64,000 bases of DNA. It comes from Candidatus Omnitrophota bacterium (GTDB lineage Bacteria; Omnitrophota; Gorgyraeia; 2-01-FULL-45-10). Position 1 is the stretch's first letter, and each line of letters starts with the position of its first letter. A program made the position numbers and the translations under genes. Shown here one piece after another: positions 1-64,000 of the stretch. The notes beneath the pieces are model-generated. The model was not told the DNA's origin and ran no database searches. It was given only the letters and a program-made list of their open reading frames with translations. The stretch spans positions 1,856 to 65,855 of the forward strand of contig JAPLME010000011.1 in the NCBI GenBank assembly GCA_026387175.1. Reading direction: 5' to 3'.

Positions 1-3000
1 CATAACTGGTTTAACGGTACTGCCGGTAATGTCTACTGGACCAACGCTTCAGGTGATGGCAAATGGTCCACGGCAGCTAACTGGTCAACCGGTGTTATTC
101 CACAGACAACAGACTCAGTTGTGTTCAATGCTACCTCGACCACAAACTGTTCAGTTAACCAGGCAGCTACGGTCACCAACCTCACTCTTGACACAGGTTA
201 CACCGGCACGGTTACCTTAGGTGCAACTTCAGGACAAGATCTTACCGTAACTAACTCTATCGCCATTAACACCAACGGCGGCATACTTGTTGACAACGGC
301 AGAGTAGTGAACTTTAAGAATGTTGCAATTGTTTCTGAAAGTAATCACCTGAATTCTACTGGCAACTGGAAGCAAACAGCCAGCGGAAATATATCGGCTT
401 ATTATCCCGAAGCTTTTAATAGCCTTGAATTGGCAAGCGGAGTTACCGCGACCTTAACCAATAGCATAAGTGTGAGGAAAGTTATTCTTGGCAGTAATGC
501 TACAATTACCGGAAATACAAGCTATCGTCTTTGGATATCTCCCACGGCAGATAATTTTATTACTCAGGGCACAGGCTCAAATATTTCTTTGCCAATTCAT
601 ATAACTGGTATAACCAGTAATATAAACCAAGGCGCCTTGAATGTTTCCGGGGCTGTTTTCCTTCGTGATAGCAACAATAAAATTTTGACCATGACTGGGG
701 ATTGGAATATTGGCACGTTGACGATATGGGGAACCAACGCGACTGGCTCCGTAGTTACCATTGATACCAACGGAAATAACTTAACTATAACAGGCGATTT
801 AGCTATATCAAACGGAGCCGTCAATTATGCCAATCAACAACTTGGCAAAATCCTCTTTAAAACCGGAAATCATACAATTACAGGTGATGTATATATCCTT
901 GGCCAAGGCCAATACACCCACGGCTACATTGACTTTGGCTCAAGCACGGTGAATGTAGGGGGGAACCTTGACTTTAGATACGCCTCAGTTACTCCCGGAA
1001 CATCAACTGTAAACCTTACCGGCGCTACCACTGCCAATATCTATAGTATTGTGGATTATACTTATAAAGACGCTACCTTAGATAATGCGGTATTGAATAC
1101 AGCGCCGTTCTATAAATTAACCTCAACCGTAGCAGGGAAGACCGTTAAATTTGAAGCAGGGAAGACCGTAACGATAGCCAATAACCTAAACCTTGCCGGA
1201 ACCGGAACAGGCATCAATCTCTTAACCTTAAACTCTACCACTTCCGGCACTGCCGCGAAACTAAATGTCGCGAGCGGCGCTACAGTTACCGGCATGAATT
1301 ACTTAAGTGTCAAGGATTCCGACGCTTCGAGCGGCAAGGGTATCGTCGCATCTAATTCGACCAATGTTAGTAATAATACCAACTGGTTCTTTGGCGCCGC
1401 CGGCAGTAATTATTGGGTTAATAACTCAGGCGACGGCAAGTGGTCCACTGCCGCTAACTGGTCCACCGGTAGCGTGCCAACTTCGGCTGACAATGTTGTG
1501 CTTAACTCCGCCTCAGCTTCAAACTGCAGTTTCGATACAGGGGTGGCTAATACCACAGTCGCTAGCCTCACTCTGGACACAGGCTATACCGGCACTCTGA
1601 CCTTAGCGCAAGGTATTACGGTCACCGGAACGCTTAAAGTAACCCAAGGCACATTTGACGCCGCTACCTATAATGTAAATGCCGCTAACTTCACTTCCAC
1701 AGGAATATTGGCTCGAACACTTAACTTAGGGACAGGGAGTACCTGGACCATATCAGGTAACTGGGACTCTTCAGGCGGTAATATTACGGTTAATCCAGGT
1801 ACCTCAACCGTTACTCTCACCGGAGACGGCACAGTTAAAGCCTGTCCCAGCGTTACTACTTTCTATAACCTCTCAGCGGCCGCATCAGGCATGACCACTA
1901 CTATTGCCCGGGATCCTTCTAAGAATATGTGGGTGGCGGGGGGATGGGGCGTTAATAACTACTTTGCCTACTCTTCTGACGGGATTACTTGGACAGGCTT
2001 GGGCACAAACACATGCCTTACCACCGTCCATAACATCTGCGGGAATGGTTCTAAGTTCGTGGCGGTAGGTACTGGCCCTAGTTCCATTGCCTACTCTACT
2101 AACGGGATTACCTGGACAGGCTTGGGCACAAGTATATTCTCAGGTAATGGCGCCTTTGGCGTCTGCTGGAACGGCTCTAAGTTCGTAGCTGTAGGGCATG
2201 GCGCTAATACCATTGCCTACTCTTATGATGGCATTGCCTGGGCAGCCGCTCCAGGCAGTACAAACATATTTTCAATCAACGCAAACGGCGCCGACATCTG
2301 CTGGAACGGCTCTAAGTTCGTTGCTGTAGGAGACGGAACTAATACCATTGCCTACTCCTCTGATGGCATTAACTGGACAGGCTTGGGCACAAGTATATTC
2401 TCAAGCTATGGCAAAAGCGTTGCCTGGAACGGCACTCGCTTTATAGCAACAGGTTCTGGCAATAGTACTCTTGCCTATTCCTCTGACGGTATTACCTGGG
2501 TAGGCTTAGGCACAAGCATATTCTCAAGCTATGGCTGGGGCGTCGCCTGGAACGGCACCCGTATTATAGCAACAGGCGCTGGCACCAATACCATTGCCTA
2601 CTCTTCTGATGGTATTACCTGGGTAGGCTTAGGCTCAAGTATATTCATAACCTTCGGAGGCGGCATCTGCTGGAATGGTTCTAAGTTCGTCGCTGGCGGG
2701 CAAAGCCCTGGCAGCGCCTATTCAACTGATGGGATCACCTGGACAAGCGGTGGAGTCCCAATGGCAGTCGGCTACGGCGTTTGCTCCATCCCAGCCCCCA
2801 AACTCGTTCCACCTATCCTATCAGATGACATAAAGGTCTCAAATAACCTCACATTAGGTGGAGGTACACTCACTCGTAACGGCACCGACCAGATAGCCTT
2901 AACCTTAACTAGCGCCACCCCTACAGTAACATTAGGAGGCTCTACGATTAGTAGCGGCACAATTATCAGATACGCTCCCGCAGCAGGCTCAGGCGCTACC

Positions 3001-6000
3001 ACTGTCACTATCCCAGGAGGCGCCTACAGCGGAGCTAAGATCGAAGCCTATACTAAGCTTAATTATAGCGTCGCCCAGCCCCAAGGAGCTGTCACATATC
3101 AGTTAGGGGGGAGCATCACCTCATTAGCCAATCTAAACATCTACGCTGATGTAGGGCTACCAGCCACTACATTCAGCTTAGTAAATGGCTCTAATAATTA
3201 TAACCTTACCTCTAATAGCCTTACATTAGGTAAAGATGAAGTAACTAACGGATCTGTCACATTTAATTCAGGAAGTGGCACAGTAGCTCTACCGTCACTT
3301 ACAAACCTCGTTCCTTCCACTAATAATAGCGGCTTACACACTCTTAACCTTAACACATCCACCTGGAATGTGGCAGGGGACTGGGATACCTCAGGCAATA
3401 ACATTATACTTAATCCAAGCACCTCAACTGTTAACCTTACCGATAACGGTATACTTAAGACTAACCCCTCTACCACAAGCTTCTATAACCTATCCTGCGC
3501 GGTCACAGGTAAGACCACAACAGTTGCCCGGGACCCTTCTAAGAATATGTGGGTAGCGGCAGGCGAAGGCACCAACTCTCTTGCCTACTCTTCTGATGGT
3601 ATTACCTGGGTAGGCTTAGGCACAAGTATATTATCATACCGTGGCCGAGGCGTTGCCTGGAACGGCACCCGTTTCGTAGCAACAGGCGCTGGCGCCGACT
3701 CCCTTGCTTATTCTTCCAATGGGATTAATTGGACAGGCCTTGGCTCAAGCATATTCTCCGGCACTGGCCGCTACGTTGCCTGGAACGGCACCCGTTTCGT
3801 AACAGTAGGCACTGGCGCTAACTCCATTGCTTACTCCTCCGACGGTACTAATTGGACTGGGGTGACTACCACAAGCATATTCTCAGCCTATGGCTACGGC
3901 ATTGCCTGGAACGGCACCCGCTTCGTAGCAACGGGCAGCGGCACCAACAACTCCATTGCTTACTCCTTCGATGGCATTACTTGGACAGGCCTTGGCACAA
4001 GCATATTTTCAAGCAGTGGTACCGGCATTGCTTGGAACGGCACCCGTTTCGTGGCAGTGGGTAGTGGCACCAACTCCATTACCTACTCTTCCGATGGCAT
4101 TACCTGGACCGGTTTAGGTAAAAGCATATTCTCAGTCAATGGCTACGATGTTGCCTGGAACGGCACCCGTTTCGTAACAGTAGGCACTGGCACCAACTGC
4201 ATTGCCTACTCTTCAGATGGCATCACCTGGACAGGTTTAGGCACAAGTGTATTCTCAAGCTATGGCTACAGCATCGGCTCTTGCCCTGCTCCTAAACTTA
4301 CTCCACCCGTCCTAAGCGATGACATACCGGTCTTGAATACCCTCACCTTAGGCGGCGGCACACTCACCCGTAACGGCACCGACCAGGTAGCCTTAACATT
4401 ACGTAAGGACACCGGCAATTTCTTAGTGTTAAATAACTCCACGATCAGTAATAATGCTATTATCCGCTTCGCTCCTCTGGCTAACGCCTCAAGTCCTAAG
4501 ACTGTCTCTATCCCCGGAGGCGACTACGGCACAGCTCAAGTAGAAGCCTATGTCCAGACTAATAACGCTGTAGCCCAGCCTCAAGGAGCTATCAGCTATC
4601 AACTAGCGGGAAATATCGCGGGGGCAAACAGCTTAAATATCTACGCTGACTCTAATCTCTCCACAACCTTTGGCTTAAATAGCTACAATCTTTATACCGC
4701 TACTCCAGGGCTCCTCTATTTAGGTAAAGACTGTGCTCAAGGCGCAGTTACCTTTAATTCAGGTGCAGGCGCGGTAACCTTAGCCGCAACACCTCTCTCA
4801 AGCATAGTCGCGGATAACGCCGGAAGCCACACGCTCAATATGAACTCTTCCACCTGGAATATCTCCGGTGACTGGTGTCCTGAAGGTCTGACAAGCGGCA
4901 CCTCCAGCTCACTCAGTGTAGCCCCCAGCACATCCACTGTCAATATCACCGGCACCGGCACTACCACAATCTATGGCTCAAAGACCGCTACTCCTTCGAC
5001 ACCGTTTAATAACCTGTATACTCCTGTCGGCGGCTTAACTGACAAAACTATCAAGGTCAATGCCGGAAGCACACTTCAGATAGCCGGTATTCTGGGATTG
5101 CGGGGACAGGGCGAGAGCAGCCCGCTTAATTTCCAAAGCACTACCGCAGGAACTGCAGCTAATCTTAACGTTCTAGGCTCGACCGCCAATATGCAATACC
5201 TTAATGTCACAGACTCCAATGCTTCGGGCGGGAAGAAGATTCTCGCGTGTTCTTCCACTATTGACACCTACAGCTTGAATCATAACTGGGTTAACGGCAT
5301 TGTCGGTAATGTCTATTGGACCAATGCCTCTGGCGACGGCTTATGGTCCACCGCGGCTAACTGGTCCACAGGAGCTGTGCCGGTTTCGACAGACTCAGTC
5401 GTATTCAACGCTACCTCGACCACACCCTGCTCGGTTAACCAAGCAGCGACGGTTACAAACCTCACTATGGACACAGGATACACCGGCACAGTGACTTTAA
5501 GCGCAACGTCAGGACAGGATTTAACCGTTACAGGCTCTATTACCATTAGTACCAACAGCGGTACGCTAGTAGATAATGGACGAACAGTTAATTTCAAGAA
5601 TGTCTCTATTGCTTATGAAAACACGCCCGTGCATCTTACTTCTACGGGTAATTGGAAAATGATTTCCAGCGGAACTATTTTTGGCCCTCAAGATAGTTCT
5701 AAAATTAATAGCCTTGAGCTGGCAGCCGGAGTTACCGCGAATTTGTTGACAAATTGCACTGTTAACATAAGAAACCTTATCCTTGGAAATAATTCCGTGC
5801 TTACCGGTTATTATATGATAATTGTGCCTACAACCAATAATTTTATTACCCAGGGTACCGGAGCAACTATTTCTGCGACTTTAGAGATTTGTCCAGGTGA
5901 CATGAACCAGGGCGCTCTGACTACATCCGGACCTGTAAAGATTACCTGGGGCGCTAACCGTACTTTGACCATGACCGGAGATTGGAATATTGGTGGATAC

Positions 6001-9000
6001 CTTATGGTATTTGGTTCATCAAGTTTTGGCACAACCGGAATGATGACCCTGGACACTAACGGCAAAAATCTTACTGTAGGCGGTGACTTACAATTAGGAA
6101 ATAGTGACTCTTCGTATGCCAACGATTTTCTCGGAAAAATTCTGTTTAAGAACGGTACCCACACTATCGGAGGCAAAATATTTGTTATGAACGGAAACAC
6201 TCCTTCAACCTGCTACACCCATGGCTACTTTGACTTTGGCCAAAGCACGGTAAACGTAGGGGGGAACCTTGACTTTAGGTGCGCCTCAGTAACTCCCGGA
6301 ACTTCAACCGTAAATCTTACCGGCACTACTGCCGCCACGATTTATTCAATAGTTGACTATGCCTATAAAGACACCATCTTAGACACTCCGGTATTGAACA
6401 CAGCGCCGTTCTATAATTTAGCCTCAAGCGCGGCAAGCAAGATCATTAAATTTGAGGCAGGCAAGACCGTAACAGTAGCCAATAATCTAAGCCTTGCCGG
6501 TGCAAGCGGTAACCTCTTAACCTTAAACTCTACTACCGCGGGCACTGCAGCTAACCTGAATATTTTAGGCACAGCCACCGGTATGAACTACCTGAGTGTT
6601 AAGGACTCCAATGCTTCAGGCGGGAAAGGTATCATCACTTATAACTCCACAAATGTTAGCAACAATACCAACTGGTTCTTTGGCACCGCCGGTAATAATT
6701 ACTGGCTCAATGCCTCCGGCGACGGCTTGTGGTCCACACCCGCTAACTGGTCCACAGGCATTGTGCCGGTCTCGGGCGACAATGTTTATTTCAACACGAC
6801 CTCAACTTCAGACTGCAGTTTCGATACAGGAGCGACCAATACGACAGTCGCAAGCCTTACCTTAGATACAAATTACACCGGTACCCTGACCTTAGCGCAA
6901 GGTATTACAGTCACCGGAACACTTAAAGTGACCCAGGGGACATTTGACGCCGCTACCTATAATGTAAACGCCGCTAACTTCACTTCCACAGGAGCCTTAG
7001 CTCGTACACTAAACTTAGGAACAGGGAGTACTTGGACCATTGCAGGCAACTGGGACTCATCAGGAGGTAACATCACAGTTAACCCCGGTACTTCAACAGT
7101 TACTCTTACAGGAACCGGCACAGTTAAAGCCTGTCCCAGTGTCACTACTTTCTATAACCTCTCAGCGGCCGCGTCAGGCAAGACTACGACGATTGCCCGG
7201 GATCCGTCGAAGAATATATGGGTGGCGACTGGCGTTGGCGCTAACACTCTTGCCTACTCTTCTGATGGTACTAATTGGACAGGCTTGGGCTCAAGTATAT
7301 TCTCAGGCAATGGTTACGGCGCTGCCTGGAACGGCACCCACTTCGTAGCAACGGGCTATGGCACCAACTCCCTTGCCCACTCTTATGACGGTATTATCTG
7401 GACTGGCCTAGGCACAAGTATATTCTCAACCCAAGGCCTTGGCATCTGTTGGAACGGCACCAAGTTTGTGGCTGTAGGAGAAGGCACTAATACAATTGCC
7501 TACTCCTCTAATGGGATTACCTGGACAGGCTTAAGCTCAAGCATATTCTCAGTCTTTGGCGATGGCGTTGCCTGGAACGGCACACGCTTCGTCGCAGTAG
7601 GCTATGGCACCAACTCCATTACCTATTCCCCCGATGGGATTACATGGACTGGGGTGACCGGCAAAAGTATATTCTCAGATTACGGCATGAACATTGCCTG
7701 GAACGGCACCCGCTTCGTCGCAGTAGGCCAAGGCACCAACTCCCTAGCTTACTCTTCTGACGGTATTATATGGATAGGTTTAGGCACAAGCATATTCTCA
7801 ACTTCTGGCCGCGGCGTCGCCTGGAACGGCACCCGCTTCGTCGCAGTAGGTTGGGGCACCAATTCCATCGCTTACTCTTCTGACGGCATCACCTGGACAG
7901 GACTCGGCTATAGCGGATTATCATCCCACGGCAACAGCGTTGCCTGGAACGGCACTAGCTTTGTAGCAATAGGCTTAGGCACTAACAATATTGCCTACTC
8001 TTCCGATGGCATTACCTGGACTGGAGTAACCGGCACAAGCATATTCTCAGTCAATGGTGTTGGCGTTGCCTCTTGCCTTGCCCCCAAACTCACTCCACCC
8101 ATCCTTAGCGATGGCATAAAGATCACAAATGGTCTTACACTAAACGGCGGCACACTCACTCGTAACAGCACCGACCAGGTAGCCTTATCCTTAACGAGCA
8201 ATACTCCTACATTAACATTAGGCTCTTCCACTATCAGTAATAGCGCTATTATTAGATATGCCCCTGTGGCCACTTCAGGCGCTACCACCGTCACTATCCC
8301 CGGAGGCGCTTACTCAGGCGCCAAGATAGAAGCTTATTCTAAGACTAATTATGGTGTTACCCAGCCTCAAGGGTCTATAACATACAAATTAGGGGGCAGT
8401 ATCACCTCAGCAGCTAATCTAAACATCTACGCAGATGTAGGACTACCTAGCACTACATTCAGCTTAGTAAATGGCGCCAGTAACTATAACCTCACCTCCA
8501 CATCCCTTACAATAGGTAAGGATGAAGTAACTAACGGCACTATTACATTTAACTCTGGAAGCGGCACAGTAGCTCTTGCCTCACTTACAAACTTAGTGCC
8601 TTCCACTAATAATAGCGGTCTACACACATTAAACCTCAATACATCCACCTGGAATGTGGCAGGGGACTGGGATACATCAGGCAATAACATCATACTTAAT
8701 CCAAGCACCTCAACCGTTAACCTTACAGGCTCAGGTACACTAAAGACCAGCCCGAACACTACAAGCTTCTATAACTTATCCTGCGCGGCATCAGGGAAGA
8801 CCACTACAGTCGCCAGAGATCCTTCTAAGAATATATGGGTGGCGGCAGGCCAAGGCACCAACTCTCTTGCTTATTCTTATGATGGTATTAACTGGGTAGG
8901 TTTGGGCATAAATATATTCGCGATCAACGGCTATGGTGCTTGTTGGAATGGCTCTAAGTTCATTGTCGTAGGCCAAGGCACTAACACCCTTGCCTATTCC

Positions 9001-12000
9001 TCTGATGGCATCAACTGGACAGGCTTAGGCACAAGCATATTCTCAACCCGAGGTTATGGCATTGCCTGGAACGGCACCCGTTTCGTAGCAGGAGGCGGCG
9101 GCGTTAACTTCCTCGCCTACTCTTCTGACGGTACTACTTGGACCGGTTTAGGCACAAGCGTATTTTCAACCGCCGGCTATGGCGTCGCCTGGAACGGCAC
9201 CTGTTTTGTATCAGTGGGCAGCGGCACTAATTCCATTGCTTACTCTTCCGATGGAATTACTTGGACCGGTTTAGGCACAAGCGTATTTTCAACCGCCGGC
9301 AATGGCGTCGCCTGGAACGGCACGCGTTTCGTTGCAGTAGGCTATGGCACTACCTCTCCGGGTACTAATTCCATTGCCTATTCTTCCGATGGAATTACTT
9401 GGACCGGTTTAGGCACAAGCATATTTTCGACAGGAATTGGTTACGGCGTCGCCTGGAACGGCACGCGTTTCATAGCAACTGGTGGAGGCACCAACTCCCT
9501 TGGATACTCTTCCGATGGTATTATCTGGACAGGCCAAGCCGTATTCTTAAGTCAAGGCAATGGTGTCTGCTGGAACGGCTCTAAGTTTGTAGCCGTAGGA
9601 TATGCAGGCGGCACTAACTCTATCGCTTACTCCTCCGATGGTATTATCTGGACCGGCTTAGGCTCAAGCATATTCTCATACTATGGTCGTAGTGTTTGCT
9701 CCAGCTCCGCCCCGAAGCTCACTCCGCCCATCTTAAGCGACGACATCCCTGTCCTGAACACCCTCACCTTAGGCGGCGGCACACTCACTCGTAACGGCAC
9801 CGACCAGGTGGCCTTAACCTTACGTAAGGACACCGGCAATTTCTTAGTCTTAAATAACTCCACAATCAGCAATAACGCTATTATCCGCTTTGCTCCTTTG
9901 GCTAACGCCACAAGCGCTAAGACCGTCTCTATCCCAGGAGGCGACTATGGCACCGCTCAATTAGAAGCCTATGTCCAGACTAATAATGCTGTCGATCAGC
10001 CTCAAGGACCTATCAGCTATCAGTTAGCGGGAAATATCGCGGGGGCAAACAGCTTAAACATTTACGCCGACTCTAACCTCTCCACCACCTTTGGCTTAAA
10101 TAGCTACAATCTCTATACCGCCACTCCCGGACTCCTCTATTTAGGTAAAGACTGCGCTCGAGGCGCAGTTACCTTTAATTCAGGCGCAGGCGCGGTAACC
10201 TTAGCCGCTACACCTCTCTCAAGCATAGTCGCTGATAACGCAGGAGCTCACACACTCAATATGAATAGCTCCACCTGGAATATCTCCGGTGACTGGTGTC
10301 CTGAGAGCCAGACCAGCGGTACCTCAAGCGCTCTAAGCGTAGTCCCTGGCACATCCACTGTTAATATCACCGGCACCGGCGCCACCACAATCTATGGTTC
10401 AAAAACCGCCACTCCTTCGACGCCGCTTTATAACCTTTACACACCCAGCGGCGGCTTAGTGGATAAGGTTATCAAAGTTAATGCCGGAAGCACGCTCCAG
10501 ATAGCAGGGACCTTGAGATTGCAGGGCCAGAATTCAGGCAGCCCTCTCTATTTCCAGAGCACCGCCTTAGGTACGCCCGCTAGCCTGAATCTTCAAGGCT
10601 CAGCCGTGAGTATGCAATATCTTGTTGTCAAAGATTCCGACGCCACCAGTGGAAAGAAGATCCTTGCCTACGACTCCACTATCGACACTTACAGCTTGAA
10701 TCATAATTGGATCGGCGGTACAGTCGGTATCGTTTACTGGACCAATGCCTCCGGCGACGGCTTATGGTCCACGGCTGCTAACTGGTCCACGGGCGCTGTG
10801 CCGGTTTCGACAGACTCAGTCATATTTAATGTTGTCTCAGGTTCAAGCCCAACCTCAAACTGCTCGGTTAACCAGGCAGTTACGGTTGCTAACCTCACCC
10901 TTGATACCGGCTATACCGGCACAGTTATCTTAAGCTCAACTTCAGGGCAGGATTTAACTGTTACCGGTTCCATCAATATTAATACGAACGGCGGCGCACT
11001 GAATGATAACGGCAGAAATGTAAATTTTGTGAATGCTTCTATTGTCAACGAAGGAAACCGTTTATATTCCAATGGCAACTGGAAGATGACAGCCAACGGT
11101 AATATTAAAAATGCTAACGGCGGTAATATATTTAATAAAACCTTTGAGGTGGGAGCCGGAGTTACCGCGACTTTAACAAGTGATATTTGGACGAAAGGTC
11201 TCATTCTGGGGAATAACGCTGTTGTTACAGGAGGATCAACAATAGTATTTTATTATCCCCCTAATGATTTCATCGCTCAAGGCGCAGGCTCAGTTATTTC
11301 TTCTACTATAGATATCGATCTAAGTGGTAACAGAAGCCAGGGCGCTTTGACTACAACTTCAAGCGTAAACTTTTATTGGCATACTGCTACTTTAACTATG
11401 ACTGATAATTGGCATATCGGTGGATATCTTTCTATTTACAGCGGTTCTTCTGGCGCAACTGCCATCTTAGATACTAACGGCAAAAATCTTACTGTAGACG
11501 GAAATTTATACTTGGGGAATACCGTTTATTATGGTCAAATTCTTTTTAAAACTGGCACGCATACAATAGGCGGAAATATGTATGTCAACCAATCAGGCAG
11601 CCCTAGCCACGGTTATTTTGATTTTGGCTCAAGCACAGTTAATGTAGCAGGTAATGTCGATTTCCGTTATGCTTCGGTAAAGCCTGGCACATCAACAATA
11701 GTGTTTACCGGTACCAATGCCGCAACTATCCGCGCGCTCACAAGCGATGATACGTCCTTTGACGCGTTAAGCCTAAACAATACAGCGCCGTTCTATAAAT
11801 TAACCTCGACCGTTGCAGGCAAGACCATTAACTTTGAAGCAGGGAAGACCGTAACGGTAGCGAATAACTTAACTCTTGCCGGAACCGGGATGGGCGCTAA
11901 TCTCCTGACCTTAAACTCTACCGTAGCAGGCACTACCGCTAATTTAAATGTCGCGGGCACAGCCACCGGCATGAATTACTTAAGCGTCAAAGATTCCGAT

Positions 12001-15000
12001 GCTTCGATCGGGAAAGGTATTGTCGCTTATAATTCTACAAATGTTAGCAATAACACCAACTGGTATTTTGGCGCCTCGGGTAATAATTACTGGCTCAATG
12101 CCTCAGGCGATGGCAAGTGGTCGACGCCGACTAACTGGTCCACGGGAATTGTGCCGACCTTGGGCGACAACGTCTATTTTAACACCACCTCAACCTCAAA
12201 TTGCAGTTTCGATACGGGAGTGGTTAATACGTCAGTTAATAGCCTCACTTTAGATACGGGTTACACCGGCACCCTTACTTTGGCTAAAAATATCACGGTT
12301 ACAACAGCCCTCACTGTAACCCAAGGCACATTTAACGCCGCTACCTATAATGTAAACGCGGCGAACTTCACCTCCACAGGAGCCTTAGCCCGCGCATTGA
12401 ATTTAGGAACAGGAAGTATCTGGACCATCTCAGGTAACTGGGATTCTTCAGGAGGCAACATTACGGTTAACCCCGGCACATCAACCGTTACTCTTACAGG
12501 AGACGGCACGGTTAAGGCTTGTCCCAGCGTTACTACTTTCTATAACCTCTCAGCCGCCGCCTCAGGCAAGACTACGACAATTGCCCGGGATCCTTCTAAG
12601 AATATATGGGTGGCAGGAGGTTATAACCCTAATAGCGCTGCTTACTCTGTTAATGAAGGAGTTAACTGGACCAAATCATCAAGTTTGGCAAGTATACTGG
12701 ATCAGGCTTGTCAAGGTATCGCCTGGAACGGCACCCGCTTTGTAGCAATGGGTAGTACTTCCAATTCTATCGCCTATTCTTCTGATGGTGTTACATGGAT
12801 AGCAGCGCCTAACTCAAAAAACATATTTTCAACCCGAGGCTACGGCATCGCCTGGAACGGCACCCGTTGGGTAGGAGTAGGCGGTGGCATCAATTCCATT
12901 GCCTATTCTTCTGACGGTATTATCTGGACAGGTTTAGGCACAATAAGCACAAACATATTCTCAATCTATGGCACCAATATCGCCTGGAACGGAAACCGCT
13001 TCGTAGCAGTAGGCAATGGTACGAATAACACCCTTGCTTATTCCTCTGACGGAATCACCTGGACCGGCTTAGGTACAAGCGTATTTTCGTCCAACGGCCG
13101 CGGTCTTGCCTGGAACGGCACCCGCTTCGTAGCCACGGGAAGCGGCACCAATTCCATTGCCTATTCCTCCGACGGCATTAATTGGATAGGTTTAGGTACA
13201 AGCGTATTCTCAAATAACGGCACAAGTGTCGCCTGGAACGGCACCCGCTTCGTAGCCACGGGAAGCGGCACCAATTCCATTGCCTATTCCTCCGATGGCA
13301 TTAATTGGACAGGTCTGGGTACTGTAAGCACAAACATATTCTCAATCTATGGCACCAATATCGCCTGGAACGGAAATCGCTTTGTAGCGGTAGGTTACAG
13401 CGGCGGTGGCACCTCCGTTGCCTATTCTTCCGATGGCATTATCTGGACGGCAGCGACCGTGTCCGGGATATTCTCAGGTGATGGATATGCTATCGCCTCT
13501 TCTCCTGCCCCTAAACTTACTCCACCCATCCTAAGCGATGACATAAAAGTCTCAAATGCCCTCACATTAGGTGGTGGCACACTCACTCGTAACGGCACCG
13601 ACGTAGTAGCTTTAACATTAACTAGCGCTACTCCTACAGTAACATTAGGCGGTTCCACCATCAGTAATAACGCGATCATAAGATACGCTCCTGTAGCCGG
13701 TGCAAGTGATACGATTGTCAATATACCAGGAGGTGCCTACAGCGGAGCCAGGATCGAAGCCTATACCAAGCGTAATGGAAGCATTACACAGCCTCAAGGA
13801 GCCCTCACGTATCGGTTAGGAGGCAGTATTACCTCGGCGGCTAGCCTAAACATCTATGCGGATGTGGGCCTGCCTGCAACCATCTTTAACCTATATGATG
13901 GCTCTAATAGCTATAATCTTGCTTCTTCCGGACTTATATTAGGTAAGGATGAAGTTACCAATGGCAATATTACTCTTAACTCAGGGACAGGTACGGTAGC
14001 TCTTAATTCACTTACAGGGCTCGTTCCTTCCACTAATAATAGCGGCTCACATATCTTAAATCTTAATTCATCCACCTGGAATGTAGCAGGGGACTGGGAT
14101 ACTTCAGGCAATAACATCGTACTTAATCCGGGCACTTCAACAGTTAACCTTACAGACACAGGCACTATAAAGACCAGCCCGAATACTACAAGCTTCTATA
14201 ACCTCTCAGCCGCGGCAAACGGGAAGACCACCACAGTTGCTCGTGACCCTTCCAAGAATATCTGGGTGGCGGTAGGTAACGGCGCCAACACCATTGCCTA
14301 TTCTTCCGACGGAATCACATGGACAGGCTTAGGCGCAGGCATATTATCAAGCTACAGCTATGGCGTCTGCTGGAACGGCTCCAAGTTCGTGGCGGTAGGG
14401 CAAGGCACCAACTCCATTGCCTACTCTTCAGACGGCATCATCTGGACAGGAGTGACCGTTCATAGCGTATTCTCAACCAACGGCCGTGGCGTCTGCTGGA
14501 ACGGCTCCAAGTTCGTGGCGGTAGGGCAAGGCACCAACTCCATTGCCTACTCTTCAGACGGCATCATCTGGACAGGTTTAGGTACAAGCATATTCTCATA
14601 TGGCTATAACGTCTGCTGGAACGGCTCCAAGTTCGTGGCTGTAGGAGGTAGCATTAACTCCATTGCCTACTCCTCTGACGGCATTATCTGGACAGGCTTA
14701 GGCGCAGGCATATTCTCACCCTATAGCCATGGTGTCTGCTGGAACGGCTCCAAGTTCGTGGCTGTAGGAGAAGGTAACAACACCATTGCCTACTCTTCCG
14801 ATGGTATTACCTGGACCGGTTTAGGCTACAGTATATTCTCACCCTATGGCCATGGCATTGCCTGGAACGGCTCCAAGTTCGTGGCTGTAGGAGGTAGCAT
14901 TAACTCCATTGCCTACTCCTCTGATGGCATTACCTGGACCGGTTTAGGCACAAGCTCATTCTTATACGGCCGTGGCGTCTGTTCTATCCTAACTCCCAAG

Positions 15001-18000
15001 CTTACTCCGCCTGTCTTAAGTGATGATATACCGGTCCTAAATACCCTCATCTTAGGCGGCGGCACACTCACTCGTAACGGCACCGATCAGGTAGCTTTAA
15101 CCTTGCGTAACAACGATAGCGATTCCTTAGCTTTGAATAGTTCCACGATCAGTAATAACGCGATTATCCGCTTTGCTCCACCGGCTCCCGGCGCAATGGA
15201 TGGAGTAGCGGAGCCTATCACTGTAACTATCCCGGCAGGTAACTATGGCACAGCGCAAGTAGAAGCTTACGCTCAGTTTAATAATAGCGTCGATCAACCT
15301 CAAGGAGTTATCAGCTATAAACTGGCAGGAGATATCACCGCGGCGGGCAGTTTAAATATCTACGCGGATGCAGGGCTCCCTGCAACCACCTTTAGCCTGA
15401 ATGACGGCGCGAATAATTATAATCTTTACAGCTCTACTCCGGGGCTCATATATTTAGGTAAAGATTGCGCTCAAGGAGCCGTTACATTTAACTCCGGATC
15501 GGGCACGGTAAATGTAACATCCTTTGGTATCATTCCGAATAATGCCGGCAGCCATACCGTAAATCTTAATTCATCCACATGGAACATTTCCGGAGACTGG
15601 CAGCCGGAAGGAGAAGGGAACAGCGCTTCGAATTTGAATGCCGGGACCTCCACCTTCCACTATATCGGCACCGGCGCCGCCACCTTATATGGTCTAAAAT
15701 CCGGCCCTAACATTAATACTATGCCTTTCTACAACCTGACCTCTACGGCGGCAGGCAAGACACTCAACTTTGAGGCAGGCAAGACCGTAAAGATAGCCAA
15801 TAACATAAGCCTCACCGGCGGATCGAGCAAGATGCTATTACGCAGTACTAGCACCGGTTCCTACTGGAACATAAATGTCGCGCCCGCGGCCACAGCCACA
15901 TTCATGAGCTATCTGGATGTTAAAGACTCCGACGCGAGTTCCGGCAATACTATCGCCGCCACAGCCTGTATCGGCAGTACACAGCATAACCTTAACTGGA
16001 CCTTTAGCACAGGCGGCGCTGCGATCTGGATCGCCGATGGCGCTAAGAACTGGTCCGACGCCACCGCCTGGAGCACGGTCAGTGTTCCCACGACGACCGG
16101 AACGGCGGAGATCCTATTTACAGGCGACCATAAGGGAGCTTGCACTATAAATGCCGCGGCAAATGTAAAGAGCATTAATATCCTGAGCGGTTACACGGGA
16201 ACCATCACCCAGGCCGGCACAGTTACTGCCGGGTCGGGCGGCTACGCTCAGGCAGACGGCGTATTTAACTGCGGAGGACAGGCTGTTAACGTAAACGGGC
16301 CGTTTACATTGTCCGGAGGGACATTCGACGCCGCAAACTCGACCATAGCAATAACCGGCGGTAATATCAATCTCTCGGGCGGCGCGTTCGCTCCCGTCGC
16401 CTCGACGGTGACGCTCTCCGGGACCTGTGCCATTAATTCCGATATCCCGGCCCTTAATATCATGACCTTTAATCCCGGGACATATACCATTGCCGCGGGC
16501 AAGACCATCAGCGCGCCCGCCAACAGCTTACTGAGCTTCGCCGGCACCGGCACATCGAACATGGTCACATTAAGGAGCTCCGCGCCCGGGACGAGATGGA
16601 ACCTGGCTAATGCCTCAGGCTCCACAGTTACGCCTGTCTATACGGATGTTATGGATTCTAACGCTTCTAATCTTATCTCCGCCGCTAATTCCAAGGACTC
16701 CGGAAATAATATCAACTGGGTGTGCACCGGCACGCTCACTAATGCCAGTGTCCTGCCGGCATCATTGGTCGCGGGGGTAAGCGGCAATGTAACGGTGAAC
16801 TTTACCACGGTAAACCCTATTCCGAATAACGGCAAGATCGTAGTTACCCTCCCCAGCAACTTTACGTTTAATTCCGGCGGCGCCACGGCAGTCTCCGGCG
16901 CCCCGACAGGCATAGATGGAAATTTCTCAGTATCAGTGGAAGGCCCATCGGCCATCATTACCAGATCGGGCGGCACATCCGCGGGCGCGGGAGCCAAGTC
17001 GATCATTCTCACTAACATAAAGAACCCGACTGCCCCTTGCACTACAGGGACGTATTCTATCGCCACCAGAACTTCCGCGGATGCTTCTATCGACAGCTTG
17101 ACCGGGATCGCCGGAAGCGTTATCACTGCCGCCAGCGTGACGAGCTGGGACCTGAATATGAATGCCGGAACTCTTACGCTTAATTTCAACGCCGGTATAA
17201 CCGCCGCCAGCCTTGCCGCTACAGGCATAACGATACAGAACACAATTGCTTCACCGAGCGCTTCCTATACATTAACCGACAGCACTACCGCAAGCTCAAA
17301 CGGCACGGCTATCACGATCACGTTATCCGATACGGACAGAAATACGATTAAGGCTACCGCTAATCTCGCGAAAGCCCAGAACAGCAGTTGCCTCAGCATC
17401 ACCTCGGCAGCCTTTATGGATCTGTATAATAACCCTATAACAGCTATCACCGGATCTTTGGCGATGAATGTCACGAACTATACGACGGATATCACGGCTC
17501 CGGGGTTGTCGAGCTGGACGCTGGATATGAATACGCATATGGTGGAGATGACCTTTAACGAACCTGTCGCCATAAGCTCATTCGATCAGACGAAATTCAC
17601 GATACAGGATGACTCGGGCCATGCTTATACTTTAGCCGCGTCGAACAATACTTATATCGAGGACCCGTATGACAATATGCTGGCGGGCGGCTATGCTATA
17701 GGCTCGACTAACAACATGAAGCTGCGCATCAAGCTTACCACGAAAGATTTTAACGCGCTGGTGGACGACGCCAATATAGCCAAGGCGCGCTCATCCTCAT
17801 ATTTAGTTATCGCTACGGAAAGCGGTGTGCGGGACAAAGCGACTTTAGCCAACGCACTGGCCGCCATCCCGGCGACGAATGCCGCGAGCTATACCGCCAA
17901 CTCCGTCGTCGCCGCCCAGTTCTACGTCACAACATCATCCTATGCGACCGCAACGACACTGACAGCCGGAACCTTTAAGGATATAGTCATAAAGGCGTAT

Positions 18001-21000
18001 GATAACCTTGGTTACCGCACCCCGGCTTACACAGGGGACAAGACGGTGGTCTTCTCAGACGCCGGGCTTTCCGCGGATCAAATCGCGCCTAAAGCCAAAG
18101 ACAAGAATAACGTGTCTATAGTTTTTGGTACCGGCACCACGATCGCCTTCACAAACGGAAGAGGCACAAGCACTATTACCCTGTATAAGAAAGAGGTGGT
18201 GCTGATAAAAGCGACCGTTGGCGCTATTACCACCGCCGATAATTATTCCCTGACGGTAACCGTTAATCCGGATGTGAAGGCTAAGCTGGTCTTCACCACA
18301 CAGCCGTCCGCCACCGGCATTATCAATAGCGCTTTAACCCAGCAGCCCGTCGTAGTCATCAGGGACCAATACGGCAACCGGACCGCGGATACGGATGAAA
18401 TCCAGATTAACGCGTCGACCGCCGGAATATTTTTTAATCCTGCCGCCGGCACGTTATCGGCGACTTCTAACCCGTTGGCCGCGGTAGACGGAGAAGCGGT
18501 ATTCGCCGGGGTTAAATACAACATCGCGGAGACGATATATATATATGCAAGTTCCGGTAATCTTGCCGGCGCCTATTCCGGGGCTATCGAGCTTAGCTCA
18601 GGCGTGTCCACTACAGTGGAGGCTGCCGCCCAGCCGCAGGCAAGCTTCCCGCTCATTCCTACGAATGACATCGAGACCGAGAAGTTCACTGTCCTGAAAT
18701 TTAAGATTAAAGACGCCGGTGATGACGGGACTCCTACTCTGATAGACAGAATAAAGATAGCCATTACCGGCACGGCCCAGCCGAGCGCGTCGACCGATAT
18801 CGCCTGGGCGGAATTAAGGGCGAATAACGGGGGAGACCATCAGGTTACTTTTGTTGCCGGGCCCTCAGGTTTCGAGGTTGACGGCTCCACCACTTATATC
18901 GTTTTCGGAAACGAACCTGATGCCCGCAGCGATTCGACCCTGGGCGCAATAGCGGCCGACGGTACGATACCGGATGGCGGCGAGATAGAATATACGGTAA
19001 AGATCTATATGAAACCCTCGAAGTTGACCGCCACGGACAAACAGGGCTACAATTTCACTACGAATGAGTCGCTCATCGGTGTAGATATGGGCGTATCGTC
19101 GAGGATGACGACAGACAGCGGGAAGATAACGCCTGTTGTCGGGCAGATCACGGTGAATGTATCGAATTTTGAGATCGTGGATCAGACCCCGCCTAATAAT
19201 GCCGCGATCAACGTTATCGCGGGCATCGCGTCTTATCTCCAGGTAAGGGCCACTGATAGCAATAAGAATATAGACATAGACTATGCCGGCGTGAAGAGCC
19301 TTATCTTCTCGGGATTGAGCTCGATAAACGGTTATACCCCCACGATAGGAACCACGACTAAGGTAACCTTTGGCGCCCCTACTTCAATAAATTTCGTAGC
19401 GGGCCAGTCATATAATTTAACAGGTACCGCGGTTGCCTTAACTGCTTATGCCAAAGGCACGGAAAACCTCAGGGCAGCGGATTATAATAAAACTCCGCCG
19501 CCATACGGCGTCTTCCCCTGCGCGGTGACGGTGGACAGCACCACGGCAAACAGTATAGGGCTAGCCGCAGGCAACAACCAGAGCGGATTGGGAGGGCGCG
19601 CATTGTCCAATCCTTTAGCGGCTATCGTTCGCGATCTTTACGGCAACCCCGTTAATTCCGGCACAGCCGTAACTTTCGCGGTATCGAGCGAGCCTGCCGG
19701 CACAACAACTCACGCCGGTTTGGATACACCCACGACTTCTACCGGCTCAAACGGCCAGGCTTCCACTCATCTTACTCTGGGCAACGCTAAAGGCACATAT
19801 CAGGTAACGGCAACATCCGGCTCGCTTGCCGGATCTCCCGTTACCTTCAGCGCCTCCGCCCGCGTCCCGGCGACACTATACATATTTGGCGGCAATCACC
19901 AGTCGGCGGTTGTGGCCACTCAGCTGCCGCTCGCTCTTGTGGTCCAGCTTTTAGATAGCGAGACTATCCCTCAGCCTATCGCGGGTGAGACCATAAACTT
20001 CGCGATAAAGGCCCAACCCACCGGCGCGGGCTCTTTCCTGTCAAGCTCTACGGCTGTCACTGACGCGGAAGGCAAGGCTCAGGTACCTCAGATCCTATTC
20101 ACATTGGGAATGATAGCGGGAACTGACGCTTATGAGGTCAGGGCGACTTACTCGAATTTAACGCCGGCTGATTTCACTGCCACCGCTGCCCCATCGCCGG
20201 CTTATAAGGCGGTTTTGGACGGCCCGGCGTCCGTGAATGCGGGTATTGTCGCCACGTTCAGTATAAATATTAAGGATACCTACGATAACGCGAGCACCAT
20301 TGCCACAACACCTATGGCATTTAATATTACCGCCACTCCGTCTCTGGGGGCGTTTTACAGCGATGCCGCGTGTACGAGCGCTCCGATCACTACGATGACC
20401 GTTCCGGGCGGAAGCAGTACAGCGACGTTCTATTTCAAAAGCTCCGTAACTGGAACCGCTAACATTGCAGCTACCACTACAGATGTCAGATTGGATGCTG
20501 ACCATCGGGTCGGTTCCATCACCGGCTTCACTGTTATGCCGGAAAGCCTGCATCACTTTACAGTTACCGCGGCAAATACGGACCCGATGACAGTAGGTGA
20601 GCCAAGGACGCTCAGCATAAAAGCCCGTGATATATATGATAACGTGAAAACCGATTTGAATGCCACTTTTAATGTAACATTCTCCGGTGCCACCGTCTCT
20701 CCGTCTCCCTCGAGCGCAGCGCTGGGCACGGCGCCGACCTGTTCGGGCCACGGCAGTGAAGCCGTAGGCGCTAACATAACAGGCACACCCGTGGCGTTTG
20801 GCCAGAGCACAAGCATAAGTTTCGCCAATGGCGCGGCAACCACCATATTTACGCCATATAAGGCCGAAGCAGCGCAGATCACAGCGACCTCAGGCATCAC
20901 TACGCCGACTCCTTTAAGTTTAACGGTAAAACACGGCGCCGCGCACCATCTGAAATTCCATGATAATATTCTCAGCCCCCAGACCGCGGGCACAGCCTTT

Positions 21001-24000
21001 AATTTTGATACGACCCTGGACGCGGTGGACCTGTACTCGAATATCTGCGATGGGGCAAACCTTGCGCCGGCCTATAACGGTACCGGCAAGACCATCGGCT
21101 GGCCGCTGGTCGATGCCGCGACAGGCAATTCCGGGATAGTTAACGGCCCTGAAACCGGCACCGATGCTTACACCAACCCGGTCGACTTCACAAGCGGCCG
21201 CTCGACCACGCCGCTTAGCGCCACGCTCTATTACGCGCAGACTATTAAGATAGCTCCAAGCGTTACCGGGTTAAGCGCCGGAACCCCGTCCAATAGTATC
21301 GTCGTGCGCCCGGCTGTGCCGAACAGGATCAGATTTACCCAGCAACCGTCCACATCCTGTTTAGCTAATCAGACGCTGGGACAACAGCCATGTGTAGCCA
21401 TCTCTGACCAGTATGGAAATATCTGCGTAAATACCCCTGGCCAGATAACGTTAAAGGCCTCTACTACCCGCGACTCTTATACGTCGGTTATCAATGGTGT
21501 ACTCCGTCCAGCCAGCGGCCTTTTTGTAGCTACGTCAGGCGGTGTGGCGACATTCACAGGCGTGAACTATACTTACCCTGAAATAATATATCTCAGGGCC
21601 CAGGCGTCAGTATCAGGTTATCCATACATTGCCGATATCTATTCTAATGGAATAAATGTGGTCGCGGGCACGGACCTGACCGTTTCCGCGGTATCCGCCA
21701 ATCCCACAGTCTCATCCATAGCAAACGCGAGCACCGATAAAACGGCGGTATTCGCGTTTAAGATCACTGACGCGGGCACTGACGGCCTGGTCGGACTGAT
21801 AAAGAAGATCGTGATCAATCGTTCAGACGCTTATGAGGCGCTTGACTGGACACAATACATAAAAGACGCGGTCCTGAGCGACGGCACAGTTGAAATAGCC
21901 GGCGCTATAGAAGCGAACGCTATCACCTTCGGCACGGGAACCGCGAATATATATACTGTGCCGAATAACGCCAATAGGACATATACGCTCAGCATTACCA
22001 TCAAGAACTCACTGCCCGCCGGAGCGGATGGAAAGATCCTTGGATTTACGATCAATGCCCGTGACGATATAACTCTTAATGACGCGGGCACTTCAGTGTT
22101 CGCGGACGTGGTTGACCCGGTTACCGCCGGTTCAGCCATTGATGTAGTAGCTACCAACCTTGTGATAAACGGCGACTCTAATATGGATGCCGGCACGCCC
22201 AAGAATATAACAATTACGGCCAAAGACAAGAATAATAATATAGATAAGGATTTTGATGATCACGGGGTAGGGACGAGGGTTATATTTTCGGGCGCTTCCG
22301 TAGTGCAGTCGGACAGGGACTATGGGCCAACCTGCACAGATTATACCGGATCCGGTAAAGCATTCGGCGAACCGACGAGTATATACTTTGCCTCCGGCGT
22401 CAGCACATCTACGATCACTATGTATCTATATAAGGCAGAGACCGCCACCATCTTGGCCTCGGCCGCGTATTTGGGCCACCAGGTGGTTTCCAGTTCCACC
22501 GGCCAGGGCAGGCTGATGGTTACAGTCAGAGGCGGCACCGGCTCCCAGCTCTCCTGGAGCACCAAGCCGGCAGTTAAAGCGGTAGCCGACGCCCCATGGA
22601 AAGCATTCATCGTCGCGGTAATCGACGCTTACGGCAATACCGCTTCGGATGACAGGGAGATAACAGTGAGTATTCCAGACGGCTTATCGCTCTCTCCCGG
22701 TGCTTCCAATAAGGCCACGGCCAACGGAGGGGTAGCCACCTTCGATCATTATGCTGTTCGCGCTCCCGCCGACGCGGCATATCCTAAATATTTTACCGTG
22801 ACAGCTTCCGCCGGAGGTATTTCTACGCCGGAGTCCGACCAGGTCACCCTTGATAAAGAGTACAAAATTTATATAACGGTGAAGGATACAACCAACGCGA
22901 CTACGCTAACCGGGTTTACTTTTACCGTTAAAGATACTAATGGCGTAGACAAGATACCTGAGACTACGCCGGCGCCGCCGTACCCATTTATGATATCTCT
23001 TCCTTATGGGACATATACCTTCATCTACAATCTGGATAAGTATGTTACCTTGAGCCCGGAGAAGGCTGTCAGCGTAGCGAGTGACGCCTCTGACGGCAAA
23101 TATGACAATGTTATTAACTGGACGGAGTATATGACCAGCCTCACTGAAGCTACGGCGGACTATCGTGTAATGTCGAGTTTTGCCTACGATGAAGATAATG
23201 AGTCGCTGGCGATCAGGATATGGCTGGAACGGCGCGGCAAGCTGATAGTGAATAATGACGTAAATAAGATGGGCCCCGCCACGATCGAGGCTTATGAGCC
23301 TAATGAGACAGCGCTCAACGTGATAAATATAGGCGCTCCCGATCCTAATCCCGACTCCGATGGCAATTATTCGACCATCGGCGCCACCTATAAAACTACA
23401 GTAGACAACATCCTGCTGTCCAAAGGCCCGTCTAATTTATTCGGCAAGGCGCTGGAAGCCGGAAAGACGTATTTCGTAAAATGCAAGATAAGTTATGGCG
23501 GCCTTGGCACCGACGGCGTTTACGGAAGCACATATGAAGGCGGCACGACGTTTACCGTGACGGTCAGCCAGAAACTGACTAAACAGATAATAACCCAGTT
23601 GGGTGTGGCCGCCGGCCAAACGGTGGTCGGCGAAATAGCCAAAACGCAGACTGCGGTAGCGGCTGTCAGCACCAGAGTGGATACTAAGGCTGCCGAGGTC
23701 GGCGCTAAAGTGGAGACGGTGGGCACTCAGGTGGCCGCCGCTAACGCTAACGTTTCCAATGTTGGCTCACAGGTCACTAATGTCCAGAGTTCGGCGGCAT
23801 CTATCCTGGAAGGCGTGAACACTACCTTGCCGACGAAGGTTGTGTCTGAATTGGCAAAAGGAGTCATGAGCGAGATGCTCACGCGTAATACGGTCTTAAG
23901 GGCTGACGACTCGATAAAGATAAGATACCGCACAGCGAGCGGACTGGTTCCTACAATGACTATATATAAGGAAGATGGCACCATTCTACCGGACTATAAT

Positions 24001-25032
24001 GGTGTGAAGATGAAAGAGATAAGCAACACAGGTATATACGAATACGAGGTTACTGCCAAAGAAGATTGGGGAGCAGGCGAATTCACAGCCGCATGTTCGG
24101 AGAGCACCAAAAATTCCAAGGACAGCATGACCTTAACTATCAAGGCGCTATATACCGCTGGCGCGGGTGTGCAGGAATCCGTAGATGCCGTCGGTGATGC
24201 TGTGTCGAAAGTCTATACGAGGCAGAAAGCTATCGAAGGGTTGCTGGGAAGTTCAGTCGATACGAAGGCCGCCACCACTATATTCGGAAAGGTTAACGGC
24301 CTTAACACTACCGTGGACAGCCTGAACCTTACCACGGTCTCCGCGGACGCGAAGAACGCCAGGACGAACGCGCAGAATGTCGCTAATGAGATCGAAAATA
24401 TAGTTAAGAGCGTGGGTGATATGAAGGCTCAAGCCGCGTCGCTGAAGGAGCTGTCGAACCAGCTCGAACTTATGAAGAGCAGCCTCAGTAAGATATCCCA
24501 GAACACCACCGTGATAACTTCAACCCCTGCCGCTCCCGCGACCACATCATTCGATGGCGGCGCCACTACAGCATCTTCCGGCGGCGGCACCGCTACAGCG
24601 GTATCCGGCGGCACCACTACTATAATCGCGAGCACGGCCGCCCCGGTGAGTACGACAGAGAGCGGTTCGATCATTATGCAGGGCACGCCGGGCGCGCCGC
24701 GGCCGGGTCTTTATTCCAAAAATTATCCGCCCGGCACTTATCGCACGAAGGTCTCTGTCAGCGAGGGCGCGGTCACGGTCGCGGAGTATAATGACGCGGG
24801 AAGCGTTTACAGCACAGAGCGTCGTATATACGACGGACAGAGCACGGTCGTTGTCTCGACTATAGGGAAGGCCACCGGCACGGGTACGGGCGCCGGCGGC
24901 AAGTCCGCTTCGGACATGACTAATCTTAACAACAGGGTAGAGGAGCTGACCGCGCTGGTTAAAGTTTTGACCAAGATGATTGAAACCACGAATAATAAAC
25001 CGATCGTCGAGGGCTGGTTCGAGCAAGGGTAA
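1..25032 (+). CDS. Giant repetitive extracellular-type protein, 5'-partial (more than 8,303 aa in window). It contains PATR-like beta-helix segments, six Asp-box-like beta-propeller arrays, Ig-like domain arrays and a coiled-coil tail
   Basis: Frame 1 is open from base 1 (HNWFNGTAGNVYWTNASGDGKWSTAANWSTG...) with no stop until TAA at 25030-25032. The track's Met at 121 is internal, not the real start. The codon periodicity of the repeats is conserved. All antisense and off-frame ORFs inside are short. Composition is N/T/S/G-rich, with conserved Cys (KACPS, CPAPKL, DWCPE) pointing to an exported protein. Confidence 0.85.
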   Translation, partial: HNWFNGTAGNVYWTNASGDGKWSTAANWSTGVIPQTTDSVVFNATSTTNCSVNQAATVTNLTLDTGYTGTVTLGATSGQDLTVTNSIAINTNGGILVDNGRVVNFKNVAIVSESNHLNSTGNWKQTASGNISAYYPEAFNSLELASGVTATLTNSISVRKVILGSNATITGNTSYRLWISPTADNFITQGTGSNISLPIHITGITSNINQGALNVSGAVFLRDSNNKILTMTGDWNIGTLTIWGTNATGSVVTIDTNGNNLTITGDLAISNGAVNYANQQLGKILFKTGNHTITGDVYILGQGQYTHGYIDFGSSTVNVGGNLDFRYASVTPGTSTVNLTGATTANIYSIVDYTYKDATLDNAVLNTAPFYKLTSTVAGKTVKFEAGKTVTIANNLNLAGTGTGINLLTLNSTTSGTAAKLNVASGATVTGMNYLSVKDSDASSGKGIVASNSTNVSNNTNWFFGAAGSNYWVNNSGDGKWSTAANWSTGSVPTSADNVVLNSASASNCSFDTGVANTTVASLTLDTGYTGTLTLAQGITVTGTLKVTQGTFDAATYNVNAANFTSTGILARTLNLGTGSTWTISGNWDSSGGNITVNPGTSTVTLTGDGTVKACPSVTTFYNLSAAASGMTTTIARDPSKNMWVAGGWGVNNYFAYSSDGITWTGLGTNTCLTTVHNICGNGSKFVAVGTGPSSIAYSTNGITWTGLGTSIFSGNGAFGVCWNGSKFVAVGHGANTIAYSYDGIAWAAAPGSTNIFSINANGADICWNGSKFVAVGDGTNTIAYSSDGINWTGLGTSIFSSYGKSVAWNGTRFIATGSGNSTLAYSSDGITWVGLGTSIFSSYGWGVAWNGTRIIATGAGTNTIAYSSDGITWVGLGSSIFITFGGGICWNGSKFVAGGQSPGSAYSTDGITWTSGGVPMAVGYGVCSIPAPKLVPPILSDDIKVSNNLTLGGGTLTRNGTDQIALTLTSATPTVTLGGSTISSGTIIRYAPAAGSGATTVTIPGGAYSGAKIEAYTKLNYSVAQPQGAVTYQLGGSITSLANLNIYADVGLPATTFSLVNGSNNYNLTSNSLTLGKDEVTNGSVTFNSGSGTVALPSLTNLVPSTNNSGLHTLNLNTSTWNVAGDWDTSGNNIILNPSTSTVNLTDNGILKTNPSTTSFYNLSCAVTGKTTTVARDPSKNMWVAAGEGTNSLAYSSDGITWVGLGTSILSYRGRGVAWNGTRFVATGAGADSLAYSSNGINWTGLGSSIFSGTGRYVAWNGTRFVTVGTGANSIAYSSDGTNWTGVTTTSIFSAYGYGIAWNGTRFVATGSGTNNSIAYSFDGITWTGLGTSIFSSSGTGIAWNGTRFVAVGSGTNSITYSSDGITWTGLGKSIFSVNGYDVAWNGTRFVTVGTGTNCIAYSSDGITWTGLGTSVFSSYGYSIGSCPAPKLTPPVLSDDIPVLNTLTLGGGTLTRNGTDQVALTLRKDTGNFLVLNNSTISNNAIIRFAPLANASSPKTVSIPGGDYGTAQVEAYVQTNNAVAQPQGAISYQLAGNIAGANSLNIYADSNLSTTFGLNSYNLYTATPGLLYLGKDCAQGAVTFNSGAGAVTLAATPLSSIVADNAGSHTLNMNSSTWNISGDWCPEGLTSGTSSSLSVAPSTSTVNITGTGTTTIYGSKTATPSTPFNNLYTPVGGLTDKTIKVNAGSTLQIAGILGLRGQGESSPLNFQSTTAGTAANLNVLGSTANMQYLNVTDSNASGGKKILACSSTIDTYSLNHNWVNGIVGNVYWTNASGDGLWSTAANWSTGAVPVSTDSVVFNATSTTPCSVNQAATVTNLTMDTGYTGTVTLSATSGQDLTVTGSITISTNSGTLVDNGRTVNFKNVSIAYENTPVHLTSTGNWKMISSGTIFGPQDSSKINSLELAAGVTANLLTNCTVNIRNLILGNNSVLTGYYMIIVPTTNNFITQGTGATISATLEICPGDMNQGALTTSGPVKITWGANRTLTMTGDWNIGGYLMVFGSSSFGTTGMMTLDTNGKNLTVGGDLQLGNSDSSYANDFLGKILFKNGTHTIGGKIFVMNGNTPSTCYTHGYFDFGQSTVNVGGNLDFRCASVTPGTSTVNLTGTTAATIYSIVDYAYKDTILDTPVLNTAPFYNLASSAASKIIKFEAGKTVTVANNLSLAGASGNLLTLNSTTAGTAANLNILGTATGMNYLSVKDSNASGGKGIITYNSTNVSNNTNWFFGTAGNNYWLNASGDGLWSTPANWSTGIVPVSGDNVYFNTTSTSDCSFDTGATNTTVASLTLDTNYTGTLTLAQGITVTGTLKVTQGTFDAATYNVNAANFTSTGALARTLNLGTGSTWTIAGNWDSSGGNITVNPGTSTVTLTGTGTVKACPSVTTFYNLSAAASGKTTTIARDPSKNIWVATGVGANTLAYSSDGTNWTGLGSSIFSGNGYGAAWNGTHFVATGYGTNSLAHSYDGIIWTGLGTSIFSTQGLGICWNGTKFVAVGEGTNTIAYSSNGITWTGLSSSIFSVFGDGVAWNGTRFVAVGYGTNSITYSPDGITWTGVTGKSIFSDYGMNIAWNGTRFVAVGQGTNSLAYSSDGIIWIGLGTSIFSTSGRGVAWNGTRFVAVGWGTNSIAYSSDGITWTGLGYSGLSSHGNSVAWNGTSFVAIGLGTNNIAYSSDGITWTGVTGTSIFSVNGVGVASCLAPKLTPPILSDGIKITNGLTLNGGTLTRNSTDQVALSLTSNTPTLTLGSSTISNSAIIRYAPVATSGATTVTIPGGAYSGAKIEAYSKTNYGVTQPQGSITYKLGGSITSAANLNIYADVGLPSTTFSLVNGASNYNLTSTSLTIGKDEVTNGTITFNSGSGTVALASLTNLVPSTNNSGLHTLNLNTSTWNVAGDWDTSGNNIILNPSTSTVNLTGSGTLKTSPNTTSFYNLSCAASGKTTTVARDPSKNIWVAAGQGTNSLAYSYDGINWVGLGINIFAINGYGACWNGSKFIVVGQGTNTLAYSSDGINWTGLGTSIFSTRGYGIAWNGTRFVAGGGGVNFLAYSSDGTTWTGLGTSVFSTAGYGVAWNGTCFVSVGSGTNSIAYSSDGITWTGLGTSVFSTAGNGVAWNGTRFVAVGYGTTSPGTNSIAYSSDGITWTGLGTSIFSTGIGYGVAWNGTRFIATGGGTNSLGYSSDGIIWTGQAVFLSQGNGVCWNGSKFVAVGYAGGTNSIAYSSDGIIWTGLGSSIFSYYGRSVCSSSAPKLTPPILSDDIPVLNTLTLGGGTLTRNGTDQVALTLRKDTGNFLVLNNSTISNNAIIRFAPLANATSAKTVSIPGGDYGTAQLEAYVQTNNAVDQPQGPISYQLAGNIAGANSLNIYADSNLSTTFGLNSYNLYTATPGLLYLGKDCARGAVTFNSGAGAVTLAATPLSSIVADNAGAHTLNMNSSTWNISGDWCPESQTSGTSSALSVVPGTSTVNITGTGATTIYGSKTATPSTPLYNLYTPSGGLVDKVIKVNAGSTLQIAGTLRLQGQNSGSPLYFQSTALGTPASLNLQGSAVSMQYLVVKDSDATSGKKILAYDSTIDTYSLNHNWIGGTVGIVYWTNASGDGLWSTAANWSTGAVPVSTDSVIFNVVSGSSPTSNCSVNQAVTVANLTLDTGYTGTVILSSTSGQDLTVTGSININTNGGALNDNGRNVNFVNASIVNEGNRLYSNGNWKMTANGNIKNANGGNIFNKTFEVGAGVTATLTSDIWTKGLILGNNAVVTGGSTIVFYYPPNDFIAQGAGSVISSTIDIDLSGNRSQGALTTTSSVNFYWHTATLTMTDNWHIGGYLSIYSGSSGATAILDTNGKNLTVDGNLYLGNTVYYGQILFKTGTHTIGGNMYVNQSGSPSHGYFDFGSSTVNVAGNVDFRYASVKPGTSTIVFTGTNAATIRALTSDDTSFDALSLNNTAPFYKLTSTVAGKTINFEAGKTVTVANNLTLAGTGMGANLLTLNSTVAGTTANLNVAGTATGMNYLSVKDSDASIGKGIVAYNSTNVSNNTNWYFGASGNNYWLNASGDGKWSTPTNWSTGIVPTLGDNVYFNTTSTSNCSFDTGVVNTSVNSLTLDTGYTGTLTLAKNITVTTALTVTQGTFNAATYNVNAANFTSTGALARALNLGTGSIWTISGNWDSSGGNITVNPGTSTVTLTGDGTVKACPSVTTFYNLSAAASGKTTTIARDPSKNIWVAGGYNPNSAAYSVNEGVNWTKSSSLASILDQACQGIAWNGTRFVAMGSTSNSIAYSSDGVTWIAAPNSKNIFSTRGYGIAWNGTRWVGVGGGINSIAYSSDGIIWTGLGTISTNIFSIYGTNIAWNGNRFVAVGNGTNNTLAYSSDGITWTGLGTSVFSSNGRGLAWNGTRFVATGSGTNSIAYSSDGINWIGLGTSVFSNNGTSVAWNGTRFVATGSGTNSIAYSSDGINWTGLGTVSTNIFSIYGTNIAWNGNRFVAVGYSGGGTSVAYSSDGIIWTAATVSGIFSGDGYAIASSPAPKLTPPILSDDIKVSNALTLGGGTLTRNGTDVVALTLTSATPTVTLGGSTISNNAIIRYAPVAGASDTIVNIPGGAYSGARIEAYTKRNGSITQPQGALTYRLGGSITSAASLNIYADVGLPATIFNLYDGSNSYNLASSGLILGKDEVTNGNITLNSGTGTVALNSLTGLVPSTNNSGSHILNLNSSTWNVAGDWDTSGNNIVLNPGTSTVNLTDTGTIKTSPNTTSFYNLSAAANGKTTTVARDPSKNIWVAVGNGANTIAYSSDGITWTGLGAGILSSYSYGVCWNGSKFVAVGQGTNSIAYSSDGIIWTGVTVHSVFSTNGRGVCWNGSKFVAVGQGTNSIAYSSDGIIWTGLGTSIFSYGYNVCWNGSKFVAVGGSINSIAYSSDGIIWTGLGAGIFSPYSHGVCWNGSKFVAVGEGNNTIAYSSDGITWTGLGYSIFSPYGHGIAWNGSKFVAVGGSINSIAYSSDGITWTGLGTSSFLYGRGVCSILTPKLTPPVLSDDIPVLNTLILGGGTLTRNGTDQVALTLRNNDSDSLALNSSTISNNAIIRFAPPAPGAMDGVAEPITVTIPAGNYGTAQVEAYAQFNNSVDQPQGVISYKLAGDITAAGSLNIYADAGLPATTFSLNDGANNYNLYSSTPGLIYLGKDCAQGAVTFNSGSGTVNVTSFGIIPNNAGSHTVNLNSSTWNISGDWQPEGEGNSASNLNAGTSTFHYIGTGAATLYGLKSGPNINTMPFYNLTSTAAGKTLNFEAGKTVKIANNISLTGGSSKMLLRSTSTGSYWNINVAPAATATFMSYLDVKDSDASSGNTIAATACIGSTQHNLNWTFSTGGAAIWIADGAKNWSDATAWSTVSVPTTTGTAEILFTGDHKGACTINAAANVKSINILSGYTGTITQAGTVTAGSGGYAQADGVFNCGGQAVNVNGPFTLSGGTFDAANSTIAITGGNINLSGGAFAPVASTVTLSGTCAINSDIPALNIMTFNPGTYTIAAGKTISAPANSLLSFAGTGTSNMVTLRSSAPGTRWNLANASGSTVTPVYTDVMDSNASNLISAANSKDSGNNINWVCTGTLTNASVLPASLVAGVSGNVTVNFTTVNPIPNNGKIVVTLPSNFTFNSGGATAVSGAPTGIDGNFSVSVEGPSAIITRSGGTSAGAGAKSIILTNIKNPTAPCTTGTYSIATRTSADASIDSLTGIAGSVITAASVTSWDLNMNAGTLTLNFNAGITAASLAATGITIQNTIASPSASYTLTDSTTASSNGTAITITLSDTDRNTIKATANLAKAQNSSCLSITSAAFMDLYNNPITAITGSLAMNVTNYTTDITAPGLSSWTLDMNTHMVEMTFNEPVAISSFDQTKFTIQDDSGHAYTLAASNNTYIEDPYDNMLAGGYAIGSTNNMKLRIKLTTKDFNALVDDANIAKARSSSYLVIATESGVRDKATLANALAAIPATNAASYTANSVVAAQFYVTTSSYATATTLTAGTFKDIVIKAYDNLGYRTPAYTGDKTVVFSDAGLSADQIAPKAKDKNNVSIVFGTGTTIAFTNGRGTSTITLYKKEVVLIKATVGAITTADNYSLTVTVNPDVKAKLVFTTQPSATGIINSALTQQPVVVIRDQYGNRTADTDEIQINASTAGIFFNPAAGTLSATSNPLAAVDGEAVFAGVKYNIAETIYIYASSGNLAGAYSGAIELSSGVSTTVEAAAQPQASFPLIPTNDIETEKFTVLKFKIKDAGDDGTPTLIDRIKIAITGTAQPSASTDIAWAELRANNGGDHQVTFVAGPSGFEVDGSTTYIVFGNEPDARSDSTLGAIAADGTIPDGGEIEYTVKIYMKPSKLTATDKQGYNFTTNESLIGVDMGVSSRMTTDSGKITPVVGQITVNVSNFEIVDQTPPNNAAINVIAGIASYLQVRATDSNKNIDIDYAGVKSLIFSGLSSINGYTPTIGTTTKVTFGAPTSINFVAGQSYNLTGTAVALTAYAKGTENLRAADYNKTPPPYGVFPCAVTVDSTTANSIGLAAGNNQSGLGGRALSNPLAAIVRDLYGNPVNSGTAVTFAVSSEPAGTTTHAGLDTPTTSTGSNGQASTHLTLGNAKGTYQVTATSGSLAGSPVTFSASARVPATLYIFGGNHQSAVVATQLPLALVVQLLDSETIPQPIAGETINFAIKAQPTGAGSFLSSSTAVTDAEGKAQVPQILFTLGMIAGTDAYEVRATYSNLTPADFTATAAPSPAYKAVLDGPASVNAGIVATFSINIKDTYDNASTIATTPMAFNITATPSLGAFYSDAACTSAPITTMTVPGGSSTATFYFKSSVTGTANIAATTTDVRLDADHRVGSITGFTVMPESLHHFTVTAANTDPMTVGEPRTLSIKARDIYDNVKTDLNATFNVTFSGATVSPSPSSAALGTAPTCSGHGSEAVGANITGTPVAFGQSTSISFANGAATTIFTPYKAEAAQITATSGITTPTPLSLTVKHGAAHHLKFHDNILSPQTAGTAFNFDTTLDAVDLYSNICDGANLAPAYNGTGKTIGWPLVDAATGNSGIVNGPETGTDAYTNPVDFTSGRSTTPLSATLYYAQTIKIAPSVTGLSAGTPSNSIVVRPAVPNRIRFTQQPSTSCLANQTLGQQPCVAISDQYGNICVNTPGQITLKASTTRDSYTSVINGVLRPASGLFVATSGGVATFTGVNYTYPEIIYLRAQASVSGYPYIADIYSNGINVVAGTDLTVSAVSANPTVSSIANASTDKTAVFAFKITDAGTDGLVGLIKKIVINRSDAYEALDWTQYIKDAVLSDGTVEIAGAIEANAITFGTGTANIYTVPNNANRTYTLSITIKNSLPAGADGKILGFTINARDDITLNDAGTSVFADVVDPVTAGSAIDVVATNLVINGDSNMDAGTPKNITITAKDKNNNIDKDFDDHGVGTRVIFSGASVVQSDRDYGPTCTDYTGSGKAFGEPTSIYFASGVSTSTITMYLYKAETATILASAAYLGHQVVSSSTGQGRLMVTVRGGTGSQLSWSTKPAVKAVADAPWKAFIVAVIDAYGNTASDDREITVSIPDGLSLSPGASNKATANGGVATFDHYAVRAPADAAYPKYFTVTASAGGISTPESDQVTLDKEYKIYITVKDTTNATTLTGFTFTVKDTNGVDKIPETTPAPPYPFMISLPYGTYTFIYNLDKYVTLSPEKAVSVASDASDGKYDNVINWTEYMTSLTEATADYRVMSSFAYDEDNESLAIRIWLERRGKLIVNNDVNKMGPATIEAYEPNETALNVINIGAPDPNPDSDGNYSTIGATYKTTVDNILLSKGPSNLFGKALEAGKTYFVKCKISYGGLGTDGVYGSTYEGGTTFTVTVSQKLTKQIITQLGVAAGQTVVGEIAKTQTAVAAVSTRVDTKAAEVGAKVETVGTQVAAANANVSNVGSQVTNVQSSAASILEGVNTTLPTKVVSELAKGVMSEMLTRNTVLRADDSIKIRYRTASGLVPTMTIYKEDGTILPDYNGVKMKEISNTGIYEYEVTAKEDWGAGEFTAACSESTKNSKDSMTLTIKALYTAGAGVQESVDAVGDAVSKVYTRQKAIEGLLGSSVDTKAATTIFGKVNGLNTTVDSLNLTTVSADAKNARTNAQNVANEIENIVKSVGDMKAQAASLKELSNQLELMKSSLSKISQNTTVITSTPAAPATTSFDGGATTASSGGGTATAVSGGTTTIIASTAAPVSTTESGSIIMQGTPGAPRPGLYSKNYPPGTYRTKVSVSEGAVTVAEYNDAGSVYSTERRIYDGQSTVVVSTIGKATGTGTGAGGKSASDMTNLNNRVEELTALVKVLTKMIETTNNKPIVEGWFEQG
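1921..2785 (+). repeat. Propeller-like blade array 1a, about 7 blades of 42 aa (approximate bounds)
   Basis: Repeated blocks of the form IAYSSDGITWTGLGTSIFS..G.GVAWNGTRFVAVG.GTNS. The array ends at a conserved C-PAPKL-PP linker. Confidence 0.6.
3541..4285 (+). repeat. Propeller-like blade array 1b (approximate bounds)
   Basis: Same 42-aa blade periodicity. The array is preceded by the TTTVARDPSKNMWVA motif and ends at SCPAPKLTPP. Confidence 0.6.
7210..8075 (+). repeat. Propeller-like blade array 2a (approximate bounds)
   Basis: Same blade repeat family. Confidence 0.6.
8825..9705 (+). repeat. Propeller-like blade array 2b (approximate bounds)
   Basis: Same blade repeat family. Confidence 0.6.
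12601..13500 (+). repeat. Propeller-like blade array 3a (approximate bounds)
   Basis: Same blade repeat family. Confidence 0.6.
14255..14985 (+). repeat. Propeller-like blade array 3b (approximate bounds)
   Basis: Same blade repeat family. It contains near-identical consecutive blades (CWNGSKFVAVGQGTNSIAYSSDGIIWTG occurs twice). Confidence 0.6.
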
Positions 25033-25053
25033 TCTAAAAACGAGGATTTATAT

Positions 25054-26415
25054 ATGACAAGACGAAGAATGAAAATCATAGGCATATTATTGCTGCTTAT
25101 TTTCATCTCAAGCGCGGGTTACGCGGATGTTAAGCTGAAGATAGCCATTGTCAACCCATCCCCGACAGATAGACAGACCTCACCCATAAGGTACGACCTT
25201 CCTAAGGGTATCGGCCCGGAACAGGTTATCGATATAGGCAAGCTGGAGATGAAATATGATTTTGACAAGGGCAATTATTACCTTGCCGGCACCGTGACGC
25301 TCGAAGCGTCGGAGAGGAAGGTCCTCGAGATAGCGATCCGCGATGTCTGGGGCATCCCGGAAAAAGACCTGGATAATTTAAAGAGCCACACGGATATGTT
25401 GGTGAAAAGGCTGAAGGATACAAAGCATTTCAAAGCCGGCGCCGAACTCTCTAAAAATATTATCAAACAGCTGGACACCATGATCACGGAAGAGAAAACG
25501 GCCGGCGCGAATACGCGGGAGCGTATAAACCAGTACTATGAGAATGAGGTGGTCCTGAGCGAGGTCAAAGAAAATATAGGCATGCTCGAAAACCTGGTCC
25601 TTGACGCGGGCGGCGTCGTAGAGGACAGGGTCCAGATACCTACCACCCTCGCGATTCCTTTAAGGGGGGAATCTCTCTCGAGCGACAAAGATATTATCGA
25701 ATTAAAAATAAAGGCGGTTAACCCATCGACAAAAACAAAACAGATCACGCCGGTAAGATATTCCCTGCCGGCCGAAATAAGCCCCAGATATATAATGGAC
25801 AGAAACGGCCTTAATATGGCCTACGATTTTGATAAACAATGCTTTTACCTTTACCAGGACGATTTGGAGCTGGGCCCGGAGCAGTCCAAGGAGTATGTAG
25901 TAAAGATAAGAGACATATGGAATATATCAGATACAGAATTGGAAGCGCTCAGGTCGCATACCGATAATATAATGCTGCTTCTCCAGGGCACCGACTATTT
26001 AAAGCAAGCGCAGGTCTCCGCGGATAAGGTCAGCGCCAATATTGACGATATAGTCAGGACTCAAGCCGCCAAGGTTTCGGCCATGGAACATATAGCCTAT
26101 TACCGCGATAATGTAAAGTTACTGCGGGACGTTAAAAAGATGATAGCCGAACTGGAAAAGCTTGTCAGCCAGAGAGGTGTGACTGCCGGCGTTACGGTGA
26201 AGTGGCCGGAAGAAGGCGGAGGAGGGCCGCTGGCAAGAAGGGCCAAGGGCTATAAAGGGTTGGACCTGATAGCTAAATCCATCTTCAGGGGGCAGGCCCC
26301 TACGGTTGCCACCACCTGGAAGGTAATTTTTGTAATAATCGGTTTCATAGGAATTATTGCCGCATTTTTCTTCGCGGTATGGTATATTCAACTGAAGAGG
26401 GCGGGGAAGAAATAA
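25054..26415 (+). CDS. Hypothetical exported, membrane-anchored protein with an internal tandem duplication of about 200 aa (453 aa)
   Basis: GAGG RBS 8 nt upstream. It lies 22 nt after the giant ORF stop. N-terminal signal peptide (MTRRRMKIIGILLLLIFISSAGYA) and C-terminal TM (VIFVIIGFIGIIAAFFFAVWYI + RAGKK). The two halves align (DVKLKIAIVNPSPTDRQTSPIRYDLP versus IELKIKAVNPSTKTKQITPVRYSLP; LDNLKSHTD versus LEALRSHTD). Confidence 0.6.
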   Translation: MTRRRMKIIGILLLLIFISSAGYADVKLKIAIVNPSPTDRQTSPIRYDLPKGIGPEQVIDIGKLEMKYDFDKGNYYLAGTVTLEASERKVLEIAIRDVWGIPEKDLDNLKSHTDMLVKRLKDTKHFKAGAELSKNIIKQLDTMITEEKTAGANTRERINQYYENEVVLSEVKENIGMLENLVLDAGGVVEDRVQIPTTLAIPLRGESLSSDKDIIELKIKAVNPSTKTKQITPVRYSLPAEISPRYIMDRNGLNMAYDFDKQCFYLYQDDLELGPEQSKEYVVKIRDIWNISDTELEALRSHTDNIMLLLQGTDYLKQAQVSADKVSANIDDIVRTQAAKVSAMEHIAYYRDNVKLLRDVKKMIAELEKLVSQRGVTAGVTVKWPEEGGGGPLARRAKGYKGLDLIAKSIFRGQAPTVATTWKVIFVIIGFIGIIAAFFFAVWYIQLKRAGKK

Positions 26416-26426
26416 TAAAGGCTGTA

Positions 26427-26660
26427 ATGTTTAAAGCCACAATCGTAACTCCCAATAAAGTATTGTTCGATGGTGAGGCCTGGAGCGTTTTTTTGCCCGG
26501 GGCTACCGGTGAGTTTGAAATTCTGGAGATGCATAAGGCGATCGTGAGCCTTTTGCGTCAGGGAAATATTGTGATTAACTGGGATATAGAGATACCGGTA
26601 ACCAGCGGCGCGGTCAGGATGTCCGGCGATGAGCTGGTGGCGATAGTAGAGTCAGATTAG
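26427..26660 (+). CDS. atpC: F-type ATP synthase epsilon-like subunit, N-terminal beta-sandwich domain only (77 aa)
   Basis: MFKATIVTPNKVLFDGEAWSVFLPGATGEFEILEMHKAIVSLL matches the epsilon N-domain pattern (GEA..V.LPG..GEFGIL.GH). The start was moved from the track's 26379 to the ATG at 26427 to avoid overlapping the upstream gene. The protein lacks the C-terminal helical hairpin. Confidence 0.55.
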   Translation: MFKATIVTPNKVLFDGEAWSVFLPGATGEFEILEMHKAIVSLLRQGNIVINWDIEIPVTSGAVRMSGDELVAIVESD

Positions 26661-26662
26661 AG

Positions 26663-26689
26663 CAGCTTTCAGCAAAAAACTGATAGCTG
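26663..26689 (+). promoter_or_regulatory. Intergenic RNA stem-loop (10-bp stem with one mismatch, 7-nt A-rich loop) between atpC and atpF
   Basis: cagctttcag-caaaaaa-ctgatagctg. The same motif recurs after atpD. Confidence 0.35.
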
Positions 26690-26705
26690 TAACAAGGAGT
26701 CATAA

Positions 26706-27422
26706 ATGGTATTCCAACTAGTCGTAGTCCAGATAGTGACCTTCATCGCTATCGTCTTTGTGTTGAGGAAATTGTTATATTCCGAATCCGCCAAAGAGAT
26801 GCTCCGCTTGCGGAAGATCAAGGAAGAGACCGCGGTGAAGCAGAGAGAGCTGCAGCAAAAGATCGACGAAGCGCAGGATGCTTACAGCGAAAAGATCGCC
26901 GAAGCGGAACAGAAGACGCGGGCATTCCGTATTAAAGCGGAAGAAGAGATCGAGGAATTAAAGAAGAAGATATTGAGCAAGGCCAAAGAGGATGCCGAGC
27001 AGATAGTGAAATCCGCTTTCAATGCCAAAGAGAAGATCCGCGAAGAGATCGGCGAAGAGATGCGTAAGAAGGCGCCTCTCCTTGCCTCGCGGGTTTTTAA
27101 GGAAGTCCTTTCTCCGGAGGTCCAGGAGATGATGCATAAGGAATTAGTCAGGGATGTGATAGATAAGATAAGGAATACCGAGAAGACGGCCTTTAAGTCC
27201 AAAATCGAGAAGGGGGAGATCGTTTCGGCGTATCCTTTATCGAAAAACGATAAGCTCGTGGTGGAGTCTCTTATACACGATAGCCTCGGATACCAGATCC
27301 CTTTATATGAAACAGAAGACAGCCAGCTTGTAGCGGGCGTCCTTATCAAGCTGGGCACCATTTTAATAGACGGGAGCCTGAATAACAGGCTTAAACAGGT
27401 CGAGAGGGAGTTGGAATTTTAG
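26706..27422 (+). CDS. atpF: ATP synthase subunit b-like (N-terminal TM plus charged coiled coil) with a delta/OSCP-like C-terminus
   Basis: AAGGAG RBS. TM MVFQLVVVQIVTFIAIVFVL followed by a long E/K-rich helix. The C-terminus AGVLIKLGTILIDGSLNNRLKQVEREL resembles the delta C-terminal motif (G.....G....DGS....L). Confidence 0.55.
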   Translation: MVFQLVVVQIVTFIAIVFVLRKLLYSESAKEMLRLRKIKEETAVKQRELQQKIDEAQDAYSEKIAEAEQKTRAFRIKAEEEIEELKKKILSKAKEDAEQIVKSAFNAKEKIREEIGEEMRKKAPLLASRVFKEVLSPEVQEMMHKELVRDVIDKIRNTEKTAFKSKIEKGEIVSAYPLSKNDKLVVESLIHDSLGYQIPLYETEDSQLVAGVLIKLGTILIDGSLNNRLKQVERELEF

Positions 27423-27434
27423 AGAGGCGCTGAT

Positions 27435-27647
27435 ATGCGAAATCTTATAATAATTCTGGTGATGTTCGTTACGATACTCGGGCCCTCAGCGGTCATCGCG
27501 GCCATAGGCTTTGCCTCGATAAACGCTTTGGGAAGGAACCCGTCATCCGCTCCGAAGATATTAAGCGCGATGATAGTTTCCCTGGTATTTGCCGAAGCCA
27601 TCGCGGTGATCGCTCTTCTGGTATTGTTCCAGTTATTTGGGAGGTAA
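27435..27647 (+). CDS. atpE: ATP synthase subunit c (70-aa two-helix proteolipid)
   Basis: GAGAGG RBS. Helix-loop (GRNP)-helix architecture with a conserved carboxylate in helix 2 (VFAEAIAVIALL). Its position lies between the b and alpha genes. Confidence 0.7.
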   Translation: MRNLIIILVMFVTILGPSAVIAAIGFASINALGRNPSSAPKILSAMIVSLVFAEAIAVIALLVLFQLFGR

Positions 27648-27661
27648 GGCAAACCGCTATA

Positions 27662-29164
27662 ATGAAGACTGAATCTGTATCCATAGGGGAGATCGGGCGC
27701 ATAAAGGAGATCAAGAAATCTATCGTCACGATAGAAGGCCTTCACAACTGCATGCTGGGTCAGCTGGTGACGTTTACAGACGGCACTAAAGGTTTTGTGA
27801 TGGGTTTCAATGAAAACGAAGTCCTGGTGCTGCTTTTAGGAATTTCGAAGACATTAAAAGCCGGCAATGAAGTCTATTCCAGGGAAGAGTCCTTTAAGAT
27901 ACCGGTGGGAAATAATTTTTTGGGCCGTATCGTAAACCCGCTATGCGAGGGCCTGGACGGGAAGGGATACGTCAAGGAGGATTCTTTTGCCTATATATTC
28001 AGGGACGCGCCGGCGGTCCTCGATAGAGAGCCTGTCAATGAAATGCTGGTCACCGGGATAAGGATAGTCGATGCCACCATACCCATAGGTAAAGGACAAA
28101 GACAGCTTATCATAGGCGATAGAATGACGGGTAAGACATCGATAGCCGTCGACGCTATATTGAACCAGAAGGGTAAAGATGTCATATGCATATATTGCTG
28201 TGTGGGCCGTGACTACGCCTCGTTTGAAAAGGTCGTAGGCACTTTTAAAGAGAAGGACGCCCTCGATTATATGATAGTTGTGGCGGCTCTCGCTTCTTCT
28301 TCTATCGGAGAGCAGTATCTCGCCCCCTACGCCGCCGCGGCGTTGGGCGAATACTTCATGTACGCGGGCAAGAATGTCCTTATCGTTTTTGATGACCTTA
28401 CCAAACATGCGTGGGCATACAGAGAGTTGTCCCTTCTCCTGGAAAGGCCGCCCGGCAGAGAGGCTTATCCGGGAGATATATTTTACCTGCACGCTCAGCT
28501 TATGGAGAGAGGCGCCCGCCTGTCGTCACATAACGGCGGCGGCTCCATGACATTCCTCTCGATAGCGGATACCCTGCAGGGCGATATCTCCGGGTTTATA
28601 CCGACGAACCTGATCTCAATGACGGACGGGCAGATATACCTTAACTCCGCGTTATTCGGAGAGGGGTTCAAGCCCGCGATAGACATAGGGCTCTCCGTCT
28701 CGCGTATCGGCAGCAGGGTACAGTCGAAGACCTTAAGGGAATTGACGAAGAACCTCAGTTTAAAATATGTCCAGTACAGGGAGCTTCTGAAGACCACGAG
28801 ATTGAAGTCGGGTATCTCCGAAGATATGACCGGCCGCCTGAAGCACGGCGAGAAGATCGAAAGGATCTTCATGCAGGATAAGAACAGCCCGTCATCTCTG
28901 GCGGAGCAGCTTATCCTGTATTTCGCGCTTGAGACCGGGGCGCTCGATATCCTGTCGAACGAAAAGTGCGACTATTTCAAAAAAAATATATTAGCTTTCG
29001 CCAGGCAGGATATTCCGGCAGTGGTTGAGAACATGGAAAAAGGCGCCGAGATGACGGCCGAGGACAGGGAAGCTATTAAAAAATGTATAATGAATTTTAA
29101 CCATAAGTTGTGGGCATCCGAGGGTGAAACCGCGCCCATCTCCGCAGCCGAGGCCGCGGAATGA
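27662..29164 (+). CDS. atpA: F1 ATP synthase alpha subunit
   Basis: P-loop GDRMTGKTSIAVDAILNQ (alpha-type GDRQTGKT), N-terminal beta-barrel, 500 aa. Confidence 0.9.
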   Translation: MKTESVSIGEIGRIKEIKKSIVTIEGLHNCMLGQLVTFTDGTKGFVMGFNENEVLVLLLGISKTLKAGNEVYSREESFKIPVGNNFLGRIVNPLCEGLDGKGYVKEDSFAYIFRDAPAVLDREPVNEMLVTGIRIVDATIPIGKGQRQLIIGDRMTGKTSIAVDAILNQKGKDVICIYCCVGRDYASFEKVVGTFKEKDALDYMIVVAALASSSIGEQYLAPYAAAALGEYFMYAGKNVLIVFDDLTKHAWAYRELSLLLERPPGREAYPGDIFYLHAQLMERGARLSSHNGGGSMTFLSIADTLQGDISGFIPTNLISMTDGQIYLNSALFGEGFKPAIDIGLSVSRIGSRVQSKTLRELTKNLSLKYVQYRELLKTTRLKSGISEDMTGRLKHGEKIERIFMQDKNSPSSLAEQLILYFALETGALDILSNEKCDYFKKNILAFARQDIPAVVENMEKGAEMTAEDREAIKKCIMNFNHKLWASEGETAPISAAEAAE

Positions 29165-30048
29165 AGGCGCGGGAGATAAAAGAGGACCTCCTCTTCAATA
29201 CCGAATTCATGGGCCTTCTCGAAGTGATGAAGAATATAGCGATTTCTCAATTCCGGTCCCTTCAGAAGAAGAGGAGCAGGTTTATCCGGTTCACCCAGCT
29301 TTTGAACGGTTTTTTTCAGATGGTGGATATCAGGCAGGCCCCGCACAAGTTAATAAACCCAAAGACAGAGAAGAGGGCGATCGTATCGATAACCTCCGAC
29401 GAGGGCTTTATGGGGGACCTGAATTTTCAGGTCGTGGACGCCGCGATCATGAAAGGAGGCCCCGAATCCGCTGAGATTATCGTAGTAGGAGAGTCGGGGG
29501 TAAGGTATCTGAAAGATATGGGAAGAAAATTTACCGCGTTTAAAAACGCCGCCGACGCCGAAGCGAGACATACCGTCGCCGTGGAGCTGAAGAATTATAT
29601 CATGCGAGGCATCGCTGAAGACCGTTTCGGCAGGGTGTCCGTTTACTATCCTAACCCGATCTCATTCATGATCCAGAAAGTGGAAGCCGTGGAGCTTCTT
29701 CCCCTCACTGCCTTCTTTTCGCCGCAGGCGCAAGGCCCGGGATACGATCAGCAGGTGATAGTAGAATCGCCGGCGGAGGGCATAATAGAATACCTCGCCG
29801 AGGAATTTATCGAACAAAAACTGATGGAGCTTCTCGAAGACAGCAAGCTTTCAGAGTTCGCCGCGAGAGGCGCCCACCTCGAGCGGAGCGGCCAGGAGCT
29901 CGCCGAAAAACAGAAACGGCTCAGAGCCCAGTATTTTCACGCTTATCATGAAGTCATAGACAAAAATACCAGAGAACTATTTTCCTCGCAGATTATCATA
30001 AAGCGGAAGGCCAAAGAGGTATCCGCAGCGCTGAATCTTAAAGTATAA
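29161..30048 (+). CDS. atpG: F1 ATP synthase gamma subunit
   Basis: The ATGA start overlaps the atpA stop. The protein is 295 aa, sits between alpha and beta, and has the coiled-coil termini typical of gamma (C-terminus ...LNLKV). Confidence 0.8.
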   Translation: MKAREIKEDLLFNTEFMGLLEVMKNIAISQFRSLQKKRSRFIRFTQLLNGFFQMVDIRQAPHKLINPKTEKRAIVSITSDEGFMGDLNFQVVDAAIMKGGPESAEIIVVGESGVRYLKDMGRKFTAFKNAADAEARHTVAVELKNYIMRGIAEDRFGRVSVYYPNPISFMIQKVEAVELLPLTAFFSPQAQGPGYDQQVIVESPAEGIIEYLAEEFIEQKLMELLEDSKLSEFAARGAHLERSGQELAEKQKRLRAQYFHAYHEVIDKNTRELFSSQIIIKRKAKEVSAALNLKV

Positions 30049-31453
<1,405 letters not shown>

Positions 31454-31455
<2 letters not shown>

Positions 31456-31477
31456 CTTTCAGAAAAAGCTGAAAGCT
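31454..31477 (+). promoter_or_regulatory. Intergenic RNA stem-loop (9-bp perfect stem, 6-nt loop) overlapping the atpD stop codon, upstream of gspE
   Basis: agctttcag-aaaaag-ctgaaagct. No T-run follows, so it is not a canonical intrinsic terminator. It is a possible processing or attenuation site. Confidence 0.35.
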
Positions 31478-31494
31478 GAAACAGGAGACGAACA

Positions 31495-33201
31495 ATGGCG
31501 TTACGATTGGGAGATATTTTAGTCGAGAAGGGAATAATAACGCAGGAGGAACTCAATACCGCTCTTGCGGAGCAGCAGAGGACGAAGGAGGCCCTGGGGC
31601 AGATATTGATCAGGATGGGTTTCGTTGCGGAGAGAGATATGCTTCAGATCCTGGCGAAACAGCAGGGTATCCCGTTCGTCGAGCTGAAGATGAAAGATAT
31701 TGATGATAAGGTCCTGAAGAATGTGCCCGCCAAATTTGTCTGGCACTATAAGATAATGCCGATAAGCCTCGACGGCAATATCCTTACGGCCGCCATATCC
31801 AATCCGTTCGATATGTGGCCGATCGACGACCTGGAGACGCACCTCGGGTTCAAAGTGGAGAAGGTCCTGGCTACGTCCGCGGATATAATGGAGGCGATAA
31901 AGAAATATTACGGGGTAGGAGCGGAGACGATAGACCGTATATTATCCGATGATGTGCGTCCCGCCGGAGAGACATCCACCGCGGGAGAAGAAAAAGTAGA
32001 GGACCTCGAAAAACTGGCGGAATCGGCTTCGGTGATAAAGCTGGTGAACCAGATATTGCAGGAAGCCATAACGGACAGGGCGACGGATATACATTTTGAA
32101 CATTTCAGGGGTGAACTGGTCCTGCGTTACAGGATAGACGGCATACTGTATGATACGCCGGTCAGCGAGAAGATAAAATATCTCCATCCGGCGATCGTCT
32201 CCAGGATAAAGGTCATGTCGGGCCTCGATATCGTCGAACGCAGGCTGCCTCAGGACGGCCGCGCGAAGGTGAAGATAGGAAAGAGCGAATATGAGCTGCG
32301 CGTGTCGATAATGCCGACGCTCTACGGCGAGAATATAGTCATAAGGGTCCTGCCCACCACGATGCTTTTCAATATCGCGGATCTGGGTATGTCCCATAAC
32401 GACAGGAGCATCATCGAGCAGCTGCTGAAAAAATCGCACGGCATAATCTTTGTCACGGGCCCGACGGGCAGCGGCAAGACCACCACCCTGTACGCCTGTC
32501 TCAGCAAGCTGAACTCGCGGGAAAGAAAGATCCTTACCATCGAGGACCCGATCGAATATGAATTGGGCGGCATCTCGCAGACGCAGGTCAACGCGAAGAT
32601 AGACCTTACATTCGCCAAGATGCTCAGGAGCATGCTGAGGCACGACCCGGACGTGATGATGGTCGGAGAGGTCAGGGACCTGGAGACCGCCGAGATCACT
32701 ATCCAGACGGCCCTCACGGGGCACCTGGTATTCTCCACGCTCCATACAAACGACGCGGCAAGCGGCGTGACCCGTTTAGTTGATATAGGCATAGAGCCGT
32801 ATCTGGTGGCCTCTTCCGTTATAGCTTTTATCGCGCAGAGGCTCGTCAGGGTCATATGCGCTGCTTGCAAGGAGAAAGTGACGCTGGCAGAGCTGGGTTT
32901 TAAAAACGATCAGTTGAAGATCGAGGGATTCGACTCGAATCACAACACTGTTGTATATAGAGGTAAAGGCTGCAAGGCCTGCGGCGGCACCGGTTACGTA
33001 GGCAGGGCGGCCATATATGAGATCTTATTGATAAAGGATGAGATCAAGGACCTTATTTTAACTAAATCGCCGGCGCATATCATAAAAGATAAAGCCACGC
33101 AGCTCGGGATGCATACCTTAAAGCAGGATGGATGGGACAAGGTGGTGGCGGGCGTAACCACGCCGGAAGAGGTATTGAGAGTGACACAGCTGGAAGGATA
33201 A
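31495..33201 (+). CDS. gspE: T2SS/type IV pilus assembly ATPase (GspE/PilB family)
   Basis: AGGAG RBS. N-terminal T2SSE_N domain, Walker A GPTGSGKTTT, tetracysteine CAACKEK...CKACGGTG. Confidence 0.9.
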   Translation: MALRLGDILVEKGIITQEELNTALAEQQRTKEALGQILIRMGFVAERDMLQILAKQQGIPFVELKMKDIDDKVLKNVPAKFVWHYKIMPISLDGNILTAAISNPFDMWPIDDLETHLGFKVEKVLATSADIMEAIKKYYGVGAETIDRILSDDVRPAGETSTAGEEKVEDLEKLAESASVIKLVNQILQEAITDRATDIHFEHFRGELVLRYRIDGILYDTPVSEKIKYLHPAIVSRIKVMSGLDIVERRLPQDGRAKVKIGKSEYELRVSIMPTLYGENIVIRVLPTTMLFNIADLGMSHNDRSIIEQLLKKSHGIIFVTGPTGSGKTTTLYACLSKLNSRERKILTIEDPIEYELGGISQTQVNAKIDLTFAKMLRSMLRHDPDVMMVGEVRDLETAEITIQTALTGHLVFSTLHTNDAASGVTRLVDIGIEPYLVASSVIAFIAQRLVRVICAACKEKVTLAELGFKNDQLKIEGFDSNHNTVVYRGKGCKACGGTGYVGRAAIYEILLIKDEIKDLILTKSPAHIIKDKATQLGMHTLKQDGWDKVVAGVTTPEEVLRVTQLEG

Positions 33202-33214
33202 CAAAAATCTACTG

Positions 33215-34480
33215 ATGCCGATATACAGTTATACCGCAAAAAAAGGCCCGACCGAAATAGTAAAAAGCGAGATAGAGGCCGAATCTGAGGATAAGGCCGT
33301 CGTCATGATAGAGGCTATGGGGTTCTTTCCCATCAAGGTGGTTGAATTAAGACCGCCGTCGGCGACGCCAAGGGCGCCTGAGCGCGCCAAGCCGGAAGCT
33401 CCGCCAGTCGCCGCTAATAAAGAACAGGGCCTCTCTTCAGTGAAAGTCGGCGCGCATGATATGGACACCTTCATGTGGCAGCTGGCCAGCCTGATAAAAT
33501 CGAGCATTCCTCTCCTGCGCGCCTTATCCCTGATAGCGCGGCAGACTAAGAATAAGTCGCTTAAGGCGGTGGCCGGCGACCTGGAGCTCAAGATAAAGCA
33601 GGGAGAGCTGCTCTCCGCGGCGATGAGCAAATACCCTAATCTCTTTAATAACCTTACCGTAAATATGATAAAGGCCGGAGAGAAGAGCGGTTCTCTCGAC
33701 GAAGTGCTGTATAAGCTGGCGGAATACCGCGAGAAAGAGCAGGAGATGAAGCGCAAGATACAGTCGGCCCTTGCCTATCCGATGGTCGTTGTCGCGGTCG
33801 GTATAGGGACGATATTTATGATGTTCACGTATTTTCTGCCCAAGCTGCTGAAATTATTCGAGAATATGAAACAGGAGCTGCCGCTGCCTACGAAGCTATT
33901 GATCGCGACCAGCAAATTTATGTCCAGTTACTGGTATGTATTTGTAATAGGCATCGTTTTCGTGATCGCGGTAATCTTCAGAAATAAACCCGGAAGTAGG
34001 AAGAAGTTTATGCTCGACATGTTCTGCCTGCGCGTGCCTTTTATCAATAAATTTATAAAGACATCCGAGATAGCGCGATTTGCCAGGTCGCTGGGGCTCC
34101 TGCTTAAAAACGGCATACCCGTCTATGAGAGCCTCGATCTCGCGGCTAAGACGCTGGATAATCAGGCGCTGAAGACGCAACTGGCGCAAGCATCCGCGGT
34201 TATCGTTAACCAGGGCTGCACGATATCGGAAAGTTTCAGGCGCACAGGAGTGTTCCCGGAGTTCACGATAAATATGATAGCGGTAGGCGAGGAAGGCGGG
34301 AGACTGGAGGAATCGCTCGCCGAGATAGCCGCCTCATATGAAAAGGAAGTGGAACAGACCATAAAGGTCATGACATCGATGATAGAGCCCCTGCTGATAC
34401 TGATCGTCGGGGGATTTGTCGGCTTCATCGTATTCGCGATGCTCCTTCCTATATTGAATATGGGGGGGATGGGCGGATGA
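33215..34480 (+). CDS. gspF: T2SS/T4P inner-membrane platform protein (GspF/PilC family)
   Basis: 421 aa with a duplicated GspF domain, three TM segments and a GxxxxEE-like motif (IAVGEEGGRLEESL). Confidence 0.85.
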   Translation: MPIYSYTAKKGPTEIVKSEIEAESEDKAVVMIEAMGFFPIKVVELRPPSATPRAPERAKPEAPPVAANKEQGLSSVKVGAHDMDTFMWQLASLIKSSIPLLRALSLIARQTKNKSLKAVAGDLELKIKQGELLSAAMSKYPNLFNNLTVNMIKAGEKSGSLDEVLYKLAEYREKEQEMKRKIQSALAYPMVVVAVGIGTIFMMFTYFLPKLLKLFENMKQELPLPTKLLIATSKFMSSYWYVFVIGIVFVIAVIFRNKPGSRKKFMLDMFCLRVPFINKFIKTSEIARFARSLGLLLKNGIPVYESLDLAAKTLDNQALKTQLAQASAVIVNQGCTISESFRRTGVFPEFTINMIAVGEEGGRLEESLAEIAASYEKEVEQTIKVMTSMIEPLLILIVGGFVGFIVFAMLLPILNMGGMGG

Positions 34481-35253
34481 GCTTGGCGCTGAAGGTATGT
34501 CTATTCCTTCTCCTCCTGTGCCCGGGGGCGCGGGCCGAGAATTGGCAGGAGTTAAAGGGTGAGCATTTCGAGATATTTTATATCGAGGATCCAGCCTTCG
34601 CGCAGGAGACGCTGACGCAGGCCGAGAAATATTACGAGAAGATAGCCTCGGACCTGGGTTATTCAAGATATGATAATTTCTGGCAATGGGATAACAGGGC
34701 GAAGATATATATTTACAAAAACCGGGAAGATTTTTTAAAGGCCACCGGTAAGAAGCCATGGATTTACGGGACCGCGATATATAATGAACGGACGATAATA
34801 AGCTACAGATGGAGCCAGGGATTCTTTGACATATTACTGCCTCACGAGCTGGGCCATCTCATATTCAGGGATTTTGTAGGGTTTAAAGGGGAGGTCCCTC
34901 TGTGGCTGGATGAGGGCATTGCTCAGTGGGAGGAGACCAACAAGCGCCAGCGGGCGATTTATATGGTCAGGAGCCTTGTCGCCAAAAAAGAATTCATACC
35001 CCTGACCGAATTGATGCGCTTCAATTCGAGCAGCGAGAATGATTTTGCTCTCTCCGCCAAACTTTACGCCCAGGCGGTCACGCTGGTAGGCTATCTTATA
35101 GAGAAGTACGGCCCGACGAGATTCGCGCAATTCTGCCGGAGTCTGCGCGATGGAAAGAGCATAGACGAGGCGCTGTCATTCGCTTATACCGATTCAATAC
35201 GGAATATAAACGAACTGGAAAAAGGATGGATAAAGTACTACGGAGGAGAATAA
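34477..35253 (+). CDS. Secreted HExxH zinc-metallopeptidase-like protein (peptidase MA-like) embedded in the pilus/T2SS operon
   Basis: The start overlaps the gspF stop (ATGA). Signal peptide MSLALKVCLFLLLLCPGARA. HELGH motif in LLPHELGHLIFRDF with a downstream Glu (WLDEGIAQWEE). Confidence 0.55.
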   Translation: MSLALKVCLFLLLLCPGARAENWQELKGEHFEIFYIEDPAFAQETLTQAEKYYEKIASDLGYSRYDNFWQWDNRAKIYIYKNREDFLKATGKKPWIYGTAIYNERTIISYRWSQGFFDILLPHELGHLIFRDFVGFKGEVPLWLDEGIAQWEETNKRQRAIYMVRSLVAKKEFIPLTELMRFNSSSENDFALSAKLYAQAVTLVGYLIEKYGPTRFAQFCRSLRDGKSIDEALSFAYTDSIRNINELEKGWIKYYGGE

Positions 35254-35254
35254 G

Positions 35255-35674
35255 ATGACGGGAAGAAAAAAAGGCTTCACCCTTATTGAACTTATGATAG
35301 TCGTGGTAATAATAGTGGCGCTGGCGTCGATGGTCGTGCCGCGCTTAAGCGGACGTACGGAACAGGCTAAAAAAGCCGTCGCGAAAGCGGATATCGGTTC
35401 AAACATATCGATGGCGCTGAAGTTATACGAGCTTGATAACGGGAATTTCCCCACCACGGAGCAGGGCCTGGCCGCCCTGGCCTCTTCTCCATCCTCCGCG
35501 CCCGTTCCCAGCAACTGGAACGGCCCATATCTTGAAACCATACCTGCGGATCCCTGGGGCAACCCTTATAAATATAAATGCCCGGGCAGTCATAATAAAA
35601 CGACCTATGATCTCTATTCGGTAGGCAAAGACGGCTTGGAAGAAACGGATGATGATATCAAGAATTGGAAATAG
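35255..35674 (+). CDS. gspG: Major pseudopilin / type IV pilin-like protein (GspG family)
   Basis: Prepilin leader and N-methylation motif MTGRKKGFTLIELMIVVVII, 139 aa. Confidence 0.85.
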   Translation: MTGRKKGFTLIELMIVVVIIVALASMVVPRLSGRTEQAKKAVAKADIGSNISMALKLYELDNGNFPTTEQGLAALASSPSSAPVPSNWNGPYLETIPADPWGNPYKYKCPGSHNKTTYDLYSVGKDGLEETDDDIKNWK

Positions 35675-36152
35675 GGTATCCGGCTCAAGACGCGGGTTCA
35701 CGCTTCTCGAAACGCTGATGGCCATCTCCATTTTAGCCGTAGGGACGGTCAGCGTCCTTCGGGCCTATTCTACATCGGTAAGCGCCATCGAAAGGGCGCA
35801 GTATAATATAGACGCGGGTTGCCTATTGAAGTCAGTCATGGGCCTTATCGAGGAGAAGGCTATCACCGGAAAGGGGACGTCGCCGGGCGAGTCATCCGGC
35901 GAGTTAAACTCTTCATCCGGTATAAAGATGGACACGACGCAGTCGGATAAATGGGAATGGAGCGAAGAAGTGAAGGATGCCGGCCTCGAGATAAAGAAAC
36001 CGAAAGAAACGCCCGCATCGGGGGAGAAGAAGCCGGAAAAAGAGGTCTATTCCTTAAACGAGGTCAAGCTTACCGTCGTGAACCACGAACGGAGCCCGTC
36101 GAATAAAGTAAGCGTGATAACGTACATGGAGAACAGCAGTGCCGCGCGCTGA
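35649..36152 (+). CDS. Minor pseudopilin (GspH/GspI-like)
   Basis: GFTLLETLMAISILAVG prepilin-type N-terminus. The start is uncertain because the leader before GFT is long with the 35649 ATG, which overlaps gspG by 26 nt. Confidence 0.55.
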   Translation: MMISRIGNRVSGSRRGFTLLETLMAISILAVGTVSVLRAYSTSVSAIERAQYNIDAGCLLKSVMGLIEEKAITGKGTSPGESSGELNSSSGIKMDTTQSDKWEWSEEVKDAGLEIKKPKETPASGEKKPEKEVYSLNEVKLTVVNHERSPSNKVSVITYMENSSAAR

Positions 36153-36885
36153 CGGGGCCAAAGGCTTTACGCTGGTGGAGATGATGCTGGCGGCGGGCAT
36201 ACTGGCGATAATAGGATTAACCATAGTCTCGACTTTTTCCGGCGGGATGAATATTTTTTACAGGATAGAGGGCCAGACCGCGGCCAAAACGGATGTGCTC
36301 GTCGCGATGGAGAAGATGGAGAGGGACCTGAGAGACACATTCTGTTACACCGGCATAGACTTCATCGGCAGCTCCAGGAAGATGGCCTTTCCCGGCCTCA
36401 TAAGGGCATTCAACGATAAGGGCTTGCCCGAGGAGTCGCTGGGCTCGATCTCGTACTATCTCGACGATAGGATGAGGAAAAGGGCCCTCTCCAGAGAAGT
36501 GAAAAGATATTCTTATGCCGTCAAAAAAGAAAGTTCCCCGCCAGGCGACATTCTGCCCTTGGCGGAGATAGAGGATGTGAATTTCAAATATTATACCTAC
36601 GATCCGGAATCGGAATCTTACAACTGGGCGAGTTCATGGGATAAGACCGAAAAGATAAAGAAGAAGAAAGAGGAGGGGGTCGCGACCGGCGACGTGCTCC
36701 TTAAAGACAGAGAAGAGAACATCCCTCTGGGGGTCAAGATTGAAATAAGCTATAAGGAGAACGGCAGGACTATTACGCTGAACAGGGCCGTATTTTTGCC
36801 GACGGCCGTATCATTGAACCTCGCGAAGATAAAGGCAAAGTCTAAAACGGCGAACGCGACAGGGGCGGCGAGTGAGAAGAAATAG
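36139..36885 (+). CDS. Minor pseudopilin (GspJ-like)
   Basis: MPRADGAKGFTLVEMMLAAGILAII prepilin-type N-terminus, 248 aa. Confidence 0.6.
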   Translation: MPRADGAKGFTLVEMMLAAGILAIIGLTIVSTFSGGMNIFYRIEGQTAAKTDVLVAMEKMERDLRDTFCYTGIDFIGSSRKMAFPGLIRAFNDKGLPEESLGSISYYLDDRMRKRALSREVKRYSYAVKKESSPPGDILPLAEIEDVNFKYYTYDPESESYNWASSWDKTEKIKKKKEEGVATGDVLLKDREENIPLGVKIEISYKENGRTITLNRAVFLPTAVSLNLAKIKAKSKTANATGAASEKK

Positions 36886-37900
36886 AAGAGGGAGCGTCCT
36901 TATCGTGGTCCTGTGGAGCCTGTTCTTTATGGCGATGCTTGCCGTGGCCATAAATTCATATGTCCGGCCGCAGATGGAGTTTTCAAGCAGGTTATCGGCC
37001 AATACCAGGATGTATTATATCGCGCGCGCCGGGGTCCAGAGGGCGATCTTCGAGGTCGAGAACGATGAAACCGAAACGTACGATAGCCTGTATGACTCAT
37101 GGGGCAACAACGACGCGGCTTTCAATAATGTGTCCTTTGGCGGCGGTAAGTTCAGCGTTATAAGGCCGGAGCCGCCGGGCCCCTCCGCCGGCAAGGGGAC
37201 CAGCGCCGCCCAGGCGGGCGAATCCAAGCCGCAGTACGGCCTTATAGACGAGGAGAGCAAGATCAATATAAATAAGGCCCCGCATGACGTCCTGAAGAAT
37301 TTATTTGAGAAGATGGCCGGGGTTGAGTCGAAGGAAGCAGACGGTATAGCGGATTGTATACTGGATTGGGTCGACAAGGACGACTCGCTTCATAAGGACG
37401 GTAAGGAAGACGACTATTACCAGTCGCTCGGCGATCCCTATCATTGCAAAAATGGCCCTTTTGAGGCCATAGAAGAGCTTCTCCTTGTAGCGGGAGTGAC
37501 GCGGGAAAGTTTCGATAAGGTGAAGGATATTATTACGATATACGGCAATGGCACAGTTAATGTCAATACCGCGGACGCGCGGGTGCTGGAGGTCCTCGGC
37601 TTAACTAAGGAGGCCTCCGAAAGCATAGTAAGCTTCCGTTCCGGACGAAATTCAAAAAAAGAGGGAGAGATTCCGGACAATGTCTTTACGAATGTTTCGG
37701 CGATAGCGGGTGTGTTGAACAAGGCGGGCGCCAGTGATGGCGGCGCCAGCCTCATCAGCGCCTCGGCGATGCTCGGCGTGAAATCCGATAATTTCAGAGG
37801 CACCGTTAAGGGTTCGCTCGGGAGCTCGGGGCGATCGGAGACGATAACGTTCGTGTACGACAGAAATGATAAGATAATAAAGTACTGGAGAGAAGAATGA
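36872..37900 (+). CDS. gspK: Minor pseudopilin GspK-like
   Basis: N-terminus RRGSVLIVVLWSLFFMAMLAV is typical of GspK. 342 aa. Confidence 0.6.
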   Translation: MRRNRRGSVLIVVLWSLFFMAMLAVAINSYVRPQMEFSSRLSANTRMYYIARAGVQRAIFEVENDETETYDSLYDSWGNNDAAFNNVSFGGGKFSVIRPEPPGPSAGKGTSAAQAGESKPQYGLIDEESKININKAPHDVLKNLFEKMAGVESKEADGIADCILDWVDKDDSLHKDGKEDDYYQSLGDPYHCKNGPFEAIEELLLVAGVTRESFDKVKDIITIYGNGTVNVNTADARVLEVLGLTKEASESIVSFRSGRNSKKEGEIPDNVFTNVSAIAGVLNKAGASDGGASLISASAMLGVKSDNFRGTVKGSLGSSGRSETITFVYDRNDKIIKYWREE

Positions 37901-39414
37901 TCGGCGGCATAAAAAGTTTCATAAATAATATAAAGATACCGCGCTTTCCGCGAAATATGAAATTCATGAAATTTGATTTTAAGGCCGGCGCCGTCGCGGT
38001 GGAGATAGGGAACGACTGGCTGAAGATATCCCAGAAGAGCCCCGCCAGGGGTAACGAGTTCATCTACCAGATCAGCCTCACCAAGCTGGCTGAGATCAAA
38101 GGCGGAGTAGCGCTCGCCATAGACGATATCTTCAAGGACCTCAAGCTTGACAGGCAGCATGTGGTAGCCTATATCCCGCGCCATCTGGTCACCGTGCGCA
38201 TGCTGGACCTGCCCGCCACGGATCCCAAAGAGATAAATGATATGATCAATCTGCAGGTGGGTAAACAGACGCCCTATTCGAAGGAAGAGATAGTGTCGTC
38301 GCATAAGATAATAGAGATCGGCGCCGCCGGATATGCCAAGGTTATGCTGGTCATAGCGGCGCGCAATATCATCAACGAACGCACGGATACGCTTGTAAAG
38401 GCCGGCCTGGACATAAAGAGGGTCGCCATATCTTCCGAGGGAGTTTTCAACTGGTTTACCACCATTCACATGCCGCGCTTAAAACTGGATGATTCTCAAG
38501 GTGTGGTAGTGGTGGATATAGATTCCAACTATTCGGATTTCATAGTTATACGCAGAGGGAAGATGGTCTTTACCAGAAACATATTCATAGGCGCAAATCA
38601 CCTCATGCAGGACTCGGACGAGTGGCGGGATAAGTTTGCGGAGGAATTGAAACGGTCCTTCGAACGGCACCAGAGCGAGGAAAAGAACGTAAAGATAGTA
38701 AAGATGTTTTTGAGCGGCGCGGGAGCGAATATAAAAGGGCTGGATATTGTCTTGAGCGCCGGCATCGGGCTCCCCATTGAGGGCATAGACCAGCTTAGCG
38801 ATATCCGCGCGAGAAATAGCATCGAAGCTTTGCGGGCCGAGAATTTCAGGTACGTTTCGCTGACCCAGCTTCTCGGGGTGTCGATGACCGACAAGGAGCC
38901 GCAGATCGATCTCACGACCGGCGAGCAGAAGGTCCAGCATCTGATGGACACGAAGAGGAAACAGCTTACCGTAATGGGGATATTGATAGCATCGATCGTT
39001 ACAATGCTGTCGTTCCTGTGCCTGACGGATATTTATAATAAGAACGCGTATCTATCGAAGCTGAAACGCATGGCGACAAAGATAGGCGCGGACGCGGATG
39101 ATATCGAAAAGATGCGGGCGGTGATCAGCCTGGTGGAGAAACGCCTGGATTCCCGCGGTTCTTCGATAGAGGTGATAAATGAGATATACAAGATCACCCC
39201 TAAAGAGATATATCTTACGGATATAAATATAGACGAAAAACAGACGGTGGTTCTGAAGGGCGGGGGCCTCGCGATGTCGGACGTATTTAAATATGTCAAG
39301 AAGCTCGAAGAATCGGATATGCTCGAGAATGTCAAGACCACATACACGACGACCAAGAAAGATAAGGATACCGAATTCGCGGAGTTTGAGATATCCTGCA
39401 CTTATCAAAAATAA
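37897..39414 (+). CDS. gspL: GspL-like assembly protein (PilM-like actin-fold N-domain fused to a PilN-like TM and periplasmic domain)
   Basis: 505 aa. Cytoplasmic actin-like region, mid-protein TM LTVMGILIASIVTMLSFLCL, C-terminal periplasmic domain. Confidence 0.6.
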   Translation: MIGGIKSFINNIKIPRFPRNMKFMKFDFKAGAVAVEIGNDWLKISQKSPARGNEFIYQISLTKLAEIKGGVALAIDDIFKDLKLDRQHVVAYIPRHLVTVRMLDLPATDPKEINDMINLQVGKQTPYSKEEIVSSHKIIEIGAAGYAKVMLVIAARNIINERTDTLVKAGLDIKRVAISSEGVFNWFTTIHMPRLKLDDSQGVVVVDIDSNYSDFIVIRRGKMVFTRNIFIGANHLMQDSDEWRDKFAEELKRSFERHQSEEKNVKIVKMFLSGAGANIKGLDIVLSAGIGLPIEGIDQLSDIRARNSIEALRAENFRYVSLTQLLGVSMTDKEPQIDLTTGEQKVQHLMDTKRKQLTVMGILIASIVTMLSFLCLTDIYNKNAYLSKLKRMATKIGADADDIEKMRAVISLVEKRLDSRGSSIEVINEIYKITPKEIYLTDINIDEKQTVVLKGGGLAMSDVFKYVKKLEESDMLENVKTTYTTTKKDKDTEFAEFEISCTYQK

Positions 39415-39426
39415 CGGGAACCGAAC

Positions 39427-39972
39427 ATGATCAATATGGAATTTTTTTATAAATTATCGAAGAAGGAAAAGATAGGGCTGATGGCGGCCATCGTAGTCAT
39501 AGCGCTTATGCTCATCGACAGGCTCGTCATAAGCCCCATAGGCAACAGGATCCAGCGTATAGACCAGGAGATAAAATTCAGCGAGAAAAAATTGAGCCGC
39601 GACCTGCGTAATATGAATAATAAGGATATCATCGAAAGAGAGTATAAGAAGTATAAAAATTATGTGAAGAAGAGCTCCGTCTCGGACGAAGAAGATGTGG
39701 CAAATATACTCGGGGAGATAGAGGGCCTGGCGCGTTCATCCAGCGTCAGCCTGGTCGATATAAAGCCGCAGGCTCCGAAGCGGGCCGATTTTTACAAAGA
39801 GTACGCTATCGAGGTGGAAGTGGAAGGCAGCATGGAACAGGTCATCACTTTCCTGCACGACCTGAATAGCTCCGCGCAGTTATTGAGAGCGGTGAAACTC
39901 CGTATCGGTCTTAAAGACAAAGAATTATCCGCTATAAAAGCGTCCCTCCTTGTGACCAAGATCTCAATATAA
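39427..39972 (+). CDS. GspM/PilO-like bitopic assembly protein
   Basis: 181 aa. N-terminal TM IGLMAAIVVIALMLI, coiled coil, and a C-terminal alpha/beta domain. It is the last gene of the operon. Confidence 0.5.
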   Translation: MINMEFFYKLSKKEKIGLMAAIVVIALMLIDRLVISPIGNRIQRIDQEIKFSEKKLSRDLRNMNNKDIIEREYKKYKNYVKKSSVSDEEDVANILGEIEGLARSSSVSLVDIKPQAPKRADFYKEYAIEVEVEGSMEQVITFLHDLNSSAQLLRAVKLRIGLKDKELSAIKASLLVTKISI

Positions 39973-40011
39973 ACCGTTTCGATATAAGCGATATAAGGAC
40001 CGGGTCCTGTG

Positions 40012-40043
40012 CCAATAGGGGAAGTGTCCCCTTGGCCGTTTTT
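40012..40043 (+). terminator. Rho-independent terminator ending the giant-gene/atp/T2SS co-directional gene block
   Basis: ccaa-ta-gggga-agtg-tcccc-ttgg hairpin followed by ccg-ttttt. It overlaps the stop of the convergent minus-strand gene. Confidence 0.4.
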
Positions 40044-40365
40044 ACCGCGGTGACGTAGCTATCTGCGAGAATTTTTCCGGGTGTTTTATGAAATGCTTTG
40101 CGCACGCGTCACAGCACAGATTGTAGATCTTGCCCTTATATTCGATTTTGATGCAGTTGGCCTTATCGATATCATCGTCTGAAACCGGGCAGCGGAAGTT
40201 CTTTACGCTTTCAGCCGTGCTGCTTACCTGTTCTTCTTTTGTCAGGATTTTAGCCTCGTCACTCTCATCCCCGCATACACCGTTTCCAGCCCCGATGCCT
40301 GCGCATAAAAGCAGGGCTAAAGCTATTATAAAGACACTTTTTTTCAATATATTAAATATATTCAT
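40042..40365 (-). CDS. Small secreted Cys-rich YHS/TRASH-like domain protein
   Basis: Signal peptide MNIFNILKKSVFIIALALLLCAG. C-terminus KGKIYNLCCDACAKHFIKHPEKF resembles the YHS metal-binding domain. It is the only minus-strand gene in the window. Confidence 0.5.
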   Translation of the reverse strand: MNIFNILKKSVFIIALALLLCAGIGAGNGVCGDESDEAKILTKEEQVSSTAESVKNFRCPVSDDDIDKANCIKIEYKGKIYNLCCDACAKHFIKHPEKFSQIATSPR

Positions 40366-40437
40366 ATATCCTCCTTACGGTATCCTCACATCTAAAGTAT
40401 ATCATAAAACTCGCTATAAGGGGAACGGAGGCGAATA

Positions 40438-41427
40438 TTGTTGAAAAATGTGAAAATGGCGTGTAAAATCAATAAAATGAAACGCGCCTTCCAAATCCTG
40501 GTGATCACTATTATAGCGATATCTCTTTATTCGCTCACTCCGATGGTATCGTTATACCTGAAAAAAGACGTCCGCCAGCCTACTAACGCGGAAATTGCCG
40601 AAAAGCTGAAGAAGAACAAGGGGGAATATTTCGGTTTCATCGTCTTCGGGGATAATCACGCGGGCTTCATATTCGATGACAGCGCTTTCCTTAAACTCAT
40701 ACGGACCATGAACAGAGAGGATCGCTTTAAGAAGCTGCCGATAGATTTCGCGGCTAACATGGGCGATGTCACGTTCTCGAAGGGAAAAGAGTCCGATTAC
40801 ATTATGTACGACCGCCTGCGCTCGATGCTAAAGTGGCCGGTGGTAAGCGTGATGGGCAATCATGACTACCAGAATGGTGGCTGGCGCAGGTTCAATAAAC
40901 ACATAGGAAGCGCTGATTTCTCATTTGTCGATCGAAACTCATACTTTATTATACTGGATAATAAGATCACGGATATTTCTCAGAAACAATTTGAATGGCT
41001 CGATGAAGAGCTGGCCAAGGCCTCCGCTTACAAACACAAGTTTATATTCATGCATAAGTCGCCCATCTCCCTTTATCAGCAATCATGGTTCAGGCCCGAA
41101 CTGGGCCCCTGGTCATACAGGATAATGAAACTTTGCCAGAAATACGGGGTGGATATCGTATTCTCCGGACACGAACATATGTTCAGAGAGAGTGTTTTCG
41201 GGGGAGTGCGCTATGTAACATCCGGCGGCGCCGGTATGCTCACGCAGATACCGGAATCGGAGGGAGGATTTTTACATTATGTAGTGGTCAGGGTGTACGG
41301 TGACTATGTTGATTATGAAGTCAGAAAAGTCTTCCCGCCGTTCTGGGAATCCGTCACGTACTATATGTGGAAAGAAGCGTTCTATTGCCTGAAAAGAGTT
41401 TTCCTTAGGGACGGATTTCTGTTTTAA
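40438..41427 (+). CDS. Membrane-anchored calcineurin-like metallophosphoesterase
   Basis: Motifs GDNHAG, GDVT, GNHD and GHEHMF. The N-terminal TM is preserved whichever start is used, and the start is uncertain (alternative Met codons at +6 and +13). Confidence 0.7.
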   Translation: MLKNVKMACKINKMKRAFQILVITIIAISLYSLTPMVSLYLKKDVRQPTNAEIAEKLKKNKGEYFGFIVFGDNHAGFIFDDSAFLKLIRTMNREDRFKKLPIDFAANMGDVTFSKGKESDYIMYDRLRSMLKWPVVSVMGNHDYQNGGWRRFNKHIGSADFSFVDRNSYFIILDNKITDISQKQFEWLDEELAKASAYKHKFIFMHKSPISLYQQSWFRPELGPWSYRIMKLCQKYGVDIVFSGHEHMFRESVFGGVRYVTSGGAGMLTQIPESEGGFLHYVVVRVYGDYVDYEVRKVFPPFWESVTYYMWKEAFYCLKRVFLRDGFLF

Positions 41428-41443
41428 CCCCACCGCCTAAACG

Positions 41444-42538
41444 ATGAGAATATTAAGAGATTACATATTAAAAGAGTTCTTCCACTCATTCTTCCTGACG
41501 CTGGTGGTATTCACCTTTGTATTCCTGGTGGGCAACATTATCACACTCGCCAATTATATCATCAATAAAGGCGTCGATCCGTTATCGATATTAAAGCTTT
41601 TCATATACCTGATCCCATGGCTCCTGAGCTTCACTTTGCCGATAGCGGTCCTTACGGCCTCGATACTCTCCTTCGGACGGCTCTCGGCCGACGGCGAGCT
41701 GACCGCGATGAAGGCCAGCGGCGTATCGCTATTCCGCGTATCGATACCCATCATCATGGTCGGGGTGCTGTGCAGTTTCTTCGCGTTCTTTCTGAACGAC
41801 CAGATATCGCCCAACGCTTCATTCGCTTCGCGGCGGGTGATAAAGGAGATAGGGATACGCTCCCCGGCGGCGGCCCTGGAGGAAGGCACTTTTATCAGGG
41901 GTTTCGAGAACTATATAATATTCATCCATGAAATAAAAGGCAATAAGCTGAAGAACATAAGGATATACCAGCCGCAGGAAGGGAAGCCCACGCGCACTAT
42001 AGTAGCGGAGGCGGGCGAGATCAACTCTATACCGGCAAAAAATCTTATAGAGCTTAAGCTGTATAACGGGACCAGCGAGGAGCCTTCTCCGACCGACCCC
42101 GACAGTTTCTATAAACTCAATTTCAAGACATACTTCATGTCGCTCGACCTCAGTAAGGTATTCAAAAATGAGAAGATACAGAAGAAGACCAGGGAGATGA
42201 CTATAAATGAGCTCAACGCGGAGATAAAGAATTGCGTCGACCAGAAGATCGATCCGACGCCGCTTCGCGTCGAGATATATAAGAAGATAAATATATCGAT
42301 CGCGACGCTGATATTCGCGCTGATAGGCATACCTCTGGGAGTGAAGACGGAGCGCAGCGAAAAATCCGTAGGATTTGTCCTGGGGTCCGTTCTATTCGGG
42401 GTCTACTGGGCCGCTTTTTCAGGCATGATAGTCGTTGCCGCGACCTCCAAGATACCGCCGATGCTGGCCGCGGCGCTGCCTAACATTGTATTTTTCAGTA
42501 TAGGGCTGATACTATTCATCTGGACAGCCAGAAAGTAG
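41444..42538 (+). CDS. LptF/LptG family permease (YjgP/YjgQ)
   Basis: MRILRDYILKEF... N-terminus, six TM segments and a periplasmic beta-jellyroll insert, 364 aa. Confidence 0.8.
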   Translation: MRILRDYILKEFFHSFFLTLVVFTFVFLVGNIITLANYIINKGVDPLSILKLFIYLIPWLLSFTLPIAVLTASILSFGRLSADGELTAMKASGVSLFRVSIPIIMVGVLCSFFAFFLNDQISPNASFASRRVIKEIGIRSPAAALEEGTFIRGFENYIIFIHEIKGNKLKNIRIYQPQEGKPTRTIVAEAGEINSIPAKNLIELKLYNGTSEEPSPTDPDSFYKLNFKTYFMSLDLSKVFKNEKIQKKTREMTINELNAEIKNCVDQKIDPTPLRVEIYKKINISIATLIFALIGIPLGVKTERSEKSVGFVLGSVLFGVYWAAFSGMIVVAATSKIPPMLAAALPNIVFFSIGLILFIWTARK

Positions 42539-42546
42539 GATGAGAG

Positions 42547-43497
42547 ATGCCGGAAATGTATGATATAGCGATAATCGGCGGAGGCCCGGCGGGCCTTACG
42601 GCAGGGCTCTATGCGTCCCGCGCCAGGATGAAGACGGTCATGATAGAAAAAATGGTGTGCGGCGGCCAGGTGCTGATAACGGACACGATAGAGAATTTTC
42701 CCGGCTTTCCCGAAGGCATAAAAGGCCCGGAGCTTGCCGACTTGATGTCCAGGCAGGCGGGCCATTTTGGACTTGAGGTGAGGCAGGCGGAAGCCTCCGG
42801 CGTGATCCTTAAGAAGAAAGAGAACGAGGCTTTCTCGGTAGAGTTTACCGATGGAATGAAGCTCGAGGCGCTCTCACTGATAGTGTCGACCGGAGCCAGA
42901 TGGAATTCTCTCGGCGTGCCGGGTGAGAAAGAGCTTACCGGCAGAGGCGTGTCGTATTGCGCCACATGCGATGGGCCGCTCTTTAAGGGGAAGGAAGTGG
43001 CGGTGATAGGGGGCGGGGATACGGCCCTGGAGGACGCGCTATTCCTCACCAGGTTCGCGGATAAGGTTACAATAATCCACCGCCGTGACCGGTTCAGGGG
43101 CACAAAGATACTTCAGGAGCGGGTAGGCGCGAATAGTAAGATAGAAGTCCGTTTTAATTCTGTAGCGGTCAGTATATCAGGATCCAGGAAGTGCGAGGCC
43201 GTAGAAATAAAGGATGTCAGGACGGGAGGCACCGATTCGATCAAAGTCAGCGGTGTATTTGTCCTGATAGGCATGGCGCCGAACTCGGAAAGCTTTAAAG
43301 GCATCATCGGGATGGATGATAAAGGCTATATAATCTGCGATGACGATATGAAGACGTCCATAGACGGCATATTTGCCTGCGGCGACGTGCGCAGGAAGCT
43401 ATTAAGGCAGGTCGTGACGGCCTGCGGCGACGGCGCGACGGCCGCTTTCAGCGCCCAGCATTATGTGGAGCGCCTGAAGGGCGTCGAGTACAAATGA
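42547..43497 (+). CDS. trxB: Thioredoxin-disulfide reductase
   Basis: GGGPAG FAD motif, CATCDG redox-active site, GGGDTA NADPH motif, 316 aa. Confidence 0.9.
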   Translation: MPEMYDIAIIGGGPAGLTAGLYASRARMKTVMIEKMVCGGQVLITDTIENFPGFPEGIKGPELADLMSRQAGHFGLEVRQAEASGVILKKKENEAFSVEFTDGMKLEALSLIVSTGARWNSLGVPGEKELTGRGVSYCATCDGPLFKGKEVAVIGGGDTALEDALFLTRFADKVTIIHRRDRFRGTKILQERVGANSKIEVRFNSVAVSISGSRKCEAVEIKDVRTGGTDSIKVSGVFVLIGMAPNSESFKGIIGMDDKGYIICDDDMKTSIDGIFACGDVRRKLLRQVVTACGDGATAAFSAQHYVERLKGVEYK

Positions 43498-43555
43498 TAT
43501 TGACTAAGCCCGCCATTCATGTTAGTTTAGATTTCGATATTTTGGAATATATTGT

Positions 43556-43630
43556 GCCGAGGTAGCTCAGCGGTAGAGCGCTGCCCTGAAAAGGCAGGCG
43601 TGGCGTGTTCGACTCACGCCCTCGGCACCA
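43556..43630 (+). tRNA. tRNA-Phe (anticodon GAA)
   Basis: Cloverleaf with acceptor GCCGAGG/CCTCGGC, D-arm GCTC-AGCGGTA-GAGC, anticodon stem CTGCC/GGCAG with loop CTGAAAA, T-arm GCGTG-TTCGACT-CACGC, discriminator A and encoded CCA. Confidence 0.85.
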
Positions 43631-43692
43631 TTTTATTGTCCGAAAAATCTGCTAGGGGGCGGGTAGAGAGTGAGATTGGAACAAGGAAAAAC

Positions 43693-44193
43693 ATGAAAAC
43701 TGTCTTCAAGGGAAAATTATTAAAAGTGTTTGTTAAGAAGGTGAGGCTGCCGCATGGGTACCTCGCCACTTACGAGATGGTCCGGCATCCCGGGGCAGCG
43801 CTTATCGTGCCGTTTCTGACCGGCGGCAAAGTCATAATGCTGAAGCAGCTCAGGCCCGTCATCGGAAAATACATCTATGAATTGCCGGCGGGCACGCTCG
43901 GTAAGAATGAAGTGCCTCTATCATGCGCTCGACGGGAGATAGTGGAAGAGACTGGTTATTCGGCCGGTAAATTTAAGCTTCTGGGCGCTATCTATCCCGT
44001 ACCGGGGTATTCCACGGAGAAGATATTTATATATAAGGCGGAGGGCCTGAAGAGGGAAGAACGTGCCCCCGAGGAAGATGAAGTGATAGAAGCCGAGGTC
44101 CTCACGCGGGCGCAAATAAAGAAGCTATTTAAATCCGGCAAGATCGTTGACGCAAAGACGATAGCGGCGCTGGCCTTCTGCGGGTGGTTATAA
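43693..44193 (+). CDS. NUDIX hydrolase (ADP-ribose pyrophosphatase-like)
   Basis: Nudix box GTLGKNEVPLSCARREIVEETGY. The start was moved to the ATG at 43693 because the track ORF (43552) reads through the tRNA. Confidence 0.8.
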   Translation: MKTVFKGKLLKVFVKKVRLPHGYLATYEMVRHPGAALIVPFLTGGKVIMLKQLRPVIGKYIYELPAGTLGKNEVPLSCARREIVEETGYSAGKFKLLGAIYPVPGYSTEKIFIYKAEGLKREERAPEEDEVIEAEVLTRAQIKKLFKSGKIVDAKTIAALAFCGWL

Positions 44194-44197
44194 TATT

Positions 44198-45376
44198 ATG
44201 AAAGAGAATTCGGTAAAATTGAGAAGCGGCCGAAACGGAATATTGCGGCCAAACCATCCCTGGATATACAAAGGCCAATTGTTACATCCGGCAGAGCCGA
44301 TAAAAGGCGGAAGCGTAGTGAGCGTATGGACTTCCGATAATAAATTCGCGGGCCGCGGCTATTATAACCCCACCTCCGAGATTACAGTAAGGCTGCTCAC
44401 ATTTAAAGACGAACCCATAGACGACGCGTTTATCGACCGGAAGATAAAAGAGGCCGTGGCCAGAAGGGTGCCTCTGAGACAGCGGACGAACGCCTATCGC
44501 GCTGTATTCAGCGAGGCCGACGGCCTCCCCGGGCTTATAGTCGATATCTACGCGGATACGGCAGTATTCCAGATATTGACGCTCGGTATGGAGCGATTCA
44601 TAGAAGCGATCGCCGCGGCCATCAGGAGAAACACCGGCGCGCGGTATGTATATGAGAAGAGCGACGGGCCCTTCAGGAAGCGCGAAGGCCTGAAGGTCGT
44701 AAAGAGCTGGCATGGCGATAAGGGCAATAGATATATCACGATATCCGAAGGGAAAGCCAAATTTGTTGTCGACATATACGAGGGGCATAAGACCGGATTT
44801 TATCTCGATCAGCGTTCATCCAGGCTTGCCATGCATACGATATCGAAAGGCAAGAGCGTTCTGGACCTATTTTCGTATATAGGGGGATTTTCGATCCATG
44901 CGGCGCTTTCCGGCGCCGCCAGCGCAACAGCAGTCGATATAAAAGAGGACTGGCTGAAAACCGGCCATAGAAACGCCATCCTGAACAATGCAGCCGACAA
45001 AATAGAATTTGTAAAAGCCGATGCCTTTGAATATCTAAAGAAGACCTTCATCTCCGGAAAGAAATTTGATGTCATAATCGTCGATCCTCCGTCCTTTCTT
45101 AAAACACGCCATTCGCTCGCGAGCGCTTCGAAGGGCTATAAAGAGTTGAATTACATGGCGATAAAATGTCTTAACAAAGAAGGTGTGCTTGCGACCTTTT
45201 CATGTTCCCATAATATGCCGAATGAAGCGTTTTCCGCCCTTTTGAAAGAGGCCGCCTCCGAGGCGAGAAGGGAGTTCACCATATTGAAGAGATGTCATCA
45301 GGCGGAGGATCACCCGATAGTGCGATCGATCCCGGAAACCGAATACCTGAAGGGGTATTTTCTCAAGGTGAGTTGA
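44198..45376 (+). CDS. rlmI: Class I SAM-dependent rRNA methyltransferase, RlmI-like (PUA plus MTase)
   Basis: N-terminal PUA-like region (RPNHPWIYKGQL), the GLPGLIVDIYAD motif and a C-terminal Rossmann MTase domain. 392 aa. Confidence 0.7.
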   Translation: MKENSVKLRSGRNGILRPNHPWIYKGQLLHPAEPIKGGSVVSVWTSDNKFAGRGYYNPTSEITVRLLTFKDEPIDDAFIDRKIKEAVARRVPLRQRTNAYRAVFSEADGLPGLIVDIYADTAVFQILTLGMERFIEAIAAAIRRNTGARYVYEKSDGPFRKREGLKVVKSWHGDKGNRYITISEGKAKFVVDIYEGHKTGFYLDQRSSRLAMHTISKGKSVLDLFSYIGGFSIHAALSGAASATAVDIKEDWLKTGHRNAILNNAADKIEFVKADAFEYLKKTFISGKKFDVIIVDPPSFLKTRHSLASASKGYKELNYMAIKCLNKEGVLATFSCSHNMPNEAFSALLKEAASEARREFTILKRCHQAEDHPIVRSIPETEYLKGYFLKVS

Positions 45377-45410
45377 CCCCCTTACCCTTAGGGCCCCACT
45401 GGAGGAAGAT

Positions 45411-45539
45411 AGGGACAGGTACAAAATTAAGATTAGACCTGTCCCCTCCCATTCTTACAATATAACCCGAATGAATAAAAAAATGGAGGGCGGGGTGGGG
45501 TAGGGGGACAGGTCTGAGATAAGATTTGTACCTGTCCCT
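45411..45539. repeat. Nested imperfect inverted repeat (outer 15-bp and inner 12-bp perfect arms) enclosing a G-tract run
   Basis: agggacaggtacaaa (45411-45425) pairs with tttgtacctgtccct (45525-45539). agacctgtcccc (45435-45446) pairs with ggggacaggtct (45504-45515). gggcggggtggggtaggggg lies at 45488-45507. Confidence 0.5.
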
Positions 45540-45581
45540 AAAGAACTAAAGAATAAAGAACTACTACAGAGGAATAAAGAT

Positions 45582-46376
45582 ATGTGCGCTAAGCTAAATC
45601 AGGTCCTGTCGCGGCTCCTGCCGGAAGGGACGATAAAAGAGAGATTGAAGAGCTCTTACTATAGCCTTTACTATAACAGGAAGCATTTCAAAGAGAATAA
45701 TTTCCGCGTTTATTATAAGGACGGGCATTTCGAATATAAATTCGACGAAGGCGTTACGTTCAGCTCATACGAAAATATGACGGATGAATTGAAACGCTCG
45801 CTTAAAGGGTATCTGGCTAAATATTCTTTGAAACCGGGCGACACTGTGATAGATTGCGGCGCGTATATAGGAGAATTTACATTATACGCCGGTGTGGCCG
45901 TGGGAGCGTCGGGTAAGGTTATCGCGTTCGAGCCGGATGCCGGAATATATAAAAAACTGCTCACCAATATCGAGCTTAACGGTTTAAAGAATGTTATAAC
46001 GGTAAATAAGGGGCTGTGGAGTAAGGACGGTGTCATGAAATTCGTCGGAGATAATATAAAAGGCTATTCATTCATGTTCGCCGAAAATATCGCAGGCGCG
46101 GTGGATACGCCGGTCGTGAGCCTCGATAACGAACTTGCCAGGCTTGAGGTTACGCATGTGAATTTCATTAAGGCGGATATAGAGGGTGCGGAGCTTGAGT
46201 TTATAAAAGGAGCCGTGAAGACCCTTGGCTCCGGAGACGTCAAAATCGCGATCGCCTCGTACCACAAAATAGACGGTAGGAAGTCCTTCCTTGAACTCGA
46301 AAAGATGCTGACCCAGCTCGGCTATAATCCCGAGACCTCTCATCCCGGACACCTCACTACCTACGCAAGTAAATAG
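45582..46376 (+). CDS. FkbM family SAM-dependent methyltransferase
   Basis: IDCGAYIGEFT...FEPD...NKGLW motifs are typical of the FkbM family. 264 aa. Confidence 0.75.
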   Translation: MCAKLNQVLSRLLPEGTIKERLKSSYYSLYYNRKHFKENNFRVYYKDGHFEYKFDEGVTFSSYENMTDELKRSLKGYLAKYSLKPGDTVIDCGAYIGEFTLYAGVAVGASGKVIAFEPDAGIYKKLLTNIELNGLKNVITVNKGLWSKDGVMKFVGDNIKGYSFMFAENIAGAVDTPVVSLDNELARLEVTHVNFIKADIEGAELEFIKGAVKTLGSGDVKIAIASYHKIDGRKSFLELEKMLTQLGYNPETSHPGHLTTYASK

Positions 46377-46398
46377 ATTTTTCGGCTGCAACGCGAAG

Positions 46399-46553
46399 GC
46401 AGGAAACTTTCGGCACCTTGCTTCCGCTTGCCGCTCGCTCGGAATAGGCTTCCTCGCTCGCTGTTGCTAAAATTTCGATGGTGAAGCCTGTACCGCCTAT
46501 AGGTATCGAAATTTTAGAAAGTCGCTCCAGCAAAGTGCCAAAAGTTCCCTGCC
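46399..46553 (+). other. Candidate structured noncoding element (long-range imperfect inverted repeat around a perfect 13-bp inverted repeat) in a 497-nt noncoding gap
   Basis: gcaggaaactttcggcacc (46399-46417) pairs with ggtgccaaaagttccctgc (complement of 46532-46553). ctaaaatttcgat (46467-46479) pairs with atcgaaattttag (46505-46517), and the loop contains the cctatagg palindrome. No ORF of 60 aa or more on the sense strand. Confidence 0.3.
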
Positions 46554-46833
46554 ATCTCGCAGAGGCCGAAAAATCTCTTAGGGGAGCGGAGGCGAAAATA
46601 TCCTGGCGTATAATGCGGTAGCGGGAATTTTTTAGGGGTGACGCTCTTTCCAGCCTTTTTTCGAATAAGAGGCGGTACGTAGTGGGGCTTGCCACGATCG
46701 ACTAGTTCTACGTGCAAGAGTCGGACACAGCCTCGAATAGGAAAAAAGGCGAAAGAGCGGCAGGACCCCTAAAAAATTCATAAACCATGAAAGACCCGAA
46801 GGATATTTTTGCCGTAGTGAAGGATATTTTCGC

Positions 46834-46862
46834 TTGTGCGGGGAAAACGTATTTGATATAAT
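46834..46862 (+). promoter_or_regulatory. Sigma70-like promoter with an extended -10 element for the efflux operon (near-leaderless)
   Basis: ttgtgc (-35, 46834-46839), 17-nt spacer, tg-a-tataat (46854-46862). The ATG is at 46874, which implies a 5' UTR of only about 4-6 nt with no SD. Confidence 0.35.
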
Positions 46863-46873
46863 CATATCCAATA

Positions 46874-48241
46874 ATGATTAAAAAGATATTAATCATCTCC
46901 ATATTGCTGTTTACGCCCGCGCTCCCTCGCCTCTATTGCGAAGAAGCCTCTAAAACCGTCGACATCAGAACTTTCACATTAAAAGATTCCATTCGCACCG
47001 CCATCATGAATAACCGCTCCATCCAGATACAGGAAGAGCAGGTTGATTATGCCAGGGCGGGCATCATGTACGCTAAAAGCGCCTTCCTGCCTCAGGTGGG
47101 AGCGGGCTATAGCTATACGCTTAATGACTCCGTCCCAACATTAGTACAGCCGTCGGCCAACTCCAGAAAAGATCCCGGCGTGTACTATGGCTTTAAGAAT
47201 AATAATCTCGTCACTCTTTCCGCGAAGGAATCCATATATAACGGCGGCGCCGACATAGCCAGTTTAAAACAATCCAAGCTGACTCTCAAGGTCCAGGAAG
47301 AGACGCTCCGCGCCGCTAAACTCGACGTCGAGTTTGAGACCAGGAGGCTCTTTTACGGGCTTCTCCTGGGTTACGATACGTTGCGCATAGCGCAGGAGCT
47401 TGTCGATCAGGCCGAGGCCCATTATGAACATACTAAAACGATGTTTGATCAGGGTACGGCCTCAAAATTCGATGTCCTGCAGTCCAAGGTGCAGGTATCG
47501 AAGCTGATGCCGCAGCTTATAAGCGCGCAGAACGCGATAGACCTGATAATGGCCGACTTCAAAAAACTTCTCGTGATAAAAATGTCAGAGCCCATAGCCA
47601 TTGACGGGAAACTTGATTACAAGCTTATCGAAATCACAGAAGACGCGTTTTTGAAGGAAGCTTATGGCCGTAACCCGCAGATAATATTGAAACTCCTCGG
47701 CATAGATATCAATAGGTGGGCGATCGAATACGCGAAGGCCGGCTGGCTTCCCCAGATCAGCGCGTCGGCCAATTACACCTTCCAATCCGATAGTGCCACT
47801 AATATGATCAACCCCAGGCATAGCCTGTGGAACATAGGCGCGCAGGCATCGATCGCTCTTTTCGACGGTTTCGCGACGAAAGCGAAAGTCGACCAGGCCA
47901 AGGCGCAGTATAACCAGGCGCGCCTGGCCAAAGAGGATGTCACCGACCAGGTTGCGGTCGATATAAAGCAGGCATGCCTTAACCTGAAAGAATCGAAGAC
48001 CGTTATCGACTCGCAAAAAGACAGCGTTATCGAGGCGACAGAGGCCCTGAGGCTCGCGAATGTGCGTTTCGACAACGGAGTGGGAATAAACCTGGATGTT
48101 CTGGATTCACAGACATCCCTGGCGCAGGTGGAGCAGAATCTGGCCCAGGGAATTTACGATTATCTTATGGCGAAGGCCCAGGTCAACAGGGTAATGGGCC
48201 GCTTATATTCCGGAGAGGAGAATTATGGCACTGGATATTAA
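46874..48241 (+). CDS. TolC-like outer membrane efflux protein
   Basis: Signal peptide and two OEP repeats with coiled-coil segments. 455 aa. Confidence 0.8.
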   Translation: MIKKILIISILLFTPALPRLYCEEASKTVDIRTFTLKDSIRTAIMNNRSIQIQEEQVDYARAGIMYAKSAFLPQVGAGYSYTLNDSVPTLVQPSANSRKDPGVYYGFKNNNLVTLSAKESIYNGGADIASLKQSKLTLKVQEETLRAAKLDVEFETRRLFYGLLLGYDTLRIAQELVDQAEAHYEHTKTMFDQGTASKFDVLQSKVQVSKLMPQLISAQNAIDLIMADFKKLLVIKMSEPIAIDGKLDYKLIEITEDAFLKEAYGRNPQIILKLLGIDINRWAIEYAKAGWLPQISASANYTFQSDSATNMINPRHSLWNIGAQASIALFDGFATKAKVDQAKAQYNQARLAKEDVTDQVAVDIKQACLNLKESKTVIDSQKDSVIEATEALRLANVRFDNGVGINLDVLDSQTSLAQVEQNLAQGIYDYLMAKAQVNRVMGRLYSGEENYGTGY

Positions 48242-49115
48242 AGAGAAGTTAAAGGACAAGAGTCCCGGCGCGGTAAAAAAGAGAAGGAAGAACCTGGCGC
48301 TGTCACTTTTGGCGATCACGGCCCTGGTGGCCGGCGGCATTTTTATTTACAAGGCCATTACCGGCATCGAGGGCCTGCGCACTATAAAGGTCTCCGGCAA
48401 TATCGAAGGCAATGAGGTCAAGATATCCTTCAGAGTCGCAGGCCTTATCCAGGAACTGCTGGCCGATGAAGGTAATGTGATCAAGGTGGGCGATTGCCTG
48501 GCGCGGCTCGACAAAACTCCTCTTATACAGCAACGCGACGAAGCGGCGGCCGCGGTGAAGCTGGCGGAGGCGCAATACGAATTTGACAGGTTTGAGTATG
48601 TGCGCGCGGAAAACCTTTACAAGGAAGGCGCCGTCTCGGCTCAGCAGCGGGACGCGGCAAAGACGAAGGCCGATACCGACAAGGCCAACGTTGATAAACT
48701 GAACGCGTCCCTGGCGCTTGCCGAACTCAACCTGACCTGGGGAGACCTGGCATCGCCGCTCAACGGCTATATAACGGTTAAGAGCGCGCTTGCCGGCGAG
48801 AATATCCAGATAGCCGGGCCCGTCTTTACGGCGATCGACCTGAATGACATCTGGGTGAGCGCATATGTGGATGAGAAGGACCTCGGAAGGATAAAATTAA
48901 ACCAGAAAGCACATGTGAAGATCGACGCATATCCGCATAAAAAATATAACGGCTGGATATCGTTCATATCGCAGCAGACGGAATTCACCCCAAAATATAT
49001 ACAGACCACAAAGGAGAGAGTGAAGTACGTCTACAGGATAAAGGTCAAGGTCGATAATTCAAGCCTCGACCTGAAGCCAGGGATGCCCGCGGACGCGTAT
49101 ATAGATGTCGAGTAA
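48225..49115 (+). CDS. HlyD-family periplasmic adaptor (membrane fusion protein, YbhG-like)
   Basis: N-terminal TM, coiled-coil hairpin and beta-barrel domains. It overlaps the TolC-like stop. 296 aa. Confidence 0.8.
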   Translation: MALDIKEKLKDKSPGAVKKRRKNLALSLLAITALVAGGIFIYKAITGIEGLRTIKVSGNIEGNEVKISFRVAGLIQELLADEGNVIKVGDCLARLDKTPLIQQRDEAAAAVKLAEAQYEFDRFEYVRAENLYKEGAVSAQQRDAAKTKADTDKANVDKLNASLALAELNLTWGDLASPLNGYITVKSALAGENIQIAGPVFTAIDLNDIWVSAYVDEKDLGRIKLNQKAHVKIDAYPHKKYNGWISFISQQTEFTPKYIQTTKERVKYVYRIKVKVDNSSLDLKPGMPADAYIDVE

Positions 49116-49137
49116 AAACTCTATCTAACAAGGTGAA

Positions 49138-49908
49138 ATGTCAGTAATAAAAGCCGTCAACCTCACGCGTAAGTTCAATGACATGACCGCGGTGAACGGG
49201 TTGAATCTCGATATTCCGGAAGGCGAGATATTCGGCCTCGTCGGCCCCGACGGCGCCGGCAAGACGACCACTATGCGGCTCCTCACAGGTATCCTCGATC
49301 CCACCTCGGGTGAGGGATGGGTCTACGGTAAACATATCCAGAAAGAGGCGGAAGAACTTAAAGATAACATCGCCTACATGTCCCAGCGGTTCGGCCTTTA
49401 CGAGGACCTGACCGTGCTCGAAAATATAAATTTCTACGCGGACCTTTTCGGCGTATCCGAAAGCGATCGGCCGAAGAAGACAGAAGAGTTGCTGGGTTTC
49501 AGCAATCTGACGCCGTTCAAAGAACGCCTCGCAGGTAAACTCTCCGGCGGTATGAAACAGAAGCTGGGCCTGGCCTGCGCCCTGATACACACCCCCAAAG
49601 TGCTCTTCCTGGACGAGCCGACCAACGGCGTCGATCCTGTGTCGCGCCGCGACTTCTGGCGCATACTCCATCAATTATTGAAAGAGAAGGTTACGATACT
49701 CTATTCGACGTCGTATCTCGATGAGGCGGAGAGATGTAAGAGGGTGGGGCTCCTGCATAAAGGGCAATTATTGAGATGCGATACGCCGGAAGCCATAAAG
49801 AAGGAGCTGGGAGTCTCTACGCTTGAGCAGGCTTTTATAGCCATAGTAAATGAATATGAGTCGCATACCCTTCATAGCTTTCCTGCAAAGAAAGAGGGTG
49901 CAGGATGA
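49138..49908 (+). CDS. ABC transporter ATP-binding protein (ABC-2 type)
   Basis: Walker A GPDGAGKTT, signature LSGGMKQK, Walker B LFLDEPT. Confidence 0.85.
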   Translation: MSVIKAVNLTRKFNDMTAVNGLNLDIPEGEIFGLVGPDGAGKTTTMRLLTGILDPTSGEGWVYGKHIQKEAEELKDNIAYMSQRFGLYEDLTVLENINFYADLFGVSESDRPKKTEELLGFSNLTPFKERLAGKLSGGMKQKLGLACALIHTPKVLFLDEPTNGVDPVSRRDFWRILHQLLKEKVTILYSTSYLDEAERCKRVGLLHKGQLLRCDTPEAIKKELGVSTLEQAFIAIVNEYESHTLHSFPAKKEGAG

Positions 49909-50873
49909 GCCTTGTACCCGACACGAAATCCGATATTGCCGTAAGCGTCTCCAGCCTTGAGAAGACATTCGGGAATTTTACGGCGGTCAATAAGATCAGC
50001 TTCGAGATAAAACGCGGCGAGATCTTCGGTTTCCTGGGCCCTAACGGCGCGGGAAAGTCCACAACCATACGGATGCTCTGCGGAATACTCACTCCCACCT
50101 CAGGCTCTGGTACGGTCGGCGGTTTCGACATAATAAAAGAGCAGGAAGAGATAAAACAGAATATCGGCTACATGTCCCAGAAATTTTCCCTATACGATGA
50201 CCTTACCGTAGAAGAGAATATCGACTTTTACGGCGGCATATACACGATCCCCAGGGCGACGCGGCAAGCGCGGGAAGAGAGCATAATCAAGATGGCGGGG
50301 ATAGAGGAGTTCAGGACCTCGCTCACCAGGACCCTCTCCGGCGGATGGAAACAGCGCCTGGCCCTCGGCTGCGCGATAATACACGAGCCGAAGATAATAT
50401 TCCTCGATGAGCCGACGTCCGGTGTTGATCCCATAACGAGGGCAAATTTCTGGGGCATAATAAAAGATATGGCGAAGCGCGGGGTCACCGTATTCGTAAC
50501 TACGCATTATATGGATGAAGCGGAGAATTGCGACAGGATGACGTTGATCTATAAAGGCAATATGATCGCGATGGGAACACCGCAGGAGATGAAGACCAAG
50601 GTCATGAAGGACGAAGTACTCGAGGTGATCGTGCCGGTCGCGGAGGATTGGGTCGATAAGGTCCAAACAGCGAAAGGCGTCAAGGAGTCGGCGCTCTTTA
50701 GCACGAAGATACACGCGGTGGTCGAAGATTCACTCACTGCTATCCCGGCCATAAAAGAGATCTTCGCCGAAGGCGGTCTGGCGGATTACGATATCCGGAA
50801 GATCACGCCCTCGCTGGAAGATGTCTTTGTCTCATCCATCGAAGCGTACGATAAGGAGCATCCCTCCAAGTGA
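49905..50873 (+). CDS. ABC transporter ATP-binding protein (ABC-2 type) with a C-terminal extension
   Basis: Walker A GPNGAGKST, signature LSGGWKQR, Walker B IFLDEPT. Confidence 0.85.
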   Translation: MSLVPDTKSDIAVSVSSLEKTFGNFTAVNKISFEIKRGEIFGFLGPNGAGKSTTIRMLCGILTPTSGSGTVGGFDIIKEQEEIKQNIGYMSQKFSLYDDLTVEENIDFYGGIYTIPRATRQAREESIIKMAGIEEFRTSLTRTLSGGWKQRLALGCAIIHEPKIIFLDEPTSGVDPITRANFWGIIKDMAKRGVTVFVTTHYMDEAENCDRMTLIYKGNMIAMGTPQEMKTKVMKDEVLEVIVPVAEDWVDKVQTAKGVKESALFSTKIHAVVEDSLTAIPAIKEIFAEGGLADYDIRKITPSLEDVFVSSIEAYDKEHPSK

Positions 50874-52000
50874 ATTTAAGAAGAGTGAAGGCCATCGCCG
50901 GTAAAGAGTTCATCCAGATATGGCGCGATCCCCGGAGCCTGGGCCTCGGGATAGCCATTCCGGTCATATTGATAGTGCTCTTCGGGTACGCGCTCTCCCT
51001 CGATATCGACCATGTACCAATGGTCGTATGGGACCAGGATAAATCCAAAGAATCCGTAGACTTCCTGCTGAACTTCAAAAATTCGATATATTTCAGCATC
51101 AATGCCTACTATGATAATTACCGTGATTTAGAGCGGGACATAAATTACGGCCGCGCGATGATAGGGATGGTGATATGCAAAGATTTTTCACATTACCTTA
51201 ATTCCGGCCAAAAGGCCCCTGTCCAGCTGATCCTGGACGGCAGCGATTCGAATACGGCCCAGATAGCGCTCGGCTACGTGACCGCGATCACTTCCGCGTA
51301 TAATGTTAATGTCATCACAAATGCACTGGCAAAGGCCGGAGCGCCCTCCGTTAGCACGCTCGACTTCCGGCCGCGAATATGGTTCAACCAGGATTTCGAA
51401 TCCAAGAACTTCATCGTCCCCGGGCTCATTGCCATAATCATGATGATCATAGCGGCGCTGCTTACGTCACTGACGGTCGCCCGGGAATGGGAACGCGGCA
51501 CGATGGAACAGCTGATATCTACGCCCGTAAGGCCCGCTGAACTTATTGTCGGCAAATTCATTCCCTATTTCGCGATAGGCCTTTTAGATCTGGGGATAGC
51601 TGTTTTTATGGGCAAGTTCGTTTTTGACGTTCCGCTGCGGGGCAATGTTTTTCTCCTCTTTATATTGAGCTCGGTGTTTTTAACGGGAGCGCTTGCGCTC
51701 GGTATCTATATATCCACCGTGGCCAAAAATCAGCTCATGGCGAGCCAGATGGCGCTACTCGTATCATTCCTGCCGACGTTTCTTCTCTCGGGTTTCACGT
51801 ACGAGATATTCAATATGCCTAAGATAGTCCAGGCGTTCACCTATTTTATTCCCGCGAGATATTTTATCACTATATTGCGCGGCATATACCTGAAGGGCGT
51901 CGGGATAGCCGACCTATGGTTCGAGACCTTGTGTCTATTGCTCTTTACTTATCTGGCCACCGGTGCGGCCATAAAGAAATTTAAAAAGAAGATAGTGTAA
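50870..52000 (+). CDS. ABC-2 family permease (YbhS/YbhR-like)
   Basis: N-terminal TM, a large periplasmic loop and a six-TM bundle. 376 aa. Confidence 0.8.
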   Translation: MNLRRVKAIAGKEFIQIWRDPRSLGLGIAIPVILIVLFGYALSLDIDHVPMVVWDQDKSKESVDFLLNFKNSIYFSINAYYDNYRDLERDINYGRAMIGMVICKDFSHYLNSGQKAPVQLILDGSDSNTAQIALGYVTAITSAYNVNVITNALAKAGAPSVSTLDFRPRIWFNQDFESKNFIVPGLIAIIMMIIAALLTSLTVAREWERGTMEQLISTPVRPAELIVGKFIPYFAIGLLDLGIAVFMGKFVFDVPLRGNVFLLFILSSVFLTGALALGIYISTVAKNQLMASQMALLVSFLPTFLLSGFTYEIFNMPKIVQAFTYFIPARYFITILRGIYLKGVGIADLWFETLCLLLFTYLATGAAIKKFKKKIV

Positions 52001-52008
52001 ATACCCAT

Positions 52009-53139
52009 ATGCTTGACAGAGTCCTGGCGATATTAAAAAAAGAGTTTCTGCAGATCTTCCGCGACCCGAGGATGCGGATGGTGATATTTGTTTCGCCGCT
52101 CATCCAGGTGCTCGTTTTCGGATACGCGGCTACGATGGATATCACGCACGTGCCCATAGCCGTCTATGATATCGATAATACGAAAGAATCCCGGGCGCTC
52201 ATCCACGATTTCTCCTACTCCCAATATTTCGACATAAAGCATTACGTCAGGGAAGAATCACAGGTTAACGCGCTCATCGATAAATCGAGGGTATTGGCCG
52301 TCCTGAAGTTCAACGCGGGATTTTCACGCGACCTTGTCGGCAATAATCCCGCGGAAGTGCAATTGGTGGTCGACGGAACGGATTCAAACGCCGCCTCCAT
52401 AATACTGGGCTACGCCAATTCGATCATTACGAATTACAACCTCAGGGTCCTGTATGAACGGTCCCAGGTATATCTGGGCGGCGAACATAACCTTCCATAC
52501 GTGGATTTGCGCGACAGGCGATGGTTCAATGAGAATCTGGAGTCGCGGAATTATTATCTGCCGGGCGTGATAGTACTGATCGTGACCATAATGTCGCTTC
52601 TCCTGTCGGCAATGGCGATCGTTAGGGAGAAGGAGATAGGCACGATGGAACAGCTCATAGTGAGCCCGATCAGGCCCGTCGAGCTTATCGTCGGAAAGAT
52701 ACTGCCGTTCGGCGTGATAGCGCTCGTCCAGGTGACGCTTATAACGCTCGTCGGCGTCCTGTGGTTTCATGTGCCGCTGCGCGGCAGTATACCACTCCTC
52801 TTCATATGCACCATCCTGTATCTTTTAACGACGCTGGGGGCGGGGCTATTCCTTTCCACCATGTGCGCGACCCAGCAGGAAGCGATGATGTCGGTCTTCC
52901 TTTTCAATTTTCCCGCCACTCTGCTCTCCGGGTTTGCCTATCCGATCGCCAATATGCCGCAGATAATACAGTATCTAACATATCTCAATCCGCAGAGATA
53001 TTACCTTACTATAGTAAGGTATATATTTTTAAAAGGCGTAGGTATAGAAGTGCTATGGGACGAGATGCTGGCGCTCCTTGTTATAGGAGTTATCGTTATA
53101 ACCATGAGTTCACTGCGCTTCCAGAAAAGGCTCGGATAA
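52009..53139 (+). CDS. ABC-2 family permease (paralog)
   Basis: Same architecture as the upstream permease. 376 aa. Confidence 0.8.
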   Translation: MLDRVLAILKKEFLQIFRDPRMRMVIFVSPLIQVLVFGYAATMDITHVPIAVYDIDNTKESRALIHDFSYSQYFDIKHYVREESQVNALIDKSRVLAVLKFNAGFSRDLVGNNPAEVQLVVDGTDSNAASIILGYANSIITNYNLRVLYERSQVYLGGEHNLPYVDLRDRRWFNENLESRNYYLPGVIVLIVTIMSLLLSAMAIVREKEIGTMEQLIVSPIRPVELIVGKILPFGVIALVQVTLITLVGVLWFHVPLRGSIPLLFICTILYLLTTLGAGLFLSTMCATQQEAMMSVFLFNFPATLLSGFAYPIANMPQIIQYLTYLNPQRYYLTIVRYIFLKGVGIEVLWDEMLALLVIGVIVITMSSLRFQKRLG

Positions 53140-53172
53140 GCTGTTTTAATACTATTAACCCGGAGGATTTCG

Positions 53173-54750
53173 ATGAAAAAAGCGATCTTTATAATGGCGC
53201 TGACGGCAGCGGTCTTTCTGTGCGCAGGCGCGCGGGTTTTCGCGCAAAGCACCGACGATGACGTTGCGGCTCTCAAGAGAGAGCTTGCGGTCATGAAGGA
53301 GCGCATCTCCGCGCTTGAGGCCAGGGTGGCCGAGCACAGGGAAGTGCCTACAAGTGTTGTGGAGGCCGCTTGCCCTGCGATAGCCTCCGCGGTCAAGGAG
53401 CAGGTCAAGGAAGAGACAGCGCCCGAAGTGAAACAGATGTCCAAAGAAGCCACATTGGATGTCCTGAAGAAGGCCAGCGTAGAATCGGCTCTCGATTCGC
53501 AGGAAGTCCTCATCAAACAACCCGATTACCTGCCTAACTATATCACCAAGGGCCTCGAGTTCCACGGATACTTCCGGTCCGGCTACGGCGTAAATTCTAA
53601 GGGAGGGCATATGCAGGCCTTCCAGGCGCCTACTTCGCCCACGACGGTCGCGCCCGCGAAGTACAGGCTTGGTAACGAGCAGGAGACCTACATCGAAACT
53701 GTATTCCTGAACAGGAACTGGAACCCCGATCCCGAAGGCGTCACGATCGAGACGCAGATACGTGTCGCCTATCAGACACAGCAGAACCAGACCTGGGATA
53801 TAAATAATGAAGTTGTTCTGCGCGAGATGTACGCGCGGATGGGACATTTTCTGGATTGGGATCCCGGCGTAAAGGTCTGGGCGGGCCAGCGTTTCTGCCG
53901 GTTGCCCGAACTCGATATAATCGATTTCTGGTGGTATGACATGTCCGGCTACGGCGGAGGGCTCGAGGATATAGACTGTAATATAGGCAAGCTAGACGTT
54001 ACATTTATAGGTTATGCCTCCAATGATATCAATCTGTCGACCCACCAGGGAAGGCTTTCCAAGAGCAATATAAATTTTAAACTGGGCGACGTCGAGGTGC
54101 CGTACGGCAAAGGCATGTTCTGGGTAAACGGCGGCTATCTGAAGGGCGGTATAGATACCGCTAATACCAATTTGAAATATCCGAGTATGGGCGGAGTGGA
54201 TGTGGGTTTCATGCACTATATGCCGGGAGAGTTGAATAATAACCAGTTTGGCGCGCAGTTCGGATGCGGTTCGAACACCTCTCTTTCGGCGGGCGCTAAT
54301 ATACCATCCGGCTTTGATGACAGGAAGTCATGGAGGATACGCCTTACCGATATGTTTAACCGCCAGTTCACGCCTAAACTGAGCGCGCAGGTCGTGGGAG
54401 TTTATCAGTACACGGATTACGGCACTACGAGTAAGACAGGAGAGACCTGGGTGAGCTTTGGTATGAGGCCCATCTATATGCTGACCAAGCATTTTGGGAT
54501 TGAAGTTGAGCCGGGCATGGATTATATTAATAGTCCACAGCAGGATTACGATACGGCTCTCTTTAAATTTACGGCCGGCATACGTATTTCGCCGGGCACC
54601 ATATTCAACAGCCGTCCGGAGTTCAGGCTCTTCGCCACTTATGCCAAGTGGGGCGACGCTTTCAAGGGTAATCCCGCGCTCGGAGGAGACGCGTTCCTTA
54701 CGCAGACCGAAGGCATGAATTACGGTATCCAGTGCGAAAACTGGTGGTAA
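53173..54750 (+). CDS. Putative outer-membrane beta-barrel porin with an N-terminal coiled coil (DcaP/OprB-like)
   Basis: Signal peptide, a coiled-coil segment (ALKRELAVMKERISALEARVAEH), alternating amphipathic strands and a C-terminal aromatic (..NWW). It sits upstream of the sugar ABC transporter. Confidence 0.45.
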   Translation: MKKAIFIMALTAAVFLCAGARVFAQSTDDDVAALKRELAVMKERISALEARVAEHREVPTSVVEAACPAIASAVKEQVKEETAPEVKQMSKEATLDVLKKASVESALDSQEVLIKQPDYLPNYITKGLEFHGYFRSGYGVNSKGGHMQAFQAPTSPTTVAPAKYRLGNEQETYIETVFLNRNWNPDPEGVTIETQIRVAYQTQQNQTWDINNEVVLREMYARMGHFLDWDPGVKVWAGQRFCRLPELDIIDFWWYDMSGYGGGLEDIDCNIGKLDVTFIGYASNDINLSTHQGRLSKSNINFKLGDVEVPYGKGMFWVNGGYLKGGIDTANTNLKYPSMGGVDVGFMHYMPGELNNNQFGAQFGCGSNTSLSAGANIPSGFDDRKSWRIRLTDMFNRQFTPKLSAQVVGVYQYTDYGTTSKTGETWVSFGMRPIYMLTKHFGIEVEPGMDYINSPQQDYDTALFKFTAGIRISPGTIFNSRPEFRLFATYAKWGDAFKGNPALGGDAFLTQTEGMNYGIQCENWW

Positions 54751-54774
54751 ATTAAATATTATAAAGGGGGGACC

Positions 54775-55791
54775 ATGAAAAAATGCATCAGCGGTCTGGT
54801 CACGGTACTGGTGGCGTTATCATTCGTGTTTCCAGCGTATTGCGCGCAAGAAGCGCCCAAAAAGATAAAGATCGGAGTCTCTCTCCCGACGCAGCGTGAT
54901 GAACGCTGGGTCAGGGACGCGCAGAAGATGAAAGATGTCGCTAAAGCCGAAGGTATAGACCTGCGCATGCAGGTCTGCGACAACGATGCGTCAAAACAGA
55001 TGTCGCAGTGCGAGAACCTGATAGCCGCGGGGATAGACATACTGATACTTGCTCCGCATGACGCCACGTCGGCCGCCGCCATTGTCGATAACGCGAAGGC
55101 CGCGGGCTTAAAAGTCATATCCTATGACCGTCTTGTTCTTGACGCAGATGTCGATCTATATGTATCGTTCGATAATTTCGAGGTCGGCCGGCTGATGGGC
55201 GAATATCTTACAAAGCTCGTGCCGAAAGGCAATTATGCGGTATTCGCCGGAGCGCCGACGGACAATAATGCCAAGCTTTACAGGGATGGCGCGTTGTCGG
55301 CGATAAAGCCGTTTGTCGATAAAGGAGACGTTAAAATAGTCATGGACCAGTGGATAACCGATTGGCAGCCCACGATCGCGATGAACCTGATGCAAAACGC
55401 CTTGACCGCCAACAATAATAAGATAGACGCGATCGTCGCTCCTAACGATAACACGGCCGGAGGCATAATACAGGCGCTCGAGCAGGTCGGGTTAGCGGGC
55501 AAGGTGCCGGTTACGGGCCAGGACGCCGAGGATACGGCCGCCGAGAGGATCCTTAAAGGCACCCAGACAATGACGGTATTCAAGAATACGAAAGAGCAGG
55601 CTGCCGAAGCGATACACGCGGCAGTAAAAATGGTAAAGGGCGAGGATCCCAGCGCGACTTCGACGGTCAATAACCGGAAGAAAGACGTGCCCTCGATATT
55701 GCTTAAGCCCGTAGTAGTGGACAAGTCGAATATCGACGATGTCCTGATAAAAAGCGGTTTTATAAAAATTAAAGACACCGGCAAGAAGTAG
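54775..55791 (+). CDS. Sugar ABC transporter periplasmic substrate-binding protein (CUT2, ChvE/XylF-like)
   Basis: Signal peptide and a type-1 periplasmic-binding-protein fold. 338 aa. Confidence 0.85.
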   Translation: MKKCISGLVTVLVALSFVFPAYCAQEAPKKIKIGVSLPTQRDERWVRDAQKMKDVAKAEGIDLRMQVCDNDASKQMSQCENLIAAGIDILILAPHDATSAAAIVDNAKAAGLKVISYDRLVLDADVDLYVSFDNFEVGRLMGEYLTKLVPKGNYAVFAGAPTDNNAKLYRDGALSAIKPFVDKGDVKIVMDQWITDWQPTIAMNLMQNALTANNNKIDAIVAPNDNTAGGIIQALEQVGLAGKVPVTGQDAEDTAAERILKGTQTMTVFKNTKEQAAEAIHAAVKMVKGEDPSATSTVNNRKKDVPSILLKPVVVDKSNIDDVLIKSGFIKIKDTGKK

Positions 55792-55800
55792 GCAGAGCTT

Positions 55801-57312
55801 ATGAGCGAATATATTTTACGGATGATAGGTATCACCAAGGATTTCCCCGGCGTAAAGGCCCTGGATAACGTCACATTCAGCGTCAAGCCCGGCGAGATAC
55901 ACGCGCTCGTAGGAGAGAACGGCGCGGGCAAGTCCACGCTGATGAAGATCCTGAGCGGCGTTTATCCGGGCGGCACCTACAGCGGCAAGATAGAGATAGA
56001 TGACACGGAGAAGCGCTTTAAGAGCACCAAGGAGAGCGAGCACTCAGGCATCGCGATCATTTATCAGGAGCTGGCCCTGGTAAAGCAGCTTTCGATAGTG
56101 GAGAATATCTGCCTCGGCGGCGAGATCGCCAGGAACGGCGTTATCGACTGGGACGCGTCCTATAAGCTGGCGGAGGAGGTCCTGAAGAAGGTGGGGCTCA
56201 ACGTAAATCCTGAATTTCCGATATCATATCTCGGCGTGGGCGAGCAGCAGCTTGTCGCCATCGCGAAAGCGCTCTCTAAGTCCGCGCGGATACTGGTACT
56301 GGACGAGCCCACGGCGGCCCTCTCGGAAGGAGAGAGCGCGAAACTCCTGAAGATACTGAAAGAACTGCGCTCGATCGGAGTCACCTGCATATATATCTCG
56401 CACCGCCTGAAAGAAGTTTTAGATATAGCGGACAGGATCACGATATTGAGGGACGGCCGCACCGTGGCCACTCATGACAGGAAGGATCTCGACGAGAATA
56501 AGCTGATAGCCCTGATGGTGGGCCGCGAAGTCAGCAATATATATCCGAAGAAATCCCGTGTTCCGGGAGATGTCGTTCTCGAAGTGAAGGACTGGACCGT
56601 TTACGATCCCGACATCAATAAGACGATAGCCGACGTCAGTTTCAGCCTGCGGCGCGGCGAGGTCCTCGGCATGGCGGGCCTGATAGGCGCCGGACGCACA
56701 GAGCTCGTCATGAGCTTCTTCCGCTTCTGGGGAAGGAAGGTCAAGGGGCAGATATTCCTGGAAGGCAAAGAGTTGGAGCTGAAAGACGCCGGTTCGACCA
56801 TCGCCTCCGGAATAAGCCTTGCCTCGGAGGATAGGAAGCGCTACGGCCTGGTTCTCGATGAGGATATACGCAAGAATATATCCCTTGCCTCGCTCGACAG
56901 GATATCCAGATATACCGTCGTGAACGTCATAGATGAGATCCGGAGCGCCGAGCGCTATACGGCTGAGCTTAAGATCAAGACACCGTCGATAGAGCAGAAG
57001 GCCGGGAACTTGAGCGGCGGAAACCAGCAGAAGGTGGTGCTGGGCAAGTGGCTTATGACGATGCCCAAAGTGCTGATACTTGATGAGCCGACGCGCGGCA
57101 TCGACGTCGGAGCGAAAGTCGAAATATATAATATCATAAACGAGCTTGTCGATAAGGGAGTCGCGGTGATAGTTATATCGTCGGACCTTCCCGAAGTGCT
57201 CGGGATCTGCGACCGCATACTCGTTATGCATGAGGGCCGTTTCACCGGGGACCTGCCGGCGAAAGAGGCGACGCAGGAAAAGATAATGCACTACGCTACC
57301 GGAGGAGAATGA
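55801..57312 (+). CDS. Sugar ABC transporter ATP-binding protein with duplicated ABC domains (XylG/GguA/MglA-like)
   Basis: Two Walker A sites (GENGAGKST and a second, degenerate one) and two signature motifs (LSGGNQQK). 503 aa. Confidence 0.9.
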   Translation: MSEYILRMIGITKDFPGVKALDNVTFSVKPGEIHALVGENGAGKSTLMKILSGVYPGGTYSGKIEIDDTEKRFKSTKESEHSGIAIIYQELALVKQLSIVENICLGGEIARNGVIDWDASYKLAEEVLKKVGLNVNPEFPISYLGVGEQQLVAIAKALSKSARILVLDEPTAALSEGESAKLLKILKELRSIGVTCIYISHRLKEVLDIADRITILRDGRTVATHDRKDLDENKLIALMVGREVSNIYPKKSRVPGDVVLEVKDWTVYDPDINKTIADVSFSLRRGEVLGMAGLIGAGRTELVMSFFRFWGRKVKGQIFLEGKELELKDAGSTIASGISLASEDRKRYGLVLDEDIRKNISLASLDRISRYTVVNVIDEIRSAERYTAELKIKTPSIEQKAGNLSGGNQQKVVLGKWLMTMPKVLILDEPTRGIDVGAKVEIYNIINELVDKGVAVIVISSDLPEVLGICDRILVMHEGRFTGDLPAKEATQEKIMHYATGGE

Positions 57313-58439
57313 TGAAGATATCATTTATGCAGAATATTCGTAAGTACACGATGCTTATAGCGCTTATAGGGATATGGCTGATCTTTTCGATCATGACCCA
57401 GGGCGTATTTATAAGCCCGCGCAATCTTTCGAACCTCTTCTTACAGACGGCGGCAGTCGCCATTATCACGATCGGGATGACGCTCGTTATCGTGACACGG
57501 AATATCGACCTGTCGGTAGGTTCCGTTGCCGCGCTCGCCGGAGCCGTAGCCGCGTACCTTAACGTAAGGATGGGCCTTCCCGCCTGGACGGCAATTACGG
57601 CGGCGCTGGTCACCGGCCTGGCGATAGGCGCATGGCACGGTTTCTGGATAGCGTATCGGCTTGTGCCGGCATTTATAGTCACACTGGCCAGCATGATGAT
57701 ATTTCGCGGGGCCGTTCTCGGCATAACAGGCGGAGCGACGATAGCTCCTCTTTCCGCGGGCTTTAAAGGAATAGGCCAGAACTACATATCGCCTCATATA
57801 AGCGTATGGATTGGACTTGCGGTAATTTGCCTGTATGTCATCATCGGCTTCTTTAAGCGGGGAAGAAGAGCAAAAGTCGGTTTTTCGGTGCAGAAATTTC
57901 CGTTCTTCGCGGTCAAGACGGCGGCCGTATGCGCGGCGATCGTCGCGTTCTTCATGATCCTTGTCGAGAATAGAGGCATTCCGTACGCGGTGATACTTGT
58001 AATGGCCCTGGCAGCGTTATTTAATTTCATGTCCCGCCAGACGGTATTCGGCCGTCATCTCTATGCCATCGGAGGCAATCCCGACGCCGCTTCGCTCTCC
58101 GGTATCAATATACAGAAGAGGGTTATGATGCTGTATGTTATATTCGGCGCGCTCACCGCGGTCGGAGGGATGGTCCTTACGGCGCGGTTGAATGCCGCGA
58201 CGACATCCGCCGGACAAGGGATGGAGCTAGATGTAATAGCGGCCGCGGTTATAGGAGGCACAAGTCTCATGGGCGGAGAGGGGACCATATGGGGTTCGGT
58301 GATCGGCGCGCTCATAATGGCGAGCCTCGACAACGGTATGAGCCTGATGGATACCAATATCACTTATCAGTATATAATTAAGGGTATGATACTCCTCTTG
58401 GCGGTATGGGTCGATATAGCTACAAGAAAGAAAACGTGA
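57309..58439 (+). CDS. Sugar ABC transporter permease (XylH/GguB-like)
   Basis: About 10 TM segments. The start overlaps the ATPase stop. 376 aa. Confidence 0.85.
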   Translation: MMKISFMQNIRKYTMLIALIGIWLIFSIMTQGVFISPRNLSNLFLQTAAVAIITIGMTLVIVTRNIDLSVGSVAALAGAVAAYLNVRMGLPAWTAITAALVTGLAIGAWHGFWIAYRLVPAFIVTLASMMIFRGAVLGITGGATIAPLSAGFKGIGQNYISPHISVWIGLAVICLYVIIGFFKRGRRAKVGFSVQKFPFFAVKTAAVCAAIVAFFMILVENRGIPYAVILVMALAALFNFMSRQTVFGRHLYAIGGNPDAASLSGINIQKRVMMLYVIFGALTAVGGMVLTARLNAATTSAGQGMELDVIAAAVIGGTSLMGGEGTIWGSVIGALIMASLDNGMSLMDTNITYQYIIKGMILLLAVWVDIATRKKT

Positions 58440-59176
58440 AGATCTCATTTCTCGGTACGAACGGATGGTATGATACGGCGACAGGCAATACATCATGTGT
58501 CCTGGCCGAGACAGACGCGCATTATATAATCTTCGATGCCGGTTCCGGGTTCCAGAAGGCGAGGGATATCATTACATCGGATAAGCCGGTATTCCTCTTT
58601 ATAAGCCATCTGCACCTCGACCATCTGTTTGGCCTCCATACTTTGCCGCTATTCCGGATTGCGCAAGGCATCGATATATACGCCCCCCGAAATGCCGTTA
58701 AGCTTTTGCACGGATTCCTGAAGAGGCCTTTCACATCACCGCCGTTTCTCCTGAATACGAAATTGCGTTTTCATGCCCTGGAAGGAAGAGAGCGCTTTCC
58801 CTTCGATTTTGAGATGAGAAAACTGCGGCATGCCGTGCCTTGTTACGGCTATAGGATAGGCTTTCGAGGCAGGACAATCGCCTACTGCACGGATACCGGC
58901 GAGTGCCGGAACCTGGGTCGCCTTGCTTCCGAAGCGGACCTGTTGATTACCGAATGCGCGATGGCGCCGGGCGACAAATCGCGGAACTTGTTTCATCTGA
59001 CACCCGAGGCCGCCGCGAAGGCCGCGTTAAACGCTTCGGCAAAAAAATTGGCGCTCTTCCATTTTGATCCGGGTAAATATCCAGCGTTCGAGAATAGAAA
59101 AAAAGCCGAAGACTCCGCAAAGAAGATATTCCCCGGCACGATTGCCGCTAATGACGGCACCGAAATTACCATATGA
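58406..59176 (+). CDS. MBL-fold metallo-hydrolase
   Basis: HLHLDH motif (FISHLHLDHLFGL). 256 aa. The start is uncertain because it overlaps the permease by 34 nt. Confidence 0.7.
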   Translation: MGRYSYKKENVKISFLGTNGWYDTATGNTSCVLAETDAHYIIFDAGSGFQKARDIITSDKPVFLFISHLHLDHLFGLHTLPLFRIAQGIDIYAPRNAVKLLHGFLKRPFTSPPFLLNTKLRFHALEGRERFPFDFEMRKLRHAVPCYGYRIGFRGRTIAYCTDTGECRNLGRLASEADLLITECAMAPGDKSRNLFHLTPEAAAKAALNASAKKLALFHFDPGKYPAFENRKKAEDSAKKIFPGTIAANDGTEITI

Positions 59177-59192
59177 TCAATAAGGAAAAGTT

Positions 59193-60815
59193 ATGAAGAA
59201 GGTATTGATTGGCATATCGGTTATCCTGATCGTCGCGTTAGCCGGAATAGGAATATTCGTAGCGACGTTTGATATCGCTCCTTATAAAGGATTTATTATA
59301 TCCCGGCTTGAGCGGATGACTGGCAATAAGGTAGAGATAGGCCGTCTTTCCCTGAAATGGAAGAACGGCATCCTCTTAGGGGTCGAGGATTTCAAGATGT
59401 ATACGAAACCCGTAGGAAACCGGACGGCCTCATTGACATTTGATAGCGCCAATGCCCTGGTGGAGCCGGCGGCCCTCCTGATGCGCAGGGTGCCGATCTC
59501 TTCGTTAGATATATATAATGGAACGATCCGGTTTCAGGATATGGCGACGGAACCCGCATCGGATATCACTATTCGCAAGATCGAGGCTAAAATCAATAAT
59601 ATCTCCGACGCGGGAGCGATGCGTTTTACCGTTAAGATGGCCCCCGTAAGCGCTGACCAGAATATGCTGCTCTCAGGCACCGCAGGCGGCTTTGTTTCAG
59701 GCTCGCCATTTATAAGAGATTGCGATATAAAGGCCGATTTGGCCGCAATCGATCATAACGAACTTGAAAAGGCATTTCCGGTCCTGCAAAAACTGGGGCT
59801 CGCACCAGGCCTCGCCGGCGAGCTGGCAGTTAAGATCAGGGAACTCGAATTTTCGAAAGGTAAGATTTCGAAACTTTCCGCGGATATATCGCTTTCCCGC
59901 GGAAAGATAGTTATAGTGTCGTTAAAAGCGCCTGTGGATAATATAAATTTGTCGGTTTCCGCCGAAGGTAACAGCGCCACCGTAAATTCTTTCTCCGCGG
60001 AGCTCGCCGAAGGCTCTTTAACCCTGAGCGGGAAATCCGACGATATCTTCGTTTTGCCGAAAACAACTTTCCGGGCGGCCGTAGAAGTGCGGGGCGTAAA
60101 ATCTTTCATATCTAAGGTATTGGCGCGGAAGCAGAACATGGACGGCAATATGCGCCTTACGTTCGACGGCTCCATGTCGGGCCTCTCATGGCCGGATATC
60201 TCGAAGACGCTCTCCGGAGGCGGTGAGTTCTATCTGGATAGAGGCGTTGTGATGAATACCAACATTCTGAACCAGACGCTCGGCTCGCTTACACTATTTC
60301 CCGGCCTGAGCGATATGGCCAGGGGGTATGTGCCCGAGCCGATCCAGCAGGCTTTTGCGAATAACGACACTGTGATCGAACCGCTTCGCCAGTCATATAC
60401 GATAGAAGAAGGTTACGTGATGATGCCGAATTTAGACCTACGGACTGATACGTTTGATTTGCGCGGCGAGGCGAAATCCTCGCTGACCGGGGATATTTCA
60501 GGCAGCGGTGTGATACGATTTGCGCAGGATGTCTCAGCCGCTATGCTAAAAGCGGCGCCGGAGATGAAATATATAACGGACAGCCAGGGCATAGTCGAAT
60601 TCCCGCTATCCTTCAAGATCGGCGAAAACGGTTTTAAAGCGATCCCGGACATGAAATACATAGGCACAAAGGTCGCTGTGCAGAAGGCAGGGGATGCTGT
60701 AGCCGGTTTTATTCAAAAGGCATCCGAGAGCTCCGCGGATCCAGGATCCGCCGGCATCTCCTCAGGCAAATTTCCGAAATTGAAAGACCTGATCAAGGGC
60801 CTTAAAGATCAATAA
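59193..60815 (+). CDS. AsmA family outer-membrane biogenesis protein
   Basis: N-terminal TM anchor followed by a long beta-rich periplasmic region typical of AsmA-like proteins. 540 aa. Confidence 0.65.
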   Translation: MKKVLIGISVILIVALAGIGIFVATFDIAPYKGFIISRLERMTGNKVEIGRLSLKWKNGILLGVEDFKMYTKPVGNRTASLTFDSANALVEPAALLMRRVPISSLDIYNGTIRFQDMATEPASDITIRKIEAKINNISDAGAMRFTVKMAPVSADQNMLLSGTAGGFVSGSPFIRDCDIKADLAAIDHNELEKAFPVLQKLGLAPGLAGELAVKIRELEFSKGKISKLSADISLSRGKIVIVSLKAPVDNINLSVSAEGNSATVNSFSAELAEGSLTLSGKSDDIFVLPKTTFRAAVEVRGVKSFISKVLARKQNMDGNMRLTFDGSMSGLSWPDISKTLSGGGEFYLDRGVVMNTNILNQTLGSLTLFPGLSDMARGYVPEPIQQAFANNDTVIEPLRQSYTIEEGYVMMPNLDLRTDTFDLRGEAKSSLTGDISGSGVIRFAQDVSAAMLKAAPEMKYITDSQGIVEFPLSFKIGENGFKAIPDMKYIGTKVAVQKAGDAVAGFIQKASESSADPGSAGISSGKFPKLKDLIKGLKDQ

Positions 60816-60825
60816 TGGAGGGATC

Positions 60826-62385
60826 ATGAGGTCAAAGCTGATTTTTATTATATTATGCGCGGCCCTCTCGATCCTGCCGCAGACTTCGATATTTGCCGCC
60901 GCGTCCAAATCGGCCGAAGTGCCCGATATAAAGCGCTTGAAGGCAATTCTCCCGGAATTTGAAACGTATGCCAGGAAAAGCATGGCCGAATGGAAGGTGC
61001 CCGGCATGGCCATAGCGATAGTGAAGGGTAAAGATGTTATTTATGAGAAGGCATTTGGCGTAAAGACGCTCGGTTCAAAGGACCCCGTCACTACCGATAC
61101 TGTCTTTCAGATCGGCTCCACGTCCAAAGCGTTTACCGCTTTGCTGGTCGGGATGCTTGTTGATGAAGGGAAGATCGGATGGGACGACCCGGTAATGAAC
61201 CATCTTAGCGGTTTTGTCATGTACGACCCATGGGTCACGAGGCAGTTTACCGTTACCGATCTTATGGCCCAGCGAAGCGGCATGCCCGAACATGCCGGCG
61301 ATACCGTGGCCACCCTGGGGTTCGACCGCTCTCATGTAATCGACATGATCAGATTTGTAAAACCCGTTACAAGCTTTCGTTCGGCATACGCCTATCAAAA
61401 CGGCCTGTTTCTCGTGGCAGCCGAGCTCGTCAGGAAAGAGACGGGGAAGAGCTGGGAGGATAATGTAAAAGAACGTATTTTTGAGCCGCTGGGAATGAAG
61501 TCCAGTTCGACGGATATGTCATCGCTCAAAAATGGCAAAAATGTCGCTTCTCTTCATCACCTGGCCGGAGATAAGATAGTCATGCTTCCGATGGACTGGA
61601 AATATATGGACTGGGTCTATACCGATGCTCCGGCCGGAGGCATAAATTCAAACGTGAAGGATATCGCGAAGTGGATCTCACTTCAGATGAATGGCGGTTC
61701 ATTCGGTTCGAAGCAGCTGATAAAGGCGGATAGCATAAAGTATATGCAGACGCCGAAGACGATAATCCCTTCTGAAAATGGAAGCCCCCGTCAATATTAT
61801 TGTCAGGGATGGGTCTACCGCGAATATAATCCGTATCCGATCATATGGCATAACGGCGGGACGAGCGGCGCGAAGACGATGATCGCATTTGTTCCTAAAG
61901 CGAAGATAGGCATAGTCGTGCTGTCGAACCTGGACGAGACGTCATTGCCTGAGTCACTTGCGTCGCGTTTCTTCGATATGTATTTCGGCGCCCGCAAGCG
62001 CGACTGGAGTAAGGAGGAGCTTAAGAGAGCTTCCAAATCTCTGGAAGATGAGAGGGCCGCTCTTCCGAAGCCGCCTGCTAAAGAGACGCCGGCATTACCG
62101 GCCGAAAGATACACAGGAAGCTATTCAAATGACATATACGGCACGGTCGCTGTTTCACAGAAAGACGGAGCCCTGATCGTGACCGCCGGGCCAAAGAAGA
62201 CGCATATGGCCTTATCGCATTTTGACCGCGATACTTTTACCGCGTCGTGGAATGTCTATATCGCGCCGGAGTACGCCGGCCTGGTAAGGTTTGATATAGG
62301 ACCGGATGGGTTCGCGGAATCCCTTACAGTGCAGGCGTTCGACGCCGACGGCTGCGGAGTGTTCCGAAAAATAGCCGGTAAATAA
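60826..62385 (+). CDS. Serine hydrolase (beta-lactamase / PBP-like family) with a C-terminal beta-rich domain
   Basis: Signal peptide, S-x-x-K active-site motif (GSTSKAF), a YAYQ-like tyrosine motif and an HNGGTSG element. 519 aa. Confidence 0.8.
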   Translation: MRSKLIFIILCAALSILPQTSIFAAASKSAEVPDIKRLKAILPEFETYARKSMAEWKVPGMAIAIVKGKDVIYEKAFGVKTLGSKDPVTTDTVFQIGSTSKAFTALLVGMLVDEGKIGWDDPVMNHLSGFVMYDPWVTRQFTVTDLMAQRSGMPEHAGDTVATLGFDRSHVIDMIRFVKPVTSFRSAYAYQNGLFLVAAELVRKETGKSWEDNVKERIFEPLGMKSSSTDMSSLKNGKNVASLHHLAGDKIVMLPMDWKYMDWVYTDAPAGGINSNVKDIAKWISLQMNGGSFGSKQLIKADSIKYMQTPKTIIPSENGSPRQYYCQGWVYREYNPYPIIWHNGGTSGAKTMIAFVPKAKIGIVVLSNLDETSLPESLASRFFDMYFGARKRDWSKEELKRASKSLEDERAALPKPPAKETPALPAERYTGSYSNDIYGTVAVSQKDGALIVTAGPKKTHMALSHFDRDTFTASWNVYIAPEYAGLVRFDIGPDGFAESLTVQAFDADGCGVFRKIAGK

Positions 62386-62408
62386 GAGCGGGGGAAAAGC
62401 AATTCCGT

Positions 62409-63170
62409 ATGCTGCAGGACGCTCACATACATCTGCAAGATTGCCCGGAAGAGGCAATTAAGATATCCGCCGGAGCCGCCGGCCACGGGGTGGGCCGTTT
62501 TTTCTGCAATGGCACTTACCCTCGGGATTGGCCCGAAGTTATGAAGCTGGCCGGTTCCCACAGTAACATCATCCCTTTTTTCGGTGTGCATCCATGGCAT
62601 ATCGATAAGACGGTCGAGGGGTGGGATAAGGCGCTTATCGAGTATCTCGCTTTGCCCGGATCGCGCATAGGGGAGATAGGCCTCGACGGCGCTAAGGTAG
62701 ATGTAAGCTTAGTCAGGCAGCGCGAAATCTTTACGCGGCAGCTGGACATAGCGGTTGAATTTAAAAAACCGTTCACCGTACACTGCGTACAGGCATGGGA
62801 CGCTCTTTTGGAAGAGATCAGGATGCGGAAGGATAAAAAGCTCCTTTTTATGGTCCACTGGTTTTCCGGTTCGCCCGAGATAGCGGTCGAACTTATTAAG
62901 CTCGGCGGGTACATCTCATTTTCTCCGCGGCTTCTTTATGAGAGGGCCCTGAAACACCGCGCATCCTTTGACGTAACGCCGGTCGACAGAATTTTACTTG
63001 AGACCGATTATCCATATACTCCGGATTCCGGGTCCGCGGATAAGCCGGATGTGTCAAAATATTTTGAGTGGCTGCGCTCGCTGTATGGCATGGCCGCCCG
63101 GCTCAAAAAGCTGGATGAGGTAACATTCGAGCAAAAGGTATGGGATAATGGGACAGTTTTTTTGCATTGA
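62409..63170 (+). CDS. TatD family metal-dependent hydrolase
   Basis: MLQDAHIHL N-terminal His motif and TIM-barrel length. 253 aa. Confidence 0.75.
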   Translation: MLQDAHIHLQDCPEEAIKISAGAAGHGVGRFFCNGTYPRDWPEVMKLAGSHSNIIPFFGVHPWHIDKTVEGWDKALIEYLALPGSRIGEIGLDGAKVDVSLVRQREIFTRQLDIAVEFKKPFTVHCVQAWDALLEEIRMRKDKKLLFMVHWFSGSPEIAVELIKLGGYISFSPRLLYERALKHRASFDVTPVDRILLETDYPYTPDSGSADKPDVSKYFEWLRSLYGMAARLKKLDEVTFEQKVWDNGTVFLH

Positions 63171-63900
63171 GCTCCTTCTCGGCAAAGACAAGCTCCAGAA
63201 ACTACATAATAGCTCCGTAACGGTCATAGGCATCGGTGCCGTCGGCAGCTACTGTGTCGAAGCATTGGCTCGCGCCGGGGTAGGGGCCTTAAGGCTGGTG
63301 GATTTCGATAAGGTAAAAGCGAGTAACCTGAACCGCCATCTGCTGGCGCTTAAGTCCACTATCGGCAGGCCAAAAGTAGAGCTCGCCAGGGAGAGGGTGC
63401 TTGCGATCAATCCCGCGTGTAAAGTGGAATCGCTGGAGGTTTTTGCCGACGATAAGACGATAGACTCGATACTCGATAACAGGCCGGATATCGTGATAGA
63501 TGCCATAGATTCGCTGGGCCCGAAATCGCAGGTGCTTAAAACCTGCCATATGAAGAATATACCCGTCATCTCGTCAATGGGCGCGGCAACGAGAGTGGAT
63601 CCTTTAGCGATCAGGATAGCGGATCTTCGTGATACGACACACTGCCCTTTGGCAAAACGCCTGAGAATTAAATTAAAGAGAGAGAATATCACGAGCGGAA
63701 TAACCTGCGTCTATTCGGCGGAGACGAGGAACCTATCGGCCATCGGCGGTGAAAACGCTCTCGGGGAAGATGATTACGCGAGAGGGCGGAAGCGGTCAAA
63801 GCTCGGCAGCCTTCCTACGATAACCGGCATATTCGGCCTCGTCATCGCCCATAAGGCCATAGAGACGCTGTGCGGCGGATTCAAAGGAAAAGGAAATTAA
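63148..63900 (+). CDS. tcdA: tRNA threonylcarbamoyladenosine dehydratase (ThiF/MoeB-like E1 fold)
   Basis: GIGAVGSY nucleotide-binding loop, LVDFDKV..NLNRH motif. 250 aa. Confidence 0.75.
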   Translation: MGQFFCIELLLGKDKLQKLHNSSVTVIGIGAVGSYCVEALARAGVGALRLVDFDKVKASNLNRHLLALKSTIGRPKVELARERVLAINPACKVESLEVFADDKTIDSILDNRPDIVIDAIDSLGPKSQVLKTCHMKNIPVISSMGAATRVDPLAIRIADLRDTTHCPLAKRLRIKLKRENITSGITCVYSAETRNLSAIGGENALGEDDYARGRKRSKLGSLPTITGIFGLVIAHKAIETLCGGFKGKGN

Positions 63901-63916
63901 CATAAGGGGAGTAAGA

Positions 63917-64000
63917 TGAAGAAAATATTCAGCATTATCGCAGCGGTCTTGGGCCTGGTTTTTGCCGGCATGTCGTATGCGCAAGGTAATATCAAAGCAG
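63917..64000 (+). CDS. Start of a secreted protein (3'-truncated by the window)
   Basis: MKKIFSIIAAVLGLVFAGMSYAQG is a signal peptide. Confidence 0.4.

Follow-up and report, generated by a model that had tools for sequence, protein, structure and literature searches.

A signal peptide-bearing gluzincin encoded between gspF and gspG is a candidate accessory peptidase of a T2SS-like pseudopilus module in Omnitrophota

The gene lodged between gspF and gspG in this uncultivated Omnitrophota bacterium, represented by a metagenome-assembled genome (MAG), encodes a zincin that, judged by its sequence, is a clan MA gluzincin of family PF13485, and we regard it as a lineage-specific accessory gene of a T2SS-like machine. 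We tentatively favour, without calling it probable, a role for the protein in the periplasm as an accessory peptidase to the pseudopilus module, of which we infer the periplasmic location, the catalysis and, above all, the substrate. The zincin gene would be co-transcribed with gspG and probably translationally coupled to it, and its Sec-exported, soluble product, most likely periplasmic, would have as its substrate a protein associated with that module. The candidate substrates are the pseudopilins or the tip complex, through turnover, trimming or length control, or else a protein exported by the machine. In the 64,000-nucleotide stretch analysed here, which we call the window, the gene and its neighbours are arranged as follows.

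26379–31455, + strand: F-type ATP synthase genes (epsilon N-domain, b/delta fusion, alpha, gamma and beta), directly upstream
31495–33201, + strand: gspE, encoding an ATPase whose N-terminus carries a c-di-GMP-binding MshEN domain (NF053729, 71.5 bits; cutoff 38)
33215–34480, + strand: gspF, platform protein of 421 aa (two PF00482 matches, E 6e-61)
34477–35253, + strand: zincin coding sequence, 258 aa, ATG start (PF13485, Peptidase_MA_2)
35255–35674, + strand: gspG, major pseudopilin (TIGR01710, 159.9 bits; cutoff 88.85), with GGAGGAG 5′ of the start
35649–36885, + strand: two minor pseudopilin genes (N_methyl; 167 and 248 aa), whose homologues in related loci match T2SSJ
36872–37900, + strand: gspK-like gene, tip pseudopilin (PF21687, E 8e-19)
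37897–39972, + strand: PilM–PilN fusion (GspL-like) and PilO (GspM-like), by profile matches
40016–40034: terminator-like hairpin, 3′ of the PilO gene

The zincin start codon overlaps the TGA stop of gspF in an ATGA tetranucleotide (34477–34480), and the zincin TAA stop (35251–35253) is followed by a single spacer base and then by the gspG ATG at 35255, the second base after the stop. Both junctions are thus as described in an earlier, sequence-only reading of this DNA, which had reported the ATGA overlap and a gspG start 2 nt beyond the zincin stop. The identical 4-nt overlap between gspF and the zincin gene is found in 14 related loci, and ATGA or 1-nt overlaps are recurrent. The linkage of ATP synthase and T2SS genes also recurs in related loci, forming a conserved supercluster. 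GspG itself is canonical in sequence, with no unusual extension and no obvious cleavage site. Neither the 64-kb window nor the 10 kb around each cluster examined contains a secretin or GspC gene, and the window has no A24 (GspO/PilD) gene; gspD has been reported in other Omnitrophota loci (10.1101/2023.11.21.568195). A giant gene, the ATP synthase genes and the T2SS genes together make up an unusual supercluster in Omnitrophota, and two Omnitrophota giant-gene preprints, one of them that just cited, treat nearby secretion loci and not the zincin gene.

A Pfam profile search matched zincin residues 75–253 to positions 21–200 of the 201-position PF13485 profile and scored 65.1 bits, above the Pfam gathering threshold of 32.4 (E 1e-17), placing the protein in the Peptidase_MA_2 family, one of those that the sequence-only reading had named for a profile search. 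NCBIfam profiles assigned no family, and NCBI holds an identical protein under the name 'peptidase MA family metallohydrolase [Candidatus Omnitrophica bacterium]'. Homologues number 1112 in a set of 5.8 billion proteins, and the subfamily, 264 clusters (50% identity) at E≤1e-30, consists of compact single-domain proteins of about 260 aa that occur almost only in Omnitrophota T2SS-like clusters. A chance ORF or pseudogene is ruled out by homology and conservation, and a recent horizontal insertion by GC and GC3 values equal to those of the adjacent genes. Three features of the protein bear on its export and chemistry.

34477–34536, + strand: predicted Sec (SPase I type) signal peptide, residues 1–20, read from the sequence, with cleavage after A-R-A and before E21-N-W
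34843–34857, + strand: HELGH, predicted zinc-binding and catalytic motif (residues 123–127; H123, E124 and H127), invariant in alignments A1 and A3
34912–34914, + strand: E146, in W-L-D-E-G, likewise invariant in A1 and A3 and predicted to supply the third zinc ligand

The signal peptide, the HELGH motif with its downstream Glu and the lack of a transmembrane segment, all of them noted earlier, are upheld by the PF13485 match, the motif alignment and hydropathy. The N-terminus, MSLALKVCLFLLLLCPGARA followed by EN, combines a hydrophobic core with an A-x-A site, and 86 of 88 family members share this arrangement (hydrophobic core, AxA, then [EQD]-x-W) according to a heuristic that is not a trained predictor. 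The mature protein, of about 28.2 kDa and pI 5.6 (computed), contains no hydrophobic window of transmembrane grade (maximum 19-aa Kyte–Doolittle mean 1.38). It also has no propeptide, which would be more in keeping with a periplasmic enzyme of narrow specificity than with a broad exoprotease. With an N-terminal Sec/Tat-type signal, on the heuristic call, and a soluble folded domain, the protein has two of the attributes expected of a T2SS substrate. A lipoprotein is unlikely, the Cys in the signal-peptide core being unconserved. As a substitute prepilin peptidase the protein has the wrong topology and the wrong chemistry, with no transmembrane segment after the signal peptide, no A24 Pfam match and a zincin fold instead; removal of the prepilin leader is beyond a metalloenzyme that is soluble and exported.

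The predicted active site reads HExxH-x18-E, the spacing found in family M1, and the HExxH motif singled out in the sequence-only reading is conserved among orthologues. His-Glu-His and Glu are kept in 104 of 104 near-full-length relatives, 102 of which have the exact x18 spacing; the other two carry a loop insertion and keep all four residues. Together with H123, E124, H127 and E146, the alignments show Y197 to be invariant. A degenerate, non-catalytic zincin is ruled out, every ligand being invariant, and the active site appears intact, so far as sequence can tell, in a protein that is probably catalytic. An AF2 model (pLDDT 90.1, pTM 0.83) predicts a thermolysin-like fold of two subdomains, a beta sheet with the active-site helix and then a helical lower subdomain, and matches the catalytic domains of families M9, M1 and M30 with a Foldseek probability of 1.00, M9 and M1 being the best. 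At the sequence level, a search against the PDB returned just weak M1 matches over the active site (E 0.01), and PF01433 (M1) scored 16.3 bits against a cutoff of 27.7, matching residues 122–159 alone and missing the family threshold. The exopeptidase motif of M1, G.MEN (GxMEN), is present in 0 of 101 relatives, the equivalent strand reading GTAIY in this zincin and G-M-A-D-Y in most relatives. We regard the protein as a minimal gluzincin, an M1-like catalytic domain without accessory domains.

Of 77 evaluable loci anchored on the zincin, 75 have gspG as the next gene downstream and 61 have gspF as the next gene upstream, and the gspF–zincin–gspG order recurs in many species-level Omnitrophota genomes. 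Inserted two-component genes fall between gspF and the zincin gene and leave the zincin–gspG pair unbroken. The pair is also kept without the ATP synthase genes at loci L050 and L152, and at L041 it stands alone among unrelated genes, with no other T2SS gene. The gspF–zincin–gspG arrangement raised in the sequence-only reading is maintained at the junction in all close relatives examined (anchored on GspG of at least 73% identity or on a T2SS-cluster zincin), but it does not extend to all of the phylum. In more distant Omnitrophota with an otherwise identical operon order, gspF abuts gspG with no zincin gene between them, and one lineage has a zincin, 58% identical to that of the window, outside T2SS clusters, where its gene lies 4 nt upstream of an M48 peptidase gene and beside glycan-utilisation genes, a context assembled independently in at least 4 samples. 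Among GspG-anchored loci, 35 of the 57 evaluable have no zincin within 6 kb, and longer contigs reveal relocation to the head of the same ATP synthase–T2SS cluster in one to three lineages (L161, L162 and L164). At L165 and L166, two further lineages, the zincin is absent within 10 kb of gspF. A core T2SS component would be generally present, in all operons of the kind, and the zincin is not; because its position is kept in most, not all, relatives, it is a lineage-specific partner or cargo of the machine.

We compared evolutionary distances in a partial Mantel test over 49 loci, which is exploratory and does not fully correct for phylogeny. The zincin distance residuals covary best with GspK (r 0.48–0.49, permutation p≤0.0005) and show no covariation with GspF or PilMN in the same exploratory test. 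Median identity is 48% for the zincin versus 37% for GspF and 31–36% for GspK and the GspL-like and GspM-like proteins.

An accessory role draws on the near-constant gspG directly 3′ of the zincin gene, on the insertions and the L041 locus that leave the pair intact, on the lineages in which the gene has left the junction yet remains inside the cluster, and on rates that covary with GspK and not with GspF or PilMN; the lack of a secretin or GspC in any cluster examined also argues for it. Working against this role are the operons of identical order without a junction zincin, the two lineages without one nearby, the gene beside an M48 peptidase far from T2SS genes, the canonical GspG without an obvious cleavage site, and a covariation test that is exploratory and incompletely corrected. 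We know of no T2SS or type IV pilus system that requires such a protease, and the most specific form of the proposal, a dedicated protease made in step with GspG that cleaves pseudopilins or the GspK-capped tip in the periplasm to control pseudopilus turnover or length, strikes us as distinctly unlikely. A serious, if somewhat unlikely, rival is that the zincin is itself cargo, an exoprotease that is Sec-exported, folded in the periplasm and pushed out by the T2SS-like machine, for example against host or prey surface proteins, and co-expressed with it like SslE in E. coli. This rival is serious because it has a precedent, missing from the earlier note: sslE encodes a secreted, M60-like zincin and is transcribed with the cognate T2SS genes (PMC5012682, PMC4014459), and the head-of-cluster zincins of L161, L162 and L164 mirror its placement. 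The zincin is a small soluble hydrolase with a signal peptide, and a gene whose place and occurrence vary between lineages is more typical of cargo than of core parts; the covariation with the tip pseudopilin GspK is likewise compatible with a substrate touching the tip, and Omnitrophota have been proposed to be predators or parasites with exported degradative proteins (10.1101/2023.11.21.568195). However, neither a secretin nor GspC turned up in the window or up to 10 kb from the clusters examined, known cargo genes sit at cluster edges and are not overlapped between gspF and gspG, the zincin–gspG pair travels as a unit, the protein has neither a propeptide nor a binding module, and its conservation is high for a host-facing effector.

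The zincin could instead serve housekeeping or quality control in the periplasm as a general peptidase, without a specific part in the T2SS. Its location would then have been handed down from a compact and ancient superoperon that grouped envelope genes (ATP synthase and T2SS) in small genomes. The cluster does mix unrelated housekeeping genes, with the ATP synthase interleaved with gspE and gspF, and the zincin has been lost from it in some lineages and adjoins an M48 peptidase gene in another with no T2SS genes near; but we consider this reading unlikely, given a subfamily almost confined to the T2SS-like cluster, at two distinct positions, a zincin–gspG pair that persists without the ATP synthase or without other T2SS genes, and rates that follow GspK rather than GspF or PilMN. 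Still less probable is that the zincin processes a giant surface protein of several thousand residues encoded at the cluster head, cleaving it or releasing fragments. Large ORFs do lie upstream of the cluster, of 8303 aa in the window, 12301 aa at L161, 4230 aa at L164, 3457 aa at L166 and 1660 aa at L163, and at L161 and L164 the zincin gene is the first one after the giant gene, yet the head-position zincin of L162 has no giant gene upstream, L166 has the giant gene without a zincin, and in most loci the zincin gene is at least 9 kb from the giant gene and joined to gspG instead. We give hardly any credence to a peptidoglycan-remodelling peptidase that would open the wall for assembly of the machine. 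This idea rests on analogy with the dedicated wall-lytic enzymes of flagellar, T3SS and T4SS clusters and would suit an exported protein encoded inside the operon of a trans-envelope machine, but the fold and motifs are those of an M1-/M9-like gluzincin and not of the peptidoglycan peptidase families M15, M23 or M74, and the zincin has no peptidoglycan-binding domain.

To our knowledge, the membrane prepilin peptidase is considered the only dedicated protease that T2SS and type IV pilus machines require. A zincin beside gspG across much of the phylum would point either to an unrecognised accessory activity or to a conserved dedicated cargo in Omnitrophota, which are ultra-small, probably host-dependent bacteria. 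The question bears on how T2SS pseudopili shorten or clear without a retraction ATPase, and if the turnover proposal were true, a T2SS-like machine lacking that ATPase would gain a proteolytic means of resetting or disassembling its filament. A literature search for PF13485/Peptidase_MA_2 returned a single, irrelevant paper, so that the family has essentially no characterised member and almost nothing published, and searches on a zincin of the Omnitrophota T2SS or on periplasmic proteases for pseudopilins gave nothing pertinent; either reading would provide the first functional handle on this family. Small, soluble and confidently modelled, the zincin should be a tractable target.

The best Foldseek matches of the zincin model are M9 collagenases (ColT, ColG, ColH and Vibrio collagenases; E 5e-6, query-normalised TM-score 0.55–0.63), which are secreted gluzincin endopeptidases with just 14–17% identity to the zincin and no sequence-level match in a PDB sequence search. 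The M9 enzymes are larger and multidomain, and their third zinc ligand is spaced differently. The M1 aminopeptidases (puromycin-sensitive aminopeptidase, IRAP, ERAP and LTA4H) share with the zincin the HExxH-x18-E site, the W-L-x-E-G context and a Glu at +7; their HELAH and WLNEG align to its HELGH and WLDEG, the catalytic domains are structurally similar, and the M1 catalytic Tyr probably corresponds in position to the invariant Y197. Unlike the M1 enzymes, the zincin lacks the N-terminal beta domain and the C-terminal helical domain. In E. coli, SslE/YghJ is a zincin with an export signal encoded in one transcription unit with a T2SS (PMC5012682) and secreted by T2SS-beta. SslE is a lipoprotein of another zincin family (M60-like) encoded at the head of its operon, and the T2SS that secretes it includes GspC, GspD and a pilotin, whereas the window's zincin has no secretin nearby and is encoded between gspF and gspG. 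SslE is about 1500 aa in length, in contrast to the 258 aa of the zincin. GspO/PilD (A24), the only dedicated protease that we know of in T2SS and type IV pilus systems, is an aspartyl protease with a polytopic membrane topology that acts at the cytoplasmic face; the zincin, as the sequence-only reading had maintained, is distinct from it, being soluble and exported.

The zincin, an exported zinc peptidase, is encoded between gspF and gspG in a T2SS-like operon joined to ATP synthase genes, with the following gene order.

Gene order around the zincin in the window
121-25032, + strand: giant ORF, 8303 aa, first in the window gene order
25054-26415, + strand: protein of 453 aa, separating the giant gene from the ATP synthase genes; it has a signal peptide, two repeats and, at its C-terminus, a TM segment
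26379-31455, + strand: ATP synthase epsilon, b/delta, alpha, gamma and beta
31495-33201, + strand: gspE with an MshEN c-di-GMP-binding domain
directly upstream of the zincin, + strand: gspF, 421 aa, two PF00482 domains (E 6e-61)
34477-35253, + strand: zincin, 258 aa
directly downstream of the zincin, + strand: gspG, 139 aa, NCBIfam equivalog TIGR01710 (159.9 bits, passing the cutoff of 88.85)
after gspG, + strand: two minor pseudopilins
36872-37900, + strand: GspK-like tip pseudopilin, with helix-hairpin-helix PF12836 HHH_3 (E 6e-10) beside T2SSK_1st
after GspK, + strand: PilM-PilN fusion (PilMN, GspL-like) and PilO (GspM-like)
40016-40034: terminator-like hairpin after PilO
40042-40365, - strand: small exported YHS-domain protein just past the operon terminator, in the same place in the related locus L169

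The zincin frame and ATG start are as first read, and both tight junctions hold: the zincin ATG forms the first three bases and the gspF stop the last three of an ATGA overlap, and a single base separates the zincin TAA (35251-35253) from the gspG ATG. GGAGGAG stands just 5′ of the gspG start codon, the zincin start is preceded by a stretch rich in G, and the GC and GC3 of the gene agree with those of its neighbours. No secretin, GspC or prepilin peptidase gene lies within the 64-kb window. The cell is diderm, as judged by LptF/G, a TolC-like OEP and a LamB porin.

The predicted export signal of the sequence-only reading is supported by an N-terminus in which A-R-A|E-N comes after a hydrophobic core, a layout found in 86 of 88 evaluable relatives, where AxA sits just ahead of a conserved [EQD]-x-W. 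The signal core contains a Cys, but its lack of conservation speaks against a lipoprotein. The mature protein (28.2 kDa, pI 5.6) has no propeptide and, as first noted, no TM-grade hydrophobic window; as an exported soluble gluzincin, it was rejected as a prepilin peptidase.

The HELGH motif (residues 123-127) and the downstream Glu, now placed at E146 within W-L-D-E-G, belong to a PF13485 Peptidase_MA_2 domain (65.1 bits against a cutoff of 32.4, E 1e-17), a family that the sequence-only reading named for a profile search and under which the protein is already annotated; no NCBIfam model matches. Among 32 homologues of 49-84% identity, 38 positions are invariant, including H123, E124, H127, E146, E153 and Y197. 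HExxH-x18-E is exact in 102 of 104 near-full-length relatives from the fetched loci, and the other two carry a short loop insertion while keeping all four motif residues. The x18 spacing and W-L-x-E-G context are shared with family M1, and HMMER aligns residues 111-156 with HELAHQWFGN...LWLNEGFASWIE of puromycin-sensitive aminopeptidase. An M1 assignment was nevertheless rejected, as the M1 model stays below its threshold (16.3 bits against 27.7). The exact GxMEN motif occurs in none of 101 relatives; at the corresponding strand most of them have G-M-A-D-Y, and the window protein has G-T-A-I-Y. A confident AlphaFold2 model built on the alignment (pLDDT 90.1, pTM 0.83) resembles M9 collagenase peptidase domains most among PDB entries (TM-score 0.55-0.63, 14-17% identity), followed by M1 aminopeptidases, M30 lugdulysin and an M60-like glycoprotease. 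The zincin is thus a minimal, single-domain gluzincin without a close solved relative. In a library of 50%-identity representatives, its subfamily comprises 264 clusters at E<=1e-30 and the wider family 9007 at E<=1e-3. NCBI has an identical protein whose source is a Candidatus Omnitrophica MAG; every named homologue belongs to Omnitrophota.

A one-genome-per-species scan found zincin relatives in 328 genomes, from which the best 80 loci (62 labelled Omnitrophota) were fetched. Among these, the gene immediately 3′ of the zincin is gspG in 75 of 77 evaluable loci, and the gene immediately 5′ is gspF in 61 of 77. The gspF/zincin ATGA overlap is found again in 14 loci; in 6 the two genes overlap by 1 nt. 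Where gspF and the zincin are apart, a block of histidine kinase, response regulator and REC-PilZ genes fills the gap, and the zincin is still joined to gspG. The E-F-zincin-G order persists without upstream ATP synthase genes in L050 and L152, and L041 has only the zincin-gspG pair, surrounded by sugar-nucleotide and PPIase genes.

GspG was the anchor of a second, unbiased metagenome scan, whose result was more mixed: the zincin is upstream of gspG in 22 loci, absent within 6 kb by tblastn and family HMM in 35, and 23 loci are too short to judge. It is present wherever GspG is at least 73% identical and enough upstream sequence exists. In L084 (GspG 71%) the gspF-gspG gap, about 120 nt by tblastn or 2 nt by ORF calls, leaves no room for a zincin on either estimate. 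Several zincin-less loci keep an identical AtpB-GspE-GspF-GspG-...-PilO order; each of their GspF homologues carries an Omnitrophota label, and a GspE neighbour-joining tree places these loci between two large clades that have the zincin.

Longer contigs from this zincin-less side show further states. In L161, L162 and L164, a 258-261-aa family member (35-36% identity to the window protein; family HMM E 1e-68 to 1e-73), which shares its motifs and has a signal peptide, heads the same cluster, in the order zincin, REC-GGDEF, ATP synthase, GspE, epsilon, GspF, GspG. In L161 and L164 it directly follows a giant gene and fills the slot of the window's 453-aa protein; L165 (Ca. Susulua lineage) and L166, with no zincin within 10 kb, hold a single-repeat homologue of that protein there. 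A further relative, P0054 (58% identical to the window zincin), is not part of a T2SS cluster at all; its neighbours are a CBM11-like gene on one side and an M48 peptidase on the other, with a Y1 transposase near, a context repeated in four or more independent samples. The M48 peptidase of this lineage (282 aa, L168:10785-11633; also L170-L173) starts 4 nt downstream, and a CBM11-like protein and a 2067-aa GH94 enzyme are encoded upstream. Y1 (IS200/IS605-type) transposases beside rearranged clusters or moved zincins (L162:1-678, L167:1207-2124, L168:11961-12599) suggest a route by which the gene moved.

The arrangement is kept in close relatives (L163, L167, L169), but zincin-less operons of identical order and other positions also occur. 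This mixed presence and position makes the gene an accessory of the cluster: it usually adjoins gspG, but in some lineages it sits elsewhere or is missing; a core T2SS role was rejected on the same grounds.

Across 56 complete loci, median identity to the window proteins is 63% for GspG, 59% for AtpB, 53% for GspE, 48% for the zincin, 37% for GspF, 36% for GspK, 34% for PilO and 31% for PilMN; the zincin ranks third of six (GspE, GspF, zincin, GspG, GspK, PilMN) in 52 of the 56. In exploratory partial Mantel tests on 49 loci, controlled by GspE distance or the mean of the other proteins and with relatedness only crudely removed, GspK covaries most strongly with zincin distances (r 0.48-0.49, permutation p<=0.0005). 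PilO and GspG covary weakly, and GspF and PilMN do not.

The surrounding cluster has features of its own. F-type ATP synthase genes are joined into the T2SS-like operon across Omnitrophota (window; L161-L166), with no subunit a gene seen in these clusters, and epsilon lies between gspE and gspF in one lineage (L161, L162, L164-L166). Cyclic-di-GMP signalling recurs as MshEN on GspE, as REC-GGDEF after the head-position zincin (L161:2200-3114), and in other lineages as inserted genes for REC-PilZ and histidine kinase proteins that separate gspF from the zincin (L033:7237-7974). The giant ORF has almost no Pfam matches, only short Amnionless-like repeats and a Big_1 match below the Pfam cutoff; relatives also have large ORFs at this place (L161, 12301 aa; L164, 4230 aa; L166, 3457 aa; L163, 1660 aa). 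The 453-aa protein type, without a Pfam match, is conserved as a signal peptide, one or two copies of a ~200-aa repeat and a C-terminal TM anchor (L163:389-1777, L165:983-1741, L166:224-1003).

The zincin is a soluble gluzincin that is exported and whose active site is intact, its gene kept beside that of the major pseudopilin. It would act in the periplasm and may serve the pseudopilus module. We tentatively favour an accessory periplasmic peptidase, whose substrate could be one of the pseudopilins, a component of the tip or some protein that the machine handles, while holding this at somewhat below even chances. That it is a housekeeping peptidase simply sharing an old superoperon seems improbable, and we give lower weight to processing of the giant protein or remodelling of the cell wall. 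While the organisms are uncultivated, the zincin is small and tractable. We found no published report of this zincin within its cluster. The zincin could instead be cargo of its own machine, which we consider rather unlikely: no cluster seen contains a secretin or GspC, the gene sits within the core block, and the zincin-gspG pair travels together. Its changing position and presence nevertheless fit cargo, as does the precedent of E. coli SslE, a zincin whose gene is transcribed together with those of its T2SS (PMC5012682).
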